The translations under genes and the position numbers were made by a program. A stretch of DNA of 64,000 nucleotides from Candidatus Binatia bacterium (lineage in GTDB: Bacteria; Desulfobacterota; Binatia; Bin18), in NCBI GenBank assembly GCA_963664395.2, contig OY761159.2:2976001-3040000 (forward strand), given 5' to 3'. The notes beneath the pieces were generated by a model that was not told the origin of the DNA, made no database searches, and worked only from the letters and a program-made list of their open reading frames with translations. Numbering within the stretch: the stretch's first letter is position 1; the number at the start of each line of letters is the position of its first letter. Shown here in pieces: positions 1 through 64,000 of this stretch.

Positions 1-148
1 ACAGAACAGTCTTTCCTCCCTCTCCTCTTGCCGCCTTCCTTGACCGGACACTGAAAAGCAAGTACTTTTCGACCGCGTTACACCCCGGTTTCACGGATAG
101 GTTTCAGGTGGAATCCTGCACCTATTTGCACATAAAGGAGGGAAGCAT

Positions 149-1969
149 ATGCACAGATATTGGTTGCAGGGAATCCTCATGGGCGTGTGTTGTCTGACGC
201 TGCTGTGCGTCCCCCACCGCGCACAGGCGGTCGGCGGGCGGGCGGATACCCAGCCCGAACCCGCCAAAAATCAGCCGGCCACACCGGCGGCGAAACCGGC
301 AGCCTCCGCCAAACCTGCCGCAGCCAGCCCGGCCACGAACGGCGGCCTCGACGGCTATACCTTTCACGCCATCACCCAGGACCACCTGCTCAAAGGGACG
401 GACGACCCGGCCTATTGGCTGATGTACGGTGGCAATTACGCCGGTTGGCGGTTCAGCCCACTCACGGACATTAACCGCGATAATGTCAAGAACATGAAAG
501 CGGCCTGGATGTTCCAGACCGGTATCCCGGCCCAAATGCAGGCCTCGCCTATTGTTGCCGACGGCATTCTCTATCTGACTGCCGCCTATAACCACCTCTT
601 TGCCCTCAATGCGGTCACGGGCGAGCTACTGTGGCGCTATGAACACAAGTTGCCGGACGACATGCGCGTGTGTTGCGGGCCGTCGAATAAAGGGGCGGCT
701 ATTGCGGGCGATAAAATTTTTATGGCAACCCTTGATGCCCATGTGGTTGCCCTGAATCGCAAAACTGGTGAGGTCATCTGGAACACTGAGATGGACCGCT
801 ATTCCGACGGATTCAGCGCTACTGTTGCTCCACTCGTTGTCCGGGACAATCTGATCGTTGGCATTGCGGGGGGAGAGTACGGCGTGCGCGGCTATATCGA
901 TTCCTATGATATCAATACTGGCGAACGGAAGTGGCGTCGCTACACCATCCCGGAAGCCGGCGAGCCGGGCGCTGAGACTTGGGCCGGTGACTCCTGGAAA
1001 CATGGGGGTGCCCCAACCTGGGTAACGGGGTCATACGACCCTGATGAAGATTTGCTGTATTGGGCGACGGGCAACACTGCGCCGGATTGGAACGGTGATG
1101 TCCGCAAAGGCGATAACCTCTACGCGGATTCGGTGCTGGCCCTTGACCCTGATACTGGTGAGATCAAATGGTACTTCCAGTTCACGCCCCACGATATCTG
1201 GGACTATGACGGCAATACCGATCTGTTTCTGGTCAATATTGAGCGCAGTGGCGAGACGGTCAAAGCCTTGGCCCAGCCGAACCGAAACGGCTATATGTAT
1301 GTATTGGACCGCACCTCGGGCAAATACCTGCACGGCACCCAATACGTCGACAAGCTGAATTGGTCAAAAGGTCTGGATGAGTCCGGCCGGCCGATTGTTG
1401 ACCCGCAGTTCGTTCCCACCGCAGAAGGCAAAGAATTTATCTGTCCCGGTTCCGTTGGTGGAAAAAACGGCTCGTACACGGCCGCCTACAGCCCGCTGAC
1501 CAAGCTGATGTATGTCCCTGTGGTGGAAAGCTGCTGGCAGATGGAGAAGTCAACCTCCATCTTTATCAAAGGCATCCCCTTCTGGGGCGGTGGACCCGGA
1601 AAAACCCAGGGCGATGATGGCTCATCCTACGGTCATCTGTCTGCCATTGACCCCTCCACCGGCGAGATCAAATGGCGCTATCAAGATGAATATCCCATGA
1701 TGGGTGGTGCCCTCACGACTGCCGGTGGTCTGGTATTTTCCGGTAACCTTGAAGGCTACGCCTTGGCCTTTGATGATTCGACCGGCGAGCTGTTATGGAA
1801 ATTCCAGACCGGCTCATCCATGCGCGCTCAGCCCATCACCTATAAGGCTGAGGGGCGGCAATATGTAGCCATCCCAAGTGGCGGCGGTGGTTTGGCCGTC
1901 ACCCTGGTTGGCGAGCCACCGCTGACGAGTAAAGGCAGCGCGTTGCTTGTGTTTGCCTTACCGGAGTAA
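149..1969 (+). CDS. PQQ-dependent alcohol dehydrogenase (type I, methanol/ethanol family), probably lanthanide-dependent
   Basis: RBS GGAGG; signal peptide and Pro/Ala/Lys linker; vicinal cysteines VCCGPSNKG; GGEYGVRG; TGNTAP; HDIWDYDG; Trp-docking propeller repeats (TGELLW, TGEIKW); no C-terminal cytochrome domain. Confidence 0.93.
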   Translation: MHRYWLQGILMGVCCLTLLCVPHRAQAVGGRADTQPEPAKNQPATPAAKPAASAKPAAASPATNGGLDGYTFHAITQDHLLKGTDDPAYWLMYGGNYAGWRFSPLTDINRDNVKNMKAAWMFQTGIPAQMQASPIVADGILYLTAAYNHLFALNAVTGELLWRYEHKLPDDMRVCCGPSNKGAAIAGDKIFMATLDAHVVALNRKTGEVIWNTEMDRYSDGFSATVAPLVVRDNLIVGIAGGEYGVRGYIDSYDINTGERKWRRYTIPEAGEPGAETWAGDSWKHGGAPTWVTGSYDPDEDLLYWATGNTAPDWNGDVRKGDNLYADSVLALDPDTGEIKWYFQFTPHDIWDYDGNTDLFLVNIERSGETVKALAQPNRNGYMYVLDRTSGKYLHGTQYVDKLNWSKGLDESGRPIVDPQFVPTAEGKEFICPGSVGGKNGSYTAAYSPLTKLMYVPVVESCWQMEKSTSIFIKGIPFWGGGPGKTQGDDGSSYGHLSAIDPSTGEIKWRYQDEYPMMGGALTTAGGLVFSGNLEGYALAFDDSTGELLWKFQTGSSMRAQPITYKAEGRQYVAIPSGGGGLAVTLVGEPPLTSKGSALLVFALPE

Positions 1970-1988
1970 ACCGGTGGAGTACGCTAGC

Positions 1989-2909
1989 ATGAGGCCGCTG
2001 TATTCTGCGATTCGTAGCTCTTGGGTTGCCCCTGAAGTGACTGCTTGGACAAAACGTACGCGAGGCGCTGTCGTTCCAGTACTCGGTTTTTTATCTTTTC
2101 TCTTTTTCCTGGCCCTGCCGGTGCAGCTCTCCGCGCAGGACGGGGCTCAACTCCGGGTATGCTTTCTGGGCAATAATCTTCCATTTTCTTCTCAGCAGGG
2201 AGAGCACGGATTCGACGTTGACGTGGCGCAGGCTATTGCCAGGACAATGGGGCGCAGGCTGGTCCCTGTCTGGGTCAAAAATGACGAGCGTATAACCGAG
2301 GTTGATGAGAGTGACTTCCCGCTACGGCGGTTATCAAAAAACGACTGTGACGCTATTTTGAGCGTGCCCGGCCGAGATGCCGTGCGCGAGGCCAGCAACG
2401 TGACGGTCGGCAACGCCTACTACGGGGCCGCTTTCGAGCTTCTGGGGCGTGCGGGCCAGACGCCGGCGTCCTTGCACGACATTGAGCACCAGGTCGTTGC
2501 GGTCCAAGCCCAAACGATTGCCAGCTTTATTCTGGAGTCTCTCAAGATTTCGATGCAGACCTTTTTCTCAACCGAGGAGTCCCTGGCTGCGGTGACAACG
2601 GGAGGCGCACAGTTGGCCTTTGTCTGGGGTCCGACCGCGGGCTGGTATGCGAAGCAGAACCCTGAGGCGAATCTTACGTTTGCCACGGCTGAGCCGATCT
2701 CAGTGGCGCGCTGGAACGAACACGCTGCCACCCGCACAGAAGACAAAGCGCTCCGCACAGCAATAGATGCGGCCCTGACACAGCTAAGAAAGAGCGGAGA
2801 ACTCAAGACCATAGCGGGGCGGTATGGCGTACCGTTGTATCCTCCATTCGAGAAAACCTATGACGTAATGGAGATGTTTCGACTCTCACGGGAAGCCGCA
2901 AAGAAATGA
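1989..2909 (+). CDS. XoxJ/MxaJ-like periplasmic substrate-binding protein associated with the quinoprotein dehydrogenase
   Basis: Hydrophobic signal; LRVC..NNLPFS...GFDVDVAQAIA; AFVWGPTAGW; directly after the PQQ enzyme; ATG 1989 preceded by GGAG. Confidence 0.82.
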   Translation: MRPLYSAIRSSWVAPEVTAWTKRTRGAVVPVLGFLSFLFFLALPVQLSAQDGAQLRVCFLGNNLPFSSQQGEHGFDVDVAQAIARTMGRRLVPVWVKNDERITEVDESDFPLRRLSKNDCDAILSVPGRDAVREASNVTVGNAYYGAAFELLGRAGQTPASLHDIEHQVVAVQAQTIASFILESLKISMQTFFSTEESLAAVTTGGAQLAFVWGPTAGWYAKQNPEANLTFATAEPISVARWNEHAATRTEDKALRTAIDAALTQLRKSGELKTIAGRYGVPLYPPFEKTYDVMEMFRLSREAAKK

Positions 2910-3325
2910 GGAGGTCTATGAAACGCGCGTATGGTGTTCTGCTGGTCAGTCTGCTGATGTGTCTCCCTGCAATCGGGCTGGCTGCTGAGGCGGTGAAGAA
3001 TCCTGTTGCTGGCGATGCGGCGGCAATTGCTGAGGGCGAGCTCCTCTTTCAGGCGGTATGTTCCGGCTATTGTCATGTGAAAGCGGACGCCGACCGGGAC
3101 GGCAAATGTCCCAATTTGTTCGACTGCGACTGGGCGAACGGCTCAGGGACTGACGCAGAAATGTTCAAGGTCGTCAGCGAGGGTGTACCAAAGACTGAGA
3201 TGATCGGCTTTGCCGGACAACTGCCTGATGACATGCTCTGGCAAATTTTGGCCTATGTACGATCCGCCTCGAAGTGTGAAGCCGTCCCTGAATCCGAGGC
3301 CGCGGCAGTGCCGGCCCACAAGTAA
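2906..3325 (+). CDS. c-type cytochrome (XoxG-like electron acceptor) with atypical CX3CH motif
   Basis: Signal peptide; NPVAGDAAAIAEGELLF; CSGYCH; EGVPKTEM candidate axial Met; WQILAYVRS; ATGA overlap with upstream gene (second ATG at 2918 also possible). Confidence 0.85.
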   Translation: MRRSMKRAYGVLLVSLLMCLPAIGLAAEAVKNPVAGDAAAIAEGELLFQAVCSGYCHVKADADRDGKCPNLFDCDWANGSGTDAEMFKVVSEGVPKTEMIGFAGQLPDDMLWQILAYVRSASKCEAVPESEAAAVPAHK

Positions 3326-3338
3326 GGAGTATTCGCTC

Positions 3339-4304
3339 ATGAAAACACGCAACCCGCTGTCTATGTTTCTCGCCGGCCTGCCTCTGCTGGCGTGTCTGGC
3401 TTCAGCGCCGGTGTCCGCCCAACCGTTCGCCTACGTCACGCACGAGGAGTCGAACGATGTGTGGGTGATCGATACGCACACGGATGCGGTCGTGGCCAAA
3501 GTACCGGTCGGCGAACGTCCGCGCGGAGTGCTGGTCTCGGCTGATGGCACGCAGGTGTATGTCGCCAACGGTAACTCTGACGATATTTCGGTCATCGATG
3601 CGACAACCAATACGGTCGTGGAGACCTTTCCGGTCGGCATCGATCCCGAGGGGATCGACCTCAGCAACGACGAAAAACTGCTGTTCGTCGTGAATGAGAA
3701 CGAAGGCGTGATGCGCGTCGTCGATCTGGCAAGCAAGGAGGTGGTTGCCACCGTCCAGGCCGGCATAGAGCCGGAAACCGTGGTTCTCTCGCCCAACGGC
3801 AAGCTGGCCTTTGTGCCGAATGAGACTTCGCATGACGTGACAGTCATTGACACTCAAACCTATAAAGTCCTCAGTTCGATCAAGGTCGGCGAGAATCCAC
3901 GCGGCGTGGCCTTCATGCCGGACGGGAAAACCGCCTATGTGAGCAGTGAGCGGAGTAACACCGTCTCGGTGATCGATACCGAAAAACTGGCCGTGACCGA
4001 GACGATCAGCATGGGCGAACGCCCGGTCGGCATCTCGGTGCTGCCCGATGGCTCGAAGATCTATGTCGTACACGGTCGGACCAACGATGTGCGGGTGATC
4101 GACCCGGCTACCAACACGGTGACCAAGACCATCGCCCTGGGCGGCAAGCGCTGCTGGTGGTCGGCCCTGACCCCGGACGGCAAAAAACTCTACGCCACCA
4201 TGGGCCGCTCCGACGGCGTGGCGGTGATCGATACCGCTACCGATACGCTGCTCAAGACGATTGCGGTCGGGCAGGTCCCCTGGGGCGTGGCGATCACGCC
4301 GTAA
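3339..4304 (+). CDS. YVTN-type beta-propeller repeat protein (PQQ-catabolism associated)
   Basis: RBS AAGGAG; signal peptide; about seven ~42-aa repeats AYVT...VxVID...VGxxPxG. Confidence 0.9.
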   Translation: MKTRNPLSMFLAGLPLLACLASAPVSAQPFAYVTHEESNDVWVIDTHTDAVVAKVPVGERPRGVLVSADGTQVYVANGNSDDISVIDATTNTVVETFPVGIDPEGIDLSNDEKLLFVVNENEGVMRVVDLASKEVVATVQAGIEPETVVLSPNGKLAFVPNETSHDVTVIDTQTYKVLSSIKVGENPRGVAFMPDGKTAYVSSERSNTVSVIDTEKLAVTETISMGERPVGISVLPDGSKIYVVHGRTNDVRVIDPATNTVTKTIALGGKRCWWSALTPDGKKLYATMGRSDGVAVIDTATDTLLKTIAVGQVPWGVAITP

Positions 4305-4312
4305 ATCCTTCC

Positions 4313-5143
4313 TCAGAAGCGCCAGACCAACAGGAATTGGGGCAGGCTTTCGTCGTTCTTGGTGCCCAGCTTATTCCACCAGTACTGGTACTCCATACCG
4401 ACAAAAAGCCGGCCCGCACCACCGTTCAGCAGCTTGCCCAGGTCCAGGCGGAACTGCGGCTGGGTCAGAAACCAGCTTTTGACATGCTTGCCGAACTCGT
4501 CGGTCCGGCTGTGTGTGTACTCGGCATAGCCTTCGATCGAGAAATCCAGATTGCCGATACTGAAGGGATAGGCCCAGTTGAGGTTGAACATGAAGCTGTC
4601 GGTCTGTTTGGGAGCGCCTCCGCGCGAGACGCCTCGACTATCGTCAATATAGGCGGTCAGGTCGGTATTCAGAAAAGCAAAACCCGGCAGGTCCCAGGAG
4701 GTACGCAGGCCGGGCAGATATTTGATGACCTTGGCGTCCACACTGACATTGAGGCCGACGAGCAGGGAGAAGTCTTTGATCGGCCCGATTCCGAGCTTTT
4801 TGTGTGTCAGCTTGCCGAGGCTCAGGCTCGGAAACCACTCGAAGTACAAGTCGGTGTCGTTGAAGCCGTCACCCTCGACGTCTTCGATGAAGTCAGCAAA
4901 AAAGAAACTCTCCCCGTATTTCCAGCCCAGGGCGTTCTGCAAGGTCAGGATGAAGGTATTCTCATTGGCGTCCGAAAACGGGTTCTCAATATGGCCGTAC
5001 TGAAAATGCAGTTCGGTCGTACTCCAGTCAACAAGGGCCACGGCCGGCGAGGCCGTCAGCAAGGGTATAAGGGCTGAAACGCAGAGAAGGAGTTTGGGGG
5101 ATAACACACCGCTGCCGGTGTAACGATTGTGCAGGGAATGCAT
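4313..5143 (-). CDS. Tsx/OmpK-like outer membrane nucleoside channel
   Basis: WSTTELHFQYG, TLQNALGWKYGESFFFAD, TQPQFRLDLG, GMEYQYWWNKLG, C-terminal WRF; start codon uncertain. Confidence 0.8.
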   Translation of the reverse strand: MHSLHNRYTGSGVLSPKLLLCVSALIPLLTASPAVALVDWSTTELHFQYGHIENPFSDANENTFILTLQNALGWKYGESFFFADFIEDVEGDGFNDTDLYFEWFPSLSLGKLTHKKLGIGPIKDFSLLVGLNVSVDAKVIKYLPGLRTSWDLPGFAFLNTDLTAYIDDSRGVSRGGAPKQTDSFMFNLNWAYPFSIGNLDFSIEGYAEYTHSRTDEFGKHVKSWFLTQPQFRLDLGKLLNGGAGRLFVGMEYQYWWNKLGTKNDESLPQFLLVWRF

Positions 5144-5167
5144 CGGCGGGAATGTTGGTACGCTACG

Positions 5168-5266
5168 CTAATCCAACCTATGGGACTTATAGAGTATGCG
5201 AGCGCGGGCGTGAAACGGTTCCGACTTGTGGTGGAGACACAGAAGCCCCGAGGTATCGAGGAGCAT
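5168..5266 (-). pseudogene. Truncated PIN-domain (VapC-like) toxin, N-terminal 32 codons only
   Basis: Manual translation MLLDTSGLLCLHHKSEPFHARARILYKSHRLD*; LDTS is the PIN first-strand motif; ATG overlaps the TGA of the upstream gene; ends in a REP-like sequence. Confidence 0.7.
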
Positions 5267-5568
5267 CAATTGTCCTCATGAGTAGCGGCATACTCTCCAG
5301 CCAGGTCGGCCTCAACCTGTTCGTTATCGACTCCCGTCGGGTAGCCGAGGTCAACTGCTCCGAAGTGGCGCTCAAAGCGTTCCCGCGCCGCCTGTTGCTC
5401 TGCTTCGGTTTGCCGCGTACGAGAGCTATGCCCTTCGTGGCCCCCTTGATATCGCTGCTCAAGAGTGGCGGCGATCCAACGCGCTGGCGACGTACCGGCG
5501 GTCTCTGCTTGGCGGCAAATCACACGGTAGACTTCATCGCTCAGTTTAAGAGTCAGCGTTTGGCTCAT
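5266..5568 (-). CDS. Ribbon-helix-helix antitoxin-like protein
   Basis: MSQTLTLKLSDEVYRVICRQAE RHH-like N-terminus; C-terminal FERHFG...DNEQVEADLAGEY; coupled to the PIN fragment. Confidence 0.7.
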   Translation of the reverse strand: MSQTLTLKLSDEVYRVICRQAETAGTSPARWIAATLEQRYQGGHEGHSSRTRQTEAEQQAARERFERHFGAVDLGYPTGVDNEQVEADLAGEYAATHEDN

Positions 5569-5579
5569 TTCTTCCCTCT

Positions 5580-5783
5580 TTATTCAACCCGCCATGCTGC
5601 ATATGCCAGCGCTTCACGAATGTCGTCTTCCTCCAAATACGGATATGCCTCCAGGATATGTGCGGAGGAATGCCCTGCGGCAAGCAAGCCCACTACAGTC
5701 CCGACTGTCACACGTAAACCCCGAATGCAGGGTTTCCCGCCCATGACCGCCAGGTCAAGGGTAATACGTGTTAGGGGTTTCAT
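5580..5783 (-). CDS. DUF433 family protein (antitoxin-like)
   Basis: RITLDLAVMGGKPCIRGLRVTV...YPYLEEDDIREALAYAA signature. Confidence 0.9.
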   Translation of the reverse strand: MKPLTRITLDLAVMGGKPCIRGLRVTVGTVVGLLAAGHSSAHILEAYPYLEEDDIREALAYAAWRVE

Positions 5784-5819
5784 AATACTTACAACTCCAA
5801 TACAGCAACGCCATAGAGC

Positions 5820-6008
5820 CTACGTTCCTTTTCCACGACCTCCACCAGTCAAAACCCAGACCAGACCTCCTATTAGTAGTGTTCCCACTATCGTCACTGT
5901 TTCCAATACTCCCTTCTTCCTACGTTTTTCCTCTGATTGACAAGAAGGGCAGAGTTCTTCTCTCGGCTCCAAAGGACGCCCACATCCTGGCTTTGGACAA
6001 ACGTTCAT
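5820..6008 (-). CDS. Small zinc-ribbon protein with C-terminal transmembrane helix
   Basis: CPKPGC...CPSC, basic stretch, then VTIVGTLLIGGLVWVL; ATGA overlap with upstream ORF; GGAGGGG RBS. Confidence 0.7.
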   Translation of the reverse strand: MNVCPKPGCGRPLEPREELCPSCQSEEKRRKKGVLETVTIVGTLLIGGLVWVLTGGGRGKGT

Positions 6009-6970
6009 CGTTCCCCTCCTTCCAGCAACTCAACGGGTTTGACCTCTATCTCTATGCAATCGAGTTCATTGTCTGCAAAAAGATCGCATCTATCAATAAA
6101 CGAGCGTTCATTATCCAGGTAGGCTCGCAATGGCTGTTCAGGCAAATGTTCTCCCCGGGAGGGGACCAATCGTGCTTTTTTTACCGCCAACGCAATTCCA
6201 CTGTTGCTAAGCTTGGATATATTTTCCTTCAACATCGCCACGGCTGCCTGCGGCTCGTTTACTGTCGCATAACATTCTGCCAGAGTTTGAATTCCGATAA
6301 GGCAAGCTTGAAATGATTCTTCGACAAGTCTGAACTTCTCTTCTGCCTTTTTAGTTCTATCTTTGGTAAGAATTGGCCAATCATCTCCAAAAACCGGTTT
6401 GGGTTCGGGCATTTCCGCTATTTGCCTTTTTAACGACCTTGCTGTTTTTTCAATGCCTGTGTTTAACGTTTGGATAGCGTTCTCAATCATCCTTGACTGC
6501 CGTTCATTATCTTGTATCAGCATTGCTTGCTTGTACTGACTTACGCCTGAATAAATTTCGGATATTCTATCGTCGTGAAGACCTCCGATTATTCTGTGTA
6601 TCTCCTGCTCTACACGATTCAGCTGTAGGGCTATGCTTATTAGAAGGATTTGAGAGCCTATTGCTGTAGCGCACTTGACAAGAGATGACCCAACGACCCG
6701 TAATTTGGCGTGCTGCACAATCTTCCCATCTTTATAGAACACACCTTTCAGATTGCCGGCGGTATCTCTATAGAGTTTCCCTCTTTCTGGAGAGCAGACA
6801 ATTTTATACACGGCATCTGGATTCAAAGTCCTTACAATCTCAGGAATACCGGACAGACAACGTAATTCACTTAAAACGGTTTCTCTATTCTTCCGAAAAA
6901 TCTTGGTTTGGAAATCCGAGTTTGGTCCAAGGTCAGGTGGGATGGAGGGTATTGTTAGGATTTTTGTCAT
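6005..6970 (-). CDS. Hypothetical protein, helical/coiled-coil with one hydrophobic segment
   Basis: 321-codon ORF in an AT-richer segment; ATAIGSQILLISIALQL followed by amphipathic helices; coupled to the downstream small gene. Confidence 0.7.
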   Translation of the reverse strand: MTKILTIPSIPPDLGPNSDFQTKIFRKNRETVLSELRCLSGIPEIVRTLNPDAVYKIVCSPERGKLYRDTAGNLKGVFYKDGKIVQHAKLRVVGSSLVKCATAIGSQILLISIALQLNRVEQEIHRIIGGLHDDRISEIYSGVSQYKQAMLIQDNERQSRMIENAIQTLNTGIEKTARSLKRQIAEMPEPKPVFGDDWPILTKDRTKKAEEKFRLVEESFQACLIGIQTLAECYATVNEPQAAVAMLKENISKLSNSGIALAVKKARLVPSRGEHLPEQPLRAYLDNERSFIDRCDLFADNELDCIEIEVKPVELLEGGER

Positions 6971-7050
6971 TGTCTCTCTGCCTGTTGGTCCGTAATCTGA
7001 ATTGTGCTCTCTCCCAGATATGCCCTAGGTCTATTTTTCACATCCTCGAG

Positions 7051-7698
7051 CTAGGGTTTTCCCTCTCTCCAAATAATTCCCCCGCTTAAAAATCTTTGCT
7101 CTGCGTCTGTCATTTGTTGACTCTCTTTGGCCAGATTCCAGAACATGTGAAATACGTCTCTGTAAAAGCCTCTGGCATCAAGCGTCCATTGCTTCTCTGA
7201 CCCCGAAAGTCCTGGGGGTAACCAATCTGGCCGAGTCAGTGATCTTTCTATCTCTTCAATTTGATCGTTCTGGAGAGGATCTTTCCTGACCTGGATTTGA
7301 TAAGAAGATTTTCCGTGGACTCCAAGCGCGTGAGCAAAAGGGTTACGAAAGAGATCGTACAAGGCTTTGACTCCTTCAGTTCTGCTATCTCCTGGCTCCC
7401 AAGGATAGAAGTTTTTGAGCAGATGTTTGAAAGCCTCGCCTGAGCCGACCCATTTTGTCTTACCCTTGCGATCTCTCCAAGTAGGGTTCGAGGGCATGAA
7501 GATCGTCACTGAAATCCCACTGACAAGGCTGCACAGTCTATCTGTCGCGGCGAAATTACAGCCATGTTCTATGCCAAGCTCTGGAAGCGGAAGCCGCAGC
7601 ATAGCTCGAACATCTCCAAACTGCATGGAGAGATGGTCTCTAACAAAGGTAAAAACATGAGGATAGTTTTGGAGTTCTGGAATATCAGACAGCAGCAT
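7051..7698 (-). CDS. Hypothetical protein with HEPN-like R-x4-H motif
   Basis: GGGAG RBS; LYDLFRNPFAHALG; AT-richer composition; function inferred from the motif only. Confidence 0.6.
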   Translation of the reverse strand: MLLSDIPELQNYPHVFTFVRDHLSMQFGDVRAMLRLPLPELGIEHGCNFAATDRLCSLVSGISVTIFMPSNPTWRDRKGKTKWVGSGEAFKHLLKNFYPWEPGDSRTEGVKALYDLFRNPFAHALGVHGKSSYQIQVRKDPLQNDQIEEIERSLTRPDWLPPGLSGSEKQWTLDARGFYRDVFHMFWNLAKESQQMTDAEQRFLSGGIIWREGKP

Positions 7699-7771
7699 GC
7701 TGTGGGCTCCCTATTTGCGGATTGGCAACTCTTGAATACGCCTTTGTTCCGCTCCTTGTAGAGCGGCTTCG

Positions 7772-8028
7772 TCAAGCAGCGTACCGAACTCTTCGGTCAA
7801 ACGACTTGGGCAGGGCTTGGGCTGATTGACGTGGCATCTCAATCACGACGAAGTATTCCGCCGGGTATAGATAATCCTCTCCACTCTCATCAATAATTCG
7901 GATGTCGCCGTCCATAGCGGCATCTTCATCGGGCAGGATTCGGTAGGGTTTGTGGAGTTCGAGCGAGGCCAGATGGAGTTGTCTGCGCAGATAACAAACC
8001 GTGAACTCAAGGGTTGACGGGTTTTCAT
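7772..8028 (-). pseudogene. Frameshifted small conserved hypothetical protein
   Basis: Frame 1 MKTRQPLSSRFVICADNS; after a shift near 7975: LASLELHKPYRILPDEDAAMDGDIRIIDESGEDYLYPAEYFVVIEMP...YAA*; the DESGEDYLYP family motif is recognised from memory. Confidence 0.7.
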
Positions 8029-8071
8029 TGCGAAAGCCCGCCTTACCCGGATTGCCAACTGTTTCGGCGAC

Positions 8072-8395
8072 CTAGCTTTCGAGGGCGGCGCGCACGATGG
8101 GCTCAAGCTCGCCGCGGCTGTGCATTTCCTGGATGATGTCGCAGCCACCAACGAGCTCGCCATTCACATAGACCTGCGGAATAGTCGGCCAGTTTGAATA
8201 GCGCTTAATGCCGTCCCGCACCGCAGGGTCCTGCAACACATCGACGGTCTCGTACGGCACGCCCAGAGAATCGAAAATTTGGATGGTTGCGGCTGAGAAA
8301 CCACACATCGGGAAAGTCCGATTACCTTTCATATAGATGAGGACCTTATTGTTTTTTACCGTCTCATCAATGTGAGCGTGAACAGCATCTGCCAT
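8072..8395 (-). CDS. grxD: Monothiol glutaredoxin Grx4
   Basis: YMKG...PMCGFS active site, WPTIPQVYVNGELVGGCD. Confidence 0.96.
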   Translation of the reverse strand: MADAVHAHIDETVKNNKVLIYMKGNRTFPMCGFSAATIQIFDSLGVPYETVDVLQDPAVRDGIKRYSNWPTIPQVYVNGELVGGCDIIQEMHSRGELEPIVRAALES

Positions 8396-8448
8396 GTTTT
8401 CCTCCTCGTCACTGTTGTGACTTGTGTGAATGGTTGCGCGTCTTTTCG

Positions 8449-8754
8449 TTATGACTTGCTCGTTTCGATATTGACCAATCCCGAATTCTGCGCCTCAGCC
8501 TCGAATTCTTGGGGTGTCATTGTCTTGAGTGTCAAGGCATGAATGCGTTCGACCATGGCATCCTGGAGAGCACCGTACACTAATCGATGCCGGGCGACGG
8601 CATTCTTTCCGGCGAACTCTGCGGAAATAACAACGGCTTCGTAGTGATCGCCGCCACCGGTGTAATCGCGGATATGCACCTGCGCATCGGGTAGCGCCTC
8701 TATGATGCGGGACTGAATTTCGTCTACGGCAATGGGAGCCACGCCTTCTGGCAT
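8449..8754 (-). CDS. bolA: BolA/IbaG family protein
   Basis: GGGDHYEAVVISAEFAGK..VARHRLVY...IHALTLKT; adjacent to grxD. Confidence 0.93.
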   Translation of the reverse strand: MPEGVAPIAVDEIQSRIIEALPDAQVHIRDYTGGGDHYEAVVISAEFAGKNAVARHRLVYGALQDAMVERIHALTLKTMTPQEFEAEAQNSGLVNIETSKS

Positions 8755-8829
8755 TGTTGTAAACCTCCGGGTTTCATTCGGGTTTCATTCGAGCGGTTGC
8801 ACACGGTTGTGTGTAACGGGCGTTGACAC

Positions 8830-8859
8830 ATGCTATCTGAGCGCCTGGCTGTCTTGCAA
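8830..8859 (-). promoter_or_regulatory. Possible sigma70 promoter for bolA-grxD
   Basis: Minus strand TTGCAA-N18-TAGCAT upstream of bolA; an 11-bp direct repeat (CGGGTTTCATT x2, 8768-8789) lies in the leader. Confidence 0.35.
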
Positions 8860-8882
8860 GACCGCTTTTTGAGAGTCCTGAT

Positions 8883-8911
8883 AAAAAAGGGCACCGCTTG
8901 CTGGGTGCCCT
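8883..8911 (-). terminator. Intrinsic terminator after mini-protein gene 1
   Basis: Stem AGGGCACC/GGTGCCCT followed on the minus strand by a T run. Confidence 0.7.
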
Positions 8912-8983
8912 CCGGTGCTAGTGCAATACTGCACTAGCGTTTGTCTACCCTCTGGGATTGCTGGAGGGCAGTTGAAAACGAGG

Positions 8984-9100
8984 CTATTTTTTCTGCATCT
9001 CAGCGCCGCAGCACTTAATTGGGCCGTCTCCACCTTTGGTCACGATGACCTGAGCGCCGCAGCTTCCGCACAGATACATTTTGCCGAGTTGATTTGCCAT
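8984..9100 (-). CDS. Desulforedoxin-like metal-binding mini-protein 1 (38 aa)
   Basis: Manual translation MANQLGKMYLCGSCGAQVIVTKGGDGPIKCCGAEMQKK*; CxxC...CC; strong RBS AGGAGG; below the ORF-track cutoff. Confidence 0.85.
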   Translation of the reverse strand: MANQLGKMYLCGSCGAQVIVTKGGDGPIKCCGAEMQKK

Positions 9101-9124
9101 ACTACTATACCTCCTGTTTTTCTC

Positions 9125-9886
9125 TTAGCGTCCGGTAAATCGAGGTTTCCGCTTGGCTAAGAAAGATGCTACACCCTCGGCCCGATCTTGGGTCGTCTGG
9201 AGAAGAGCATAGAGATCTTCTTCCAACCGAACTCCCTGATCCAGCGTCAGATCCATTGCCTTATGTACCGCTTCTTTACCCAGTCGTAAAGCGATGGGGC
9301 CTTTGCCTAACAGACCGGATAGGACCTCGTCAACACGGGTCGAAAAGTCGCTTGCAGCCAGCACTTCAGTGACGAGTCCGATACGATACGCTTCAGGCGC
9401 GCCAACCTGTCTGCCCGTGAGGATCATTTCCAGGGCCTTTGCCTGCCCGACCACGCGCGGCAGGCGTTGCGTCCCCCCACCAAAAGGAATCATCTGCTCG
9501 CTAATCTGGGGGAGGCTGAAGCGAGCCGTCGAAACGGCAAGGCGGAGGTCGCAGGCTAAGGCCAGCTCCAGCCCGAGTCCGAACGCACTGCCATTGAGGA
9601 CCGCGAGCGTCGGTTTTGTTATTGCCGCGAGCGCTTTGACGCACTGGATGGGGCCGAATTGCTCACGAATTTTCTGCGCCGTATCGGCTGCTTGTGTCAG
9701 GCCCTCACAAAAACTATGCTCCGAGCCAGTGAGGACACCAATCTCGACAGCCTCGTCCTCCTCAACTGCCTGGCAGGCGGCTGCCAGTTCCTGGTCCGTC
9801 AGGGGAGTGAGCCGGTTGCCTTGGTCTGGACAAGACAATCGCAGCCAAGCCACTCTCCCTTGAATCTCGTACACAAGATCAGACAC
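9125..9886 (-). CDS. Enoyl-CoA hydratase/isomerase (crotonase) family protein
   Basis: KPTLAVLNGSAFGLGLELALACDLR, GGGTQRLPRVVG, EGVASFLAKRKPRF; GTG start. Confidence 0.92.
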   Translation of the reverse strand: MSDLVYEIQGRVAWLRLSCPDQGNRLTPLTDQELAAACQAVEEDEAVEIGVLTGSEHSFCEGLTQAADTAQKIREQFGPIQCVKALAAITKPTLAVLNGSAFGLGLELALACDLRLAVSTARFSLPQISEQMIPFGGGTQRLPRVVGQAKALEMILTGRQVGAPEAYRIGLVTEVLAASDFSTRVDEVLSGLLGKGPIALRLGKEAVHKAMDLTLDQGVRLEEDLYALLQTTQDRAEGVASFLAKRKPRFTGR

Positions 9887-9929
9887 AACGTACCCTTAAA
9901 AAGGAGCGTCCATTCGGACGCCCTGCTCA

Positions 9930-11481
9930 CTATTCGTACTGCGCTTTGAGTTCTTTCTTGAGGACTTTGCCCAAAGGATTCTTGGGAAGCTCGTCAATAA
10001 AATTAATCTCCCCTGGTTTTTTGAAGCTGGCCAGCCGTTCCTTACAGAAATCGCTAACTTCGTCCGCAGTGGCCGTCTGATCTGGCTTGAGGGCGACAAA
10101 GGCAACGATCTTTTGTCCCCAATCGACGTCAGGAACCCCGATAATTGCCGCCTCATCAACTGCCGGATGGGCGTGCAGGACCGCTTCGATTTCAGCTGGG
10201 GCGATGTTCTCACCGCCACGAATAATGATGTCGTCCTTGCGCCCGACCAGATAGACATAGCCGTCTTCGTCGATATAGCCCATGTCGCGGGTATGCAGCC
10301 AGCCGTTTTCGTCCAACAGGGCGGCGGTCGCACTTTCCTGATTGGCGTAGCCCTTCATCACGCGCGGAGTATGAATAACGACTTCACCGATCTCGTTGGC
10401 CGGCAGCTCTTTGTTCTCGTCATCAAGCACTTGGACTTCCACATCCGGCAGCGGTTTGCCGACCGAGGTCAAACGCTTGAGATTGCGCTCGACTTCTTCC
10501 GGCGTGCCGTTCAGCTTATGGTCATCCGGTCCAAGGACGGTCAGGGTCGAGTTGGTTTCGGTCTGGCCAAAGGCATTCACGAAACCGGTCGAATCCGGAA
10601 ACATATCAATAGCTTTGCGAATGACGGGGAAGGCCATGGGCGAGCCGCCATAGGAGACGTTCTGTAAACTCGACAAGTCATAGTTCGAGAACTCGGGATG
10701 ATCGATGAGTTGTTTGAGCATCGTGGGAACAACAAAAGCATGTGTGACCTGCTCGCTCTGGACTGCCTCCAGCCACTCTTCGGTATCGAACTGACGCAGG
10801 ATGGCGATCTTCCGGCCGTTCCAGAGCGCGGTCATAATGTTCATCGTGCCGGCAATGTGGTAGAGCGGAGCGCACAGGAGTGAAGTGCCGCGCGGAGTGC
10901 CGTCCGCCATTTCAACCGTGCCGATGACATAATTGGTAAATCCGCCATAGGTCAGCATCACGCCCTTGGGCAAAGATCGTCCCGCTGGTATACATCAGGA
11001 TGGACAGGTCGTCCTCATCCACTTCGACCTCTTCGATGTCGGGCGAACCCTGCTCAATCAAGTCGTCGTAGTGCAGCATATCGTCACGCCGCGTTTCGAG
11101 CGCGACATATGTCTCAACACAGCCAAGATTGGGCTTGAGGCTATTGACCAAGTCAATATAGCGAGCGCCCACAAGCAGAATCTTGGTCTCTGCCGCGGTA
11201 ATCATATATTCCAATTCAGGGGGCTTGGCCCGATAGTTCAGCGGCACAAATGTCGCGCCCAGAGTCGCCGTGGCATAATAGGCTTCGATGTATTGGGTGC
11301 AGTTTGTCTGCAAGATCGCCACGCGGTCACCCGGTTGAATACCTTGGTCACGCAAACCGCTTGCCAGCCGTTTGACCCGGTCCACGAGCGCTCCATAGGT
11401 CAACCGAGTGCCTTCAAAGGCCAGGATTTCCTGGTCCGGAAACATCATACCTGGAATGCCGATGAACTGTGACGTATTCAT
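9930..11481 (-). pseudogene. Acyl-CoA ligase (AMP-binding), split by a frameshift in the YTSGT-x-x-PKG motif (pseudogene or sequence error)
   Basis: ORFs 10912..11481 and 9930..10973 join as YTSGT[T]SLPKG if 2 nt are restored near 10977; FGQTE, GWLHTRDMG, GRKDDIIIRGGENI, PKNPLGKVLK. Confidence 0.9.
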
Positions 11482-12197
11482 TGTTGCTCCTTCACCAGTG
11501 CAAATAGATTTTGTTCCAGTCGTAAGCCATCGGATAAATTCAGGTCCGCTCCTTGTCGGACGGCCCGTTTTGCCAGGGCTACGACTGTCGGATGATAACG
11601 GGACAGTGTGTATGCCAGAGATTTAGCCTCCGTCAAGAGGGTCGCCAGGGGAACCACCTGATTTACCAGGCCAATTTGGAGGGCTTGGTCTGCCTTCAGC
11701 CGCTTTCCGGTGAGGACCATATCGAGGGCGCGGCCTAACCGAATTGCACGGGGCGCGGTCTGCGTCCCGGCGACCCCAGGGATCATACCGAGGCTCGTTT
11801 CCGGTAAAAAGAAGACCGTATCGTCTGCGGCAACGCACAAGTCGCACAGCAGCGCCATTTCCATCCCACCACCGACGGTATAGCCATGGACCGCCGCAAT
11901 GGTGGGTTGGGGCAAGTGCAACAGCAGCCCCCAATTGTCCCGTTGCCAACGGACTTCACGCGCCCGCACCGGAGAGGGCGCGGACCCGAACTCTGAAACG
12001 TCTCCGCCGGTACAAAAGGCCGGGCCTTCGCCACGCAGGATCATGACTCGGACCTCGGGATCATCCCGCACGGCCTGGAGAATTTCGTACAAATCGTCCC
12101 GCATCTCCACGTTATAGGCGTTGAGCATGGCCGGCCGGTTGAGGCTGACAACGGCGATGCCGTCGTCTTTTTCGTACAGGACTGCGGGGGAAGACAT
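11478..12197 (-). CDS. Enoyl-CoA hydratase/isomerase family protein
   Basis: LNRPAMLNA, AFCTGGD, PTIAAVHGYTVGGGMEMAL, LPETSLGMIPG; ATGA overlap with the ligase. Confidence 0.92.
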   Translation of the reverse strand: MSSPAVLYEKDDGIAVVSLNRPAMLNAYNVEMRDDLYEILQAVRDDPEVRVMILRGEGPAFCTGGDVSEFGSAPSPVRAREVRWQRDNWGLLLHLPQPTIAAVHGYTVGGGMEMALLCDLCVAADDTVFFLPETSLGMIPGVAGTQTAPRAIRLGRALDMVLTGKRLKADQALQIGLVNQVVPLATLLTEAKSLAYTLSRYHPTVVALAKRAVRQGADLNLSDGLRLEQNLFALVKEQQ

Positions 12198-12206
12198 ACA
12201 CGCTCT

Positions 12207-13766
12207 TTATGCCGAATAGACAATCTGTCCGTCAATGATTGTTGTGTGGACGCTTGCACTGCTTATTGCCTCAGCAGGGAGCCTCGTCAAGTCACTATCC
12301 AAATCGCTGTCAAGGATATTCACATCCGCACGCATTCCAGGGGCGATTCTGCCGACCCGGTTTTCCTCAAATCCAATCCAGGCTCCGGCGTGTGTGAAAA
12401 GACCAATCGCCTCAGACAGGGAGAGTCGTTCGGCAGGATTGAGGACAATTCCGGTTTGGGATTGGCGTGTTATGGCAGCTTGGACCGCTACCAGTGGTGC
12501 CTGCGGGGCGATTGGACAATCTGAGCTGCCGACAATTGGAATGTTTCGATCCCGGAAACTTTTTGCCCGGTACAACCAGGCGTGCAAATCCGGATCAATC
12601 TCTGCGGCATATTTGTCGCCATAGAAATGAAGAAAGCCGGGCTGCATCACCACCGCACAGCCCGTCTCGGCCAAGGTGTCGAGCAACGGCGGGGGGCAGA
12701 GCGTACAGTGTTCAATCCGATGACGATGATCGCGGCGAGGCAGCCGTTCTTGGGCTTGCCGAATCGCGTCGAGGGCCGCGCACACGGGGGCTTCTTCAAC
12801 CGCATGGATGGCGACCTGAAAACCATGGTGATGAACCTGCCATACCATTTCAGCCAGATCATCCAGGGGTGGATACAACTCGCCCCCACTTTCGTGCAGC
12901 ATGATTTTGATACTGCCAAGCCGGACGCGGTCATACGGACCGAAAGGTTGGAGTTCGGCCTCCAGGACTTCTGGGAAGGCATCAATCCCGACCATGACGG
13001 TTGCATGGGGACGTACTGTCCCGTTCGCGCGTAAGGTGGAGAATCGCGCTATATCCTCAAGTGTATTACCTGCACTCGCATCATGAAACGAACAAATCCC
13101 ATGTCTGAGCAATGCGTGGTTGACCTGTCGTAATCCCGCCTGAAACTCCTGCGACGGGAGCGGAGGAATTGTAGTCCGAAGAAATGACTCCAATTCGTAG
13201 ACGAGGCCCGTTGGTTCTCCGCTTGCGTCGCGCTCGACGTGTCCGCCCCTTGGAGGGGTAAAATTTGCATGTATGCCGGCTCGCCGGAGCGCCGCGCTAT
13301 TCAGAACGGCAGCATGGCCGGTCCGATGGCGCAGGATCACCGGTCGGTCGGTCGCTATGGCATCGAGGTCGTGTCGGTTCGGATGGCGTTTCTCGTCGAG
13401 AAAGAACTCGTCATAGCCATAGCCGCGCAGCCAGTCTTGCGAGCCGAGAGTAGTCAGACGCGCCTGGAGTTGAGAGCGGATTTCAGCAATCGACCGGGCT
13501 GCACTCAGGTCTGCGCCGCAGTAGCGGCTTGCCCAGGCAAAGAGGTGCAGGTGGGGGTCGATGAAGCCGGGCAGAACCGTTCTCCCGGCGCACGCTAAGG
13601 TCTGTGTTTTCGGCGAGACAAAGGAGCGCAGTTCCTCCTCGGTGCCGACCGCGAGGATTCTTCCTGCCGCGATAGCGACCGCTTGTGCTTCAGTCCGGTT
13701 CGGGTCGAAGGTGAGGACATGTCCACCGTAGAGTAGCAGGTCAGCAGTGTGGGGTGCGGAAGACAT
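12207..13766 (-). CDS. Metal-dependent amidohydrolase (Amidohydro_3/YtcJ-like)
   Basis: PGFIDPHLH, QVAIHA, RHRIEH, GSSDCP, GRIAPGMRAD. Confidence 0.92.
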   Translation of the reverse strand: MSSAPHTADLLLYGGHVLTFDPNRTEAQAVAIAAGRILAVGTEEELRSFVSPKTQTLACAGRTVLPGFIDPHLHLFAWASRYCGADLSAARSIAEIRSQLQARLTTLGSQDWLRGYGYDEFFLDEKRHPNRHDLDAIATDRPVILRHRTGHAAVLNSAALRRAGIHANFTPPRGGHVERDASGEPTGLVYELESFLRTTIPPLPSQEFQAGLRQVNHALLRHGICSFHDASAGNTLEDIARFSTLRANGTVRPHATVMVGIDAFPEVLEAELQPFGPYDRVRLGSIKIMLHESGGELYPPLDDLAEMVWQVHHHGFQVAIHAVEEAPVCAALDAIRQAQERLPRRDHRHRIEHCTLCPPPLLDTLAETGCAVVMQPGFLHFYGDKYAAEIDPDLHAWLYRAKSFRDRNIPIVGSSDCPIAPQAPLVAVQAAITRQSQTGIVLNPAERLSLSEAIGLFTHAGAWIGFEENRVGRIAPGMRADVNILDSDLDSDLTRLPAEAISSASVHTTIIDGQIVYSA

Positions 13767-13775
13767 AGCCCCCAG

Positions 13776-13804
13776 AAAAGGAAAGAGCGAGGTTTCCCTC
13801 GCTC
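13776..13804 (-). terminator. Terminator-like hairpin between mini-protein gene 2 and the amidohydrolase
   Basis: Minus strand GAGCGAGG-GAAA-CCTCGCTC followed by TTTCCTTTT. Confidence 0.65.
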
Positions 13805-13840
13805 CTCACTGTTAGGCGTACAGTTTGCAACAGACCGGTA

Positions 13841-13981
13841 TCAGTCAGACGACGGAAGCGGCTTGGCTTCCTTGAGCGGCATTTCTTTATCGCAGCAGTT
13901 GAGCGCGCCGTCGCCCGGCTTGTTGCACAGTACCTCAGTCCCGCACTCTTCGCACATATAGCGTTTACCCAGTTGTGCCAT
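13841..13981 (-). CDS. Desulforedoxin-like metal-binding mini-protein 2 (46 aa) with C-terminal KPLPSSD tail
   Basis: Manual translation MAQLGKRYMCEECGTEVLCNKPGDGALNCCDKEMPLKEAKPLPSSD*; RBS AGGAGG; paralogous to 8984..9100. Confidence 0.88.
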   Translation of the reverse strand: MAQLGKRYMCEECGTEVLCNKPGDGALNCCDKEMPLKEAKPLPSSD

Positions 13982-14019
13982 TGATTCCTCCTGTCGTGAT
14001 ATGTCTCTACAAGTAATAT

Positions 14020-15093
14020 CTACTGTAGAAACGGTAACTTGGTCACCTCGGCTATCATGTCCGCGTCCGGCCTGTCAATCCGCAGCCGGGTGCCCGGCTC
14101 GCCATGTTCACGCCGGACATAGCCCAGGGCAATCGGTCGGCCCAGCGTTGGGGAGGTTGCGACGCTGGTCAGCCAGCCGACTTCCTTGTCGTCCTTCACT
14201 AGTCGGTCGCCTCGTGTCGGCAAGGCAGCCTGCGCCTCATTTTGCAGCAGAAACCCACTGAGCTGACGATTCATACGCCCGCGCGCAGAGGCCCGCTCGA
14301 CGACTTCCTGGCCCAGATAACAGCCTTTATCAAAATTAATGGCTCGGTCGAGGCCGACCTCCAGCACGATTCTTTCTTCGTCCATATCGAGGCCATACCA
14401 CGGAATGCCGGCCTCAACCCGAAGTATATTCAGCGCGGTATGACCGACGGGAAGCAGCCCGTCGAGTTGAGCGAGGGCCTGCCAGACGACGGATACCCGG
14501 TCGCCGGGAACGTGAAACTCATAGCCACCCTTACCGGTCTGGTCAGAGCGAACCACACGGACCCGAACATCTGCAAGCGTTTCGTCCCGATGCTGTAACT
14601 CCTGCTCCGGCAAGGAAGAGAGACCGGCTGCCGCCAGGACTTCTGCCGCGGCCGGGCCTTGGACCGCAAGGGTCACCTGATGGGTGCTCAGGTCTTCAAT
14701 TTCCACATCATCGGCAATGATAAAACGGTCGAGGGCTTCAATCGTCTTTTCCTTGATACGGGCATCAAGGTCGAGAAGGATTGCCGACTCTTCGGCATAG
14801 ACGCGCAAATCCGCCACAATCCTTCCCTGCTCCGTCAGCAGCGTTGCCGGACAGCCCTCGCCGGGCCGCAGGGCTTTGACATCGTTGGACAGCATGCCCT
14901 GCAGAAAATCGGTGCGATCTTCTCCCGTGAATTTCACCTGGGTGCGAAAGGACAGGTCAATCAGTCCCGCCTTTTCGCAGACGGCTGCGTAGTCGTCCTG
15001 CGGGTTGGTGAAGGCGTTCGGGAGTTCAAGGCCGCGATCGTCGGTGAGCGGTACGCCCTGGCTTTCAAGCCAGGCAGAGAGAGAGCTTTTCAT
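14020..15093 (-). CDS. ygfZ: YgfZ/GcvT-family folate-binding protein
   Basis: KGCYLGQE signature; TGEDRTDFLQGMLSND; LRVEAGIPWYG. Confidence 0.88.
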   Translation of the reverse strand: MKSSLSAWLESQGVPLTDDRGLELPNAFTNPQDDYAAVCEKAGLIDLSFRTQVKFTGEDRTDFLQGMLSNDVKALRPGEGCPATLLTEQGRIVADLRVYAEESAILLDLDARIKEKTIEALDRFIIADDVEIEDLSTHQVTLAVQGPAAAEVLAAAGLSSLPEQELQHRDETLADVRVRVVRSDQTGKGGYEFHVPGDRVSVVWQALAQLDGLLPVGHTALNILRVEAGIPWYGLDMDEERIVLEVGLDRAINFDKGCYLGQEVVERASARGRMNRQLSGFLLQNEAQAALPTRGDRLVKDDKEVGWLTSVATSPTLGRPIALGYVRREHGEPGTRLRIDRPDADMIAEVTKLPFLQ

Positions 15094-15147
15094 AATAAGT
15101 AGGCTATAGCAAAGAGGGACTTGCGAGGAAAGGTTGGAAACGACCTC

Positions 15148-16224
15148 TCACGACGCCGCATTCAGACGGCGCAAATTCCGCACAGCCCGGATGCGCTCCT
15201 GGGCCAGGGTAACGGCCAAACGATGGGGCGGGATGTCTCGCTGCTTGGCTTGGGTAAAAATCGTTTTCAGGGTGGAGTAAATCGCTTCGGTTTTGGCCTT
15301 GGCCCGCTCGCGGCGATAGCCGCCGGGACCCAACTCGTCCGCGACGTTAATCAGCCCCCCGGCGTTAATTGCAAAGTCCGGCGCATACAGAATGCCGTGC
15401 GTGTGAATCGCGTCTCCGTCTGCCTCGGTGAGTAACTGATTGTTGGCCCCACCGCCGATAATACGGCAGCGGAGTTGAGGCATCGTCTCCGGATTGAAAA
15501 CGCCACCCGCGGCACAAGGGGCGAGGATGTCGCATTGCTGAGTCAGAATAACGGTCGGATCGACAACCTCGGCGCCCAGTTCGGTCCTCGCCTTGTCGGT
15601 CCGGGCGGTGTCCACATCCGCGACTATCAGCCGCGCCCCGGCTTGGTGGAGGTATTGCGCCAGAGAGTAGCCGACTTTCCCCAGGCCGGGCAGGGCCACG
15701 CTCAAGCCCTGAAATTCGGCCTTGCCATCGGTTTCTTCAAGACACGCCCGCAGGCCACAGAAGATGCCCCAGGCGGTCATGGGGGAGGGGTCTCCGCCGC
15801 CGCCAAACGCCTCCGCCCGTCCGACCCCGAACCGACTCTCGGCCAGGACGTGTTCAATGTCCGCGGTCGTCGTGCCCATGTCTTCGGTTGGAATATAGCG
15901 CCCGGCTAAAGACTCTATGGCGCGGCCCAGCGCCCGAAACACGATCTCTCTATTTGTGACTGTCTGATTGGCGACAACAACCGCCTTGCCGCCGCCATAC
16001 TCCAGGCCGGCCAGGGAGGCTTTATAGGTCATGGCCTGGGAAAGGCGCAGGACATCCGTAACCGCATCATCCTCGCTGGCATACGCCCGCATACGAATAC
16101 CACCCAGGGCGGGCCCTAAGGTGGTATCATGGATGGCAATCAGGGCGGTGAGGCCGGCGTTGCGGTCCGCGCAGAAGACTACCTGTTCGTGGTCTTCTGC
16201 CTGCATGCGTTCAAAGAGTGCCAT
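15148..16224 (-). CDS. Leu/Phe/Val dehydrogenase
   Basis: IAIHDTTLGPALGG, MTYK...GGGKAV, EDMGTT, GDPSPMTA, GGANNQL, APDFAINAGG. Confidence 0.93.
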   Translation of the reverse strand: MALFERMQAEDHEQVVFCADRNAGLTALIAIHDTTLGPALGGIRMRAYASEDDAVTDVLRLSQAMTYKASLAGLEYGGGKAVVVANQTVTNREIVFRALGRAIESLAGRYIPTEDMGTTTADIEHVLAESRFGVGRAEAFGGGGDPSPMTAWGIFCGLRACLEETDGKAEFQGLSVALPGLGKVGYSLAQYLHQAGARLIVADVDTARTDKARTELGAEVVDPTVILTQQCDILAPCAAGGVFNPETMPQLRCRIIGGGANNQLLTEADGDAIHTHGILYAPDFAINAGGLINVADELGPGGYRRERAKAKTEAIYSTLKTIFTQAKQRDIPPHRLAVTLAQERIRAVRNLRRLNAAS

Positions 16225-16234
16225 ACGGCCTGCT

Positions 16235-16540
16235 TCATACAGCGACTAGGACATCGTCGCCATCTACTTTGACCTCATAGGTGTCTTGTTTTTCGTCCGG
16301 GTCTTCACTGTTTTCTCCGGTCGTAACATCGAAATCCCAGGCGTGCCACGGGCAGGTGACCATATTGCCATCCAGCTCGCCTTCGCCTAATGGGCCACCC
16401 TGGTGCGGACAAACATTATCTAACGCGTAGAACGTACCATCGACATTGAAAACGGCTACTTGCTGGTCGTTGACCTCAAAACACCGCCCCTCGCCTGCGG
16501 GGATATCACTCGTCGAGGCCACTTTGACAAAATCGGCCAT
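16235..16540 (-). CDS. Rieske [2Fe-2S] ferredoxin
   Basis: CPHQGGPL...CPWH; AGGAGG RBS before ATG 16540. Confidence 0.93.
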   Translation of the reverse strand: MADFVKVASTSDIPAGEGRCFEVNDQQVAVFNVDGTFYALDNVCPHQGGPLGEGELDGNMVTCPWHAWDFDVTTGENSEDPDEKQDTYEVKVDGDDVLVAV

Positions 16541-16634
16541 GCTGTCCTCCTGTGTCTGAAATATCGGCGAATTAAACAAATTACGCTACGGGCCGCAAGG
16601 TTAGTCAAGGGTCGGCCAGTATAGACTGGCGCAC

Positions 16635-16676
16635 AAAAAAGCCCCTGTGTCAGACAGTGAGGACGACACAGGGGCT
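16635..16676 (-). terminator. Intrinsic terminator
   Basis: 12-bp stem AGCCCCTGTGTC/GACACAGGGGCT followed by a T run on the minus strand. Confidence 0.75.
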
Positions 16677-16698
16677 GTGAGCCATCAACAGGATTCTT

Positions 16699-17007
16699 TT
16701 AGCCGCCGTAGAAGACCTTGTCTCCCAGGTCGGCCATGTGCAGCGTCGCCAGGTCAGCGCGTCCTTCGGGTTGCTTCTGGACAGCCGCATTCACCACTTT
16801 TCCAATAAAAATAGAGTGGTCGCCGTTCTCGACCGTTTGCTCCAACGAGCACTCGACATAGGCCGGGACGCTGGCGAGCACCGGCGCGCCAGTCGTGCCC
16901 GCGCTGTACACCTCGCCGTTAATCTTGTTGCCGTCTTTTTCCGCGGTCAGCACATACAGGCCGTAGGGGATCATACGGAGAGCGGTTTTCTTGGCATCTG
17001 CATCCAT
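16699..17007 (-). pseudogene. Flavin reductase family gene with a large in-frame internal deletion
   Basis: N-terminal ALRMIPYGLYVLT is fused almost directly to TGAPVL...ECSL...GDHSIFIGKVV; the central SFxPPLV..FxxN segment is absent; 102 aa is short for the family. Confidence 0.75.
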
Positions 17008-17159
17008 CAGTCTTTCTCCCTTTTCTGAAAAATTGTCCCTGCGTTGTATCTGCCCCCTCCCGCGCGTTCAAGTCCGGCCCGTTTGCGCGTCAACCCCGCT
17101 CAGGTATGTAGAACGTGCGTGTAGCTGAAGCCGACTATCTCAGGGAGATAGTCATCGTA

Positions 17160-17312
17160 ATGCAGAAAAGAGCAGAGACTCACACCCGCGCCGGGGTAGA
17201 ATACCAGCCGCATGGTGCCGCGTATTTTGAGCAGCGCCAATTGCGGCGTCACGCCCGAGTCTGGTCGCTCTGGGCGCTGGGTGTACTGATTCGAGACCCG
17301 TGGGTGGGTTGA
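17160..17312 (+). pseudogene. 5' fragment of an APC-family amino acid/amine permease
   Basis: GVEY...YFEQRQLRRHARVWSLWALGV resembles the start of TM1 of ethanolamine-permease-like transporters (normally continuing GAVISG); similarity stops near 17285. Confidence 0.65.
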
Positions 17313-17527
17313 TCAACTCCCGACCGATAACGCCGTCTGCGCTCAACCGTTTGAATAGACTATCGGCTAGGGACTGCTCATTGTGTGGTATGGGCACAGG
17401 AAGGAAGGTATTATGAAGGTAGGCTACTGTTCATAATCTACTTTGCTGAAACACCGAATCCGAGTATCGGGGTTCGGTGTCTCTAAGTTGGACTACTCGA
17501 CACAGATCGACTCACAGGAGGCATAAC

Positions 17528-18334
17528 ATGGTCGATCAGCAACCCGACGCGATAGATCAATCTCAATCGCTACGCAACACGGGCATCGTGTATGTGCTGA
17601 CAAACCCGGAGATGCCGAATTGCATTAAAATTGGCACCACACAAAAGTGGCCGCAACGTATGAAGGAATTAGATGGTACGTCTGTTCCGGTACCGTTTGA
17701 GTGCATGTATGCGGCGCGGGTGCATGACCCAAAAGCATGGGAAAAGACCCTGCATTATGTATTCGAGGACGCAAGAATCAACCCGAAGCGAGAATTTTTT
17801 AGCAAGGACGTTGCTGAAAAGGCGATCCGGATTTTGAAAACGGCGCAGGTCGAGAACGTCTCCTATACCTCAACCGACGTACGTGAGCGCCGTAAGCGCC
17901 TCGAGGAACTCGCAAACAAGCAGAACCGGTTCAACTTCGAAGTACTGGGCATACCCATCGGGGCAGAATTACAATTCATCCACAACAACGTAACCACATG
18001 TACAGTCACCAATCAAAAGCCACCCAAAGTGAATTTCCGTGGCGAGGAACTTCCGTTGTCCCGTGCAACTCACAAGGCATTTGCCTTAGAAGGTCTGTTG
18101 CATCGGAGCCACGAGGATAAAACCGAAGCCAATCCATTCGATGCCATCAACAAGGGCGATCCATTTGATGCTATTTCCCAGGTAGTGAACTGCGCAGAAG
18201 CGCTGTTGTGTTTGAGCTACTACGAGGGGAATGAAACTATGGCTATTGATGAAGCCAACAGCATGCACGATCTCTCTCAAGGGCTGGGATGGTGGAGGTA
18301 TAATGATCTAACCCTGGCAGAACTCTATAGTTAG
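17528..18334 (+). CDS. GIY-YIG (T5orf172-type) nuclease-domain protein
   Basis: GIVYVLTNPEMPNCIKIGTT...RMKEL..TSVPVPF...EKTLH...RINPKREFF; RBS AGGAGG. Confidence 0.88.
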   Translation: MVDQQPDAIDQSQSLRNTGIVYVLTNPEMPNCIKIGTTQKWPQRMKELDGTSVPVPFECMYAARVHDPKAWEKTLHYVFEDARINPKREFFSKDVAEKAIRILKTAQVENVSYTSTDVRERRKRLEELANKQNRFNFEVLGIPIGAELQFIHNNVTTCTVTNQKPPKVNFRGEELPLSRATHKAFALEGLLHRSHEDKTEANPFDAINKGDPFDAISQVVNCAEALLCLSYYEGNETMAIDEANSMHDLSQGLGWWRYNDLTLAELYS

Positions 18335-18340
18335 AGCGCC

Positions 18341-19420
18341 CTATGGTGAGGAATCAACCTCCACCATCCAGCCGTGTCGGTCGGGCTTCAGGCCGCGCTG
18401 GATGGCGGACAACTCGTCAAACAGGCGTTGGGACAGCGGGCCGACTCGGCCGTCGTTGATGACAATGCTCTCGTCCTTATATGACAGCTCGCTGACCGGC
18501 GAGATGACGGCCGCGGTTCCGGCACCAAACACCTCACGCAACAGTCCATTCCGCGCTGCGGTCAAGACCTCAGCGATGGTAATGGGTCGCTCTGCCACCT
18601 GCATCCCAAAGTCCTGGGCGAGTTGGAGGGCGGAGGCGCGGGTCACGCCTTCGAGGATAGTCCCCGTGACTGGTGGGGTGACGAGCTCATCCCCAATCAC
18701 AAAGGCGATATTCATCGAGCCGACTTCTTCGATGTATTGCTGTTCGACGCCATCGAGCCACAACACTTGGGCAAAACCGTCTTTGTGGGCTTCTTCGCCG
18801 GCAAACAAACTACCGGCGTAATTCCCAGCCGTTTTCGCGGCTCCGGTTCCACCTCGTACGGCCCGCACATAACGGTCTTCAACGCGGATTCGGAGCGGTT
18901 TGAAGCCTTCGGCATAATAGGCGGCAACGGGCGAAAGAATAATAAAGAACTGGTAGGTGTGAGACGGTCGCACCCGCAGGTCGGGATCGCGCGCAAAAGC
19001 AACCGGCCGGATATACAAAGAGGTGCCGGGCGCATGCGGCACCCAGTCCTGGTCCAGTTTCACCAACTGCTTGAGCGCCGAGAGAAAGAGTGCCGGGTCA
19101 ACAGGCGGGATACACAGCCGGGCGGCAGAGCGATTGAAGCGGGCGATATTGCGGTCTGGCCGAAAGAGCAGAATTTTGTCGTCCGGCGAACGATAGGCCT
19201 TGAGGCCTTCAAAGATGGCCTGGGCATAGTGGAGCCCGACGGTGGCCGGTTCCAGCGCAAGCGGACCATACGGTACGATACGTGGGTTGGACCAGCCGGT
19301 ATCTGCAACACCATCCATGAGAAACATATGGTCGGTAAAGACCTGGCCAAAACCGAGTGCGTCGTCTTGCGGTTTGGGTTTGGGCTGACTGCTGTGAGTG
19401 ATGGAAATGTGCATATTCAT
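18341..19420 (-). CDS. ilvE: Branched-chain amino acid aminotransferase
   Basis: LGFGQVFTDHM, LHYAQAIFEGLKAY, LYIRP, GAAKTAGNY, EEVGSMN, ILEGVTR, GTAAVISP. Confidence 0.95.
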   Translation of the reverse strand: MNMHISITHSSQPKPKPQDDALGFGQVFTDHMFLMDGVADTGWSNPRIVPYGPLALEPATVGLHYAQAIFEGLKAYRSPDDKILLFRPDRNIARFNRSAARLCIPPVDPALFLSALKQLVKLDQDWVPHAPGTSLYIRPVAFARDPDLRVRPSHTYQFFIILSPVAAYYAEGFKPLRIRVEDRYVRAVRGGTGAAKTAGNYAGSLFAGEEAHKDGFAQVLWLDGVEQQYIEEVGSMNIAFVIGDELVTPPVTGTILEGVTRASALQLAQDFGMQVAERPITIAEVLTAARNGLLREVFGAGTAAVISPVSELSYKDESIVINDGRVGPLSQRLFDELSAIQRGLKPDRHGWMVEVDSSP

Positions 19421-19556
19421 GACTCTGATAACTCCCTGCGGGAGGCCGGAGTGTAACAGAGCTGAGAGTGCTATCGAAGCAGGCTCGCGCATTGACTTCG
19501 GCCTGCTCTGCACGCTAGGGTCGGTGCCTGTTTGACGCCGACACAAAGGAGGAAGC

Positions 19557-20111
19557 ATGGCGCGTATTCCCTATCCCAAGGTTGAAGACTTACCGGAAAA
19601 GGTCCGCACCGCCGCGGAAAAGCTCCCACCGCTCAATATCATGAAGATGTTCCTGAATGCGCCGACGAATGCCATACCGCTGTTATCTTTTGGCCAGTCC
19701 ATTTTGACGAAACAAGAGCTGGCCGCCCACCTGCGCGAGCTGGCTATTCTGCGGGTGGCGCATCTGACCGGGGCCAACTATGAGTGGACTCAGCACGTGC
19801 CCATAGCCAAAGAGACGGGTGTCACGGACGCCCAGGTGGACGCCATTCCTCAAGGAGCTGACGGGGCCGGTGCGGACGCTTTCAACGAGGTGGAAAAGCG
19901 CGTGCTCCGTTTTACGGATGAGGTCACCCAAGATGTCAAAGCGTCGGCTGAGACCTTCTCTGCATTAGAGAAGGATTTGGGACCGCGTCAAATGGTCGAG
20001 CTGGCGCTGGCCATTGGTTTCTACGGGATGGTAGCGCGGGTTATGGAATCGTTCGAGGTCGAGTTAGAGCCCACGGCGGGGACGTATTCGATTGATCAGC
20101 TCCGCCGCTGA
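19557..20111 (+). CDS. Carboxymuconolactone decarboxylase/AhpD-like protein
   Basis: LRELAILRVA..GANYEWTQH; AGGAGG RBS. Confidence 0.88.
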   Translation: MARIPYPKVEDLPEKVRTAAEKLPPLNIMKMFLNAPTNAIPLLSFGQSILTKQELAAHLRELAILRVAHLTGANYEWTQHVPIAKETGVTDAQVDAIPQGADGAGADAFNEVEKRVLRFTDEVTQDVKASAETFSALEKDLGPRQMVELALAIGFYGMVARVMESFEVELEPTAGTYSIDQLRR

Positions 20112-20113
20112 GA

Positions 20114-20479
20114 TTAATCGGCCGCGTAAATCCGGGGGACTTTCCAGCGTTCGAAGAAACCGACTTTGGGCTTCTTATCTGCCTTGAGGTCTGCGACATG
20201 GGCATCAATGTCCTGGTACAGCCGGGCAACATCAATCCCGTGCGAGGCGGGCCGAAAGTCTTCGAGCCGCATGAGGGCTTGGGTCAAAAGGTTAATCGCG
20301 CCCTGTGAGCCGCCCCGGTTGAAACGCATGTGGAGGCCCGTGGCTAGGCGGATTAAGGCTTCGTAAAATGGCTTGTCTGCTGCGTCGACTTCATGCCAGA
20401 CCTCTTCGAGCACTTGATGGCTGTCAAAGTATTCCCGACGGTTAAAAAGCCGAACGGCCTGCTTGAGCTTTGGATGCAT
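20114..20479 (-). CDS. DUF309 family protein
   Basis: LFNRREYFDSHQVLEEVW...ALIRLATGLH. Confidence 0.85.
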   Translation of the reverse strand: MHPKLKQAVRLFNRREYFDSHQVLEEVWHEVDAADKPFYEALIRLATGLHMRFNRGGSQGAINLLTQALMRLEDFRPASHGIDVARLYQDIDAHVADLKADKKPKVGFFERWKVPRIYAAD

Positions 20480-20523
20480 GACGATTATGACAAGAGAGAA
20501 ATTTTGAAAGCGAGGATCATTCT

Positions 20524-21975
20524 ATGCCACTACGCACGGTTGAGCAATACAAAGACAGCTTGAAAGACGACCGGCTGGTCTATTTTCGGGGCCAACGTAT
20601 CCCTGACGTGACCGCGCATCCGCTCATTCAAACCGCCATTGAGCACGAAGCCACCGACTATCGTCTCATGCACGACCCGCAATACCGGGAGCTGGCCGTT
20701 GTCCGGAACCCCGAAACCGGCGAGGAGATGAGCCGCTATTTTCTGCCGCCGCAGAATGCCGAACAACTGCTCAAACGGAGTGAGTTGATTGAAACCGCCT
20801 GTCGAGAAGGCGGGACGCTCGTCGTGCTGGCGAAAGTGGTCGGCAGTGACGCGCTGTTTGGCCTGCTGCGGACCTCCCGGAAAATTGATGAAGCCTGCGG
20901 GACAGCCTACCACCAACGGGTCAAAGCCTTTTATGATTACTGCTGTAAAGAAGATGTCAGCTTTGCTCTGGCTCAAACCGATACCAAAGGCGACCGCGCC
21001 TTACGTCCCTCGGAACAAGAAGACCCGGATGTCTACCTGCGGATTGTTGAAGAACGCCCGGACGGCATTGTAGTGCGTGGGGCCAAGGTCCACACCTCAA
21101 ATACCACCCACGCCAATGAGATGATCGTCCTGCCCACGCGGGCCATGGGCGAAGAGGACAAAGACTACGCGGTCTCATTTGCTATCCCGCTGGATACGCC
21201 GGGGCTCAAGCTGCTGATGAGCGGCTATGGCTCGCACACGCAGCGCAACAGCTTCGATCATCCGGTCAGCTCGGGCGTGAAAATGACGGAAACGCTGACC
21301 ATCTTTGATGATGTGTTTGTGCCCAACGAACGGATTTTCCTCCAAGGCGAATGGCAGTTTGCCGGTCCCTTGGCGCTGTCGTTTGTTGAGTATCATCGCC
21401 TGACCGCGATTTCGTATAAACTGCCTTTCCTGGACCTCTTGGCCGGTGCCGGGCGCTTGATGGCCGAGTATAACGGCATTGAAAAAGCCGCGCATGTCAA
21501 AGAAAAACTGTTTTGGCTGGCGAGCTACGTCGAAACCACCCGCTTGCTGACCCATATGGCGTGTCTGAAGGCACGCGCGACGGACTTTGGGATGGTCATC
21601 CCCGACCCCCCGACCGTGAATATTGCCAAGCATCATTTTGCGGCCGATTTCCACCAAGCCCTGTCGCACGTTCAGGATTTGGCCGGCGGTATTATTGTCA
21701 CCGGACCGGCAGTGGAAGACCTGCGGAGCGAAGAGATCGGACCGTTGATCGAGAAATACATGAAGGGCAAGACGGGCACGTCGGGCAAAGAACGGCTCCA
21801 GGTCATTAATCTGATTCAAGACATCACCACCTCGGACTTTGGTGGTTATAACGCCGTGCTTGCTTTGCACGCCGAAGGCTCCATGGAGGCGGAAAAGATG
21901 CAGCTCTACCGTGAATATGACTGGCAGCGGGTGCGCGATTACGCCAGCAAAATGGCCCGGATTGGCAAGGAATAA
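20524..21975 (+). CDS. HpaB / 4-hydroxybutyryl-CoA dehydratase family flavoprotein
   Basis: QTDTKGDR..RPSEQEDPDVYLRIVEERPDGIVVRGAKVH, IFDDVFVPNERIFL, YHR, HAEGS. Confidence 0.9.
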   Translation: MPLRTVEQYKDSLKDDRLVYFRGQRIPDVTAHPLIQTAIEHEATDYRLMHDPQYRELAVVRNPETGEEMSRYFLPPQNAEQLLKRSELIETACREGGTLVVLAKVVGSDALFGLLRTSRKIDEACGTAYHQRVKAFYDYCCKEDVSFALAQTDTKGDRALRPSEQEDPDVYLRIVEERPDGIVVRGAKVHTSNTTHANEMIVLPTRAMGEEDKDYAVSFAIPLDTPGLKLLMSGYGSHTQRNSFDHPVSSGVKMTETLTIFDDVFVPNERIFLQGEWQFAGPLALSFVEYHRLTAISYKLPFLDLLAGAGRLMAEYNGIEKAAHVKEKLFWLASYVETTRLLTHMACLKARATDFGMVIPDPPTVNIAKHHFAADFHQALSHVQDLAGGIIVTGPAVEDLRSEEIGPLIEKYMKGKTGTSGKERLQVINLIQDITTSDFGGYNAVLALHAEGSMEAEKMQLYREYDWQRVRDYASKMARIGKE

Positions 21976-22007
21976 TATCTGTCTCTGCCCGATATCAGGT
22001 CGGCGCC

Positions 22008-22307
22008 CTACAGAGGCGTAGCTTGCCGGTCTGCGGTCGGCAAGCCGCGGATCATCTTGCCTGCCTGTCGTTCGGCAACCGCCAGGTCAAACTGAGTCTG
22101 AAGGTTCAGCCAGAATTGTGGCTCGACGCCGAACCAGTGCCCGAACCGCAAGGCCGTGTCGCCGGTCACGGCCCGCTTGCCGGCAATAATCTGGCCGACG
22201 CGGTTTGGCGGCACCTTGATCTGACGCGCGAACGCCGTGGGTGTTACGCCCATTTCCGCAAGCTCGTCTTTGAGGATTTCGCCGGGATGAACGGCCCGCT
22301 TCAGCAT
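22008..22307 (-). CDS. higA: HigA antitoxin (XRE HTH)
   Basis: VHPGEILKDEL...IIAGKRAVTGDTALR...FWLNLQ..FDL; GAGGAGG RBS. Confidence 0.93.
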   Translation of the reverse strand: MLKRAVHPGEILKDELAEMGVTPTAFARQIKVPPNRVGQIIAGKRAVTGDTALRFGHWFGVEPQFWLNLQTQFDLAVAERQAGKMIRGLPTADRQATPL

Positions 22308-22320
22308 GTGGTCCTCCTCG

Positions 22321-22611
22321 TTACCCCTGATGGTAATCAACGATATCGACATCGCTTGGTCCCGGATGTCCATCCGGCCAAGCGAAGCAGAGTCGCCATT
22401 GTCGATTGATCCGAATGGCGTACTGTCCTTTCCGTGCGCCTCTAAGGGCCTCCAGCCGGTTGCTCGGTAAGGCCCTCAAGGTTGCCAACGACGGTGCCGC
22501 GTTCAAGATCGAAAGCCGTTTCGCGGCTTGCATTTCAAAGCTTTGAAACGCCCTGACGAATGCTCCAGCCGCAAACCGCCGGGTTTTTTCGTCTCTGTAG
22601 CTCAGTATCAT
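22321..22611 (-). CDS. higB: HigB toxin (RelE/ParE superfamily)
   Basis: MILSYRD...PSNRLEALRG.RKGQYAIRINRQWRLCF.W...VDIVDYH; toxin-first gene order. Confidence 0.93.
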   Translation of the reverse strand: MILSYRDEKTRRFAAGAFVRAFQSFEMQAAKRLSILNAAPSLATLRALPSNRLEALRGARKGQYAIRINRQWRLCFAWPDGHPGPSDVDIVDYHQG

Positions 22612-22749
22612 TCGAGTATGGGCACCAGACTATGACGATAGACGTCAAGCGTCAATCTACTGACGCTGCCGGTCAAGCTTGGCGGGAGTGGCGAAAACCC
22701 GTATTTAGAAGATAAGAGATAGTAAAGAATACGACCAAAGGAGGGGAAT

Positions 22750-24342
22750 ATGAATCGGCACGGAGAAAACATACAACCACAAGCAGAGGCCGGCTGGCAG
22801 CTCACTCGTCTCTCTTCGCCGAGTGCGCTGTTTGGGGCGAACGGTATGCGGATGGGGTCGGATGGGAAACTCTACGTGGTCCAGGCGTTCGGCAGTCAGG
22901 TGAGCAGGGTCGATACCGGGAGCGGTGCGTGTGAAACGATTTCGCCAGTCGGCGGCCCCATTGTTGCGCCGGATGATATTGCCTTTGACTCGCACGATGT
23001 CATGTATGTGACTGAGGTGATGAGCGCGCGGGTCAGCGCCCGAACGCCCAGCGGGGAAGTCCGGGTCATTGCGGATAATGTGCCGGCAGCAAATGGCATC
23101 ACCGCCTACCAGGACCGCTTGTTCATGGACGAATGCCGCCCCGGCGGCCGCCTGTTTGAACTGTATCCGGACGGTCGAGCGCCCCGCGTTATAGCCGAGA
23201 ACCTGCCTTTGCCCAATGCGCTCTCAGTTGGTCCCGATGGCAAGCTGTACTTTCCGCAAATCGCGGCCGGTGAGATTTGGCGTTGCCCGCTCGAAGGCGG
23301 TGCGCCTGAACGCTTTATGGACGGATTTGCTGTCCCGACCGCAGTCAAGTTCGACCGGAACGGCCTGCTGACAACAACTCAGGCCGCCAGCGGAGAAGTG
23401 ACGAAGATTGACATCCAAAGCGGAGAAAAGACCGTTGTCGCGCACGTCCGACCGGGGATCGATAATCTTGTCTTTGCGGATGACAACCGGCTGTTTATTT
23501 CCCACTTTGTGGACGGCGGTGTCGCTGAGATTCAAGCGGATGGAACCGAGCGCGTATTGGTACCCGCCGGTTTACTTGGTCCGTTCGGCATCACGGTGAC
23601 AGGCGACGGGACGGTCTATGCGGCCGACGGCATGAGTATGATCTCCGTCAGCCAAGACGGACGGGTCAGCCGTCCGACGATGTTTACCCAAGAGGGCTAT
23701 CCCGGCTTTATCCGCGGTATTGCCGCCGGTCCGGCTGGCAGCGTGTATGTCACGACCTCAGCCGGCGAAGTCGTCCTGTATAATTTCAGCACGCGCGAGC
23801 CGCAGATTTTGATAAACGAACTCAACGAACTCTATAGCCTCGCGCCGACCCGGGACGGAGGGGTTGTGGTGGCAGAGGGTGGCGAAGGACGACTGCTCAA
23901 GGTGACCTCAGATGGCAATGTCACCGTTCTCGCCCGTGGTCTTGGCCGACCGAACGGCGTTGTCGTGGCTGATGACGGATCGTGCTATGTCAGCGAGCCT
24001 GACAAGGGCCAGGTGTCGCATGTGAATGGCGGCAGCTCAACCGTGGTTGAGGGATTATCGTCACCGCAGGGGCTCGGATTACTCGGTGATCAACTCTTGA
24101 TCCTTGACTCAGGCAGCAAAGATCTCATAGCGGTGTCGCTTGGAACAAAACAGCAACAAACACTTGCTTCCGGCCTGCCGGTCGGCGCCCAGCCTGGCGT
24201 GACACCGCAACTGCTCATGGGGATTGCCGGGCTGATCCAGGGGCCGCTCACACCATTCTCCGGCCTTGCCGTAGGCGGAGACGGTACGGTCTATATTGCC
24301 GCGGATGGTGAGGGGAGTGTGCTGACGTTGAAACGAGCGTAG
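22750..24342 (+). CDS. SMP-30/gluconolactonase-like tandem beta-propeller protein
   Basis: Repeated PDDIAFD, ANGI, PNALSVGPDG, GIDNL, GPFGI, PNGV blades over 530 aa. Confidence 0.8.
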   Translation: MNRHGENIQPQAEAGWQLTRLSSPSALFGANGMRMGSDGKLYVVQAFGSQVSRVDTGSGACETISPVGGPIVAPDDIAFDSHDVMYVTEVMSARVSARTPSGEVRVIADNVPAANGITAYQDRLFMDECRPGGRLFELYPDGRAPRVIAENLPLPNALSVGPDGKLYFPQIAAGEIWRCPLEGGAPERFMDGFAVPTAVKFDRNGLLTTTQAASGEVTKIDIQSGEKTVVAHVRPGIDNLVFADDNRLFISHFVDGGVAEIQADGTERVLVPAGLLGPFGITVTGDGTVYAADGMSMISVSQDGRVSRPTMFTQEGYPGFIRGIAAGPAGSVYVTTSAGEVVLYNFSTREPQILINELNELYSLAPTRDGGVVVAEGGEGRLLKVTSDGNVTVLARGLGRPNGVVVADDGSCYVSEPDKGQVSHVNGGSSTVVEGLSSPQGLGLLGDQLLILDSGSKDLIAVSLGTKQQQTLASGLPVGAQPGVTPQLLMGIAGLIQGPLTPFSGLAVGGDGTVYIAADGEGSVLTLKRA

Positions 24343-24396
24343 ACACATTCGCGAGGGACGGTTGACGCCGTCCCTCGGTCAGGTCGCAGACTGCGT

Positions 24397-25377
24397 TTAC
24401 GGGACTTCCAGAATAATTTTGCCGAAATTTTTATTATCCTCCATGTATCGATGCGCCTCGCTTGCCTGTTCCAATGGAAAAGAACAATCAATAACAGGCT
24501 TGATCTTTCCTGCGCTTAAAAGCGGCAGCCAGTTCTCTTGAAAGCGGCGGGTGATGTCAATTTTATCCGCCAGGGTCCGACTGCGTAGAACAGAGCCAAA
24601 CACCTGGAGTCGTTTTCTCAGAATCAGTCCCAGATTCGTCTCTACTGTGACTCCACCCATCACACCGACGAGGACGATCCGCCCGCCAATAGTGAGACTT
24701 TTGAGATTCTTGTCCCAATACGCAGCCCCAATAAAATCTTCTATGACATCAACGCCCTTTCTGCCTGTGACCTCTTGAATCCACTCGGTGAAGTCCTGCT
24801 CTTTGTAGTTGCAGCCGGCAGTCGCGCCGAGGTCCACACAGCGTTGGATCTTTTCGGCTGAACCTGCTGTGACCAGCACGGCTGCACCGGTCTCGCGGGC
24901 CATCTGAATCCCGGCTGTCCCGACGCCGCTCGCCCCGGCATGAATCAGGATGGTTTCGCCCCGCTTCAGACCGGCCAGGGTAAAGATCGTTTCTTGCGCG
25001 GTGAAATACACTTCCGGGACAGCCGCGGCCTGCGTGAAGCTCCAGCCCTCGGGAATCGGCATAGCCATGCGGGCATCAATAACCGCCTTTTCTGCGTAGC
25101 CGCCCCCGCCGACCAGACCGAAGACACGCTCGCCTACTGCAATATTGGTCACTGCCGAGCCCACGGCCTCCACTTCGCCGGCGAGTTCGAGTCCGAGGAT
25201 ATCGGACTCACCCGGCGGCGGTGGGTATTGGCCTTGGCGTTGTAGCGTATCCGCCCGGTTCAGGGCGGTTGCACGCACCCGAACAAGAACCTGTTCAGGT
25301 GTTGGCGTTGGATCAGGGGCTTGGCCCAGCTTGAGGACGTCCGGGCCGCCTGGTGCTGCAATGGTAATGGCTTGCAT
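24397..25377 (-). CDS. NAD(P)H-quinone oxidoreductase, PIG3 family
   Basis: LNRADTLQRQGQYPPPPG, LIHAGASGVG, AHRYMEDNKNFGKIIL. Confidence 0.93.
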   Translation of the reverse strand: MQAITIAAPGGPDVLKLGQAPDPTPTPEQVLVRVRATALNRADTLQRQGQYPPPPGESDILGLELAGEVEAVGSAVTNIAVGERVFGLVGGGGYAEKAVIDARMAMPIPEGWSFTQAAAVPEVYFTAQETIFTLAGLKRGETILIHAGASGVGTAGIQMARETGAAVLVTAGSAEKIQRCVDLGATAGCNYKEQDFTEWIQEVTGRKGVDVIEDFIGAAYWDKNLKSLTIGGRIVLVGVMGGVTVETNLGLILRKRLQVFGSVLRSRTLADKIDITRRFQENWLPLLSAGKIKPVIDCSFPLEQASEAHRYMEDNKNFGKIILEVP

Positions 25378-25397
25378 ACGGGGTATTCCTTATTCTA

Positions 25398-25458
25398 TCC
25401 CCTCCTTGGAGGGGTGGCCGTAGGCCGGGGTGGGTTCCTGAATCGTCCGAAACCCACC
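25398..25458. repeat. REP-like palindromic element (family A)
   Basis: TCCCCTCCTTGGAGGGGTGGCCGTAGGCCGGGGTGGGTTCCTG...AACCCACC; related copies at 39123 and 46398. Confidence 0.75.
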
Positions 25459-25472
25459 ATTTAATCGCTCGG

Positions 25473-26264
25473 TTACTTACCGGTGAACCGGGCCTTGCGT
25501 TTCTCGACAAATGCCGTAATTCCCTCCGCAAAATCCGGTGTTCCCATCGACAGAGTGATCGAGCGGGCTTCACTGTGCAGTTGTTCGTGCAGCGAGTTGC
25601 CGAGGCTTTGATTGAGCAGCAGTTTGGTCCGTCCAAAAGCGGCAGTCGGACCCTGGGCCAATTCTTCGGCCAACTTTCTCGCTTCAGCCATCACTTGGTC
25701 GGGCTCGACCACAGCAGTCAGCAGCCCCAGGTTCAGCGCCTCTTCGGCCGGAACAGGTTTGTTGCGCAAAAACATTTCGGTCGCCTTGGCCAAGCCAACG
25801 TGACGCGGCAGGAAAAAGGTTGAGCTGGAGTCCGGGCTTGCACCGATGCCCAGAAAGGCGGTGACGAGAGTGACCTGAGGCGAGGCAATACGGAAATCGC
25901 AGGCGAGTGCCAAACCAAACCCGCCGCCCGCGGCCACGCCGTTGAGCGCGGCAATGACGGGTTTGGGAATTTCGCGGACCATGGCAATGGCCGCATGCAG
26001 GACCGGCATCATTTTCTCAATGCTTGGAATAATACGCTGCTGTGCCAGCGCTTCGACAAAGAATTTAATATCGCCGCCGCCACTAAATGCCTTGCCGTTG
26101 CCGGTGAGAATAATCGCCCGCACCTCGTCATCATCCCAGCACTCCATCAGTGCCTGGCGTAAGCCGGTCGAGAGTTCGTTGTTCATCACGTTAAACTGGG
26201 CCGGACGGTTGAGGGTAATGGTTGCAATACTGCCCTCACGACTCCAATAGACGGCTTCTTCCAT
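25473..26264 (-). CDS. Enoyl-CoA hydratase/isomerase (PaaG-like)
   Basis: AFSGGGD, KPVIAALNGVAAGGGFGLALACD, SPDSSSTFFLPR. Confidence 0.92.
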   Translation of the reverse strand: MEEAVYWSREGSIATITLNRPAQFNVMNNELSTGLRQALMECWDDDEVRAIILTGNGKAFSGGGDIKFFVEALAQQRIIPSIEKMMPVLHAAIAMVREIPKPVIAALNGVAAGGGFGLALACDFRIASPQVTLVTAFLGIGASPDSSSTFFLPRHVGLAKATEMFLRNKPVPAEEALNLGLLTAVVEPDQVMAEARKLAEELAQGPTAAFGRTKLLLNQSLGNSLHEQLHSEARSITLSMGTPDFAEGITAFVEKRKARFTGK

Positions 26265-26408
26265 CGCGTTTCCCTCTTTCTTGTCTGCTCTTTTGCTCCC
26301 TCAGGTTTACCTCGCTTGACGGATTACCAGAGGTGCAGGAATATACTGACTGCGTGTGAAACTGTTTCCATATCAGACCCAATAGCGACAACAAAAGGGA
26401 GGTCACCC

Positions 26409-26858
26409 ATGGCAATTGTGCAGATAACCCCACCGGACGCTCACCAAACGCTGCGCCAGGATGCAGCAGTCGTCTACTTGGACGTACGAACCGAGGCGGA
26501 ATTCCAGGCCGGCCACCCTGAGCGCGCCGTCAATATTCCCGTGGTCTTTTTTGATCAGGCCGCCGGTCGCCCAGTCCCGAACCCACATTTCTTAACCGTT
26601 GTTGAAGCGACCATACCAAAGGAGGCCACCGTCATCGTCGGCTGCCAGGCCGGCGGTCGCTCGCAGCGCGCCGCCGAGATTATGGAACAGGCCGGGTATA
26701 CGCAGGTCTCGAATATGATGGGCGGATTTGGTGGCGGGCAAGACCAGCAGGGCCAGACCATCGCCGGTTGGCAGGAAGCCGGCCTGCCGGTGAATACCGA
26801 AAATAGTGACGGGGTGAGTTATGCGTCTTTAGCTGAGAAGGCTGGGGCGGGGGGATAG
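26409..26858 (+). CDS. Rhodanese-domain protein
   Basis: LDVRTEAEFQAGHP, CQAGGRS; GGGAGG RBS. Confidence 0.92.
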   Translation: MAIVQITPPDAHQTLRQDAAVVYLDVRTEAEFQAGHPERAVNIPVVFFDQAAGRPVPNPHFLTVVEATIPKEATVIVGCQAGGRSQRAAEIMEQAGYTQVSNMMGGFGGGQDQQGQTIAGWQEAGLPVNTENSDGVSYASLAEKAGAGG

Positions 26859-26944
26859 GCTCCGAAAAGTCAGCCGACGCGGCTGGCTGGCTTTGATTGA
26901 CCGGCAGGCGTGAGTATGCTTGAAACCAGGGTGCGGATATAAGC

Positions 26945-27283
26945 ATGGCGACTCTCGCGTTCGACACTCATGCCTTTGTGAAAGAATTGACCCAAGCCGG
27001 GATGCCGGAAGCGCAGGCCGAGGTGCTGGCGCGCTCGCAGGCGACCTTGATTGATGAGAAACTGGCCACCAAGCAGGACCTCAAGGAACTCGAAGCTCAC
27101 CTCACCCGGGATCTGAAAGAACTGGAAGCCCGTCTGACCCGGGACCTGAAGGAACTGGAAGACCGGCGGACACGAGACATGAGAGAGTTGGAGTTGCGTC
27201 TGAAGCACGACTTGACGTTGCGTCTCGGTTCAATGATGGTGGTGGCCATCGGGGTGGTCGCCGCGTTGGTGAAACTGCTGTGA
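26945..27283 (+). CDS. DUF1640/CCDC90-like coiled-coil membrane protein, long variant
   Basis: FDTHAFVKEL..AGMPEAQAE, LATKQDL, 11-aa repeats, C-terminal TM helix. Confidence 0.88.
   Translation: MATLAFDTHAFVKELTQAGMPEAQAEVLARSQATLIDEKLATKQDLKELEAHLTRDLKELEARLTRDLKELEDRRTRDMRELELRLKHDLTLRLGSMMVVAIGVVAALVKLL
27071..27201 (+). repeat. 33-bp intragenic tandem repeat (about 4 degenerate units)
   Basis: KQDLKELEAHL/TRDLKELEARL/TRDLKELEDRR/TRDMRELELRL. Confidence 0.8.
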
Positions 27284-27305
27284 GTGTGGAACATACGGAC
27301 TGCGC

Positions 27306-27518
27306 ATGAGCACCAGCGTCTTTGATACCCACGCCTCTGTGAAAGAGTTGACCCAAGCCGGGATGCCGGAAGCGCAGGCCGAGGTGCTGGCGCGCTCGCG
27401 GGCAACGTTGATTGACGAAAAACTGGCGACGAAACAAGACCTGAAAGAGCTGGAATTACGGCTGACAATCCGGCTCGGCTCGATGATGGTAGTCGCCGCG
27501 TTGGTAAAATTGCTGTGA
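27306..27518 (+). CDS. DUF1640/CCDC90-like protein, short tandem paralogue
   Basis: Highly similar to the upstream gene but with one repeat unit and a shortened TM segment. Confidence 0.8.
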   Translation: MSTSVFDTHASVKELTQAGMPEAQAEVLARSRATLIDEKLATKQDLKELELRLTIRLGSMMVVAALVKLL

Positions 27519-27580
27519 GGACGGGATTATGAGTGGCTTTCCTGTAACGTGCTCTTGCACCGCCGACTTTAATCACCGTT

Positions 27581-28588
27581 CTACGACGCCAAACACTCCT
27601 GAATCGCCGCGTCAATAAAATCATTGTCCTTCGGATTCATTCCAATTCCCGTCAGATGGCCCCAAATCGATGGGACCGGTCTGAGCGTCGCGTGTGGCAT
27701 ACAGGCCACTTCTGCTTCGCTGTCTTCGGGTGGAAAATAGAGATCGGTCTGACTTGGCATAATCATGGCCTTGGCGGAGACTGTGGCCAGCGCCTTCTGC
27801 CAATCTCCATCAAATCCCGGCGAGTCACCGACATTATGATCCTGCCACGTCTTTGCCTGAGCCAGCAGATTATTCGCGTCGCATTGGAGAAAAAAGTTCT
27901 CCCAAAAATAAACCAGGAAATCTTCGACGCTCGGATGGCCGAGCTGCTTGTACAGCTCTTCACGATACCAGGCCTGCGACAGGCCCCAGCCGGCATACAC
28001 CCGGGCCATGGCACGAACGCCCGTGGCCGGCGCTTGGGCATAATGACCGTGGTTCCAGGCTGCGTCCGCACGGAGCGCGGAAGTAAAGCCTTCGATAAAG
28101 ACATGGGTATGCGGAGTGGTCCGCGCCGCACCGCACCACGGCGCGATCCGTTCGACCATGGCCGGATAGCTGACCGCCCACTGAAAGCACTGCTGCGCGC
28201 CCATCGAGTAGCCGGAGACCAGGGCGAGCGACTCAATGCCAAGGCTCTGAACCAGGGCGTGCTGCGCCCGCACATTGTCGCGGATCGTCGTTGCCGGAAA
28301 ATGCGGGCCATTCATAGGAACGCGCGTTGTGCTGGGAGAAGAAGACAGCCCGTTGGTGAACATATTGACGCCAATCACACAATATTTGGCCGGGTCGAAA
28401 CACTTGCCGTTCTGGATCAAAAACTCATAGCCGGTGTGATCGCCGGAATACCACGAGCACAGCAGGATGGCATTGTCTTTGCGGCTGTTAAGTTCGCCAT
28501 AGACTTGGTAGGCGAGTTGCGCCTTGCGTAACACCAGGCCGCATTCGAGCGGAAAATCCCCTAACGAAAAAAGCTTATGCTCCGGCAT
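27581..28588 (-). CDS. Alpha/beta hydrolase, homoserine O-acetyltransferase-like
   Basis: YGELNSRKDNAIL, NGLSSSPS, GYSMGA nucleophile elbow, DLYFPP, WGH. Confidence 0.88.
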   Translation of the reverse strand: MPEHKLFSLGDFPLECGLVLRKAQLAYQVYGELNSRKDNAILLCSWYSGDHTGYEFLIQNGKCFDPAKYCVIGVNMFTNGLSSSPSTTRVPMNGPHFPATTIRDNVRAQHALVQSLGIESLALVSGYSMGAQQCFQWAVSYPAMVERIAPWCGAARTTPHTHVFIEGFTSALRADAAWNHGHYAQAPATGVRAMARVYAGWGLSQAWYREELYKQLGHPSVEDFLVYFWENFFLQCDANNLLAQAKTWQDHNVGDSPGFDGDWQKALATVSAKAMIMPSQTDLYFPPEDSEAEVACMPHATLRPVPSIWGHLTGIGMNPKDNDFIDAAIQECLAS

Positions 28589-28696
28589 ATGGGTCCTCCT
28601 TTTAGCTGCAGTCGATCAATCCATGCTTCAATCACCTGGAGTCGGAAGTCAAGGCTGAGCTCAAAGTGGAGTTTCATGATCCCAATTACTTTCGAC

Positions 28697-30115
28697 CTAC
28701 ATGAAGAATCGAAATTGGTACGGCGCAGCTCCTAGGTTCGGTATGCGCTTGACAACTCTCGCCAATACCTTCGCGTAAGCCAGGGTGACCGGTAGAGGGT
28801 CATAGAGCGAGTCGTTATTCCAGTTCATCTTGGAAAGCCCGAGGATGGCGCGGGCCGTGTCATCCCAGGTGCCGTGGCCAGCATGGCGGACGAGGCGAAT
28901 GGGGCGAGGCGTACCGCGGCTGCCTTGAAAGAAGGAACGTTCCGTCACACCCTTCACGTCACCATGGGTCCATAGCAACGCCTCCCGGGGTCCGAGCCCA
29001 ACAACGGTTCCACGCGGAACCGGGAAATTGGCCGGTCTCCCCTTCCTGTCGTTCGGGTTCTGGTCTATACGGAGGCCTCGCCAGCCGACATCTTCGACAA
29101 CTTGGATAAGGTCAACGGCTTCGCACAGGTGTAGGGCTTCCATACAACCGTCAACTTCATCGGGTTTGAATTCCGTGGTCTTGTGAACCATAACACGACG
29201 TGGCGACCGACCGGCATGACGACGACGATACAGATCCATTGATCGTGTCATCACACGGAACATCTCGATTCTGGAAAGGAAGGGGTTATTGCGCTGGATT
29301 TCGATTTCTTGAGTATCGTAAGCCACGAACTCGAGGCCTGCCCCATCTGCATCGAACACTTGGCTACAACACGTTACGAAGCGTGGTCTGTCCGAGTCGG
29401 CGGGACGTACGGCGTAGGAGATGCCGATATAGGCCGTTTCTGGATCAGCCTCGGCTAGCTTCCACGGGACTCCGCCTGCTTTGGCATACAGCGCTAATCC
29501 GATGCGCCACATGACGCTGGCTTTGCAGTGATAGGCGATAGCGCTGTCTTCTCGCACTAATTGGATGGGCACTCCCCGAGCAGCTGTATATGCCTTCAAA
29601 TGATCATGCAGGTCGAAGTCGTCGTTGGGTCCGCCAACAAAACCAGACTCCCACCGTCTGGGAATGTAGACAAATAGAACGTCAAAGTCGCTTCGACGCG
29701 CTTCAAGACGCTGAATGGCTCTCACCAAGTATTCCGCAATCGTAACGTGCGGCTGAGGAGATTTTTGTAAGTTCGTATCAAGCTGATGGTCGACCTCCTC
29801 GTGGCAACCTTTACCGGCGGCGCTCATATGCAAACCGAAGACACGTTGGAAACTTGGCCATCGAGGGAGGTAATCCCTGCGCTCTCTTGGATTGAAAGCC
29901 GAGTTCAGGTTTCTCATGAAGTCATAGATGCGCTGACTCTCGCCGTGTGGTGCAAGGGTGGCTACACGGATGGGGTCGGGAACGAATCCTGCTGAATATG
30001 GCCCGTATTCCAGTAACCCACGCAGCGGATGTCGCTCTCGGTCCGAGGAGCGGTTGGGATGAAAAGCCAACATGGGCTCTGGGAGCCATATATGAGAGGC
30101 GATCTGGGAGGTCAC
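28697..30115 (-). CDS. Short prokaryotic Argonaute (MID-PIWI, catalytically inactive)
   Basis: EP.LAF..HPLRGLLEYGPYS, DLHDHLKA, IQLVRE, ALYAKAGGVPW, AYIGISY, VMVHKT, GTPRPI, ILGLSKMNWN, LPVTLAYA, YQFRFFM C-terminus; GTG overlaps the upstream stop. Confidence 0.95.
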   Translation of the reverse strand: MTSQIASHIWLPEPMLAFHPNRSSDRERHPLRGLLEYGPYSAGFVPDPIRVATLAPHGESQRIYDFMRNLNSAFNPRERRDYLPRWPSFQRVFGLHMSAAGKGCHEEVDHQLDTNLQKSPQPHVTIAEYLVRAIQRLEARRSDFDVLFVYIPRRWESGFVGGPNDDFDLHDHLKAYTAARGVPIQLVREDSAIAYHCKASVMWRIGLALYAKAGGVPWKLAEADPETAYIGISYAVRPADSDRPRFVTCCSQVFDADGAGLEFVAYDTQEIEIQRNNPFLSRIEMFRVMTRSMDLYRRRHAGRSPRRVMVHKTTEFKPDEVDGCMEALHLCEAVDLIQVVEDVGWRGLRIDQNPNDRKGRPANFPVPRGTVVGLGPREALLWTHGDVKGVTERSFFQGSRGTPRPIRLVRHAGHGTWDDTARAILGLSKMNWNNDSLYDPLPVTLAYAKVLARVVKRIPNLGAAPYQFRFFM

Positions 30116-31848
30116 GACACTATCCTAGTGGAGAAACAGGTAACCGGTGAGATTTGAAAAACAGCGTCGACACCATATCCTATGTTTAACGCACATATCT
30201 CCTTTTCATCTTGAGATAAGTGATGTGCCCAGAAGTCGATCAGATCGTTGAGCACATGATTATATCGTCCGATAGTCCGCTCACGAGCAAAATCGGTCGC
30301 TGCTCCCTTGTTGGCGTCGGTAATGCCTTCAAATACCGTACAAGGTTCGATGAGTAGCCAAAGGCGGTCATTGGCCCAGTCCAATCGAGCGGTGATGCCT
30401 TCCCACCACCGGAGATCGGGGTTCCCGTTGACGACTCCTGTCAGTATCCCAACCAAGTCCCGCAAGCGGCTCCAGATTGCATTTTTCGGGTCTGTGGGCA
30501 CGAAGCGTCGGTGACCTATGATGTTCAGACCACCGTGCCGACTAATCGCGCGATTGAGGGCTTCGCCTAAGAGTCCGCGTTCCGTAGATTCATATCTTTG
30601 ACGCTTAACGTCGAATGCGTAAAGGTCGAATTCAGTGATGCCATAGGAGTCGAAGACGTTGCGTATGTCAGCGTCTGCCCCGAAGGCCAATACGCCGACT
30701 TGAGAACGGACAGCAAGCACGTCCGCGCTGGATTTCTGTACGGCTTCGCGTACTTCGGCCGTGCCACCGATATCGCAAACTAGCCGGCGGCACTGAGTCG
30801 GCGCATTGATGACAGGCAAGGCGTTAAACCGTACGACAGGCCAGCCACGGCGAGCAGTCCGCTGAAGAGGCACTGGGCTCCAAGGCCGACGCTGCGACGC
30901 GAACCGGTTGAGCGCGGTCGTGTCGATGTCTTTAATAAGGCGAACTAGGTCACGCAGGGTCTCGTCGAAGTTCTCGACAGGCACTAACACTGATTCGATG
31001 TTGTTAGCGATGCCACGATCCAACAGTCGCATGACGCGTGGTAGTGGCCAGTCTTCACTCCGGTGTAACCAGAAAAACCCAGCAGGGAAGGCTCCCTTAT
31101 GTTCCATCGCCTCATCGAGCGCGTCCATGATGGAATCATCACGTCCGCTGTATCCGCATACGACAAGACCAAAACGCTTGCATGATTCGACCAGCGCTCT
31201 CCTCAAATGGGCATCTTGCTGACGCAGTTCATCGTCTGTGTTTTTCAGGCGACGAGAGCGGAAGTCGCCGTGAAGCTTGATTTCTATGGGCCAGCGTTCG
31301 TCGGCTAGTGACTGCTGGGCTTGATCCGCCGAATTAAGATCTATAGTGGTCAGCGCGCTTGTTGTGTCGTATACCTTGGCACAGGCATCCGCGACGAGAG
31401 CGTCGAAGTTCGTGGTCCACACCATACGCGTTTGTTTGTGGCGCATCAGCGTTGCGAGCGCTATGTGGCCGTATGATGGCTTAGCGCCTGTCAGTTTCCC
31501 ATCTAGGAATGCACGCCGGTCTGACTCTGCCGGATACGCCGCTTCAAACAGCGCGGCGTATTCATCCGGTGCGCCGGGTGACGGCATACTTCCTAGGGAC
31601 TCGATATGAGCGTCAATGCGGTTGCGCACAGCTGGTTGGGACAGGTCCACGGATGCTTGGCTCCAACTGCGATTCTGGCTGGCGAATAGGATTTGCTTGA
31701 ATTCCCAAATCATATCTATAGCAGTCGGGAGGCCAGCGGAGGCTGATGCGCCGGCACCGAGAAACCACATGAGATTCCTAGCCCGTAACGAAAAGCGTCG
31801 AGCGAAGTCGTCGGCTGGGATTTGGGGCCTGCTTGTTTCTTGACTCAT
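30112..31848 (-). CDS. SIR2-APAZ protein (NADase effector of SPARSA)
   Basis: WFLGAGASASAG, WTTNFD, IKLHGDF, CGYSGRD; C-terminal region (VVRFNALP...WLLIEP...R..GRYN..LIDFW) consistent with APAZ; coupled to short pAgo. Confidence 0.93.
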   Translation of the reverse strand: MSQETSRPQIPADDFARRFSLRARNLMWFLGAGASASAGLPTAIDMIWEFKQILFASQNRSWSQASVDLSQPAVRNRIDAHIESLGSMPSPGAPDEYAALFEAAYPAESDRRAFLDGKLTGAKPSYGHIALATLMRHKQTRMVWTTNFDALVADACAKVYDTTSALTTIDLNSADQAQQSLADERWPIEIKLHGDFRSRRLKNTDDELRQQDAHLRRALVESCKRFGLVVCGYSGRDDSIMDALDEAMEHKGAFPAGFFWLHRSEDWPLPRVMRLLDRGIANNIESVLVPVENFDETLRDLVRLIKDIDTTALNRFASQRRPWSPVPLQRTARRGWPVVRFNALPVINAPTQCRRLVCDIGGTAEVREAVQKSSADVLAVRSQVGVLAFGADADIRNVFDSYGITEFDLYAFDVKRQRYESTERGLLGEALNRAISRHGGLNIIGHRRFVPTDPKNAIWSRLRDLVGILTGVVNGNPDLRWWEGITARLDWANDRLWLLIEPCTVFEGITDANKGAATDFARERTIGRYNHVLNDLIDFWAHHLSQDEKEICALNIGYGVDAVFQISPVTCFSTRIVS

Positions 31849-31961
31849 ATCAAGCGGTAAAAAATTGGACTCTTAGGAAAGCTATTCACTCGGCCCTTGG
31901 TCAGCCTCAGATGAGCAGGTCGTCGTCAATGCTTAGAGTGATTGATATCGTGGATTTTCCC

Positions 31962-32333
31962 TTACGCCATCATCAGGCCGGAATCCTCGAATCGGCGAAA
32001 GTCCGCCACATTCGCAGTCGCTATGGGTGCGCCATCGACGAGCGCCGTTGCTGCAATCATGCAATCGATCAATGAGCCGCGCCGCCTGCCCGACTCATTA
32101 AATAAACGGGCGGCAATCGTAGCGTGCTTCGGCATGAAGTCTCGGCGCTGTCCGACGATTTCAGTGGCCAATTCCATCTCGGAGCGGTCAAGTGGGCCGC
32201 ACAGGAACTCTGCCCAGGCGACTGTACTCATTACCAGTGTTTCGCCCTCTTCAATCCAGATTCGCAGTTTGCGATCTTCAGGTGATCCCGGTTTCAGGGC
32301 TTGGATCAGAAAGCTCGTGTCCAAGTGGATCAT
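31962..32333 (-). CDS. vapC: PIN-domain toxin
   Basis: IHLDTSFLI, WAEFLCG, DCMIAATA, ATANVADF. Confidence 0.93.
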   Translation of the reverse strand: MIHLDTSFLIQALKPGSPEDRKLRIWIEEGETLVMSTVAWAEFLCGPLDRSEMELATEIVGQRRDFMPKHATIAARLFNESGRRRGSLIDCMIAATALVDGAPIATANVADFRRFEDSGLMMA

Positions 32334-32614
32334 TGAGACTTGGAAGATAACCGCGGAGCAGCCGCTTGGCGCTCAGTATTGAGAGTCCGCGCCCATTGTG
32401 TGACATTGACCTTGCGCTTACATAGAGAAGCCTGCAATTGGTCAAGAGCGCTGAGCGCCACACCGCTCTCCGGCTCCCACTCCATCGCTGCTCTTCGAAT
32501 AGCACGCCGCAACACTTCGGACTTCGACACCTTCCAGCGTTGTGCCAACGCCTCCAGTGTGTTTACGGATTCGACATCCAGCGAATATGTCGATTTGATG
32601 GTTTGTGTAGCCAT
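32330..32614 (-). CDS. vapB: CopG/RHH antitoxin
   Basis: KSTYSLD...LAQRWKVSKSEVLRRAI; ATGA overlap with the PIN gene. Confidence 0.88.
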   Translation of the reverse strand: MATQTIKSTYSLDVESVNTLEALAQRWKVSKSEVLRRAIRRAAMEWEPESGVALSALDQLQASLCKRKVNVTQWARTLNTERQAAAPRLSSKSQ

Positions 32615-32684
32615 GAGGATAATGTATTACCGTCCTCAAGTCGCGTCAATCTTGTTGGGTATTAGGAGGAAGGGCAACCCAAGG

Positions 32685-33422
32685 TTACGCTGTATACCCG
32701 AGCGCGTTCAGGTAGGCTTGCACACTTGATACCAGCCCCATATCGAGCGCGTCGCAAATCAGCGCGTGGCCAATGGACACTTCGAGCAGACCGGGTAAAT
32801 GCTCCACAAGGTAAGGCAGATTATCCAAGTTGAGATCGTGCCCGGCATTCAGACCCAGGCCGGCTTCTTGCGCCGCTTGGGCGGCGGTGTGATACGCGGC
32901 ATAGGCGTGGTCCTGCTCGGCACTGCCAAAGAGACGGGCGTAGCGTTCCGTATAGAGTTCGATCCGGTCTGCGCCGACCTCTTTTGCTCGTCTCACCTGG
33001 TCTCTATCCGGATCGAGAAAAAGACTGGTCCGTATGCCGTTGGCGTGTAAACGCCGCAACACCTCGCCGAGCCAAGTCGTATCACCCCGCAAATCCCAGC
33101 CGGCGTTTGAGGTGAGCACGTCCGGCGGATCGGGCACCAGGGTGCACTGGGTCGGTTGCACCTGGCAGACCAGGTCCAGAAACTCGGTCGAAGGATAGCC
33201 CTCAATGTTGAATTCAGTGCTGCTGTGGTCCGCGAGCAGGGCGGCTATGTCTCGCACGTCCTGATAACGAATATGGCGACCGTCCGGGCGTGGATGCAGG
33301 GTGATGCCGTGGCAGCCGGCGTCAATACACGTTTGGGCGGCGTGAACGACATTCGGCTGGTCGCCGCCCCGAGCATTGCGCAGGGTGGCGATTTTATTGA
33401 CGTTGACACTGAGTTTGATCAT
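32685..33422 (-). CDS. pdxJ: Pyridoxine 5'-phosphate synthase
   Basis: LSVNVNKIATLRNARG, ITLHPRPDGRHI, NIEG, ELYT, NAGHDL, EVSIGHA. Confidence 0.97.
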   Translation of the reverse strand: MIKLSVNVNKIATLRNARGGDQPNVVHAAQTCIDAGCHGITLHPRPDGRHIRYQDVRDIAALLADHSSTEFNIEGYPSTEFLDLVCQVQPTQCTLVPDPPDVLTSNAGWDLRGDTTWLGEVLRRLHANGIRTSLFLDPDRDQVRRAKEVGADRIELYTERYARLFGSAEQDHAYAAYHTAAQAAQEAGLGLNAGHDLNLDNLPYLVEHLPGLLEVSIGHALICDALDMGLVSSVQAYLNALGYTA

Positions 33423-33564
33423 GGCGACTATGACGTAACGCGGACTTGACGTGACCTTGGCGCGTGGAAGTGTACCTCACCACGCAGGGAAAAGGGCTGT
33501 ACGGGCCGTCTCGATTTTTCTAGTATTATGTCTCCCGCACCAAAATAGAAAGGGTAATAACGTT

Positions 33565-34758
33565 ATGGATACCTATCTGCAAGAACTTGCCAGCCGCCTG
33601 GTTGGCTATGACACCGTGAGTCAAAAGAGCAATGTCGAAGCCATGGCCTACCTTGGCAATCATTTGGAGGAGCACGGCTTTCGGGTTGCCTTGCAGCGTG
33701 CAGAGGTCGCCGGGGTGCCCAAAGCGAATCTGATCGCTTTCGCCGGACCTCCCGAGCCGGACGGCCTGATTCTCTCCGGCCATGTGGATACGGTCCCGTT
33801 TCTTGACCAGCCCGGCTGGACACGCGACCCCCTGACCCTTGGCGTGGAGGATGATCGTGTCTACGGACGCGGCACATCGGATATGAAAATTTTTTTGGCA
33901 CAGTGTGTGGACGCCGCGGCCGCCCTCGACCTTAAACGGCTCAAACGACCGGTGGTTTTTCTGTTTACCGCGGATGAGGAAGTGGGCTGTCTGGGCGCGG
34001 AACGCCTCATGCCTGAGTTGTCTGACCTGTTGGGCGATATCCCCAAGCCCCGCCTGGCCTGGATCGGTGAGCCGACTTCGTACAAAGTCTTTCATACCCA
34101 TAAAGGGGTAGCGGTTTTCTCGATTAGCGTCCGCGGTCTGGGCGGCCATAGCAGTATACCCGAGACTGGAGTGAACGCGATTGCGGTTGCCGGAAAGGTC
34201 ATAAACACGATTGGTCAGTATCAGGCCGAATTGCGCGCCGCCCCGTCTGCCGAATTTGCCGAGCTGTTCCCGGACTCTCCGTATCCGACGCTGAACTTCG
34301 GATTGGTGCGCGGCGGGACTGCGGGCAATATGATTGCCGAGCAATGCACGGTTCAAGTCAGCTACCGGCCCCTGCCCAAGGCCGACCCGCTCGACTGTCT
34401 GCACGAGATTACCCGTCGGGTCCAAGCCCTTGAATTGGTTGATTTCAGCGGTTCTGCACATCAGGCCAGTATCGAGTTCTCAGAGCCGCTCGTGGTGCCG
34501 CCGCTGTTCTCGCCGCGGGAAACCCCTCTCGAAGGCGTATTATTTGACGTGGTCGGCCAACAGACCAGTAGTGGTGCGCCGTTTGCGACCGATGGCTGTC
34601 AGTTTGCCTCAGGCGGTATCGCATCTCTAATTTGTGGGCCCGGCGATCTTGACCAGGCCCACCAGCCCAATGAGAGTATCCGGCGGGAGACCTTCGAGAA
34701 TGGGACGGGCCGCATTCTGTCTGTCATTGAAAAATTCTGTATGGCTGAGCGGTCCTAG
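33565..34758 (+). CDS. argE: Acetylornithine deacetylase (M20)
   Basis: LSGHVDTVP, YGRGTSDMK, TADEEVGCLGA, IGEPT, HKG, QAHQPNE. Confidence 0.85.
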   Translation: MDTYLQELASRLVGYDTVSQKSNVEAMAYLGNHLEEHGFRVALQRAEVAGVPKANLIAFAGPPEPDGLILSGHVDTVPFLDQPGWTRDPLTLGVEDDRVYGRGTSDMKIFLAQCVDAAAALDLKRLKRPVVFLFTADEEVGCLGAERLMPELSDLLGDIPKPRLAWIGEPTSYKVFHTHKGVAVFSISVRGLGGHSSIPETGVNAIAVAGKVINTIGQYQAELRAAPSAEFAELFPDSPYPTLNFGLVRGGTAGNMIAEQCTVQVSYRPLPKADPLDCLHEITRRVQALELVDFSGSAHQASIEFSEPLVVPPLFSPRETPLEGVLFDVVGQQTSSGAPFATDGCQFASGGIASLICGPGDLDQAHQPNESIRRETFENGTGRILSVIEKFCMAERS

Positions 34759-34767
34759 GAGCGAACC

Positions 34768-35403
34768 ATGTCAGTGCATGAGAGTCGCCATCCTTTAGTG
34801 CGACATAAAATCGGTCTACTCCGAGAGGCCGAAACCGGACCAAAGCTCTTTCGTGAATTGACCGCAGAGCTGGCGATGCTACTCACCTATGAGGCGCTGC
34901 GCGACCTTGCGACTGAAAGGAAAATGATCCAGGGCTGGGCCGGAGCGGTTGAGGTGGATCATCTGAGAGTTGACCTGTTGACGCTTGTCCCAATCTTACG
35001 GGCCGGACTGGGCCTCTTACCCGGTGTGCTTCAGATTCTGCCCCACATCGACGTGAGTCTTGTGGGTTTGTATCGGAATGAAGAAACCTTGGAACCGGTG
35101 CCCTATTTTGAAAAGCTGGTTGACCGCATGCCCGAGCGGACCGCGCTTATTATTGACCCGATGTTGGGAACCGGTGGCACCTGTAGCGCAACGATAGACA
35201 TGTTAAAGAAAGCCGGCTGCCGGTCCATACGGGCGCTTTGCCTGGTGGCTGTCCCGGAAGGGCTGACCCGCCTGGCGGCAAGCCACCCGGACGTTGACGT
35301 GTATACGGCAGCCATTGACGACCGCCTCAACGAGATTGGCTATATCGTTCCTGGTCTGGGCGATGCGGGTGATCGGATCTTTGGGACGCCGAAGGGCGGC
35401 TGA
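34768..35403 (+). CDS. upp: Uracil phosphoribosyltransferase
   Basis: [40 protein letters not shown]. Confidence 0.96.
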
Positions 35404-35447
35404 AGTCAGGCCTTGTATCTGTGAGTGACAAAAGAAAGGAAGAAGCA

Positions 35448-36335
35448 ATGAAATTCGCATTAGTCGGAGTCGGCAGTGGATCAACCGTTCGGCCTGAGCC
35501 CTTAACGGAAGTGGCCCAAAAGGCAGAAGCGCTCGGCTATGAGTCCGTATGGATTCCCGAACACCTGGCCGTACCGGTTGAAATGCAGGCTCGCTATCCG
35601 GGTTCTGCGGACGGAAAATTTCCCGGCGGGCCGGGCGTCAATCTGCACGACCCGTTTGTGGCCCTGTCCTTTGTGGCGGCCCACACCACAACGATTAAGC
35701 TGGGAACCGGAGTCTTTGTGCTTCCCCTGCGTAATACGCTGGCGGTGGCCAAAGCCGTGGCGAGCTTGGATGTCTTGTCGCGGGGACGGGTGATCTTTGG
35801 GATTGGCGTGGGCTGGTGCGAAGAGGAATTTGACGCGGTAGGGATGCCGTTTCGTGACCGGGCCGCGCGTACGCGTGAAGCGGTCAAAGTCATGCGCGCC
35901 CTGTGGACTGAAGAGACTCCGCAGTTTTCCGGGAAATTTCATGACTTTAAGCCGATCGGATTTAATCCCAAGCCGGTCCAGGACCCCTATCCGCCGCTCG
36001 TTTTTGGAGGAGAGAGTCGGGCCGCCCTCAAGCGTGCGGCTGAGTTGGCGGACGGCTGGTGCGGGATTCGCTATACTCCTGAGAGCGTTAAGCCGTATGT
36101 GACGCAGTTAAAAGAACTGACCCGGCAGGCCGGCCGGGATTTCTCCCAATTTGAGATTACCGTCGGGCTTGAGCCCGGCGTTCAGCCGACGCTGGATAGC
36201 GTGAAACAGTTCGAAGACGCCGGGGTGCATCGCCTGTTCGTGTTTGCTCCAGGCTGGCTGCCGCGTCGGAAATTTCACACCGACCTGTATCCGCAGATGG
36301 AAGCCTTTGCCAACGAGGTGATGGCCAAGCTGTGA
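35448..36335 (+). CDS. LLM-class (probably F420-dependent) oxidoreductase
   Basis: ESVWIPEH, DPFVALS, LGTGV, SLDVLSRGRVIFGIGVGW..EEF, PKPVQ. Confidence 0.9.
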   Translation: MKFALVGVGSGSTVRPEPLTEVAQKAEALGYESVWIPEHLAVPVEMQARYPGSADGKFPGGPGVNLHDPFVALSFVAAHTTTIKLGTGVFVLPLRNTLAVAKAVASLDVLSRGRVIFGIGVGWCEEEFDAVGMPFRDRAARTREAVKVMRALWTEETPQFSGKFHDFKPIGFNPKPVQDPYPPLVFGGESRAALKRAAELADGWCGIRYTPESVKPYVTQLKELTRQAGRDFSQFEITVGLEPGVQPTLDSVKQFEDAGVHRLFVFAPGWLPRRKFHTDLYPQMEAFANEVMAKL

Positions 36336-36396
36336 CGGACGGTTCAACGTGGTCAAAGTAGTCATGGTGGTCATGATACCAAGTGGAGGATAACGT

Positions 36397-37386
36397 ATGG
36401 CGAAAGAGCAGATATCGCGTCGGACCTTTCTCAAGAATACCAGCGCAGTGGTGACCGCAGCCGCAGTAGCCGGCAATCTTGCTCAGCTTCGATCGGCTGA
36501 GGCTGCGACTGCGGCAGAATCTACCGGTCGGCTCCGGTTCGGAGTGCAAACCCCGCCGCAGCATGTGCCCTACAGTCAAGTGCAGGACGTATGGCTGGAA
36601 GCTGACGAACTTGACTATGATAGCGCCTTTGGTTTTGATCATTTTCTGCCTATTTTTTCCGATCCAACCGGCCCGTGTCTGGAAGGCTGGACCTTGCTCG
36701 CGGCGCTTGCCGCTCAGACGAAGCGGTTGAAAACCGGCCTGCTCGTCACTGGCAATACGTATCGTCATCCGGCATTGCTCGCCAAAATGGCGGCAACGGT
36801 CGATCACGTGAGTGGCGGGCGCCTGATTCTGGGGATGGGTGCAGGCTGGTTTCAACTGGAGCACGACGCGTTTGGAATCCCGTTTTACACGCCGGGCGGG
36901 CGGGCACGCCGGCTCGTCGAATCTGTCGAACTCATTAAAATGCTCTTCACCCAGGAAAAGACAACGTATGCGGGCAAATACTATCAGGTCAAAGATGCCT
37001 CGTTTGAGCCCAAGCCGCTCCAGAAACCCTATCCGCCGATTTTGATTGGTGGAATGGGACCCAAGGTAGTCCAGCCGCTGGTCGCCCGACATGCCGACAT
37101 CTGGCATTTCTTTGTGCGCCAAGGGGGAGCCGAAGCTGCCAAAAAGGTCGCTGTAAAATTTGACGCCATCTGCAAAGAGGTCGGGCGCGACCCCGCCGAG
37201 ATACAGAAGTCTACATCGCTCAGTCCTGAGCAGCTCAAACAGTCGCCTGATACTGTCAAAGCAGTGGTCCAGGCGTATGCGGACGCTGGAGTGCAGTATT
37301 TCATTGTGTCGATGTATCCCGACTACGATATGGCGTCCTTCCGTCGCTTTGCCAAAGAGGTCATGCCGGCATTCCGTCAGGCGTAG
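36397..37386 (+). CDS. LLM-class (probably F420-dependent) oxidoreductase with Tat signal peptide
   Basis: SRRTFLK twin-arginine leader; FDHF, EGWTLL, GNTYRHPALLAKMAATVDHVSGGRL. Confidence 0.9.
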   Translation: MAKEQISRRTFLKNTSAVVTAAAVAGNLAQLRSAEAATAAESTGRLRFGVQTPPQHVPYSQVQDVWLEADELDYDSAFGFDHFLPIFSDPTGPCLEGWTLLAALAAQTKRLKTGLLVTGNTYRHPALLAKMAATVDHVSGGRLILGMGAGWFQLEHDAFGIPFYTPGGRARRLVESVELIKMLFTQEKTTYAGKYYQVKDASFEPKPLQKPYPPILIGGMGPKVVQPLVARHADIWHFFVRQGGAEAAKKVAVKFDAICKEVGRDPAEIQKSTSLSPEQLKQSPDTVKAVVQAYADAGVQYFIVSMYPDYDMASFRRFAKEVMPAFRQA

Positions 37387-37392
37387 CAGCGT

Positions 37393-38583
37393 ATGCAAAC
37401 GAGAATTCCGGCGGTTTTTATGCGCGGCGGGACCAGCCGGGCGGTCTGCTTCCGAGAGGAGGTCTTGGCTCCCTATCCGCCGCCCGTGCGTGACCGTATT
37501 ATCCTGGCCGCCCTGGGCAGTCCCGATGTTTACGGTCGTCAAATAGACGGCCTCGGCGGTGGGATTTCTTCTCTCAGCAAAGTCGTGATTGTGGGCCGGA
37601 GTCTGGCTGCCGACATCGATGTGACTTTCACCTTTGGTCAGGTTGACGTGCGGACGCCCCACATCGACTGGAGCGGCACCTGTGGCAATATGTCGGCGGC
37701 GGTCGGGCCGTTTGCCATTGATGAGGGCATTGTCCCCGCGGTAGAGCCGGTGACCACAGTCCGCGTGTTCTCGACCAATACGGGTAAACGCTATGTCGCC
37801 CGTGTCCCGGTCTGCGCCGGCCAGGCTGCGGTTGAGGGCGAGTATCGTATTGACGGCGTACCTGCTCCAGGGGCGTGTATTACCCTGGAATACCCGGACC
37901 CGGGTGGCTCGCTCGGCGGAGGGTTGTTGCCCACCGGCCTGCCCCGCCAGCGGTGCGAACTGGCGGACTCACGTGTTGTGACGATCTCGGTTGTGGACGC
38001 CACGATTCCGACGGTCTTCGTTCGTGCCCTTGAGCTGGGTGCCGATGCCACGCAGCTCGCGCCTACACTCGATGCAGCGCAGGCCTTGCAGCAGACCTTG
38101 GAAGAGATTCGGTGCAAATCGGCTATTCTGCTTGGCCTCACCCCGAGTCTTGAGGAGGCTCACGAGAAGTTTCAACATACGCCAAAAGTCGTTTTGGTCG
38201 CCCCACCAGCAGCGTATGCCACAAGTAGTGGAAAAAGGGTGGAGGCGGAAAGCATGGACCTGTTGGCCCGTGCAATTTCCATGCGCAACACGCACCGCAC
38301 CTTTCCGGGGACGGTCGCGATGTGTACCGCTCTTGCCGCTCAGGTTGAAGGCACCGTCGTGTACGAAGTTGCCCGGCGGACGGCCACACACGACATCCGG
38401 ATCGGGCATCCCGCCGGAGTCATGGAGGTCGGGGCGACGGTCTCACGCCAGGGCGGAGAGTGGTACGCCGAGCGGGTGACAACGAAGCGGACGGCGCGGC
38501 GTATTATGGAAGGGTCTATCCTGGTGCCACAAAAATATCTGGACGGCACAGTCTGGTTTGAGGGGGAGAGGGGAGAAACATAG
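37393..38583 (+). CDS. PrpF/FldA-family isomerase
   Basis: FMRGGTSR, GRQIDGLGGG.SSLSK, GTCGNMSAAVGPFA, IGHPAG, RTARRIMEG. Confidence 0.92.
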   Translation: MQTRIPAVFMRGGTSRAVCFREEVLAPYPPPVRDRIILAALGSPDVYGRQIDGLGGGISSLSKVVIVGRSLAADIDVTFTFGQVDVRTPHIDWSGTCGNMSAAVGPFAIDEGIVPAVEPVTTVRVFSTNTGKRYVARVPVCAGQAAVEGEYRIDGVPAPGACITLEYPDPGGSLGGGLLPTGLPRQRCELADSRVVTISVVDATIPTVFVRALELGADATQLAPTLDAAQALQQTLEEIRCKSAILLGLTPSLEEAHEKFQHTPKVVLVAPPAAYATSSGKRVEAESMDLLARAISMRNTHRTFPGTVAMCTALAAQVEGTVVYEVARRTATHDIRIGHPAGVMEVGATVSRQGGEWYAERVTTKRTARRIMEGSILVPQKYLDGTVWFEGERGET

Positions 38584-38606
38584 GGGCGAAGCAAAATGCT
38601 TCGCCC
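38581..38606. repeat. GTAG-type REP-like palindrome
   Basis: TAGGGGCGAAGCA-AAA-TGCTTCGCCC between convergent genes. Confidence 0.55.
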
Positions 38607-38637
38607 AAGCCGGCTTCGTCTTCTTGAGACACTCAGA

Positions 38638-39099
38638 TCAACCTGAACAGTCCTGCATTAACTCCAAGGTCGTGCCATCCGGATCACGAAAATACACGGC
38701 CTTGACCTTCCCGTAGCCTTCCCCCTCCAGATCAAACATCTGTGGAGGTGAATAAAACTCAACTCCCTTGGCGCTCAGGTCCTGGTAGGTCTTTTCAATA
38801 TCCTTGACCCAAAACGCAACCTCTGTGATACCGGGGTTGGCAAGTCCCGGATACGGTTTGCCCGTGTCGCCCGGCTCAATGAAGTGCAGGAGTTCAATCG
38901 GCGGACCTTTGGGGTCATCTTCGTAACGCAGGTAGACGGCGCGCAGTTTTGTATTAGGCACCTGCGTGACCGTGCTTGCCTCTTCCCCTGCAATGGTCAC
39001 ATCACCGATGACCTTGAGTCCAAGCGTGTCCCGGTAAAACTCAACTGCCCGGTCCATATTCCGAACGGTAATCCCAACATGTGCAACAGCTCCGAGCAT
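38638..39099 (-). CDS. VOC/glyoxalase family protein
   Basis: HVGITV.NMDRAVEFY, IELLHF, YFRDPDGTTLEL; AAGGAGG RBS. Confidence 0.9.
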   Translation of the reverse strand: MLGAVAHVGITVRNMDRAVEFYRDTLGLKVIGDVTIAGEEASTVTQVPNTKLRAVYLRYEDDPKGPPIELLHFIEPGDTGKPYPGLANPGITEVAFWVKDIEKTYQDLSAKGVEFYSPPQMFDLEGEGYGKVKAVYFRDPDGTTLELMQDCSG

Positions 39100-39122
39100 A
39101 AGCGTTCCCTCCTTAGCATGAC

Positions 39123-39155
39123 TCCCCTCTTGGGAGGGGTGGCGCATAGCGCCGG
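39123..39155. repeat. REP-like palindromic element (family A)
   Basis: TCCCCTCTTGGGAGGGGTGGCGCATAGCGCCGG. Confidence 0.7.
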
Positions 39156-39232
39156 TTTCTTTGTTCCTAGCACAGTTCTCTGGCACAATGGGAGAGGACA
39201 GCGGCGATTATGTATGTTGGGCGTCCGGGAGC

Positions 39233-39718
39233 TTACAACCCATACCCGGTCGTGACTTCAACCTGAATATTATCCGGGTCACGCACATACACCGAGCCTT
39301 TCTCACGCGAGCCATGGAGAGAATACGGCACCCGCTTTTCGTCCAGACTATTGAGCAATGACTGAAACTGCTCAGGTGTCGCCTTGAGCGCAATATGGTG
39401 CATGCTGCCCACGCCCCGCACTGTTGGCTGGGTGTCTTTCTCCGGAAAATCAAAGAACGCCAGTTGGTTCCCGCCACCCATATCCAGAAAGATATGGGTG
39501 GACGTTGGCTCGTCACGATTTGTGATGACATTGGTCAGCCGCATGCCGATAACCTCGGTATAGAACTGCACCGTCTTCTCAAGGTCCAAACAGATCAGAG
39601 CCAGATGATCGACGCCGCCGGTATACTGCGGTGGCGGTTTGTCGTCTGAGGGATGTTTTGGGAGATATTTTTGCTTGAGCGTGTCCCGACGCACTTGATA
39701 GGTATTGAGGTCTGTCAT
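39233..39718 (-). CDS. VOC/glyoxalase family protein
   Basis: GVDHLAL, LAFFDF, MHHIAL, SVYVRDPDNIQVE. Confidence 0.9.
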   Translation of the reverse strand: MTDLNTYQVRRDTLKQKYLPKHPSDDKPPPQYTGGVDHLALICLDLEKTVQFYTEVIGMRLTNVITNRDEPTSTHIFLDMGGGNQLAFFDFPEKDTQPTVRGVGSMHHIALKATPEQFQSLLNSLDEKRVPYSLHGSREKGSVYVRDPDNIQVEVTTGYGL

Positions 39719-39784
39719 GCTTTCCCCCTATGCCGCTTTTCTTTTGCGCGAAGTTTTCTTGTGTCCTTCCTGATGCAAAATTCC

Positions 39785-41326
39785 TTACAAGCGTTCCCAG
39801 TCCACACTTTGCTCAAACGCATACGCAACCTGAAAGAGCGTGCTCTCCTTCCACCGTCGGCCAACGAGCTGCAGGCCGATTGGTAAGCCGTCGCGCAGGC
39901 CGCAGGGCAGATTCAGCGCGGGGTGGCCTGATAAATTAAACGGACTGGTATTCTGGCCGGCTGCTGCGCTGCGCCGGACGAGATCTTTGAGTCCTAATCC
40001 GGCTTCGAGCCTTGGGGCGCGCATGGGCGTGGTGGGCATGGCAAGAATATCAACTTCCTGAAGAGCGCGTTCGATCTGTTGGGTGAAGCTGAGGCGGAGA
40101 TTCTGGGCCAGAGCGTAATAGCGATTGTTGTACTCGCGGCGGAGATAATTCCCAACCGGCAGAATGAGTTTCAGAAACGGTGGCAGGTCGTTGGCCCGGG
40201 CGCGGCGGGCGCGCCCAAAGGTTTCGACCCAGCCGACATTGCTCGCGCCGCCATGCCCGTAGCCTTCCCCGTCAGACTCGATCATGGCCGGGATCGAATG
40301 GCTGGCAATGCCCGTCCAAATGGCCCAGGCGTTTTTGAACATGGGCAGAGAAATTTCAGTGCAGGTGGCACCCAGGGTACCGAGCTGAGCGATTCCTTTT
40401 TGAAAGGCGTCAACAACTTCGGGCTCGACGGCCCGGCCTTCCAATCCTTCTTTGACAATCCCGATACGGAGCCCTTGAATGTCGGTTGTCAGCGCTTGGG
40501 TGTACGGCTCAGTCTGAATTGCACCGCGGACCCACTGGGGGTCACGCGGGTCGTCGCCGGCAATCACCTCAAGTGTCTGAGCAACCTCTTGGACGCTACG
40601 TGCCATAGGACAAATAAAGTCCAAAGTATGGTCCATATAGGTCAAGCCAAAAGAGGGCACGAGGCCATGCGTAGCTTTGATACTGGTAATGCCACACCAA
40701 GCCGCTGGGATACGGCCACTGCCGCCTTCATCCACCCCCAGGGCGATATCGACATCACCATTGGCAACCGCAGCGCCACTACCACCGGATGAACCACCCG
40801 GTGAGTGGTCCGGGTTTCGTGGGTTGCGGGCATAGCCGAACTCGCTGGTTTCCGCGGAAGGGGAGAGCGCGAAACTGTCCATATTGAGCTTACCGACGAT
40901 TTCAGCGCCAGCGTCTAACAGACGCTCGACTACAGTGGCGTCACAATCCGGCACATAGCCTTCCGCCAGCCGGGAGCCATTCGTCAGCGGAATGCCTGCC
41001 ACGGCGATGTTATCTTTCAGGCCGACTTTCTTACCGGCGAGCGGACCGCTGGATGCACCGGTGACACGACACTTGCGGATAAAAATATTATACGGATCTT
41101 CTTCTGGAGTAGGCCGATAACCGGGGTCGCGGTCGGTGTATTTTATGGGCCAGCGTGGCTGGGGCAGATCGTCCAGACGATCCAATGTACTGAGCAGCCC
41201 CTCGCTGAGCTCCTCAATGTCGAGCGCTTCCTGGGGTGTGAGGCGAAGATAGGACAGCGCGGCCAAATCAGACAATTCTTGGGCGCTCGGCCGCCTGATT
41301 TTCCCGGTTGAGCGGAGTCGTCGCAT
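39785..41326 (-). CDS. Amidase signature family enzyme
   Basis: LKDNI, PGGSSGGSGAAV, GVDEGGSGRIPAAWCG. Confidence 0.93.
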   Translation of the reverse strand: MRRLRSTGKIRRPSAQELSDLAALSYLRLTPQEALDIEELSEGLLSTLDRLDDLPQPRWPIKYTDRDPGYRPTPEEDPYNIFIRKCRVTGASSGPLAGKKVGLKDNIAVAGIPLTNGSRLAEGYVPDCDATVVERLLDAGAEIVGKLNMDSFALSPSAETSEFGYARNPRNPDHSPGGSSGGSGAAVANGDVDIALGVDEGGSGRIPAAWCGITSIKATHGLVPSFGLTYMDHTLDFICPMARSVQEVAQTLEVIAGDDPRDPQWVRGAIQTEPYTQALTTDIQGLRIGIVKEGLEGRAVEPEVVDAFQKGIAQLGTLGATCTEISLPMFKNAWAIWTGIASHSIPAMIESDGEGYGHGGASNVGWVETFGRARRARANDLPPFLKLILPVGNYLRREYNNRYYALAQNLRLSFTQQIERALQEVDILAMPTTPMRAPRLEAGLGLKDLVRRSAAAGQNTSPFNLSGHPALNLPCGLRDGLPIGLQLVGRRWKESTLFQVAYAFEQSVDWERL

Positions 41327-41346
41327 AGGGGTGGTCCTTGCGCTTC

Positions 41347-43086
41347 TTATTTCGCGGCGACTGCACGGCGTCGCAGGGTTTCTTCGGTATCGATGGCCAT
41401 GCTGTCCGGCTGGATCACGACGCCGTAATCACGCTCCGCACTGTCTAGGCTGATAAATTCATCCAGTACGTCATCGAGGACTTTTTGAGGATCACGGGCA
41501 AGGGGGTTGCCCCAGCCGCCCCCTCCGCCCTTAAAGGTGGCAATGATCGAGCCTGGTGGCGAGGGGCGATTAGTGGCTGACTCAAGCACTTCTTCCTCAT
41601 GCTCTGTTCCCCAATTCAGGACATAGCGGCTGCTCGCGCCGTTCTTTCCGCCAGCAAAGCCAGGCGAGGAGTGGCGCACGCCTGTCAGCGCGACGTTGAT
41701 CATGGACGTGTCCCGGACGCTTTCCCGCTTCATGGCAAAACCCGGCACCCCGCGCCACTGGCCTGGTGCGGCCGTATCACTAACGTATTCGTACTGGTGG
41801 TAGAAAAAGGGGAATTGAATCTCGCTCATTTCAACGGTGGAGTAAATAAGACCGCACATGGGGGCCGGCCAGCCGCCCCAGCCGTCTTGACCCTGAGTCC
41901 CACCGGCGGCCACGAGTGTATTCCCGTACTCAATGGTCACAAACATTTCGCCATACCGGGAGTCATGCCCATAGGTGGTGCACAGACAGTAGTTCAGCGA
42001 CACCGAGCCGACTTTGTTGGGAATGGCCTGCTCCAAGGCCCGCATGGTTGCCGTGCCGACATCTCCGCCAATAACGACCGTGCTGAACATACACGGGGCT
42101 GGCGGGAGCGGGTTCACGACGGTGCCTTCCGGCGCAGTGATGGCCACGGCTCGAAACACACCGGAGTTGATCGGGATGTCTTCGGGCAGCACCGAACACA
42201 AGGCGGTGTAGACCCACGAGGCCGTATTGCCAAAAGGACTATTCACAAAGCCCGGCGTTTCAGGGCTGGAGCCGCTCAGGTCAACGCTCAGATCAGAGCC
42301 ATTGATGGTGACGGTTGTTTTGACTTCGATATCATGGTTGCCAAGACTATCGTGATCCAGAGTCGCGCTGCCCCGGTATTCTCCGTCCGGCCACTTGGCG
42401 ACCTCGGCCCGAAAGCGCTTTTCAGCATAGTCGAGCGTGTATTCAATGCTTTCATTGACGACATCCCCCCCATATTTGGTGAACAAGGCGTGCACGCGCT
42501 GCTCCGCCAGATTACACGCCCCGAACATGGCGGCCATATCGCCCCGCAAGACATTGGGAATGCGCGAGTTGGCCAGGATCCAGTCGAGCATGTCTTGACG
42601 CAAGACGCCCTTATCGAAGAGTTTGATAGGCGGAATACGCAGGGCTTCCTGCCAAATATCTTTGGCCTCGGGATTATACCCACCAGCGACCGGCCCGCCA
42701 AAATCGGCCATGTGAGCGCGGACCGAGGGGAACAGCACCGGCTTACCGTCAAAGAAGACGGGTTTCATCACCGTCCAGTCGGCGTGATGCGTGCCGCCGT
42801 AATACGGGTCGTTCAGCATGACGATGTCGCCTTCGTGCAGATCGTCTTGAAACGATTCCATCAGGGCTTCAACTGAAAGAATGGAGGCAAAGATATGGAC
42901 GGGAATAGCCGTCGCGCGGGCGACCAGGCGCACGTTGCTGCCATCATAAAAGAACACACCGGTCGAGTAGTCGTGCACCTCATTGAACAGCGGATGCACG
43001 GCCGTGCGCTCAACCGTTTTACTCATTTCTTCAGAAATCGCCTCTAAGGAATCTTTGATAACCAGGGCGGTAATACGGTCGATCAT
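41347..43086 (-). CDS. Hydantoinase B/oxoprolinase subunit
   Basis: NEVHDYS, NDPYYGGTHHAD, AHMADFGG, EALRIPP, GGGGGWGNP. Confidence 0.93.
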   Translation of the reverse strand: MIDRITALVIKDSLEAISEEMSKTVERTAVHPLFNEVHDYSTGVFFYDGSNVRLVARATAIPVHIFASILSVEALMESFQDDLHEGDIVMLNDPYYGGTHHADWTVMKPVFFDGKPVLFPSVRAHMADFGGPVAGGYNPEAKDIWQEALRIPPIKLFDKGVLRQDMLDWILANSRIPNVLRGDMAAMFGACNLAEQRVHALFTKYGGDVVNESIEYTLDYAEKRFRAEVAKWPDGEYRGSATLDHDSLGNHDIEVKTTVTINGSDLSVDLSGSSPETPGFVNSPFGNTASWVYTALCSVLPEDIPINSGVFRAVAITAPEGTVVNPLPPAPCMFSTVVIGGDVGTATMRALEQAIPNKVGSVSLNYCLCTTYGHDSRYGEMFVTIEYGNTLVAAGGTQGQDGWGGWPAPMCGLIYSTVEMSEIQFPFFYHQYEYVSDTAAPGQWRGVPGFAMKRESVRDTSMINVALTGVRHSSPGFAGGKNGASSRYVLNWGTEHEEEVLESATNRPSPPGSIIATFKGGGGGWGNPLARDPQKVLDDVLDEFISLDSAERDYGVVIQPDSMAIDTEETLRRRAVAAK

Positions 43087-43111
43087 GCTCCTGCTCCTTT
43101 ATCCTGCTCCT

Positions 43112-44284
43112 TTATGCTGGCTGCGTCGGGAACGGACAGCCGGCACGGCCACACCCGGTGACGGTAAAGGGCAGTGGGGGTGGGGTGACCTGCGCTTCCA
43201 ACTGATGGGCCGGCGGCAGCGTACAGTGCGCCTGACGCAGGGCCGCGGCTACGGCCTGAACGATTGCCTGACTTGGCTGGTAGGGCGACCAGCCAACAGA
43301 CATGGGCAACTTGGCGTGTAAAAAAGTATCGTCAGGAAGGGATATCCGCAGGTGCTGGAAAATTCCTTCATTGGCCGGCAGAGAGGGCCAGAGAGAGAAA
43401 AAGGGAATCGTAGCCGCGGCCAGAGTGGTTGCCGCGGTGGTGTTCACAAAGCCTTTCGCCGCAGGAGAACTGCCGGAGAAGTCAAGCGCAACGGATTCGT
43501 CCGCAACGATCGCTCGGACCTGAACGTTCAAATCCGTTTCTTCCAAACAACAGTGTAGTGGAGAACTCTCCCCCTGCCATTCTCCGGGTGGAAGCGCAGA
43601 CAGGGCGGCCTGAGTCCTGGCGGCAGTGCCGGTGATGAGGTGGTCCAGGGCTTGCGCATAGACTGCCGGGGTCTGGCTGGTGGCCACGGCTGTAACGGCC
43701 GTATTGGACAGCTCCAGAATGGCAACCATACTCTCCACGTCTTTTTCTATCAGATGCGGCAGCCGGCTATTGAGTGTCAGCAGTGTGAGCGCGTCGCGTC
43801 GTAAGACTCCCTTCCGGTAGAGCTTGGCCGGCGTGACTCGAATGCCCTCAGCCCAAATTTCGAGGGCAAAAGGATAATACCCGCCCAATGCCATGCCACC
43901 GAGGTCGGGCAGGGGCGTCTGGACAATGGCCCAACTGACGAGCCGGTCAGCGACAAAGAGCGGTCGCAGCAGAGTCAGATCCTGAATATGCGTCCCGCCC
44001 GAAAACGGGTCGTTGGTGAGGATGATGTCTCCCTCAGCCACATCGTCGCCAAAGGTGTCGCAGACCGCACGGGCCACTGCCCGGACACTGCCCAGGCGAG
44101 CCGGGGTGTCTATATCAACCACGCGGCCATCCGCTGTTGCGAGTGCACCTGTGACGTGGCGACGATCGATTAAGGCTAAAGACGCAAGCCGCCGCAGGAG
44201 TGTCGGCCGCGCGCGTCTGAGTGTCGCCTCGAGTGTCGTGATGACTTCTTGGTGTGGGTCGGTGTGATGACGGGTAGATGCCAT
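43112..44284 (-). CDS. Divergent, shortened hydantoinase B-like subunit
   Basis: NDPFSGGTHIQD, PDLGG (conserved His absent), EGIRVTP, LDFSGS; C-terminal third missing; ends GCGRAGCPF. Confidence 0.8.
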   Translation of the reverse strand: MASTRHHTDPHQEVITTLEATLRRARPTLLRRLASLALIDRRHVTGALATADGRVVDIDTPARLGSVRAVARAVCDTFGDDVAEGDIILTNDPFSGGTHIQDLTLLRPLFVADRLVSWAIVQTPLPDLGGMALGGYYPFALEIWAEGIRVTPAKLYRKGVLRRDALTLLTLNSRLPHLIEKDVESMVAILELSNTAVTAVATSQTPAVYAQALDHLITGTAARTQAALSALPPGEWQGESSPLHCCLEETDLNVQVRAIVADESVALDFSGSSPAAKGFVNTTAATTLAAATIPFFSLWPSLPANEGIFQHLRISLPDDTFLHAKLPMSVGWSPYQPSQAIVQAVAAALRQAHCTLPPAHQLEAQVTPPPLPFTVTGCGRAGCPFPTQPA

Positions 44285-44285
44285 A

Positions 44286-46361
44286 TCACTCGACCTCAAT
44301 CACATACGTGAGGTGCTCGTCGAGGCTCGCCCGCTGGCCGGCAAAAAGGACGATTGAGGTCCGTGCTTCTTCAATAATGGCTGGGCCGACAACACAGTTC
44401 CCCGGCACGATCTGCTCTCCAGTGTAAATATCCGTCTCAACATAGTCTTGGGCTGAGGCCGAATAGACAGGCCGGCTGCCTTGTAATGCAGCGCGCGCAT
44501 CCTGACTGCCCCGGCGGGCTGTTTGCAAACTCGGCTTTGATCTTCGCCCGACGAGGTCGAGGTGGATGTTCAGAATTTCGACTTCGTCCTCGGGCTTTTG
44601 AAAGGTGTACAACTGTTCATGCAGGTTGTGAAATCCCTGGATAGTCGTCTCCATATCTGTGGCACTCAGCTGCTCTCCCCGCTGCGCAACCGGAACCGCC
44701 ACCTCATGCGTCTGGCCACTATAGCGCATCTCAAGCGAGAATTGGACGAAAGTCTGCTCCAGGTGACTCTGCTGACTCCCAAACAGGACGCGGGCTTCCT
44801 CGTGCATACGCCGGAACTGCTCGTTCATTGCCTGCAGATCAATCTCACTCCCGCGCGCATAGAAACTGCGTACTCGACTCACCCGTAGATCGGACAAGAG
44901 ATCGCCCAGGGCGCACAGGACCGGGGCGGTGCCTTTGGGAATAAGGATGGTCTGAATGCCAAGGTCTTCAACCAATGCCCCGGCATGGATTGCGCCGGCC
45001 CCGCCAAAAGCGGTCAGGGCGAAGTCACGCGGGTCGTATCCTTTTGCCAGAGAAACCTGCCGCACACTATTGCTCATACTATTATTGACAATACGAAAGA
45101 TGCCACTCGCCGCTTCCAGCAGGCTCATCTCCAGCGGCTGAGCGACCTTGGCCTCAATTGCCCGTCGGGCCGCCTCAGCGTTCAGCTGCATTGCGCCGCC
45201 CAGGAAAGAATCCGGACTGATATAGCCCAGGACCACGTCTGCATCCGTGACCGTGGCCTCCTGGCCGCCAAAGCCGTAACACGCCGGGCCCGGATGGGCC
45301 CGAGCGCTCTGTGGGCCAACGCGCAGAGCGCCTCCCTCGTCGACCCAGGCGATACTGCCTCCACCCGCGCCAATGGTATGAATATCAATAAATGGCACCG
45401 CAACCCGGTACCGACTCATCCACTGCTCGGTTCCGGTCTTGGGACGCCCATCCTGAACCAGGCATACGTCGAAGCTCGTGCCCCCCATATCAACGGTGAT
45501 GACATCTTTGAAACCGGAGGCCTGGCCCAGATACGCGCCAGCCACAACTCCGCTGGCCGGCCCGGATAGGAGGGCCTGCACGCCGTGGGCGCTGGCTTGT
45601 TCCAGGCCAACGACTCCGCCATTCCCTTGCATAATGAAGATGTCGCCTTGGAAGCCACGCTCACGGAGTTCTGCGTCCAGCCGCTGTAAATACTTCTGTA
45701 AGCGAGGGGTGATATAGGCATCGACCAGAGTTGTGCTCAAGCGTTCGAATTCCCGGACTTGGGGCAGGACCTCTGACGAAAGTGAGATATGGACAGCGGG
45801 CAGCAGCTCGCGGATAATCTCTTGAGTCCGGAGTTCGTGGACAGGATTCAAAAACGAAAAAAGATAACACACCGCTATGGCTTCGACCTGTCTATCCGCC
45901 AGGCGCTGTACAGCCGTACGGACTTCATCCTCCGCCAGGGGTTTGACGACCTGACCGGCATAATCAATCCGCTCGGTCACGCCGAGGCGACAGCGGCGCG
46001 GGACGATTTGATACGGGGCCGGGAGGCGCAGGTCAAAGGCGGCTTCTTTGTAGTTGCGGCGGATCTCTATGGTATCGCGAAAACCGGCGGTGGTGATAAG
46101 GCCGGTGTTGGCTCCGGTGTATTCCAGCATGGTGTTGGTGGCGACCGTTGTGCCATGGACGACAACCGATATCTGACTGAGAAAGTCGTGCTCGGTCAGT
46201 CCGTATTTGAGTGCCAGTTTGCCGATGCCACTGAGCACCCCAAGGGCCTGGTTCTCTCCTGTCGTCAGGACTTTCTCGGTGTGAGTCTGTCCCGCCTCGT
46301 CCGCACACACCAGGTCGGTAAAAGTCCCTCCGACGTCGATGCCTAAGCTATAGGTTGTCAT
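44286..46361 (-). CDS. Hydantoinase A/oxoprolinase ATP-binding subunit
   Basis: GIDVGGTFTD, HGTTVATN, LSGPASG, DMGGTSFD, GAGGGSIA, FGGAGAIH. Confidence 0.95.
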   Translation of the reverse strand: MTTYSLGIDVGGTFTDLVCADEAGQTHTEKVLTTGENQALGVLSGIGKLALKYGLTEHDFLSQISVVVHGTTVATNTMLEYTGANTGLITTAGFRDTIEIRRNYKEAAFDLRLPAPYQIVPRRCRLGVTERIDYAGQVVKPLAEDEVRTAVQRLADRQVEAIAVCYLFSFLNPVHELRTQEIIRELLPAVHISLSSEVLPQVREFERLSTTLVDAYITPRLQKYLQRLDAELRERGFQGDIFIMQGNGGVVGLEQASAHGVQALLSGPASGVVAGAYLGQASGFKDVITVDMGGTSFDVCLVQDGRPKTGTEQWMSRYRVAVPFIDIHTIGAGGGSIAWVDEGGALRVGPQSARAHPGPACYGFGGQEATVTDADVVLGYISPDSFLGGAMQLNAEAARRAIEAKVAQPLEMSLLEAASGIFRIVNNSMSNSVRQVSLAKGYDPRDFALTAFGGAGAIHAGALVEDLGIQTILIPKGTAPVLCALGDLLSDLRVSRVRSFYARGSEIDLQAMNEQFRRMHEEARVLFGSQQSHLEQTFVQFSLEMRYSGQTHEVAVPVAQRGEQLSATDMETTIQGFHNLHEQLYTFQKPEDEVEILNIHLDLVGRRSKPSLQTARRGSQDARAALQGSRPVYSASAQDYVETDIYTGEQIVPGNCVVGPAIIEEARTSIVLFAGQRASLDEHLTYVIEVE

Positions 46362-46397
46362 GGTCTGTTACGAATGCTGCCTGCCGGGGGCGTTGCG

Positions 46398-46504
46398 TCC
46401 CCTCCTCGGAGGGGTGGTCCTGAGCTTGTCGAAGGGCCGGGGTGGGTTCCTGGACCGGCCCGAAACACACCCCGCCGCTATGCGGCACCCCTCTCAAGAG
46501 GGGA
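46398..46504. repeat. Composite element: two inverted family-A REP units, the left one containing TCCTGAGCTTGTCGAAGG
   Basis: Left unit matches the 25398 copy; right unit closely matches the reverse complement of the 39123 copy. Confidence 0.75.
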
Positions 46505-46526
46505 AATCTATTGACGACGAGACCTA

Positions 46527-46994
46527 CTACCCGACAAATTGCTGATTGACCCAGCCCTGCTCAAACGGGGTCCAGCACTCTGGGGCGAGGATCAGGTTTT
46601 GTATTTTCCACTCACCGTCCACCCGGACGTATGCTTCTTCGTATTTGGCCACACCCCAGACAGCCTGCTCGCCGCCTTTGACCATGGTGCAGGGCTCTAA
46701 GAGGTACCAATAGCCGCTGGCCCGGTCGCCGTTGACTTCAAGGCGCGGATTCATAACGTAGTGGATGGCAAACGACAGGACCTCAGGAATAGTGCGAAAA
46801 AAGTCCCGAATGGCGGCTTTGCCTTCATAGTGTCCGAAGGTGCCGCCGTCCCATACGGCGTCTTCGGTGAAGCAGCCGACAAACTTCTCTTCATCCCGTT
46901 CGTCCGCCCCGGCACAGTAACGGGCCTTGAGCTTTTTGAGGGCTTCGATGTCTTCGAGCGTTTGGACTCGTTGGGCGATATCTTCGAGATTCAT
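46527..46994 (-). CDS. NTF2/SnoaL-like family protein
   Basis: LEDIEALKKLKARYC...FTEDAVW...HYVMNP...YVRVDGEWKI; AAGGAGG RBS. Confidence 0.9.
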   Translation of the reverse strand: MNLEDIAQRVQTLEDIEALKKLKARYCAGADERDEEKFVGCFTEDAVWDGGTFGHYEGKAAIRDFFRTIPEVLSFAIHYVMNPRLEVNGDRASGYWYLLEPCTMVKGGEQAVWGVAKYEEAYVRVDGEWKIQNLILAPECWTPFEQGWVNQQFVG

Positions 46995-47022
46995 AACTCC
47001 CTCCTTCTGTTTAGAGCCTGGT

Positions 47023-48155
47023 TTAGAGTCCAAAAAATTGGACCGCGTTTTCTCCCAATATTTTGTTGACGGATGCCTCTGGCAGTGTCTCCAAGGCGTT
47101 CCGCGCTTTGGCAACTGGATCGGTAAAGCCTTCAGCATGCGGATAGTCCGAACCAATAAAAAACTTATGATCGCCGAGCAGCTCAACCATGTAAGGCAGC
47201 AGGCGTTCATCCGGGTCAGCCGCAATCCAAATATTCCGCTCAAAATACTCGCTGGCCGGACGCTCCATCTGGCACGAGTGGCCCATATAGCTGTAGCGAT
47301 AATCGAGTCGGTCGAGCCATTCCACGACCCAACCGCTGGCGGATTCAATGGTGGCGACACGCAGCTTGGGAAAGCGCTCAAACACCCCGTCGTAGACCAT
47401 GGTGGTCAGGGCCATGCGGGGGTCCTGGATGCCGTTCATACTCAGGAACATGAAGCCCGGTCGGCGGTCCGTATACCAGTCGTGGCCAAGGTAGTTGCGG
47501 TGTACGACCAGATGGATACCAACAGCCATGTCGTGATATTGGGCGGCGTCCCAGACCGGGTCAAAATCAGGACTGCCGAAACTCTTGCCGTCAACCGGCA
47601 GGGCTCCGACAAAGATCGTTCGCATGCCCGCATCGGCCAGACGCTCGATTTCACGCACGGCCTGCGTGGGGTGGCGCAGAGAAATATGTCCGACCGGATA
47701 CAGCCGGCTGCGGTGCTGGGCGCACACCTCCAGCGTCCAGGTGTTATAGGCGCGACAATGGGCGGCCGCCAGCTCCGGATCAGTCACCTGACCCTCCCAC
47801 ATCAGACCCAGGGTCGGATAGATAAATTGGCATTCAAAGCCTTCGTTATCCAGGTAGGCGATACGCTGGTCCATGTCTTCGAGGGTATTATTAAACGCGT
47901 GGAAAAGTCGAAAGAACCCAGCCCGGAGCCGGCCTCCTTCTGACCGTAGCCGACGCCGACGCCGAGCATGTCTTCCATGCTGAACTCACCCACCCCCCGA
48001 ATCTGTTTTGATTCGTTGACGAGCATGGCATGCGTGCCGGTGTGCGGGTCCTGGGTGAAGCGCAGGCAGCGAGCGCGAAACTCCGGTTCGATATAGCGCT
48101 CCCATAAATCGAGCGGCTCCATGAAATGGCTGTCTGCGTCAATAATCCGGCTCAT
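47023..48155 (-). pseudogene. Amidohydrolase_2 family gene with a 1-nt frameshift (pseudogene or sequence error)
   Basis: IIDADSHFMEP in one frame, then FNNTLEDMDQRIAYLD...YPTLGL...IH...ES...GSDYPH in another; shift near 47900. Confidence 0.85.
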
Positions 48156-48222
48156 ACGCTTCCTTCCCTCCTCTTCTCGTAGCGAAAGGCGGACGACTTG
48201 AAAAGCCTGGGCGCCAACAAGA

Positions 48223-48246
48223 AGGGGCACGGCATGCCGTGCCCCT
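48223..48246. repeat. REP-like perfect palindrome (24 bp)
   Basis: AGGGGCACGGCATGCCGTGCCCCT. Confidence 0.65.
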
Positions 48247-48271
48247 CTGGAAGTGTACTGCTTGCTGGCGA

Positions 48272-49546
48272 CTAGGCGGCTTTCTGGAGTCTGGCTCGGC
48301 TCGGGGTCAGCTCGTTCCGATAAAACGCCCCATCCTTCATGATGGCGTGCAGGTTCTTTTTGTCCTGCAGGATGGTGATGTCTTTGGCCGGATTGCCTTT
48401 GACGATGAGGAGGTCGGCGATCTTGCCCGGCTCGATGGTCCCCAACTCGTCACCCATGCCGAGTAACTCTGCGCCATTCTTCGTGGCCCAGCGTAGGACT
48501 TCATTGGCCGGGATGCCGGCGCCTTTGACATAGGCTTCCAACTCGCACGCGTACTCGCCGTGCGGCATGGAGGCGATGCCGAAATCGTCACCGATAACCA
48601 GTTTTACCCCGGCTTTATTGGCCTTGGGCAGGACCTTATACGAGTGCTCCAGATTCCGCTCCATGCTGTCGACACCGCCCCAGCCACTCGAACCCGTGCG
48701 GCGTTTTTCCTCGACGACCTTCCACGGGAAGTACAGGCTCGGCACCACAAATGTGTCCTGTTCGAGCATGCCCTCAATGCACTCGTCATCCATCCGGTCG
48801 CCGTGGTCGATCACGTCCATGCCGGCTTTGAGGGCGGCCAGGATGCCCTTCTTGGAAATAATATGGCCCCGAATTTTTCGGCCGCGTTCGTGGGCGGCCG
48901 TGGTCGCCGCCTCGATTTCGTCCTGGCTCATGGTCATGGTGTCCTCGTCCCACATCAGGCCATGCCCGCCGGTCGGGTAGAGTTTGATGATGTCCACGCC
49001 CAGCTTGATTTCTTCACGCACGGCTTTGCGAAAATCGTCCGGTCCGTCGCACACGCGGGCTAAGCCGTCCATGCCCATCTTCCAGAAGTTGGGATGACAA
49101 TCGACCGAATCGCCCGTGGTCACCACGTCCCGACCGCACGCCAGAAACCGCGGGCCCGGAATCATGCCCGCGTTAATGGCCTTTTTCAGCGTGACATCGA
49201 TATTGTGCATCGAGCCCGCACCCGCCGCACCCGTGTAGCCGCAGCTCAGCAGCAGCTCGGCGTTCTTGGCCGCAATGAGCGTCAGATAGGTCGGCGGATA
49301 TTTCATGTCAATATCGTTCATGTCGCCGACGTTGGCGTAGGCGACATGATAGTGGCACTGGACCATGCCCGGCATGAGGGATTTCCCACTCAGATCATAT
49401 ACAACATCCTTGGCCGAGGGTTGGGGCATGTCCCCATTTTTCCCGACCGCCTTGATGCGTTTGCCCTGCACGACAACGGTAGAGCCAGGTTGTGGTTTAT
49501 GTTCACCGTCGATCAGATTGACCCCACGAAAAAATATACGTCCCAT
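48272..49546 (-). CDS. Metal-dependent amidohydrolase (prolidase-like)
   Basis: PGMVQCHYH, DIIKLY, IRGH, IDHG, IGDD, GTIEPGKIADL. Confidence 0.9.
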   Translation of the reverse strand: MGRIFFRGVNLIDGEHKPQPGSTVVVQGKRIKAVGKNGDMPQPSAKDVVYDLSGKSLMPGMVQCHYHVAYANVGDMNDIDMKYPPTYLTLIAAKNAELLLSCGYTGAAGAGSMHNIDVTLKKAINAGMIPGPRFLACGRDVVTTGDSVDCHPNFWKMGMDGLARVCDGPDDFRKAVREEIKLGVDIIKLYPTGGHGLMWDEDTMTMSQDEIEAATTAAHERGRKIRGHIISKKGILAALKAGMDVIDHGDRMDDECIEGMLEQDTFVVPSLYFPWKVVEEKRRTGSSGWGGVDSMERNLEHSYKVLPKANKAGVKLVIGDDFGIASMPHGEYACELEAYVKGAGIPANEVLRWATKNGAELLGMGDELGTIEPGKIADLLIVKGNPAKDITILQDKKNLHAIMKDGAFYRNELTPSRARLQKAA

Positions 49547-49646
49547 ACGATGCCCTCCTCTATAGGTGTTGTTCCAAAAAAATTCGTCTCACAGTGCTAC
49601 TCTTTCTCTATCGTATTTTTGGCGATATGCAAAACGGATTTTTACT

Positions 49647-50732
49647 CTATAGGTCTTTAACCCCGGGAATGACTTCATTCGCAAAACGGGTCATCGCGGC
49701 TTTGACCTGCTCATGGGGTACCATTCCGCCCGGATTAAACCAGCAAATCAGCTCATTCATCCCGAGCTCTTTGTGCAGCAGGCGAATACGGTCCACACAC
49801 TCGTGGGAAGAGCCGAAAATAGCCATGCTCTCTACCACTTTCTCAAAGGTGATACTCTCCAGATTTTTACGGATTTCCGCTGTATAGCGGTATGATTCCA
49901 TATCCTCTTGTTTTGTCGTGCCGCTCGTCATCATGCCCAGGACGCTGCCGAAATAATTTTGAATACTCGGCTCCACGGCCCGGCGCACGTGGTCCAGACT
50001 TTCGCCCGGCTGCATAAAAAACATGGTGGAGACATCTTGTGGAGGGTACCGGGGGTGAGTGGACTGCCCGGTATGCGGGCTGTGTTCATCCCAGGCTTGG
50101 CGATAGGTTGCGACTTGGGCAAACATCTTGGGCAGCGGATTGGTCACAGATGCCACAAATATCGGATGGCCGGTTTTACCGGCAAACACCGCCGTCTCCG
50201 GGCTGTTGGCTGCAATCCGGATGGGAGGATGAGGCTGTTGCAGCGGTTTCGGTACGACGCTGGTCTCAGGAATCTTGTAATAGCTGCCGTCATACGAAAA
50301 TGACTCATGTGTCCAGGCCTGTTTAATGATGTCGAGGCTTTCTTCGAAGCGTTCGCGGCTCTTGTCCCGAGAGCGATCAAATCCGGAAAAATGGAGCGGA
50401 ATCGTCCCGCGTCCGACTCCGAACTCCAGCCGCCCGTTACTCAACAGATCGACCGTCGCGCCTTCTTCAGCGTTGCGGACCGGGTGCCATAACGGCAGGA
50501 GGTTGACGGCAATGCCCAGGCGGATGCGTTTCGTCTGTTGCGCAATAGCCGTAGCGACAATCAGGGGCGACGACATAATCGAGAAATGCTTATAAAAGTG
50601 CAGCTCCGCCAGCCAGGCGCAATCGAAACCCAGTTGCTCGGCGTGGATGACCTGTTCAATGGTCTCTTGATAGCGCGCTGCCTGTGTCTGGGTATCTGCG
50701 CACGGTAACTGGTAGAAAAGGCCAAATCTCAC
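49647..50732 (-). CDS. LLM-class flavin-dependent oxidoreductase (luciferase alpha-like)
   Basis: WLAELHF, RIRLGIAV, AEEGATVDLLSNGRLEFGVGRG, PKPLQQPHPP; GTG start after AGGAGG. Confidence 0.92.
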   Translation of the reverse strand: MRFGLFYQLPCADTQTQAARYQETIEQVIHAEQLGFDCAWLAELHFYKHFSIMSSPLIVATAIAQQTKRIRLGIAVNLLPLWHPVRNAEEGATVDLLSNGRLEFGVGRGTIPLHFSGFDRSRDKSRERFEESLDIIKQAWTHESFSYDGSYYKIPETSVVPKPLQQPHPPIRIAANSPETAVFAGKTGHPIFVASVTNPLPKMFAQVATYRQAWDEHSPHTGQSTHPRYPPQDVSTMFFMQPGESLDHVRRAVEPSIQNYFGSVLGMMTSGTTKQEDMESYRYTAEIRKNLESITFEKVVESMAIFGSSHECVDRIRLLHKELGMNELICWFNPGGMVPHEQVKAAMTRFANEVIPGVKDL

Positions 50733-50945
50733 GTATTCCCTCCTGTGCTCCCCACCCACTCATGCCGAGTCTTGCGGAGTCTATTGTTTGTGTTGAGCAT
50801 GCCCGGCGTGGGTCTGTCAAGAACAAGGCCGAGAGGAGGTACGGGGGGACACAGGAAGAGAAGCCGGACGGGGCGGCTCTTGTTCCCGCTGCGTGCCCTG
50901 CGGTATAGTCCTCAAGCTCAATGTTTTGCAGCAAGGAGGGATGCT

Positions 50946-51323
50946 ATGGCGAATCAGAGCGACCTGGAAAAGGGAATCGAGATCCGGAAAAAGCTGAGCG
51001 GAGACCGCTTTGGGAAGTCGGCCAGCGCGCTGGCCGAACTCGCCCCGGACCTTGAAGAGATGTTGAACGAAGTCGTCTTCGGACGGGTCTGGACCAGACC
51101 GGGGCTTGAGCTCAAAATGCGTAGCGTGGCCGTGATTGCGGCCCTCACTGCTATGCAGCGGTTGCCCCAACTCAAGAGCCATATCGCCAATGGTCTGAAT
51201 GCCGGTCTGACGAAGGAAGAAATTATCGAGATTTTAATCCAGATGGCCTTTTATGCCGGCGCGCCAACCGCGGTCAACGCGTTTCAGGTCGCCAAAGAAG
51301 TCTTCGAAGCCGAGGGCGTGTAA
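50946..51323 (+). CDS. Carboxymuconolactone decarboxylase family protein
   Basis: FGRVWTRPGL..KMRS, H..NGLNAG, EIIEIL..YAGAP; AAGGAGG RBS. Confidence 0.9.
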   Translation: MANQSDLEKGIEIRKKLSGDRFGKSASALAELAPDLEEMLNEVVFGRVWTRPGLELKMRSVAVIAALTAMQRLPQLKSHIANGLNAGLTKEEIIEILIQMAFYAGAPTAVNAFQVAKEVFEAEGV

Positions 51324-51339
51324 GGAGAAACGTCCCAGT

Positions 51340-52683
51340 ATGGTGTGGCCCTGGAACCGCCGCCGGCGCTCCGCTCACAAGCGTGTTCAGCCTCTGGAGC
51401 TCAGTCAGTGGACGCTGAATACAGATCGTTTTCTGCGGGTCCTGCGTGCCATGGTCGCCGTTGGTGAGCGGCTGCAGAATTCTCCGTCTAAGGAGCAGCC
51501 GCCACCACAAGAGGACCTCGCCGGAGATATCGTTCTCGACGAATTGTCAGCCCATACCGCCCCCGGTCGTTTACAGGTGGAACGAGTGAGTTATGCCGAA
51601 GGCCGCGGGAATCTTATCCTGAGCTATCCAAGTCGTTCCCTTGGACGCGCCCACAAAACCATTGCTTTTGTGGGCGCGCATCTCGACGTCGTGCCTGCCG
51701 ACCCGAAAGACTGGCAGCGCCCGCCCTTTGAGTTGCAGATTGCGGGAGACCGTTTGTATGGCCGGGGTGTCACCGACTGTCTCGGACATGTCGCCGTTCT
51801 CACCGACCTCTTTGCCCAGCTCGCCGAATCTGAAGTGGAGCTCGACCACAGTGTGGTCGGGGTCATTATTGCCGACGAAGAACTCTCAAACACGCACGGC
51901 GTAGGGATTGGGCGGCTGGTCAAAGACGGTCGGCTCGATCATCTCAAGAACGGACCCGTGTATTGGATCGATAGTGCCGACTTTGGACCAACAACGGCAA
52001 CTGCCGGGATGGCACTCTGGAGACTGGCTATTGAAGGCAAGGGCACCCACTCAGGATTTCCACAAAATGGGATCAATGCCGCAGAACTGGCGACCGAAGT
52101 GACCCGCGCCCTCCAGCAGTGGTTTTACGCCCACTATCCCGCTCACCCAAAGGAGCGGGAGTACGGTTTTCGAGCGCCGTCGTCTCTCAAACCTACACGG
52201 GTGCAGGTTGAGAATGATACCCTGACGAAAATCCCGTCCAAGGCCCGTATTGAAGGCGATATTCGTCTGACGCCCTGGTATGACCCTGACGAAGTGAAAA
52301 AAGGGCTGGCTGCTTTTATGGAAACGCTGGATGTCAGCCAACTGCCCGTCTTTGGTCCGGGCCGCTATGCCTGCAACGGACAGGTCGGGACGGCCCGGTT
52401 TGAGATGCTGGGTACGCCGTCCGGCGGAATGGTCTGCGACCGGACCTCAGCCGGCTATGCGGCCCTAGCCCAAGCGGTTGCGGCCGTACGGCCCGACTCT
52501 CAACCCTTCGCCCTGACGGGCAGTCTGCCCTATGTCCGTTTTCTGCAGGAGCACGGCTTTGACCTGCAAATTACCGGTTTCGGCAGAAACGAAGCCTACC
52601 ATGCGCCGAACGAATTCGCCGAACTGTCACATATGCAGGACGGCTTTCGCATCCTGTGTCATATGCTCCGACACTTCGGCTAG
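51340..52683 (+). CDS. M20 family acetylornithine deacetylase, plant/protist type
   Basis: AFVGAHLDVVPA, GRGVTDCLGHVA, ADEE, GPVYWIDSAD, GDIRLTP, TGSLP, YHAPNE. Confidence 0.88.
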   Translation: MVWPWNRRRRSAHKRVQPLELSQWTLNTDRFLRVLRAMVAVGERLQNSPSKEQPPPQEDLAGDIVLDELSAHTAPGRLQVERVSYAEGRGNLILSYPSRSLGRAHKTIAFVGAHLDVVPADPKDWQRPPFELQIAGDRLYGRGVTDCLGHVAVLTDLFAQLAESEVELDHSVVGVIIADEELSNTHGVGIGRLVKDGRLDHLKNGPVYWIDSADFGPTTATAGMALWRLAIEGKGTHSGFPQNGINAAELATEVTRALQQWFYAHYPAHPKEREYGFRAPSSLKPTRVQVENDTLTKIPSKARIEGDIRLTPWYDPDEVKKGLAAFMETLDVSQLPVFGPGRYACNGQVGTARFEMLGTPSGGMVCDRTSAGYAALAQAVAAVRPDSQPFALTGSLPYVRFLQEHGFDLQITGFGRNEAYHAPNEFAELSHMQDGFRILCHMLRHFG

Positions 52684-52692
52684 AAGGGCGCG

Positions 52693-52980
52693 CTAGCGAT
52701 GGCGGAACGTGATCCGGCCGCGTTCGAGATCATACGGAGAGAGCTGAACCGTGACGCTGTCACCCTGAATGATTTTAATAAAGAACTTGCGCATCTTGCC
52801 CGCAACATGGGCGAGCATGGAGTGCCCATTCTCAAGCTCAACACGGAAAAATGCGTTGGGTAACACTTGGGTGACGGTCCCATTCATTTCAATGACATCT
52901 TTTTCAGCCTTGGGCTCGGTACTCCGCTCCTTCCGCTTCCGCCTGCCGCCACCGCCGCCTCTTCGACGTGGTCCAGCCAT
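52693..52980 (-). CDS. infA: Translation initiation factor IF-1 with N-terminal Arg/Gly-rich extension
   Basis: [54 protein letters not shown]; AGGAGG RBS before ATG 52980. Confidence 0.95.
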
Positions 52981-53000
52981 AAAACCTCCTCTGCATACAA

Positions 53001-53041
53001 TAAAAAGAAACCCCGGATGACACGGCCTCCGGGGTTTCTTT
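53001..53041 (-). terminator. Terminator/attenuator-like hairpin just upstream of infA
   Basis: 14-bp stem AAAGAAACCCCGGA/TCCGGGGTTTCTTT with T-rich tail. Confidence 0.6.
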
Positions 53042-53210
53042 GTTGACAATATAAACCGAGAAATCCGAACGACAATGGCAGAAAACTATCAGATCACCCT
53101 ATTGAAGACAACCAGAATATCCCCGGCTCTATTGGTTCTGACGGCATACGCTCGGCACTCCTGGTTGCCCCGGCTGGAGCGCAGGGGATGGTTCTCCTGT
53201 TTATGTAGCG

Positions 53211-54488
53211 TCATTTGCCAGGGTCTGACGCTGCAATCCGAATCGGCTCCGGGTTGACCAGAAAGAAGAAAATCATAAATGACACTGCGGCAAGCCCTGC
53301 GGCCACCAGAAATGGCAGCGCCCAGTTGCCGGTGGCAGCAACCAGAAAGCCGGCGGTCATTGGCCCAAAAATTCCAGCAAAGTTTCCCGAGCCGTTCATC
53401 ACCCCGGATATCGCGCCGACCAACTGTGGGTTCATTTCCAGCGGTATCGCCCAATAGCCCCCGCCGGCAATATTCATCAGAAACAGATAGGCCGTAAAAC
53501 AGGCCACCGAAGCGCCGCCCGAGGAAACCAGCACCGCCGCTACTAAAAAAGGAACACCCAGCGCAATACACAGCGAGGGGGCCTGCGCTCGGGCAAAACG
53601 GACACTGAAGCCGCGCTGTAACAGCAGGTCCGAAAGCGTCCCGCCGCCGACCAGCCCGGCGAAACTGGCGAAGGTTGGAATCATACCCACCCAGCCCATC
53701 TGTTGCAGGGTAAAGCCGCGAACTTTGACCATATAGGTCGGCAGCCACAACACGATCATCCACAGGCCATAGACCAACAGCAAATACGACAGAGACAGCA
53801 ACAGGACCTGGCGCTCTTTGGCGACAGCCCAGGGAGAAAAATTGTGCTCCTGACGTGGGGCGAGGTTGGACTCGATATAGTGGAGTTCTTCCCGGCTGAT
53901 TTTTGGATGCTCCGCCGGCGTGTGGGTGGCAAAAGCCATCCAGGCAATCAGCCACACCCCCCCAAGCACGGCGTTGCAATAAAAGACCATAGGCCACGAA
54001 AACATGGCTAAGAGCCACGTCGTCAGCGGGTAGGCTATGGCCTGCCCGAGATAGGCGCCGGAGATGCTGAGGGTTTGCGCCCGGCTGTATTCCTGGCGGG
54101 GAATCCAGCGCGCATTCAGGGCGGCATAGGCCGGGAAGGTGATGGATTCAAACATCCCCACCCCAAAGCGGATGGCCAACATCAGGCCAAACGCCGCCTG
54201 TCCCATGGGGGTGAGGGCCGTGAAAACGGAAAAGCCAATACAGACCAGAATGAGCAGTTTATGCGTATTCCAGCGATCGGCCAGGACACCCCCTGGAAAT
54301 TGGAGCAGGGCATAGCCGACCAGAAAAGCCGAGAAGACCACACCGAAGCGGCCCTCGTCCCAGCCCAGGGATTCCATCATGACCGGCGCGGCAACCGCGA
54401 TATTGACCCGATCAAGATAGTTGATCATGCTGCCGGTGGTCAGCAGACCGACCAGCCGATAGCGGACCGGAAAGGCCATGCCAGCCAT
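53211..54488 (-). CDS. MFS transporter (ACS family)
   Basis: INYLDRVNIAVA, GYALLQFPGGVLADRW, ESITFPA, about 12 TM segments; start 54488 or 54479. Confidence 0.9.
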   Translation of the reverse strand: MAGMAFPVRYRLVGLLTTGSMINYLDRVNIAVAAPVMMESLGWDEGRFGVVFSAFLVGYALLQFPGGVLADRWNTHKLLILVCIGFSVFTALTPMGQAAFGLMLAIRFGVGMFESITFPAYAALNARWIPRQEYSRAQTLSISGAYLGQAIAYPLTTWLLAMFSWPMVFYCNAVLGGVWLIAWMAFATHTPAEHPKISREELHYIESNLAPRQEHNFSPWAVAKERQVLLLSLSYLLLVYGLWMIVLWLPTYMVKVRGFTLQQMGWVGMIPTFASFAGLVGGGTLSDLLLQRGFSVRFARAQAPSLCIALGVPFLVAAVLVSSGGASVACFTAYLFLMNIAGGGYWAIPLEMNPQLVGAISGVMNGSGNFAGIFGPMTAGFLVAATGNWALPFLVAAGLAAVSFMIFFFLVNPEPIRIAASDPGK

Positions 54489-54508
54489 GAATAGTCTATA
54501 CCCTGCTC

Positions 54509-55039
54509 CTACTTCAAATGCGCGCCAGCGAGAAAGGCGATGACGTGGCAAGGCTCATCCCACGGGTTGTGCCAGCGGTGCATGGTTCCGCTCTGAACGA
54601 TCACATCCCCTGCGCCAAGCTCGGTTTTTGAGCCGTCGTCGAGTTCGAGCACGCAGCGCCCGGACACGATATACAGCGTATCGACCGTCGCTGAGCGGTG
54701 CATGCCCGGATCGTCCGGTTTCATGGTCGCCAGCAAGCCCGGAAACAGGCGCTCGGCTTCGGCCGCGGCTTCTTCTGGGTTGGTGGCGGCAGGCGGCGTG
54801 CTTTCGGGAGCTAACACAAATGAGGCGAAGCGAAAACCGCCGACGGGCGGAAACCAGGCGTGATGACGCGGCTCGTTACCAGCGTCGGGATATGAGAGCG
54901 TTTCGTCTGCACCCCACAGGGTGGTCAACGTCGCTCCGGGCAGGCCAGGAACGTCGATGCCTGCGACTTCTCCATCGCTGGCAATGATTGATTTGCCGTC
55001 CGCTCGGTGACCGGTAACAACGCGTCGGATTGTCGTCAT
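54509..55039 (-). CDS. Cupin domain protein
   Basis: IRRVVTGH, MHRSATVD, GDVIVQSGTMHRWHN. Confidence 0.9.
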   Translation of the reverse strand: MTTIRRVVTGHRADGKSIIASDGEVAGIDVPGLPGATLTTLWGADETLSYPDAGNEPRHHAWFPPVGGFRFASFVLAPESTPPAATNPEEAAAEAERLFPGLLATMKPDDPGMHRSATVDTLYIVSGRCVLELDDGSKTELGAGDVIVQSGTMHRWHNPWDEPCHVIAFLAGAHLK

Positions 55040-55233
55040 TTGTTTCTCCTTTGTCCTTCTTGCGTGGAAAATTTATCCCTTGCGTGTATGCCTCCCTGGT
55101 TCGGTGTGTCAACTGAAGCGGCAAGAAATTCTGTCTTGTCCGAATAGTGTCGGGTGAGTAGATACTGAGTTGTCCTCCCCTCCATTCCCTGTTCTTATCT
55201 CATTGGTAAGCGTTACTGAGGTTTGGAGGTGGT

Positions 55234-55677
55234 GTGTTCTACGGTGAACTTTTTGCACTCACGGCTGCGTGCCTGTGGGGGACGGCGCCAATTTTTGTCC
55301 GCAAGGGGCTTCCGCATGCGAGTGTCTCGGTCGGGCTGCTGTGCGGATTGGGTGCCAGCCTACCGTTGATGGCCCTGGTCTTTGCACTTCATCCGCGTTC
55401 GGTGACGCAGGTGATTACGCCCCAGGCTGCGCTGTGGTTTATCGCCGCCGGCATCGTTGGTCCATGTTTGGGCCGGATGTGTAATTACTTGGGGGTTGCT
55501 CATCTTGGGGCGGCCAAGAGCACGCCCTTGGTGAATACCGCGCCGCTTTTTACGACGATTTTTGCGTTGCTTTTTTTGCAGGAGGACATCAGCCTCAAGA
55601 TTCTGAGCGGCATCCTGAGCGTCGTGGCCGGGGTGGTGATTCTGACCGGACAAAATCGATGGGCAGGTCGGAGATGA
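55234..55677 (+). CDS. Single-domain EamA/DMT transporter
   Basis: Five TM helices; GAAKSTPLVNTAPLF...FLQE. Confidence 0.85.
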   Translation: MFYGELFALTAACLWGTAPIFVRKGLPHASVSVGLLCGLGASLPLMALVFALHPRSVTQVITPQAALWFIAAGIVGPCLGRMCNYLGVAHLGAAKSTPLVNTAPLFTTIFALLFLQEDISLKILSGILSVVAGVVILTGQNRWAGRR

Positions 55678-56105
55678 GGACGCCCACTCTCCTCTATCCG
55701 TTTCTTGCCGCCTTTTGTTACGGGATGAATCCCATTCTTGCCAAACTCGGTTTGCAGTCGAGTAACGAGCCGGTGTTTGGTGCGTGTATCGGCATTCTTG
55801 CCGGCGTGGTGGTGTATACGGCCTATTTTTTTGCGAGTGGACAGGCAGGTCAGTTGTTCTCCTTACCACGTCGGGCGGGCGTCTATTTTGGTCTGGCCGG
55901 CCTGGCCTCAACCTTGGCCATCTTTTCGCTTTTTTTTGCGCTGGAATATCTGCCCGCCGTCGTTGCCGCTCCCTTCACCTCAGTCGTGCCGCTCGTCACG
56001 CTCATCCTGAGTCGTCTGATTCTCCATGAGAGTGAACGCATCACCAGGGCCGACGTGGTCGGGACGATTTTCATCGTCGCTGGGATAGTGGTGTTGGTCA
56101 GTTGA
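55674..56105 (+). CDS. Single-domain EamA/DMT transporter
   Basis: Five TM helices; AVVAAPFTSVVPLVTLIL...ERIT; ATGA overlap with the upstream gene. Confidence 0.85.
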   Translation: MRTPTLLYPFLAAFCYGMNPILAKLGLQSSNEPVFGACIGILAGVVVYTAYFFASGQAGQLFSLPRRAGVYFGLAGLASTLAIFSLFFALEYLPAVVAAPFTSVVPLVTLILSRLILHESERITRADVVGTIFIVAGIVVLVS

Positions 56106-56130
56106 AAGACGGGCAGGCGAGCTATCCCTA

Positions 56131-56174
56131 CGATTATGACAATTATGACAATTATGACAATTATGACGATTATG
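56131..56174. repeat. 9-bp tandem repeat (ATTATGACA, about 4.5 units)
   Basis: CGATTATGACAATTATGACAATTATGACAATTATGACGATTATG between convergent genes, next to a CCCTAC (GTAG-type) motif. Confidence 0.9.
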
Positions 56175-57516
56175 CGAATGACGGCGTCTCCGAGAAGGCC
56201 AACACCTGCTCGCACCACGCGCCAACCGCCAGCAGCTTTTCTTCGGCAAAGGCCGCTCCCATGAGCTGAATACTCAAGGGCAACCCTGTCTGACTCAAGC
56301 CTGAAGGCAAACCCAGGCTTGGCAGGCCGGCAAAAGTTGCCGGGCCGTTAAACGTAGGATCACCGGTGGTTTTGAAGCCGGCAGGCGCGGGGGCCGGGGT
56401 TGCTGGAGTCAGGAGGGCATCGACTGTGCGGCAGAGAGCATCCATCTCGTTACGAAAAGTGTGTTGGTGTCGTTGGGTCTCCATATACTCCACACCGGAG
56501 ACCTTGCGGCCCTTCTCGATCAAGTCCTGCATCTGCGGACTGTACTGCTCTTTATACTGGTCGTAGACCCCACTATGTGAGTAGGCCGATTCAACGAACA
56601 TCATATTGAAATGCGCTTCGGGTGCGCCTTTGAAGCTCTCCGGGAGCGCAACCTCGGTGAGTTGCGCCCCGGCTTGGGTCAGTTGATCCACAACTCCTGT
56701 GACATGCTGCCGGGTTTCCGCATCGGCTTTTTCAAGAAAAAACTCCCGGACCAAGCCGATTCGCGGTGGCTGTGTCAGAGCGGCAGCATAGTGTGGGACA
56801 GGCTGGGCCGCACTCATCGGGTCGTTCGCGTCCTCTCCAGCTAAGACCTGAAGCAGCAGGGCCATATCTGCCACTGTGCGGGAAAAAATGCCAACATGGT
56901 CCAGACTGCCTGACAAGGGATAGACCCCGTAGGTACTGATCCGGCCAAAGGTCGGCTTGAGGCCGACGCAGCCACAGTACGCCGCCGGACGTATGGTCGA
57001 GCCATAGGTCTGAGAGCCCAGCGCGCCACAACACATCTGCGCAGCGACAGCAGCGGCAGAGCCACTGCTGGAGCCACCCGGGGTGTGTTCAAGATTCCAT
57101 GGATTCCGGGTGGGCGACGGAGCCAGGGCGGCAAATTCTGTGGTCTGCGCTTTTCCGAGAACGATCGCTCCTGCTTCCTTGAGGAGCCGTACGGCTGTAG
57201 CGTCATAGTCTGGGACATAGTCGGCGTAAATGGACGACCCCATAGTCGTCTTCATCCCCGCGGTAAAGAAAATATCCTTGAGTCCGAGCGGGATGCCGTG
57301 CAGCGGACCCCGGTATTGCCCGTTGCGGATTTCCGTTTCGTACTGCCGGGCGGTGGCGAGGGCACCCTCACGGTCGACGGTCACCCAAGCGTGGAGCTGC
57401 GGTTCAAGCTGCTCCACGCGGTCCAAACAGGACTGGACGAGAGTAACGGGAGAGAGCTGCTGGGTGCGCAGGCGTTCGGCGGCCGCGGCGATAGTGAGCG
57501 CGTACGGTTGTGTCAT
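56170..57516 (-). CDS. Amidase signature family enzyme (GatA-like)
   Basis: GPLHGIPLGLKD, TPGGSSSGSAAAV, GSQTYGSTIRPA. Confidence 0.93.
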   Translation of the reverse strand: MTQPYALTIAAAAERLRTQQLSPVTLVQSCLDRVEQLEPQLHAWVTVDREGALATARQYETEIRNGQYRGPLHGIPLGLKDIFFTAGMKTTMGSSIYADYVPDYDATAVRLLKEAGAIVLGKAQTTEFAALAPSPTRNPWNLEHTPGGSSSGSAAAVAAQMCCGALGSQTYGSTIRPAAYCGCVGLKPTFGRISTYGVYPLSGSLDHVGIFSRTVADMALLLQVLAGEDANDPMSAAQPVPHYAAALTQPPRIGLVREFFLEKADAETRQHVTGVVDQLTQAGAQLTEVALPESFKGAPEAHFNMMFVESAYSHSGVYDQYKEQYSPQMQDLIEKGRKVSGVEYMETQRHQHTFRNEMDALCRTVDALLTPATPAPAPAGFKTTGDPTFNGPATFAGLPSLGLPSGLSQTGLPLSIQLMGAAFAEEKLLAVGAWCEQVLAFSETPSFA

Positions 57517-57538
57517 GCGGACCCCTTACGGCTGTCGA

Positions 57539-57997
57539 TTAGTCTTCCACCAATTCGTCAAGCTGGACCAGAATGCCATCCGGGTCGCGCAGGAACGTAC
57601 TGTTAAAATTGCCGTCCTGTGTTTTTGTCACGGTCGGCGGCACGACAAAATCGGCGCCCTTGGCCTTCAATTCCTCGTAGACCTGGGGGAGATTTTCCAC
57701 CCAAAATGCATAGTGATGGACGCCAATCTGGTCGAGCTTAATTGGCTCGCCGCTGACCGGCTTATCCGAGTGTTCGGATAAGACCAGAAATGCCTCGCGT
57801 GGGCCTTTTTTCCAATACAGGGTTGCCACCCGCCGCTGGTCGTGCGGTTCTTTATACAACGCCGGCAGGACCGTTCCCTGCGTTGCTTGTACTTCATCCC
57901 GGACTACCTCAAAGCCGAGCAGATCGCGATAAAACCGGAGCGAGGCATCCATGTCACGCACGCCAACCGCAATATGGGATACACCGTTTGTCACCAT
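57539..57997 (-). CDS. VOC/glyoxalase family protein
   Basis: HIAVGVRDMDASLRFY, GVHHYAFWV, FLRDPDGILVQL. Confidence 0.9.
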   Translation of the reverse strand: MVTNGVSHIAVGVRDMDASLRFYRDLLGFEVVRDEVQATQGTVLPALYKEPHDQRRVATLYWKKGPREAFLVLSEHSDKPVSGEPIKLDQIGVHHYAFWVENLPQVYEELKAKGADFVVPPTVTKTQDGNFNSTFLRDPDGILVQLDELVED

Positions 57998-58111
57998 GAA
58001 TGATCCCTCCCTGTGTCTGCCCTATTCTTGACAGGTCTGGGGCAGACATACAAGAAGACAAGTAAAGCGCCGACACGTTTCAAAGGCGTAAAACGAAAAA
58101 AAGGATGAGAT

Positions 58112-59905
58112 ATGCAGCAATCCGAACTTAAAGCGGAAGGTGTACGCTGGGACCTGGGAGGACTGTATGCCAGCCCGGACGATCCTCGGCTTGAGGCTGA
58201 CCTGGCAGAAGCGCGCCGTCGTGCGGAAGTCTTTGCGCAGACCTACCGTGGCAGGATTGAAAACGGGCAGGTCGATGGGACGGCACTCGCTCAGGCGTTG
58301 GCTGAATATGAAGCTATCGCCGAGCTTCAGCACCGCCCCGCTTTTTACGCCTCGCTCCTGTTCGCGGCTGATACCCAGAACCAGCCGGCCCAGCAGCTTG
58401 TGCAACACACGCGCGAAGCCGCCACCGGCATCGAGAACCTGTTGGTCTTTTTCTCTTTGGAACTCATTGCGTTAGCGGACGAGCAGCTCGCCCGGCTCCT
58501 TACCGTCCCGGAGTTGCAAGACTATCAACACTATCTGGAAGCGGTCCGACGCTTTAAGCCGCACACCTTGAGTGAAAAAGAAGAACAACTCCTGAACCAC
58601 AAAAACCTGTCGGGCAAGCATGCCTTTCGACAGCTGTATGACGAACTCAGCGGCTCGCTCCGGTTTCCGCTCACCAGGGGCGGCGAAGAACAACTGCTCA
58701 CCGATGGTGAGATCCTGGCGCTGCTGCGCCAGCCGGACAGCGAGCTGCGTGAGCGGGCCCTGACCATATTTCTGGAAACCTATGCCCAGCACGCGCTTGT
58801 CCTGACTTCGATTTTTAACAATCTGCTGCTGGATCATAAAATTGAGTGCGAGCAGCGTCAGTATGACGATGTAACGCTGCCCACCCACCTGTCGAACGAG
58901 ATTGCCCCGCCGACGGTCGAGGCGATGATGCAGGCCGTCGAACGCCATTATCCCCTGGCGCAGGAATACTTTCGGCTGAAGGCGGAATTGCTCGGGGTGG
59001 AACGGCTCAAGAATACGGACCTGTACGCACCGATTGAAACCGCGGCCGAGGAAATCCCCTTTGCGGACGCGCAGGATTTGATCCTGACCGCCTTTGGGAA
59101 CTTTAACGAACAGTTTGCGGCCCTGGCCAGGGAGTTTTTCCAGAAGGGTTGGATTGATGCCGAGGTCCGGGCGGGGAAACGCGGCGGTGCCTTTTGTGCG
59201 GCTCTGTCGCCCGCCCATCATCCGTATGTCTTGTGCAGCTATAATGGCACTGGGCGGGATGTCTCAACCGTAGCCCACGAGCTGGGCCACGGCATCCATT
59301 ACATGCTGGCGCGGCGTCAGAAATTCCTGCACTACGACGCTCCCCTGGTACTCGCGGAGACGGCCTCGGTCTTCGCGGAAATCGTTCTGACCCAACACTT
59401 GCTGGATAAGGCCGAGCAGCCGGACACGCGCCGCGCCCTGCTGTGTGAGGTCTTGGAGGAAATGTACGGCACGGTCTTTCGACAAACCGCCCTGACCCGC
59501 TTTGAGATGGCGGCGCATGCCAAACGCCGGGACGGGTCACTCAGCGCCGACGACCTGTGCGAGCTGTGGATGACCGAACAGGGCAAGCTCTTTGGCGAGA
59601 GTGTTGAACTATTACCGGTCTATCGCTGGGGCTGGTCGTATATTCCGCATTTTATTCACAGCCGGTTCTACTGCTATTCCTACCCGTTCGGCGAGCTGCT
59701 CACCCTGGCCCTGTATCAGCGCTATCTCGACCAGGGGGAAGACTTTGTGCCTGGGTATTTACACCTTTTGGAAAGCGGGGGCTCACAACGGCCGGAGTAC
59801 GCCCTGGCGCAGATGGGTATCGACATCAATCAGCCCGAATTCTGGGGCCGGGGCTTTCAGGTCATCCAGGGGTTTCTGACCGACCTCCGAGCAACACTCT
59901 CATAA
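58112..59905 (+). CDS. pepF: M3B oligoendopeptidase F family
   Basis: WDLGGLY, WID...GKRGGAFC, AHELGHGIH (HExxH), AETAS, HF...FYCYSY. Confidence 0.92.
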   Translation: MQQSELKAEGVRWDLGGLYASPDDPRLEADLAEARRRAEVFAQTYRGRIENGQVDGTALAQALAEYEAIAELQHRPAFYASLLFAADTQNQPAQQLVQHTREAATGIENLLVFFSLELIALADEQLARLLTVPELQDYQHYLEAVRRFKPHTLSEKEEQLLNHKNLSGKHAFRQLYDELSGSLRFPLTRGGEEQLLTDGEILALLRQPDSELRERALTIFLETYAQHALVLTSIFNNLLLDHKIECEQRQYDDVTLPTHLSNEIAPPTVEAMMQAVERHYPLAQEYFRLKAELLGVERLKNTDLYAPIETAAEEIPFADAQDLILTAFGNFNEQFAALAREFFQKGWIDAEVRAGKRGGAFCAALSPAHHPYVLCSYNGTGRDVSTVAHELGHGIHYMLARRQKFLHYDAPLVLAETASVFAEIVLTQHLLDKAEQPDTRRALLCEVLEEMYGTVFRQTALTRFEMAAHAKRRDGSLSADDLCELWMTEQGKLFGESVELLPVYRWGWSYIPHFIHSRFYCYSYPFGELLTLALYQRYLDQGEDFVPGYLHLLESGGSQRPEYALAQMGIDINQPEFWGRGFQVIQGFLTDLRATLS

Positions 59906-59917
59906 GGAAGGCAATCC

Positions 59918-60520
59918 ATGTACGCGCGTGTTATTCCCATCCAATGCCGACCCAGCCTCCTGACCGACTTCCTGTCCGTCTATCGGAGTGCGGTGCTGCC
60001 GCCGCTGGTCCGGGAGCCCGGATTCCATGGAGCCTTGGTGCTGTCTGACCCGGAGGTGCATACGGGCTTCATCGTCACCTTATGGAACTCCGAAGCCGCG
60101 CTGGCCCAATCGGAACTGAAGAGCCGCAAGGCCGTTGCCGCCATGCTGTTACCGTTTCTGACCGCACACCCGCAGCCTGAAGAGTACGAAATCCTGGTCC
60201 GGGCCGGTCAGCATATTGGCGGGCGCTTCGCCAGGGTGATTACCCTGCCTGTTTCCGAAGAGCATGTTGACCCGGCGCGTGCTGTGTATGAGGAAGAATA
60301 TCTCCCATTACTCAGGCGGCAGCCCGGTTTTCAGGGCGTGCTGTGGCTGGCCAATCGAACCCAGGGAATTGGACGCGGGATGAGCTTTTGGAGCAGCCGA
60401 GAACACATGCGGGCCGCGGACCGGGAGAACGAATTTTTTCCTCGGGTCTTGTCCCGGCTGGCGGAATACTTTTCCGCCCCAACCGAGATGGGCTATTACG
60501 GCATTGATGTGCAAATGTAG
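59918..60520 (+). CDS. Tandem ABM-like (dimeric alpha-beta barrel) domain protein
   Basis: Internal duplication: YARVI...PGFHG...TLWNS and FARVI...PGFQG...SFWSS. Confidence 0.75.
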   Translation: MYARVIPIQCRPSLLTDFLSVYRSAVLPPLVREPGFHGALVLSDPEVHTGFIVTLWNSEAALAQSELKSRKAVAAMLLPFLTAHPQPEEYEILVRAGQHIGGRFARVITLPVSEEHVDPARAVYEEEYLPLLRRQPGFQGVLWLANRTQGIGRGMSFWSSREHMRAADRENEFFPRVLSRLAEYFSAPTEMGYYGIDVQM

Positions 60521-60533
60521 CTGCTATCGACAA

Positions 60534-61865
60534 TCAGCCGAGCTGCTGCTTGGCTTTGATGTCTTGCTCCAAAGTCTTGCCGGTCAGCCAGAAAAAGACG
60601 GCGGACAGGAGACTGGTACTGACTGCCACCCCGAGCAAGGAGTAGCGAATCGCATCCGGCGTACCGATCAGATCGTTGAGAATGCCGACCGTTTGGGGGC
60701 CGGCACCAAGGCCGATCAGCGTCAGAATAAAAATAAAGACGGCAGAAGCCGTGGCCCGCATGGCCGGAGGAGCGAGGTCTTGAACAATTGAGCTGGCCGG
60801 TCCCAACCACATCGTGCCAAATACATTCGCGGGAAAGAGACACAGTAAAGCCAGGGTTGTATTATCGAATATCAAGGCTCCGACGATAAAAGGAGTCGAA
60901 CACAGCACGCCCACCAGACTGATATGGGCCCGCGCCTTAGGTTGGTCCCTGACCCAGCGGTCCGCAAGCCAGCCGCCGGAAAAGGCGCCGATTGCTCCGC
61001 CTATGCCCGTAATCCAGGACAGCCACAATCCAAGCTCTCCGGTTGTCATGCCGTGCAGACGAATAAAAAAGGCAGGAATCCAGGCCGCTAATCCGTAGCC
61101 GACAAAGGCTTGAAAAGCCGCCCCCAAACTAATCCGACGACCGCTGGGCAGGCGGGTAAGAAACTGCCAGGTTTCACCCAGGCTATAGGCACGACTCGCT
61201 GCTGCCGTACGCTCGCTCATGCCGCGCAGGGGCTCGCGGACAGTGAAACGAACCACGAAGGCCATGGCCACCCCAGGAAGGCCGATAACCATAAACGCCA
61301 CCCGCCAGCCAAAGGCGTCATTCAGCCAGCCACCCAGCCAGAATCCCAGACCCACGCCCACATAAATGCCACACGCATACACGGCTAACACGGTTGCGCG
61401 TTTCTCCGGGGAGAAATAGTCGGACAAGAGGGAGTGGGCCGGCGGGGTGCAGCCGGCTTCGCCAATGCCGACGCCAACCCGGGCCACGGCCAACTCGGTA
61501 AAATTCCGGGCCAAGCCTGAGGCGGCGGTCATCAGGCTCCAGCTCGCAATGCTCAGGGCAATTAAACTCCGCCGGACCCACCGGTCCGCCACACGGGCGA
61601 GGGGCAGGCCGGCAATCGCGTAAAAAACCGCAAAGGCAAAACCAGTCAGAAAACCCATGGCCGTGTCTGAGACTTGCAGGTCTTCTTTAATCGGCTGGAG
61701 CAGGATGGCCAGGATTTGACGATCAATAAAATTAAACACGTACACCACAAAGAGGACGGCCAAAACGTAATAGGCATACGGCCCGCCGACCTCAGGGGGG
61801 GAGGCGTGCGGCTGAGCCGGAGCGGCGTTCTGGTCGGGATGGTCTTCCGTTGAGGTGGGTGGCAT
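60534..61865 (-). CDS. MFS transporter (spinster-like)
   Basis: FNFIDRQILAIL, GLPLARVADR, RVGVGIGEAG.TPPAHSLLSDYF. Confidence 0.92.
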   Translation of the reverse strand: MPPTSTEDHPDQNAAPAQPHASPPEVGGPYAYYVLAVLFVVYVFNFIDRQILAILLQPIKEDLQVSDTAMGFLTGFAFAVFYAIAGLPLARVADRWVRRSLIALSIASWSLMTAASGLARNFTELAVARVGVGIGEAGCTPPAHSLLSDYFSPEKRATVLAVYACGIYVGVGLGFWLGGWLNDAFGWRVAFMVIGLPGVAMAFVVRFTVREPLRGMSERTAAASRAYSLGETWQFLTRLPSGRRISLGAAFQAFVGYGLAAWIPAFFIRLHGMTTGELGLWLSWITGIGGAIGAFSGGWLADRWVRDQPKARAHISLVGVLCSTPFIVGALIFDNTTLALLCLFPANVFGTMWLGPASSIVQDLAPPAMRATASAVFIFILTLIGLGAGPQTVGILNDLIGTPDAIRYSLLGVAVSTSLLSAVFFWLTGKTLEQDIKAKQQLG

Positions 61866-62020
61866 GCGTTCCCCTTTTTGACAAATGCTCTCCTTCTCAT
61901 CTGAAGCGCCGGCTGTTGTCAAGAATCGCCTCAGCAGCGCCCGCACTGATGCATAGCTGACGGTACAAAAGGGACGTGTTAGAGTCGCGCGACCGAACAG
62001 TGCAAATGGGGGAAATATTT

Positions 62021-63016
62021 ATGGCTCACAAAATTTCAATTGGCATCGACTGGCAAGGCAAGCTCGACTACAAGGCGCTGTGTGAAAAGGTCCGAATCGC
62101 GGATGCGGTTGGTGTGCATTCGGCCTGGGTGCCGGAAGCCTGGGGGCGGGATGCGTTCACCATTTTGACCCTTTTGGCGGACAAGACTCAAAATATCAAT
62201 CTCGGCACGGCGATTGTGAATACCTACTCACGCACTCCCGCCGCGCTTGCCCAGCACTTTGCCACCCTGGATGAGGTCTCTGGCGGGCGGATGCTGCTCG
62301 GCCTGGGGACGAGTGGCCCACAGGTGATTGAGCACTTTCATGGGGTCGCGTTCAATCCTCCCCTCCAGCGCATGCGTGAGTATGTGGAAATCATCAACAC
62401 CATTATGAAGGGCGAGCCGCTCAAATACTCGGGTAAGCTGTTTGACCTGCAACGCGGCTTTACGTTGCGCTTCCAACCCGTTCGCGCCCATATTCCGATT
62501 TATCTGGCAACGATCAATGCCAAGAGTGTGAAAATGACGGCAGAACTGGCAGACGGCTGGCTACCGATTCTGATTCCCATTGAGCAGCTCAAGAGTGAAA
62601 TTGACAATCTGCGCCAAGCCAGCGTGGCCGTCGGCCGGCCGACCGACGCGGTCGCCGTCCGTTCGCCCGGCACCATCACGGTGACTCCACAGGTTGATAA
62701 AGCCCGCGCCGCCTCAGCCGGTATGCTGGCCTTTTACATTGGCCGCATGGGGACATTCTACGCCGCCCAACTCACCCGGCTAGGCTATGGGGCAGCGGTT
62801 GAAACAGTCAAAAAAGCCTGGGCGGGTGGCTCACGCGCCGCCGCCGAAGCCGTACCCGATCAATTAGTTGACGCAACCGGCTGCGTGGGATCGGTGGAAG
62901 CGGGCATTGAGCGTCTACAAGCTCAGGAAGAGTGCGGGGTAGACCTGCATCATGTCAATGTGCAGGCCGAGAATAATACAGAGTATGAGCGGATTTTGAC
63001 GAAGTTGGTCGGGTGA
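62021..63016 (+). CDS. LLM-class (Mer-like, probably F420-dependent) oxidoreductase
   Basis: WVPEAWGRDAF, LGTAI, SRTPA, LGLGTSGPQVIE..HG, ELADGW. Confidence 0.9.
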   Translation: MAHKISIGIDWQGKLDYKALCEKVRIADAVGVHSAWVPEAWGRDAFTILTLLADKTQNINLGTAIVNTYSRTPAALAQHFATLDEVSGGRMLLGLGTSGPQVIEHFHGVAFNPPLQRMREYVEIINTIMKGEPLKYSGKLFDLQRGFTLRFQPVRAHIPIYLATINAKSVKMTAELADGWLPILIPIEQLKSEIDNLRQASVAVGRPTDAVAVRSPGTITVTPQVDKARAASAGMLAFYIGRMGTFYAAQLTRLGYGAAVETVKKAWAGGSRAAAEAVPDQLVDATGCVGSVEAGIERLQAQEECGVDLHHVNVQAENNTEYERILTKLVG

Positions 63017-63137
63017 TACGGCGGGGCGATCTTCGTGATCGCTCTCGATCTATTCTTGGTCCCCTCCCTTAAAGAAAAAGGTTGTGAAAGCTTTTGAAGG
63101 AACACGAGGTGAGGATGAAAATGATGAGAGGAATAAT

Positions 63138-63992
63138 ATGGACCCGACGAGCTATTTTCTAGAGAAATTAGAAACCGCCAAAGAAAAATATGAAGATAAA
63201 CGACTCAGGTATTTCCGCATTGCTATTGCACCAGACTTTTGGGAGAAGGTTCGAGAGATCATTAAAAGGGAAGCTGCTACGACGTCAAACCCGAAACTCC
63301 CGGTACTATTTTTCCTTTTTGATAGAAGAGATGTGGAGGACCTCCAACCCCTTGATCGATTTTTAGGCTACTTGAAGGAGAGTAAAGAACCGAGGCATCA
63401 AGGTGGATTTTGGAGTCTAGCAAGACTCCTACAGGATAAAACAGCAGCCTATAGGCAAGTCGCTGGGGCTATTTTCGAAATGGAAATTCTGAGCCGTCTT
63501 TTGGAGAAGAACCCAGGAGGTTCTTTCGACCCATATCCACAAGTCCAAGAAAACAACCCAGACGCGTGGATTATCCTAGGAGGGAAGACGGTCTACTTTG
63601 AAGCTACCATTCGCTCACAGTCAGAAGAGCAGGAACGTTATTTGGAAATCGGTCATACTTCTTCTCCAGTTGTGGTTGGTGTCAGTGATCTACGAGGCGA
63701 CGCTCGCCGAATAACCAGAAGGATTAAGGGTAAACAAAGCCAGCAAGTAGCTCGGGCGCCGAATATTCTCTGTATTGGCCTCCCTGATTTTAGTCCCGAC
63801 CCTCTAATCCTAGAGTGGAATGTTCCTTCTATTTTTAAAGAGGAACCTCAGCTAACAGGTGTCTTAGTCTTTCGGTGGGAGAGTTTAGGTTTTCTGCCGG
63901 AAAAGCAATTCCATAATCCATCCCCGCATCCTGATAGCCAACTCTCAGAAGTAGAATGGCAGACTATTCTGGATTGGTTTGGTTTTTCCTAA
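63138..63992 (+). CDS. Hypothetical protein, possible PD-(D/E)xK-like nuclease fold
   Basis: AT-richer ORF; FEMEI...NPDAWI...VYFEAT pattern; start may be 63084 or 63138. Confidence 0.55.
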   Translation: MDPTSYFLEKLETAKEKYEDKRLRYFRIAIAPDFWEKVREIIKREAATTSNPKLPVLFFLFDRRDVEDLQPLDRFLGYLKESKEPRHQGGFWSLARLLQDKTAAYRQVAGAIFEMEILSRLLEKNPGGSFDPYPQVQENNPDAWIILGGKTVYFEATIRSQSEEQERYLEIGHTSSPVVVGVSDLRGDARRITRRIKGKQSQQVARAPNILCIGLPDFSPDPLILEWNVPSIFKEEPQLTGVLVFRWESLGFLPEKQFHNPSPHPDSQLSEVEWQTILDWFGFS

Positions 63993-64000
63993 GACTTGTT

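Follow-up and report, generated by a model that had tools for sequence, protein, structure and literature searches.

What do two desulforedoxin-fold proteins of 46 and 38 aa do at opposite ends of a gene cluster for acyl-CoA enzymes? The cluster lies within a 64,000-nucleotide stretch of a Candidatus Binatia bacterium genome (hereafter the window), where a minus-strand gene run comprises Dx46, a metal-dependent hydrolase (Amidohydro_3), the crotonase ECH_A, an AMP-forming ligase, the crotonase ECH_B, and Dx38. The original prediction, which read the locus as a candidate carrier-protein pathway, is partly supported as a whole, and its observation of the mini-genes is confirmed. The mini-proteins belong to a widespread, unnamed family, for which we found no paper in the literature; its features suggest a helper or carrier protein that has yet to be described.

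Two mini-genes bracket the cluster

Dx46 (13841-13981, minus strand) carries the cysteine pattern CxxC...CC followed by a tail, LKEAKPLPSSD-COOH. Dx38 (8984-9100, minus strand) is tail-less and has a conserved QKK at its end. The predicted coordinates, strand, and sequences of both match the window DNA. All four Cys ligands are present in each protein, and both score above the Pfam cut-off for PF06397 (24.1 bits for Dx46 and 26.8 bits for Dx38; gathering score, 23). They are the only PF06397 matches in the 5.04-Mb genome.

The expression signals that had been described for the bracketing pair were also found. An AGGAGG ribosome-binding site can be read from the sequence 5 nt before the ATG of Dx46 (13987-13992, minus strand) and 9 nt before that of Dx38 (9110-9115, minus strand); a Shine-Dalgarno-like core occurs within 16 nt upstream of Dx46 in 52 of 56 orthologues, and upstream of Dx38 in 47. 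Terminator-like hairpins follow both genes on the minus strand. The hairpin after Dx46 (13772-13807; stem 13782-13807 of 11 pairs, six of them GC) has a U-rich tail and a folding energy of -21.1 kcal/mol (z -3.2), and the one after Dx38 (8880-8913; stem about 8886-8913, 10 pairs) ends in a U6 run and has a folding energy of -18.6 kcal/mol (z -1.7). A consensus scan listed the Dx46 hairpin and not the Dx38 hairpin. Contigs from RNA libraries of two runs stop at 13778 and 13789, and DNA-type contigs continue past these points, a weak hint of termination at the Dx46 hairpin.

Both mini-genes are under strong purifying selection and are more than chance ORFs. In a comparison of 56 orthologous loci, Dx46 has a pN/pS of 0.131/0.662 and Dx38 one of 0.137/0.626; the last 11 codons of Dx46 give 0.076/0.636. 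This is codon-level evidence for translation of the two genes.

Enzymes and flanking genes

The hydrolase gene downstream of Dx46 encodes a 519-aa protein (12207-13766, minus strand; PF07969, E 8e-84) whose only relatives in the PDB are the uncharacterized hydrolases 3icj and 3igh. ECH_A (11478-12197, minus strand; PF00378, E 1e-54) is a canonical enoyl-CoA hydratase with both catalytic Glu residues; its GGGxE...PE motif is retained in all 56 orthologues with a readable pattern, of 71 examined. ECH_B (9125-9886, minus strand; PF00378, E 2e-46) is an atypical crotonase in which the second catalytic Glu is replaced by Gln (LPE to LPQ in the alignment with 5zai). Of 71 orthologues, 63 have Q here, four have H, and none has E.

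The AMP-forming acyl-CoA ligase (9930-11481, minus strand; PF00501 and PF13193) is read in two frames, 10912-11481 and 9930-10973. Two bases are missing near 10976/10977, within the YTSGTTSLPKG P-loop. The gap is visible against four orthologues, contigs of runs X1, X4, and X15 carry two extra letters behind 10976, and the ORF is unbroken, at 513-527 aa, in 56 relatives. The frameshift seen here stems from an assembly error; because it is absent from the contigs of three runs, the "repaired ligase" of the original prediction needs no repair in nature.

By Pfam, the flanks of the cluster encode a GcvT-like protein, a Glu/Leu dehydrogenase, BolA, and Grx. The first of these is a GcvT/YgfZ-like folate-binding protein (14020-15093, minus strand; PF01571 and PF08669) whose gene ends 38 nt before Dx46. 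It scores 78.3 bits against TIGR03317 (YgfZ/CAF17 domain; cut-off, 49) and falls under the cut-offs of the GcvT models. The tailed gene has a homologue of it upstream in 78 of 80 Binatia-type loci, and none occurs in the non-class and fused contexts, making it a class-specific neighbor.

A family defined by its C-terminal tail

At E<=0.001 the family of Dx46 has 1151 cluster representatives, and Dx46 has 137 near-length relatives. Coding matches number at least 562 in the genome collection and at least 589 in the metagenome collection, and a Candidatus Nealsonbacteria MAG contains N-extended forms. The conserved tail expected from the original prediction is a property of these homologues: K40, L42, P43, S44, S45, and D46 are invariant across 30 relatives, and a small-small-Asp ending is found in 121 of 150 distant representatives. 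The nearly invariant tail (...KPLPSSD) is located at the very C-terminus. PASD, PSAD, and PGSD variants occur, and neither tail Ser is individually invariant. Also conserved is an LGKRY start. These family-defining parts sit outside the metal site.

Of all the cluster genes, those for the mini-proteins are the most conserved, with median identities to the window of 84% and 74% versus 35-62% for the enzymes. Conservation above that of the cluster enzymes is in keeping with a protein that binds several partners.

The metal site

Both proteins resemble desulforedoxin and the N-terminal domain of desulfoferrodoxin (PF06397; PDB 1cfw and 1dxg), and in an NCBIfam scan the two matched desulfoferrodoxin models only and no LysW model. 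The above-threshold PF06397 scores and the complete set of cysteines in both could indicate a genuine desulforedoxin, that is, an Fe(Cys)4 one-electron carrier for a redox enzyme. We consider this exceedingly improbable. There is no redox enzyme among the window cluster genes, and the superoxide-reductase domain PF01880 was not found in the genome (96% complete), in agreement with the predicted absence of superoxide reductase; the family is linked instead to acyl-CoA enzymes. The predicted Fe/Zn site does have all four cysteines in the two window proteins, but within the family it is dispensable: of 121 tailed representatives, 24 have lost CxxC and retain at most two Cys, and 34 have partial sites (58 together). 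LGKRY and the tail are kept in these proteins. Fused relatives without the cysteines have no PF06397 match. Loss of the cysteines in many fused forms argues that the metal site is structural rather than redox-active, and its dispensability means that "desulforedoxin" names the fold and not the job. Unlike desulforedoxin, the family has its own LGKRY start and 11-residue C-terminal tail, and many members have lost the metal ligands.

Split, adjacent, and fused forms

The tail-less and tailed halves occur in three arrangements: at the two ends of an operon (Binatia), as adjacent genes, and as fusions of about 100 aa. Actinobacterial proteins of this last type, ending in KPLP[SA]SD and encoded near acyl-CoA synthetases, had been proposed in the original prediction and do exist; fused forms were found in Rhodococcus, Mycobacterium, Streptomyces, and Sphingobium. 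In the fusions the N-domain is Dx38-like and the C-domain Dx46-like. Adjacent gene pairs have the same N-to-C order, with the Dx38 counterpart upstream. One genome (G143) has kept the enzyme cluster, and a single, unlinked fused gene replaces both split genes. The shared order of the adjacent and fused forms and the swap of both genes for a fusion in G143 support the proposal that the tail-less protein is a partner of the tailed one, and we infer that Dx38 and Dx46 form a heterodimer. Desulforedoxin is a homodimer, and the two-part or fused design of the family mirrors it.

The model of one fused relative, P0161, is compact (pLDDT 93.3, pTM 0.82), with confidence dropping to 84 and then 70 across the last 13 residues. 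Its C-domain superimposes on desulforedoxin (1cfw_A) with Z 3.3 and an rmsd of 1.5 A over 36 of 36 residues. A Foldseek search returned nothing at E<=0.001. The family profile matched desulfoferrodoxin and desulforedoxin chains of the PDB with E values between 3e-4 and 2e-3.

Linkage to one ligase clade

The neighborhood is conserved, as had been anticipated for the ligase and crotonases. The ligase is present at 62 of the 63 Binatia loci that extend at least 6.7 kb downstream. It lies immediately downstream in 41 of 55 metagenome loci with at least 700 nt of downstream sequence, often after gaps of 3-60 nt, and it occurs in 11 of 12 annotated plasmid contexts. In a tree that included seven other ANL enzymes for comparison, the mini-protein-linked ligases (14 split-type and 20 fused-type) group on one side of a branch with SH-aLRT support of 99, opposite the comparison set. 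Within a 201-genome sample of the phylum, all 10 genomes with a ligase scoring at least 656 bits carry a tailed protein; the next-best score falls to 517. The ligase clade is the constant neighbor, with the crotonases and the amidohydrolase as frequent ones. Of 63 Binatia loci, 56 have Amidohydro_3 between Dx46 and ECH_A, and it is found in two of 12 plasmid contexts.

This pattern recalls the MbtH-like proteins (PF03621), which are likewise small, stand-alone, encoded beside an ANL-superfamily enzyme, and inherited together with it. A ligase-specific activator or chaperone working strictly in that way would bind the ANL fold only and be needed for solubility or adenylation, its tail being incidental. 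Adjacency to one ANL clade and co-inheritance with it are what such a protein would show, yet we regard this as unlikely. The mini-proteins are kept where CoA-transferases of two unrelated families fill the ligase slot: a two-subunit class I CoA-transferase in G152 and family III CoA-transferases in L123, L124, and L162. Retention alongside unrelated folds is awkward for a fold-specific accessory and better fits either a binder of several module members or a substrate carrier. The tail is not incidental, because the constraint on it is very strong (pN 0.076 versus pS 0.636). Further differences from MbtH-like proteins are an unrelated fold with no match to PF03621, partners from an acyl-CoA ligase clade rather than NRPS adenylation domains, and the conserved free C-terminus, which persists when a CoA-transferase takes the ligase's place.

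A candidate docking subunit

The reading we tentatively favor, at a probability somewhat short of even, is that the mini-protein is a non-covalent docking or organizing subunit of an acyl-CoA module. Dx38 and Dx46 would be halves of a single small ribbon-fold protein, joined by a structural metal and serving as a non-enzymatic component. The module comprises a CoA-activating enzyme (nearly always from the one AMP-forming ligase clade), a canonical enoyl-CoA hydratase, the Glu-to-Gln crotonase, and often Amidohydro_3. The working end would be the flexible terminal tail (...K-P-L-P-S-S-D-COOH), whose free terminal carboxylate may plug into a pocket of the CoA-activating enzyme; the crotonases or the hydrolase perhaps offer tail pockets too. 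For comparison, SSB docks its partner enzymes through its C-terminal tip, and MbtH-like proteins accompany adenylation domains. Physical binding to any of the enzymes and the role of the tail are what we infer.

A ligase gene in cis is not an absolute requirement, given the loci where CoA-transferases replace it and one plasmid context in which no CoA enzyme adjoins the mini-protein gene. This counts against docking, as does the unlinked position of the fused gene in G143.

An invariant acidic residue at the end of the chain, preceded by small residues, is a hallmark of covalently used C-termini, such as those of LysW and ubiquitin-like proteins. It raises the possibility of a covalent carrier comparable to LysW. 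The ligase, or the CoA-transferase in its place, would convert the terminal Asp itself into an adenylate or CoA thioester; alternatively, the Asp would hold a pathway substrate in amide or ester linkage. The tethered or activated species would then be processed by the crotonases, and Amidohydro_3 would release the product. The activating enzyme might also act on a substrate joined to the Asp by an amide bond, leaving the crotonases to work on a CoA species tethered to the protein. Like LysW, the tailed protein is a metal-ribbon globule of about 50 aa with a flexible, acidic-ended tail (here following a Pro-containing linker), encoded among enzyme genes, one of which specifies a hydrolase that could, in principle, release a product. 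The strict C-terminal position of the tail, conservation exceeding that of every cluster enzyme, and direct adjacency to a carboxylate-activating enzyme all agree with covalent use, as does the fact that the replacements for the ligase likewise convert a carboxylate to a CoA thioester. Each of the 12 phylum-sample genomes that have the tail also has an Amidohydro_3 homologue, and the nine best matches are all in such genomes.

We nonetheless judge a covalent carrier to be possible but doubtful. The window cluster lacks a loader of the ATP-grasp (LysX) type and encodes neither a phosphopantetheinyl transferase nor an E1-like enzyme, and no LysX/ArgX-type ATP-grasp ligase is annotated in the 12 plasmid contexts. 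The partners are CoA-dependent (an ANL ligase and crotonases), and canonical crotonases use CoA thioesters. To our knowledge, no AMP-forming ligase acting on a protein C-terminus has been described. The family ends in Asp and LysW in Glu, the LysW models of NCBIfam gave no sequence match, and the substitutions at both tail Ser positions also speak against covalent use. Many actinobacterial contexts are ordinary beta-oxidation sets, with acyl-CoA dehydrogenases and thiolases and without the amidohydrolase, which two of the 12 plasmid contexts have. If covalent loading did occur, it would follow a LysW-like logic with CoA enzymes in the place of ATP-grasp enzymes, and the family would be a protein-based carrier of a new kind, distributed across Binatia, Actinomycetota, Pseudomonadota, and other groups.

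A terminal, conserved tail could also be a signal for a protease or transcription factor, with the protein sensing a pathway intermediate as a regulatory or turnover element. GntR or TetR regulators do occur near several fused genes, but the Binatia cluster contains no regulator gene and linkage across the family is to enzymes, not consistently to regulators. Such a role is very unlikely.

DUF35/ChsH2-type scaffolds of thiolase-like enzymes, which combine a zinc ribbon (PF12172) with an OB fold (PF01796), offer another parallel, being rubredoxin-like ribbon proteins that have no catalytic residues and are encoded, like the mini-proteins, in acyl-CoA clusters. Unlike them, the mini-proteins have no OB domain and no PF12172 match. 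DUF35 genes adjoin some of the fused-form genes, and because they are separate genes in the same loci, DUF35 proteins and the mini-proteins are not equivalent.

Gene organization and translation of the mini-proteins

The two mini-genes of the original prediction were recovered with peptide sequences identical to those it gave, at either end of a run of minus-strand genes. The run opens with Dx46, a 46-aa ORF (13841-13981) whose product ends in the tail KPLPSSD. It continues with an Amidohydro_3 hydrolase (12207-13766), a canonical enoyl-CoA hydratase (ECH_A, 11478-12197), an AMP-forming acyl-CoA ligase in two frames (10912-11481 and 9930-10973), and a second crotonase (ECH_B, 9125-9886), and it closes with the tail-less, 38-aa Dx38 (8984-9100). 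Both mini-proteins match PF06397, the desulfoferrodoxin N-terminal/desulforedoxin domain (24.1 bits for Dx46 and 26.8 bits for Dx38; curated Pfam cut-off 23), and they are its sole two matches in the 5.04-Mb genome. The superoxide-reductase domain was not found in this genome, which is 96% complete. The ribosome-binding sites and hairpins noted earlier are present for both genes: AGGAGG lies 5 nt before the ATG of Dx46 and 9 nt before that of Dx38, and a hairpin with a U-rich tail follows each, of which a consensus scan picked up only the one after Dx46.

Across 56 orthologous loci, synonymous sites of the mini-genes are near saturation and replacement sites are not (pN/pS 0.131/0.662 for Dx46, 0.076/0.636 for its last 11 codons, and 0.137/0.626 for Dx38). 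An SD-like core is found upstream of Dx46 in 52 of the 56 copies and upstream of Dx38 in 47. Judged from these comparisons, both mini-genes are real and translated. Contigs of two metatranscriptome runs cover both genes, which establishes presence in RNA libraries only, as such contigs are blind to strand, ends, and level and the libraries may contain DNA. Given evidence of this kind, we make no claim that Dx46 is produced in excess. Two RNA contigs stop at 13778 and 13789, near the hairpin after Dx46, a weak hint of a 3' end there.

A protein family defined by its C-terminal tail

A word-indexed search identified 137 relatives of 25 to 81 aa, mostly 47 aa long and 72 to 96% identical, all annotated as "hypothetical protein" where any name is given. 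Among 1.84 billion cluster representatives searched with a profile, 1151 matched at E ≤ 0.001, 211 of them at E ≤ 1e-10, the 1151 being representatives of 50%-identity clusters. The tail is conserved, as the original prediction had anticipated: K40, L42, P43, S44, S45, and D46 are invariant in the 30 of the 137 relatives that were compared, and a small-small-Asp C-terminal end occurs in 121 of the best 150 of the 1151 representatives, with variants that include KPLPSSD, KALPSSD, KPLPASD, RKLPSSD, KVLPSAD, and KPIPGSD. Among these 150, the other 28 mostly look like read-through or frameshifted gene calls. The LGKRY motif at the start of the domain is as well conserved as the tail. Dx46 shows 84% median identity to the window and Dx38 74%, and the enzymes are less conserved, at 62 and 52% for the two parts of the ligase, 61% for ECH_A, 47% for ECH_B, and 35% for the amidohydrolase. 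By this measure the mini-protein is the best-conserved member of the cluster and is more strongly constrained than the neighbouring enzymes.

Neither NCBIfam nor Pfam holds a model for the fused forms of the family (see below), ESM Atlas offers only "hypothetical protein" or Desulfoferrod_N clusters with no function attached, and a literature search, at the level of search results, returned nothing on the family. A few atypical members were considered separately. P0407, a 508-aa protein in a 47-aa cluster, was considered as a fusion and is an ABC ATPase, thus a clustering artefact. P0124, an apparent fusion of Dx46 to the amidohydrolase, looks like a read-through gene call and was left out. 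The 80-aa P0283 has a Dx46-like N-terminus (LGKRYLC...CNKPG...CC) followed by the apparent start of superoxide-reductase centre II, and has no tail; it is either a true desulfoferrodoxin near the family or a chimeric gene call.

Split, adjacent, and fused layouts

The halves are split to both ends of the enzyme cluster in Binatia-titled MAGs, as in the window. Other lineages of the same phylum grouping have adjacent genes, tail-less then tailed, 24-190 nt apart and placed after ECH_B-ECH_A-ligase. Elsewhere the halves form a single fused chain of ~96-108 aa with the N-to-C order unchanged. In a further layout, an unrelated helical N-domain of ~60 aa, with no Pfam match, stands ahead of the tailed ribbon domain (P0303-P0309, P0323, P0329, P0342-P0345, P0349, P0364, and P0374, including one from a Candidatus Nealsonbacteria MAG). 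A genome of the window's class, G143, keeps the GcvT-like, amidohydrolase, ECH_A, ligase, and ECH_B genes without the split mini-genes; the pair is replaced by a single fused gene, Cys-free and on another contig (L172 7958-8251, minus strand; G143:C8).

The split, adjacent, and fused forms, together with the swap in G143, constitute a Rosetta-stone argument from which we infer a heterodimer of Dx38 and Dx46. The tail-less copy had been proposed as the partner of Dx46, and the adjacent and fused forms bear out that pairing. The pI values of Dx46 (4.9) and Dx38 (8.8) are compatible with a heterodimer and not diagnostic of one. Dx38 has a conserved basic end of its own, QKK.

One fused protein, P0161, was modelled with high confidence (pLDDT 93.3, pTM 0.82), lower for its last 13 residues. 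Superposition of its C-domain on desulforedoxin 1cfw covered 36/36 residues (Z 3.3, rmsd 1.5 Å), and desulforedoxin was the top match of a wide VIA-align search with the fused model, at a Z of only 3.3. Foldseek of this model against the PDB returned nothing at E ≤ 0.001, and a PDB sequence search with the fused-form profile had no match at E ≤ 10.

A dispensable metal site

The Pfam match, and probably the fold, put the window's two proteins in the desulforedoxin domain family, but they differ from desulforedoxin in functional behaviour. The CxxC and CC motifs are kept in the tailed domain of 63 of the 121 tailed representatives. Partial sites occur in 34, often with Cys-His for Cys-Cys, and 24 have lost CxxC and have at most two Cys left. 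LGKRY and the tail are retained in all 121, whatever the state of the metal site. The site is best read as structural. An electron-carrier role of the desulforedoxin type is very unlikely given the Cys losses, the lack of any redox enzyme in the window's cluster, and the lack of a superoxide reductase in the genome; a redox role in general seems barely credible to us. The Cys-containing and Cys-free forms provide a natural experiment on the dispensability of a structural metal.

Genes like those for ZnuA, an ABC ATPase, and an ABC-3 permease (ORFs 9705-13143), a transporter of the zinc-uptake type, lie upstream of the Cys-free fused gene of G143. Zinc-independent paralogues exist for zinc-ribbon ribosomal proteins, which this arrangement recalls, possibly by coincidence.

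Association with CoA-activating enzymes

We took 80 loci of the Binatia type from at least 562 matches in the collection and counted downstream genes at the 63 that extend 6.7 kb or more in that direction. The ligase is present in 62 of these, Dx38 in 61, and ECH_A and ECH_B in 60 each, upholding the predicted conservation of the neighbourhood; all four occur together in 59. The amidohydrolase lies between Dx46 and ECH_A in 56/63, and a GcvT/YgfZ-like gene is upstream in 78 of the 80 loci. For the fused forms, 80 metagenome loci were taken out of at least 589 matches, and at high-GC loci over-long ORFs without a Pfam match were treated as spurious and left out. A ligase is immediately downstream, often by 3-60 nt, in 41 of the 55 loci with at least 700 nt downstream, and a crotonase takes that place in three. 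Crotonases lie within 3.5 kb in 18 of 22 loci (at least 3 kb downstream), and amidohydrolases are present in 5 of 13 (3 kb on both sides).

The fused actinobacterial proteins of ~100 aa that the original prediction mentioned do exist, in Rhodococcus, Streptomyces, and Mycobacterium. Fused genes were found on 18 annotated plasmid records (Rhodococcus 11, Streptomyces 3, Sphingobium 2, Mycobacterium 1, and Sphingomonas 1). We inspected 12 plasmid contexts, four of them with 9-kb and eight with 4-kb flanks. The fused gene adjoins a gene annotated as AMP-binding, class I adenylate-forming, or fatty-acid-CoA ligase in 11; H16, the one context without such a neighbour, contains hydrolases, FAD oxidoreductases, and an aminotransferase. 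A crotonase is in view in 6/12 and an amidohydrolase in 2/12. The rest of these clusters is variable and includes CaiB/BaiF CoA-transferases, acyl-CoA dehydrogenases, thiolase with OB-fold proteins, SDRs, and phosphotransferases.

In a quick maximum-likelihood tree built from 41 ANL enzymes, with only a few, long-branched outgroups, 14 split-type and 20 fused-type neighbour ligases are placed on one side of a branch with SH-aLRT 99. On the opposite side are five other ANLs of the window's genome (≤31% identical) and two ANLs from the same plasmid loci. The full-length tailed protein occurs in 12 of 201 sampled genomes of the phylum, and ligase-profile scores of 656 bits or more occur in exactly 10 of the 201, all within those 12 (next best, 517). 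In G182, also tail-bearing, the contig stops where the ligase would be expected. In G152, a two-subunit class I CoA-transferase (PF01144 twice; L170 8456-9906, G152:C10) occupies the slot of the AMP-forming ligase of all other relatives, and the locus still has the amidohydrolase, ECH_A and ECH_B, and the two mini-genes. The CoA-activating step has here undergone non-orthologous displacement. At three metagenome loci, family III CoA-transferases and a crotonase, and no ligase, lie beside the fused gene. Amidohydrolase homologues (E ≤ 1e-49) are present in all 12 tail-bearing genomes, which hold all nine best matches; weaker homologues occur in 13 of the 189 genomes without the tailed protein. 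The genomic distribution of the mini-protein ties it genetically to a CoA-activating enzyme as well as, within this phylum, to two crotonases and an amidohydrolase.

Possible roles of the mini-protein

Overall, the comparisons show a non-enzymatic protein in two parts that is conserved and translated, with the strongest constraint on a free C-terminal tail. Tentatively, we give most weight to a non-covalent docking or organizing subunit, the tail of which would plug into partner enzymes. We favor docking because it is the commonest role for such proteins and because the ordinary CoA-thioester enzymes nearby need no carrier. The LysW-like covalent carrier of the original prediction, or an activated terminus, is possible and, in our view, rather unlikely. 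The mini-protein is LysW-like in anatomy, its terminal acidic residue is preceded by small residues, and the ligase replacements share only the "carboxylate to CoA thioester" chemistry, with a different fold. However, there is no loader of known type, neither tail Ser is individually invariant, and the family is not LysW by sequence or by partner. In genomic behaviour the family also resembles MbtH-like proteins, but it is distinct from them in sequence and partners, and a strictly ligase-specific activator of that kind fits poorly with displacement of the ligase by a CoA-transferase; we consider it improbable. A regulatory or turnover role seems more improbable still. The family is not DUF35. 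A predicted complex of the ligase (with a 56-row alignment), Dx46, Dx38, and two Zn gave ipSAE values of 0.06 and 0.03, against a mark of 0.32, and bears neither way on binding.

We rate the family as a known fold put to an undescribed use. ANL-superfamily acyl-CoA ligases are treated as self-sufficient enzymes, and our literature search, at the level of search results, found no conserved small partner protein described for them. A docking subunit would define an unrecognized multi-enzyme organization of a catabolic acyl-CoA module and would account for any misbehaviour of such ligases expressed on their own. A covalent carrier would mean that protein-tethered small-molecule metabolism had been invented a second time, independently. 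Culturable, genetically tractable bacteria, among them Rhodococcus, Streptomyces, and Sphingobium, have the family, under no other annotation than "hypothetical protein."

Enzymes of the cluster

Compared with four close orthologues, the window ligase lacks two bases near 10976/10977, inside the P-loop motif YTSGTTSLPKG. Contigs of sequencing runs X1 and X4 and of RNA run X15 carry two extra letters at exactly this point (X1 holds 99% of the stretch's words), and 56 relatives have the ligase as an unbroken ORF of 513-527 aa. The frameshift thus probably arose as an error in the assembly or consensus, and the gene is probably not a pseudogene. The ligase has a full set of ANL core motifs, as read from the sequence, and is a generic relative of FadD5, MenE, and 4-coumarate ligases; it reached no cut-off of the NCBIfam equivalogs. 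Menaquinone (MenE/MenB), hydroxycinnamate, acrylate/DMSP, and carnitine-type routes were weighed from weak family resemblances, and we name no substrate because none reached a family cut-off.

ECH_A retains both catalytic Glu residues. In ECH_B the first is kept in 67 of 71 orthologues, and the second position is Gln in 63, His in four, another residue in four, and Glu in none, so ECH_B is not a canonical hydratase. It is a conserved atypical crotonase that invariably accompanies a canonical one. For the amidohydrolase, the only relatives found are uncharacterised structural-genomics proteins.

Flanking genes

The cluster of the two Cys4 mini-proteins is bracketed by genes for a YgfZ/CAF17-like folate-binding protein upstream (14020-15093) and for BolA (8449-8754) and a glutaredoxin (8072-8395) downstream, all on the minus strand. 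Such proteins are usually linked to Fe-S cluster trafficking. BolA and glutaredoxin genes follow the cluster in closer relatives only. The YgfZ-like gene overlaps the amidohydrolase start in G143 and so may be co-transcribed with the cluster. Just beyond the glutaredoxin gene, segment 6001-8000 has a low GC content (0.466 versus about 0.57 elsewhere) and may be foreign DNA; it includes a 215-aa ORF (7051-7698, minus strand) with no Pfam match.

Follow-up and report, generated by a model that had tools for sequence, protein, structure and literature searches.

A predicted two-gene SIR2-APAZ/short Argonaute system of the SPARSA-B type in a variable defence hotspot of a Candidatus Binatia bacterium

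Two overlapping genes of a Candidatus Binatia bacterium raise the question of whether a sirtuin-like protein and a short Argonaute encoded side by side form a working defence system, and whether such a system operates like its relative in Geobacter sulfurreducens (GsSir2/Ago, or GsSPARSA). The genes lie in a window of 64,000 nucleotides, which is the whole stretch of DNA analysed here and does not contain any N. An initial annotation had read them as an intact SIR2-APAZ/short Argonaute system of the SPARSA type, placed between ordinary metabolic genes. The locus contains the following features.

27581..28588, minus strand: MetX-like alpha/beta hydrolase of the PRK07581 family, downstream edge of the hotspot (NF005757, 460.3 bits, cut-off 332)
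28625..28677, minus strand: remnant of res (Type III restriction), its first ~18 codons, beginning 20 nt past the Argonaute stop
28697..30115, minus strand: short prokaryotic Argonaute gene, 472 aa, GTG start, MID-PIWI only
30112..30115, minus strand: 4-nt GTGA overlap of the SIR2-APAZ stop and the Argonaute start; the strand reads ...GTC GTGA CC...
30112..31848, minus strand: SIR2-APAZ effector gene, 578 aa, ATG start, SIR2 NADase N-terminal and APAZ C-terminal
31849..31961, minus strand: spacer between vapC and SIR2-APAZ, 113 nt, mostly native hotspot sequence common to SPARSA-free relatives
31962..32333, minus strand: vapC, PIN toxin, 123 aa (Pfam PIN 7.5e-14; NCBIfam VapC 34.5 bits, cut-off 80)
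32330..32614, minus strand: vapB, ribbon-helix-helix antitoxin, 94 aa (Pfam RHH_1 9.5e-6), overlapping vapC by 4 nt
32685..33422, minus strand: pdxJ, conserved core gene, upstream edge of the hotspot (Pfam PdxJ 1.4e-86; NF003626 348.6 bits, cut-off 222)

The 578-aa sirtuin-domain frame is uninterrupted in the list of open reading frames, and all of the SIR2 motifs named by the annotation were located (GAGAS at 31, TTNFD at 145, KLHG at 191, GYSGRD at 232). Pfam SIR2_2 covers residues 142-266 with an E value of 1.6e-15. The PADLOC profile Aga_SIR2-PNTD1-PNTD2 (PDLC02419) is matched at 1.5e-180 (residues 19-575 against positions 1-556 of its 558), and a sequence search places residues 13-546 on PDB 8jkz_A/8jl0_A/8in8_B at 4e-69. 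The AlphaFold model has a mean pLDDT of 80.6, with a low-confidence linker at residues ~321-339 separating the SIR2 domain from the APAZ domain, and values mostly above 80 over residues ~340-573, the APAZ half. When this model was searched with Foldseek, SPARSA chains took ranks 1-8 (best E 3e-41). Superposition on 8k87_B, 8in8_B and 8y7z_A, which are APAZ-only chains, gave a TMt of 0.77 and an rmsd of 3.3-5.0. The APAZ fold, for which a structure prediction had been proposed as a check, was found in this way. Residues N142, H186, D230, S227, R229, A26 and A37 are given as mutationally required in GsSir2 by Cui et al. (2024) and in the preprint of Zaremba et al. In the pairwise alignment, the NADase catalytic residues are kept (N142=N147, H186=H193, D230=D237), as are the NAD-binding residues (S227=S234, R229=R236, A26=A32, A37=A43). 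They are identical in at least 68 of the 69 subclade members.

The 472-aa MID-PIWI frame was confirmed by the list of open reading frames, PADLOC and a match to a solved chain. The PADLOC model pAgo_I (PDLC02377) gives 2e-196 (residues 2-472 against positions 2-457 of its 457). Residues 3-472 align at 2.8e-116 to residues 6-473 of 8in8_C, a 473-residue solved short pAgo. Since this chain is covered end to end, nothing is left over for an N or a PAZ domain, and the absence of a PAZ domain noted from the sequence is borne out. Pfam Piwi alone is weak on the protein (E 1.8e-4, 21.4 bits, cut-off 28.9). The motifs YIGISY and VHKT, described by the annotation as substituted catalytic positions, lie at 229 and 310. 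Their residues S233 and K312, the two positions inspected, align with GsAgo S228 and K307, are invariant in 75 of 75 subclade members and occupy columns that we take to be catalytic tetrad positions of PIWI. DEDX is reported to be absent from GsAgo in the literature, including Cui et al. (2024). The published 5'-phosphate and cation residues of GsAgo are H166, K170, Q181, N434 and the C-terminal M473. The pairwise alignment shows this pocket to be kept (H170, K174, Q185, N433 and M472, respectively), and the pocket and C-terminal Met are identical in at least 74 of the 75 Argonautes of the subclade.

The computational checks proposed by the annotation were all passed. The SIR2-APAZ/short Argonaute assignment is supported by the nearly full-length PADLOC matches, and both proteins match the solved Geobacter complex (PDB 8in8, 8jkz, 8jl0, 8k87, 8k88, 8y7z, 8y80, 8y82). 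As in that system, the genes overlap and SIR2-APAZ precedes the short MID-PIWI Argonaute; the 578 + 472 aa found here compare with solved chains of 584-587 + 473 residues. Alike in kind are the catalytic N/H/D, the S/R that bind NAD, the cofactor loop, the pocket for the 5'-phosphate and the C-terminal Met, as well as the Asn and the aromatic residue of the sensor loop and what stands at the YIGISY/VHKT motifs of the Argonaute. Nevertheless, the two are distant, with 28% identity between the SIR2-APAZ proteins in structural alignment. The gene overlap is 4 nt here versus the 11 bp reported for Geobacter in the Zaremba preprint. The pair has the split-operon form, SPARSA-B, which is clade S1B in the nomenclature that Koopal et al. 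(2022) use.

Two other systems of the same operon type (split S1B) were compared by their published descriptions. According to the Zaremba preprint, CcSir2/Ago of Caballeronia cordobensis assembles as a 1:1 heterodimer that binds NAD+, and it protects E. coli against lambda and pCDF. For XavSIR2-APAZ of Xanthomonas vesicatoria, Koopal et al. (2022) report a lowering of NAD in E. coli. SPARSA-A systems (clade S1A), such as PgSir2-Ago and JomSIR2-APAZ-Ago, have the same three modules in a single-chain fusion, whereas two genes are present here; the PADLOC profiles of the fused form match both proteins (PDLC02420, 3.3e-80 and 4.3e-112; PDLC02384, 1.2e-78 and 1.6e-102 for SIR2-APAZ and Argonaute). 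SPARTA (TIR-APAZ + short pAgo, clade S2A), in which guide/target-triggered NADase activity leads to abortive infection, has the APAZ + MID-PIWI architecture in common, but its effector is TIR instead of SIR2. With the APAZ half of the model, Foldseek finds SPARTA chains at E ~1e-8 to 1e-9, and the Argonaute matches SPARTA Argonautes at 1e-19 to 1e-23. The SIR2 half matches ThsA (Thoeris), DSR2 and Sir2-HerA at 1e-7 to 1e-9, also in Foldseek. These are stand-alone defence SIR2 NADases, which differ in lacking both an APAZ domain and an Argonaute partner and in their triggers.

The subclade of this copy is very large and horizontally spread. It holds at least 74 relatives of the copy, and database relatives number in the thousands; its residue frequencies were taken from 69 SIR2-APAZ and 75 Argonaute sequences. 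SPARSA is patchy within the genus, its phylogeny crosses phyla, and relatives at E <= 1e-30 are found in only 4 of 72,556 plasmid records, with 70.5% identity in two.

The GTGA overlap described by the annotation is present in the sequence. An AGGA lies ~9-12 nt upstream of the GTG start of the Argonaute, and the 4-nt overlap points to translational coupling. The arrangement is widely kept: SIR2-APAZ lies upstream of the Argonaute in 77 of 80 related loci, the three misses having less than 220 nt of upstream sequence, and its match ends no more than 30 nt from the Argonaute start in 71 of the 77. A contig from an independent run spans vapC, SIR2-APAZ and the 5' end of the Argonaute gene with 1 mismatch in 2311 nt. 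In the DNA runs, summed contig depths, which are not copy numbers, were 75-136 in the flanks and 2-15 over SPARSA. This contrast fits a cargo varying among co-occurring relatives and was set aside as evidence.

The flanking genes named by the annotation, a metX-like hydrolase and pdxJ, are indeed there, but the plain metabolic setting is not, and the interval is a variable defence/toxin-antitoxin hotspot. Its edges are stable: pdxJ is present in 27 of 28 genomes of the genus and the metX-like gene, on which true MetX models fall below their cut-offs, in all 28. Between them, the length of the interval varies among 25 relatives from 42 bp to 6.5 kb, and its contents include empty sites, Type III R-M, MNT/HepT, PIN toxin-antitoxin pairs, PD-(D/E)XK proteins and SPARSA. 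Sulfatase-like proteins of 712-747 aa also occur among the cargo. In this genome, a vapBC pair that the annotation did not mention separates pdxJ from SIR2-APAZ, so SPARSA does not directly adjoin pdxJ. The annotated absence of an integrase agrees with the scan of 33 neighbouring ORFs (9-51 kb), in which no integrase or transposase family was found. A repeat search at 28400-32700 gave only short chance-like pairs and no repeats bracketing the SPARSA genes, no tRNA was found as an integration target in the 20-40 kb part of the window, and no structured RNA of an Rfam family in the 26-35 kb part.

The borders of the cassette can be placed closely. Downstream, the 53-nt res remnant is 87% identical in blastn to the starts of the intact res of genome G022 and the broken res of G014, and its translation, MKLHFE..., agrees with their N-termini. 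It shows where the SPARSA cassette ends on its downstream side. Upstream, blastn homology to G006 and G021 does not stop with vapC but continues for ~50 nt beyond its stop, and another 44 nt of the spacer resemble, at 82% identity, the sequence immediately upstream of the metX-like gene in G006. Apart from the two ORFs themselves, SPARSA-free relatives lack only ~7 nt on the upstream side and 19 nt on the downstream side. Non-coding flanks travelling with the cassette were considered and rejected: among the 80 loci, the spacers on either side (113 nt upstream, 111 nt downstream) find a match only in L009, the same-genus ortholog, together with a 57-nt stretch at 77% in L010.

Such tight borders are what would be expected of a cassette that is intact but silent, passively carried without a promoter, contributing little and heading for loss like other cargo. 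Of the alternatives to a working defence operon this one survives best, yet it is unlikely. In its favour, the promoter scan found no promoter-like site in the 113-nt spacer. As no Shine-Dalgarno sequence was seen before SIR2-APAZ either, the pair may rely for its expression on read-through from vapBC. The scan as a whole gave 4 promoter-like and 5 terminator-like sites, a chance level when compared with the 3.5 and 5.8 expected from shuffles, and it speaks neither for nor against. Decay is also visible in the same hotspot, with the res remnant here, res in three pieces in G014 and a truncated vapC in G011, G016 and G018, and 7 of the 80 related loci look disrupted. Against silence, both ORFs are intact in two species separated by a dS of 0.10-0.23. 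The dN/dS relative to the 97%-identical same-genus ortholog is 0.138 for SIR2-APAZ, 0.134 for the Argonaute and 0.109 for a flanking core gene; both genes are under purifying selection, a constraint no weaker than that on the neighbouring core gene. All of the tested catalytic and binding residues are kept, and the genes are co-oriented with vapBC, which can supply transcription. Contigs from a metatranscriptomic library cover parts of both genes; such contigs can come from contaminating DNA and are compatible with transcription, but are no proof of it. RNA-library contigs are absent, for example, over 29711-31318 and pdxJ in X19 and over all of SPARSA in X20, which is uninformative.

The position of vapBC allows another reading, in which the four genes form one system, for example a toxin-antitoxin-controlled Argonaute module. 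All four lie on one strand, with vapBC only 113 nt upstream, the sole minus-strand promoter-like site of the scan lies upstream of vapB (in a count at chance level), and the ortholog from the same genus has this gene arrangement too. However, VapB and VapC stand beside SPARSA in only 1 of the 80 related loci, namely that ortholog, and the same vapBC (86-95% identity) occurs without SPARSA in the hotspots of six genomes of the genus, G043, G021, G002, G005, G006 and G012 and beside unrelated cargo elsewhere. A single four-gene system is thus very improbable; VapBC was rejected as a SPARSA component, and vapC is a hotspot neighbour outside SPARSA. Least probable of all is a non-defensive role, such as a regulatory function in which guides direct the pair to host DNA or RNA, or deacylation by the sirtuin, for which there is nothing specific beyond weak sub-threshold NCBIfam deacylase matches (21 bits versus cut-offs of 243-320), while the patchy distribution, the R-M and toxin-antitoxin modules filling the hotspot, the phylogeny across phyla, the plasmid occurrence and the closest structural relatives (the defence NADases SPARSA, ThsA, DSR2 and Sir2-HerA) argue against it, as does the blocked peptide channel of GsSir2, because of which GsSir2 is no deacetylase (Cui et al., 2024).

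The pair is very probably a functional two-gene SPARSA-B defence operon, for which a mechanism is proposed after that of Geobacter sulfurreducens. The 472-aa Argonaute, predicted to be catalytically inactive, would form a heterodimer with the 578-aa SIR2-APAZ protein, in which APAZ would replace the N/PAZ lobe. The MID pocket would accommodate a small guide with a 5' phosphate (RNA in the system that has been studied). Once this guide had paired with the DNA of an invading plasmid or phage, the PIWI sensor loop would shift, and this shift would switch on the SIR2 NADase, probably via oligomerisation. The resulting NAD+ depletion would cause the invaded cell to stop growing or die. Complex formation, guide type, activation and defence phenotype are matters that we infer only from homology with the Geobacter system.

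The extent to which this mechanism can be carried over depends on residues that were mapped by reading pairwise alignments, in which Gs H104, K396 and Y530 fall in gapped regions and are uncertain. In the sensor loop, which is one residue shorter here than in GsAgo, the tip is N277/F279 versus N272/Y274. The base and 2'-OH guide contacts of GsAgo, which bear on the preference of the Geobacter system for 5'-AU RNA guides, are D164, F158, N184, R190, N195, Y240, H310 and K396. Two are kept (D164=D168, F158=F159) and six are replaced: N184 by R188, R190 by Y195, N195 by S200, Y240 by F246, H310 by E315 and K396 by Q397, the last in a gap. All of the residues that read the second guide base in GsAgo, and those said to contact the 2'-OH, are among the replaced ones. 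Each new residue is fixed in 65-75 of the 75 members of the subclade, with Y195, S200, F246 and E315 invariant and Q397 in 65 of 75.

A similar picture is seen at the tetramer interface. The contacts given by Cui et al. (2024) are N7, E8, D153, H158, Y168, Q192, N175, N244, H249, R296 and Q297 of Sir2 and H104, P175 and T253 of the Argonaute. On the Sir2 side, N7 is replaced by D13, E8 by D14, D153 by K158, H158 by A165, Y168 by D175, Q192 by R199, N175 by A182, N244 by K251, H249 by A256 and Q297 by L304, and the only contact kept is R296 (R303). Of the Ago-Ago contacts, P175 is A179 and T253 is A259, and H104 lies in an unalignable region. These replacements are fixed across the subclade, and alanine mutants of two of the replaced Sir2-Sir2 contacts are inactive in Geobacter. 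As judged from the alignments, the comparison lowers the claim of an interface identical to that of Geobacter, but not the claim of activation driven by oligomerisation. As both sets of contacts differ, guide preference and the mode of oligomeric activation should not simply be copied from Geobacter. It is conceivable, though on balance doubtful, that the subclade loads guides with another 5' signature or is laxer on RNA versus DNA guides, and assembles its active oligomer via a different interface.

SPARSA has already been described, structurally solved and biochemically characterised, and the identification of this copy is correct but ordinary. The pdxJ/metX-like interval is a clean natural integrase-free hotspot of defence and toxin-antitoxin genes in an uncultured lineage, and it could be searched for unknown cargo, such as the sulfatase-like proteins. 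The SPARSA-B subclade that dominates in numbers departs from the only solved system at the residues invoked to explain guide choice and tetramer formation, and conclusions drawn from Geobacter may not transfer to it unchanged.

The SPARSA pair consists of two open reading frames (ORFs), which were called exactly as the initial annotation had drawn them:

30112..31848, minus strand, SIR2-APAZ gene (578 aa, ATG start)
28697..30115, minus strand, short Argonaute (Ago) gene (472 aa, GTG start)

On reading the sequence, the two ORFs have the four bases GTGA in common, and AGGA lies about 9–12 nt upstream of the GTG start of Ago. All six motifs that had been quoted were recovered in the proteins to which they had been assigned, namely GAGAS (at residue 31), TTNFD (145), KLHG (191), and GYSGRD (232) in SIR2-APAZ, and YIGISY (229) and VHKT (310) in Ago. 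There is no N in the window sequence, and the GC content is 0.53–0.56 across the pair, slightly under that of the flanks (0.56–0.60).

General protein family collections recognize the pair only in part. Pfam SIR2_2 matches the SIR2-APAZ protein (1.6e-15, residues 142–266), the Pfam Piwi match to Ago is sub-threshold (1.8e-4, 21.4 bits vs. a cut-off of 28.9), and no NCBIfam model covers SIR2-APAZ or Ago. At the sequence level, the family assignment is settled by the PADLOC profiles, which are defence-specific. The HMM search proposed as a check in the initial annotation gave matches near full profile length: Aga_SIR2-PNTD1-PNTD2 (PDLC02419) to SIR2-APAZ (1.5e-180, residues 19–575, profile positions 1–556 of 558) and pAgo_I (PDLC02377) to Ago (2e-196, residues 2–472, profile positions 2–457 of 457). 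In the Protein Data Bank, SIR2-APAZ matches 8jkz_A, 8jl0_A, and 8in8_B (“Sir2 superfamily protein”; 4e-69, residues 13–546), and Ago matches 8in8_C (“Piwi domain protein”; 2.8e-116). By their titles, these entries are cryo-EM structures of the Geobacter sulfurreducens SPARSA system. Residues 3–472 of Ago align with residues 6–473 of a 473-residue short-pAgo chain, end to end, so that no room is left for N or PAZ domains, as had been supposed for PAZ.

The predicted fold of SIR2-APAZ points in the same direction. The protein was aligned with 41 relatives, namely the near full-length matches picked from 77 loci with a SIR2-APAZ match and the distant Argonaute locus L005 of the same genus. The AlphaFold2 model has a mean pLDDT of 80.6 and a pTM of 0.52, and a low-confidence linker (approximately residues 321–339) connects its two confident domains. 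The APAZ fold, which had been named as a point to verify, was recovered: Foldseek placed SPARSA chains of the PDB on top (8jkz_A at 3.0e-41, then 8jl0_A and 8y80_E), and the APAZ-only chains 8k87_B, 8in8_B, and 8y7z_A superpose on the model with a TMt of 0.77 and an rmsd of 3.3–5.0. The whole-chain TM is only 0.45–0.46, as expected when a protein of two domains is modelled alone and its partner is left out. In the same search, the APAZ half of the model is matched by the TIR-APAZ chains of SPARTA, and the SIR2 half by ThsA, DSR2, and Sir2-HerA. Under the scheme of Koopal et al. 2022, an operon of SIR2-APAZ and short pAgo belongs to clade S1B, SPARSA-B. The Geobacter, Caballeronia, and Paraburkholderia systems are described as protecting E. 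coli from phages and plasmids via NAD+ depletion (Zaremba et al. preprint, 10.1101/2021.12.14.472599; review). Judged from its sequence, the window locus is a SPARSA-B system in which the family-defining features read in silico are present, the lack of a PIWI catalytic tetrad being probable, and its biochemistry is predicted by homology.

The neighbouring genes of the pair are as follows:

27581..28588, minus strand, MetX-like hydrolase gene, downstream of Ago
31962..32333, minus strand, vapC (PIN)
32330..32614, minus strand, vapB (RHH)
32685..33422, minus strand, pdxJ, upstream of vapB

Of the 28 genomes of the genus, 27 yielded pdxJ and all 28 the hydrolase gene. The two adjoin in 25 of 27 relatives; the remaining two genomes are 65% and 81% complete. 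The length of the interval between them varies greatly, from 42 bp at empty sites to 6.5 kb.

Gap between pdxJ and the hydrolase gene, computed from the coordinates of both genes (G, genomes of the same genus)
42 bp: G007, G041
51 bp: G017
70 bp: G013
195 bp: G003
about 840–1110 bp: six genomes
1301–2746 bp: nine genomes
4100 bp: window
4144 bp: G004
4502 bp: G018
4598 bp: G012
6099 bp: G022
6507 bp: G014

The cargo of 25 such intervals (L089–L113) was scanned through 32 long co-directional ORFs chosen from ORFs of at least 60 aa, the remainder being mostly antisense or nested. The same vapBC occurs in G043, G021, G002, G005, G006, G012, and G004. In G011, G016, and G018, vapB comes with a vapC truncated after 26–30 codons, and G022 has vapB alone. 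In this interval, vapBC is an independent tenant. Other cargo includes MNT/HepT pairs and TA pairs with other PIN toxins. Type III mod (668 aa) and res (993 aa) are both intact in G022 (L112); the res of G014 (L113) is broken into fragments of 306, 504, and 157 aa and is separated from mod by an MNT/HepT pair, and G021 has a 157-aa res tail. PD-(D/E)XK proteins with a weak PDC-S26 match (G005, G016), a HIRAN protein (G011), an OGG fragment (G008), and GST genes (G020, G024, G015) were also found. Proteins of 712–747 aa with a Sulfatase/alkaline-phosphatase-type domain are encoded in G018 (L110:2101-4344, minus strand) and G012 (L111:2102-4240, minus strand); no PADLOC profile matches them, and they could represent a kind of defence cargo that has escaped recognition. 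In G001 (L103), G006 (L107), and G012 (L111), the intact pdxJ is followed, 0.7–0.8 kb downstream, by a second copy of its last 25 codons (72–92% identity), which resembles a trace left by insertions at the 3′ end of pdxJ.

Sequence shared with SPARSA-free relatives reaches to approximately 7 nt from the SIR2-APAZ start and resumes 20 nt past the Ago stop, where a remnant of a Type III res begins:

28625-28677, minus strand, first ~18 codons of res (53 nt, MKLHFE...)

The same remnant lies upstream of the MetX-like gene in G012, G018, G023, G001, and G019. No flanking repeats were found around the pair, and no tRNA or Rfam RNA was found near it. The reported lack of an integrase held, as a scan of 33 ORFs around the pair, from 9 to 51 kb, gave no integrase or transposase family (chosen from 44 greedy ORF calls, with already annotated and obvious antisense ORFs excluded). 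The variety of the cargo, together with the lack of any integrase found, indicates that SPARSA is housed in a variable, integrase-free defence/TA hotspot (27581–33422). The initial annotation had placed the pair between ordinary metabolic genes. The pdxJ and MetX-like flanks are correct, but vapBC intervenes, and the interval is not a plain metabolic context.

Three further genes of the window were recorded. A 285-aa protein with a T5orf172/MUG113 (GIY-YIG-like) domain (17477-18334, plus strand) stands alone amid metabolic genes and is possibly a further small insertion of the mobile or defence type. An AMP-binding (acyl-CoA synthetase-like) enzyme (9930-11481, minus strand) is split over two overlapping ORFs, likely by a frameshift or an assembly error:

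10912-11481, minus strand, N-terminal part (profile positions 8–173)
9930-10973, minus strand, C-terminal part (profile positions 176–383 plus the C-terminal domain)

The third is a 112-aa coiled-coil protein (26945-27283, plus strand) with repeated “DLKELE...RLTRDLKELE” units and a sub-threshold CCDC90-like match (26.3 bits vs. a cut-off of 33.5).

Ago occurs once in the genome of the window (5.04 Mb, 14 contigs). The orthologous pair in G004 shows 97% identity for Ago and 93% for SIR2-APAZ. With G004 as the reference, dN/dS is 0.138 for SIR2-APAZ, 0.134 for Ago, 0.145 for vapB, 0.146 for vapC, and 0.109 for the metX-like core gene. The protein database holds at least 2594 Ago relatives at E ≤ 0.001 (8000 candidates scored), with 72–89% identity among the 120 matches listed. 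Among one-genome-per-species contigs, 127 stretches encode an Ago relative, and many phyla are represented in the best 80 of these (L009–L088). An upstream SIR2-APAZ homolog is present in 77 of these 80 loci; in the three loci with no match (L018, L026, L081), the Ago match is preceded by less than 220 nt of sequence. The SIR2-APAZ match ends 30 nt or less from the Ago start in 71 of the 77, including L043, which has a 42-residue SIR2-APAZ piece only, and the gap is 200–1952 nt in six, several with partial Ago matches. Matches that are 200–1952 nt apart or partial (L022, L024, L037, L043, L067, L069, L070) suggest insertions or decayed copies.

In a FastTree phylogeny of 75 Agos, rooted on two 40%-identical copies from the genus, the window copy and G004 group together (support 0.99) beside a Latescibacterota copy (0.95), with Acidobacteriota and Ca. 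Multivorans copies next out (0.86). The other close SPARSA copy of the genus, in G019 (70%), falls among alphaproteobacterial sequences (1.0) and occupies a different chromosomal place from the window copy. A third SIR2-APAZ/Ago pair, only distantly related (28–29% and 40% identity), is present in G012 and G018. Copies with 70.5% identity are found on two plasmids, and any match occurs in 4 of 72,556 plasmid records. The tree, the distant copies in the genus, and the plasmid copies fit repeated horizontal acquisition. Several other Argonaute loci of the genus, L003–L008, belong to G019, G012, G018, G011, G014, and G023; weaker PIWI matches were seen in frames of 493–662 aa in G011, G014, G023, G017, and G008.

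At least part of the stretch is present in 20 of 24 listed public runs, from 10 studies, and four of those runs were compared with the hotspot. A DNA contig from run X3 spans 29943-32253 with one mismatch and thereby connects vapC with SIR2-APAZ and the 5′ end of Ago in data obtained independently. Contigs from the metatranscriptomic library X19 cover Ago (28683-29033, 29252-29515) and SIR2-APAZ (31327-31593, with 1 mismatch, and 31661-31813). They are compatible with transcription of both genes but are not proof of it, because DNA can occur in such libraries. Over 27500-33500, the summed contig depth in runs X3 and X9 is 75–136 on the two core genes and 2–15 on SPARSA, and many contigs depart from the reference at 28622 and inside vapBC. 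Such a pattern would be expected if co-occurring relatives had different cargo at the hotspot.

The residues probed in Geobacter (Gs), as reported in Cui et al. 2024 (PMC11452484), Zhen et al. 2024 (PMC10781750), and the Zaremba et al. preprint, were mapped by reading pairwise alignments with the PDB chains. Column counts cover 75 Agos and 69 SIR2-APAZ proteins, that is, the window and every L009–L088 locus with a full-length ORF (6 and 12 loci, respectively, were dropped for want of one). Given as Gs = window, the SIR2 catalytic residues N142 = N147 and H186 = H193 (69/69 each), the NAD+ binding residues D230 = D237 (69/69), S227 = S234 (68/69), and R229 = R236 (69/69), and the cofactor loop residues A26 = A32 and A37 = A43 (68/69 each) are kept. 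The same applies in Ago to the 5′-phosphate pocket (H166 = H170, 74/75; K170 = K174 and Q181 = Q185, 75/75 each), the cation ligand N434 = N433 (74/75), the C-terminal M473 = M472 (75/75), and the 5′-A contacts D164 = D168 and F158 = F159. At the sensor-loop tip, N272 = N277 is kept (75/75), and Gs Y274 is F279. S233 and K312, in the quoted PIWI motifs, are the same as S228 and K307 of GsAgo, which Cui et al. 2024 and Zhen et al. 2024 describe as being without DEDX. Since the catalytic, NAD+, and 5′-phosphate residues are kept, the enzyme is intact, and so is the machinery that anchors the guide.

Other contacts are replaced, and the replacements at guide and oligomer contacts are fixed across the subclade formed by the window copy and its relatives within SPARSA-B. 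The guide contacts of Ago are changed at R190→Y195, N195→S200, and Y240→F246 (75/75 each), N184→R188 (71/75), H310→E315 (74/75), and K396→Q397 (65/75). The oligomer contacts are changed in Sir2 (N7→D13, E8→D14, D153→K158, H158→A165, Y168→D175, Q192→R199, N175→A182, N244→K251, H249→A256, Q297→L304) and in Ago (P175→A179, T253→A259). For this reason, what is established for Geobacter on guide choice and on the active oligomer cannot be transferred in detail. This subclade-wide replacement of guide-reading and tetramer-contact residues is the sole, mildly novel angle of the locus. In this branch, the most populous one within SPARSA-B, guide preference and assembly geometry need not match those of Geobacter.
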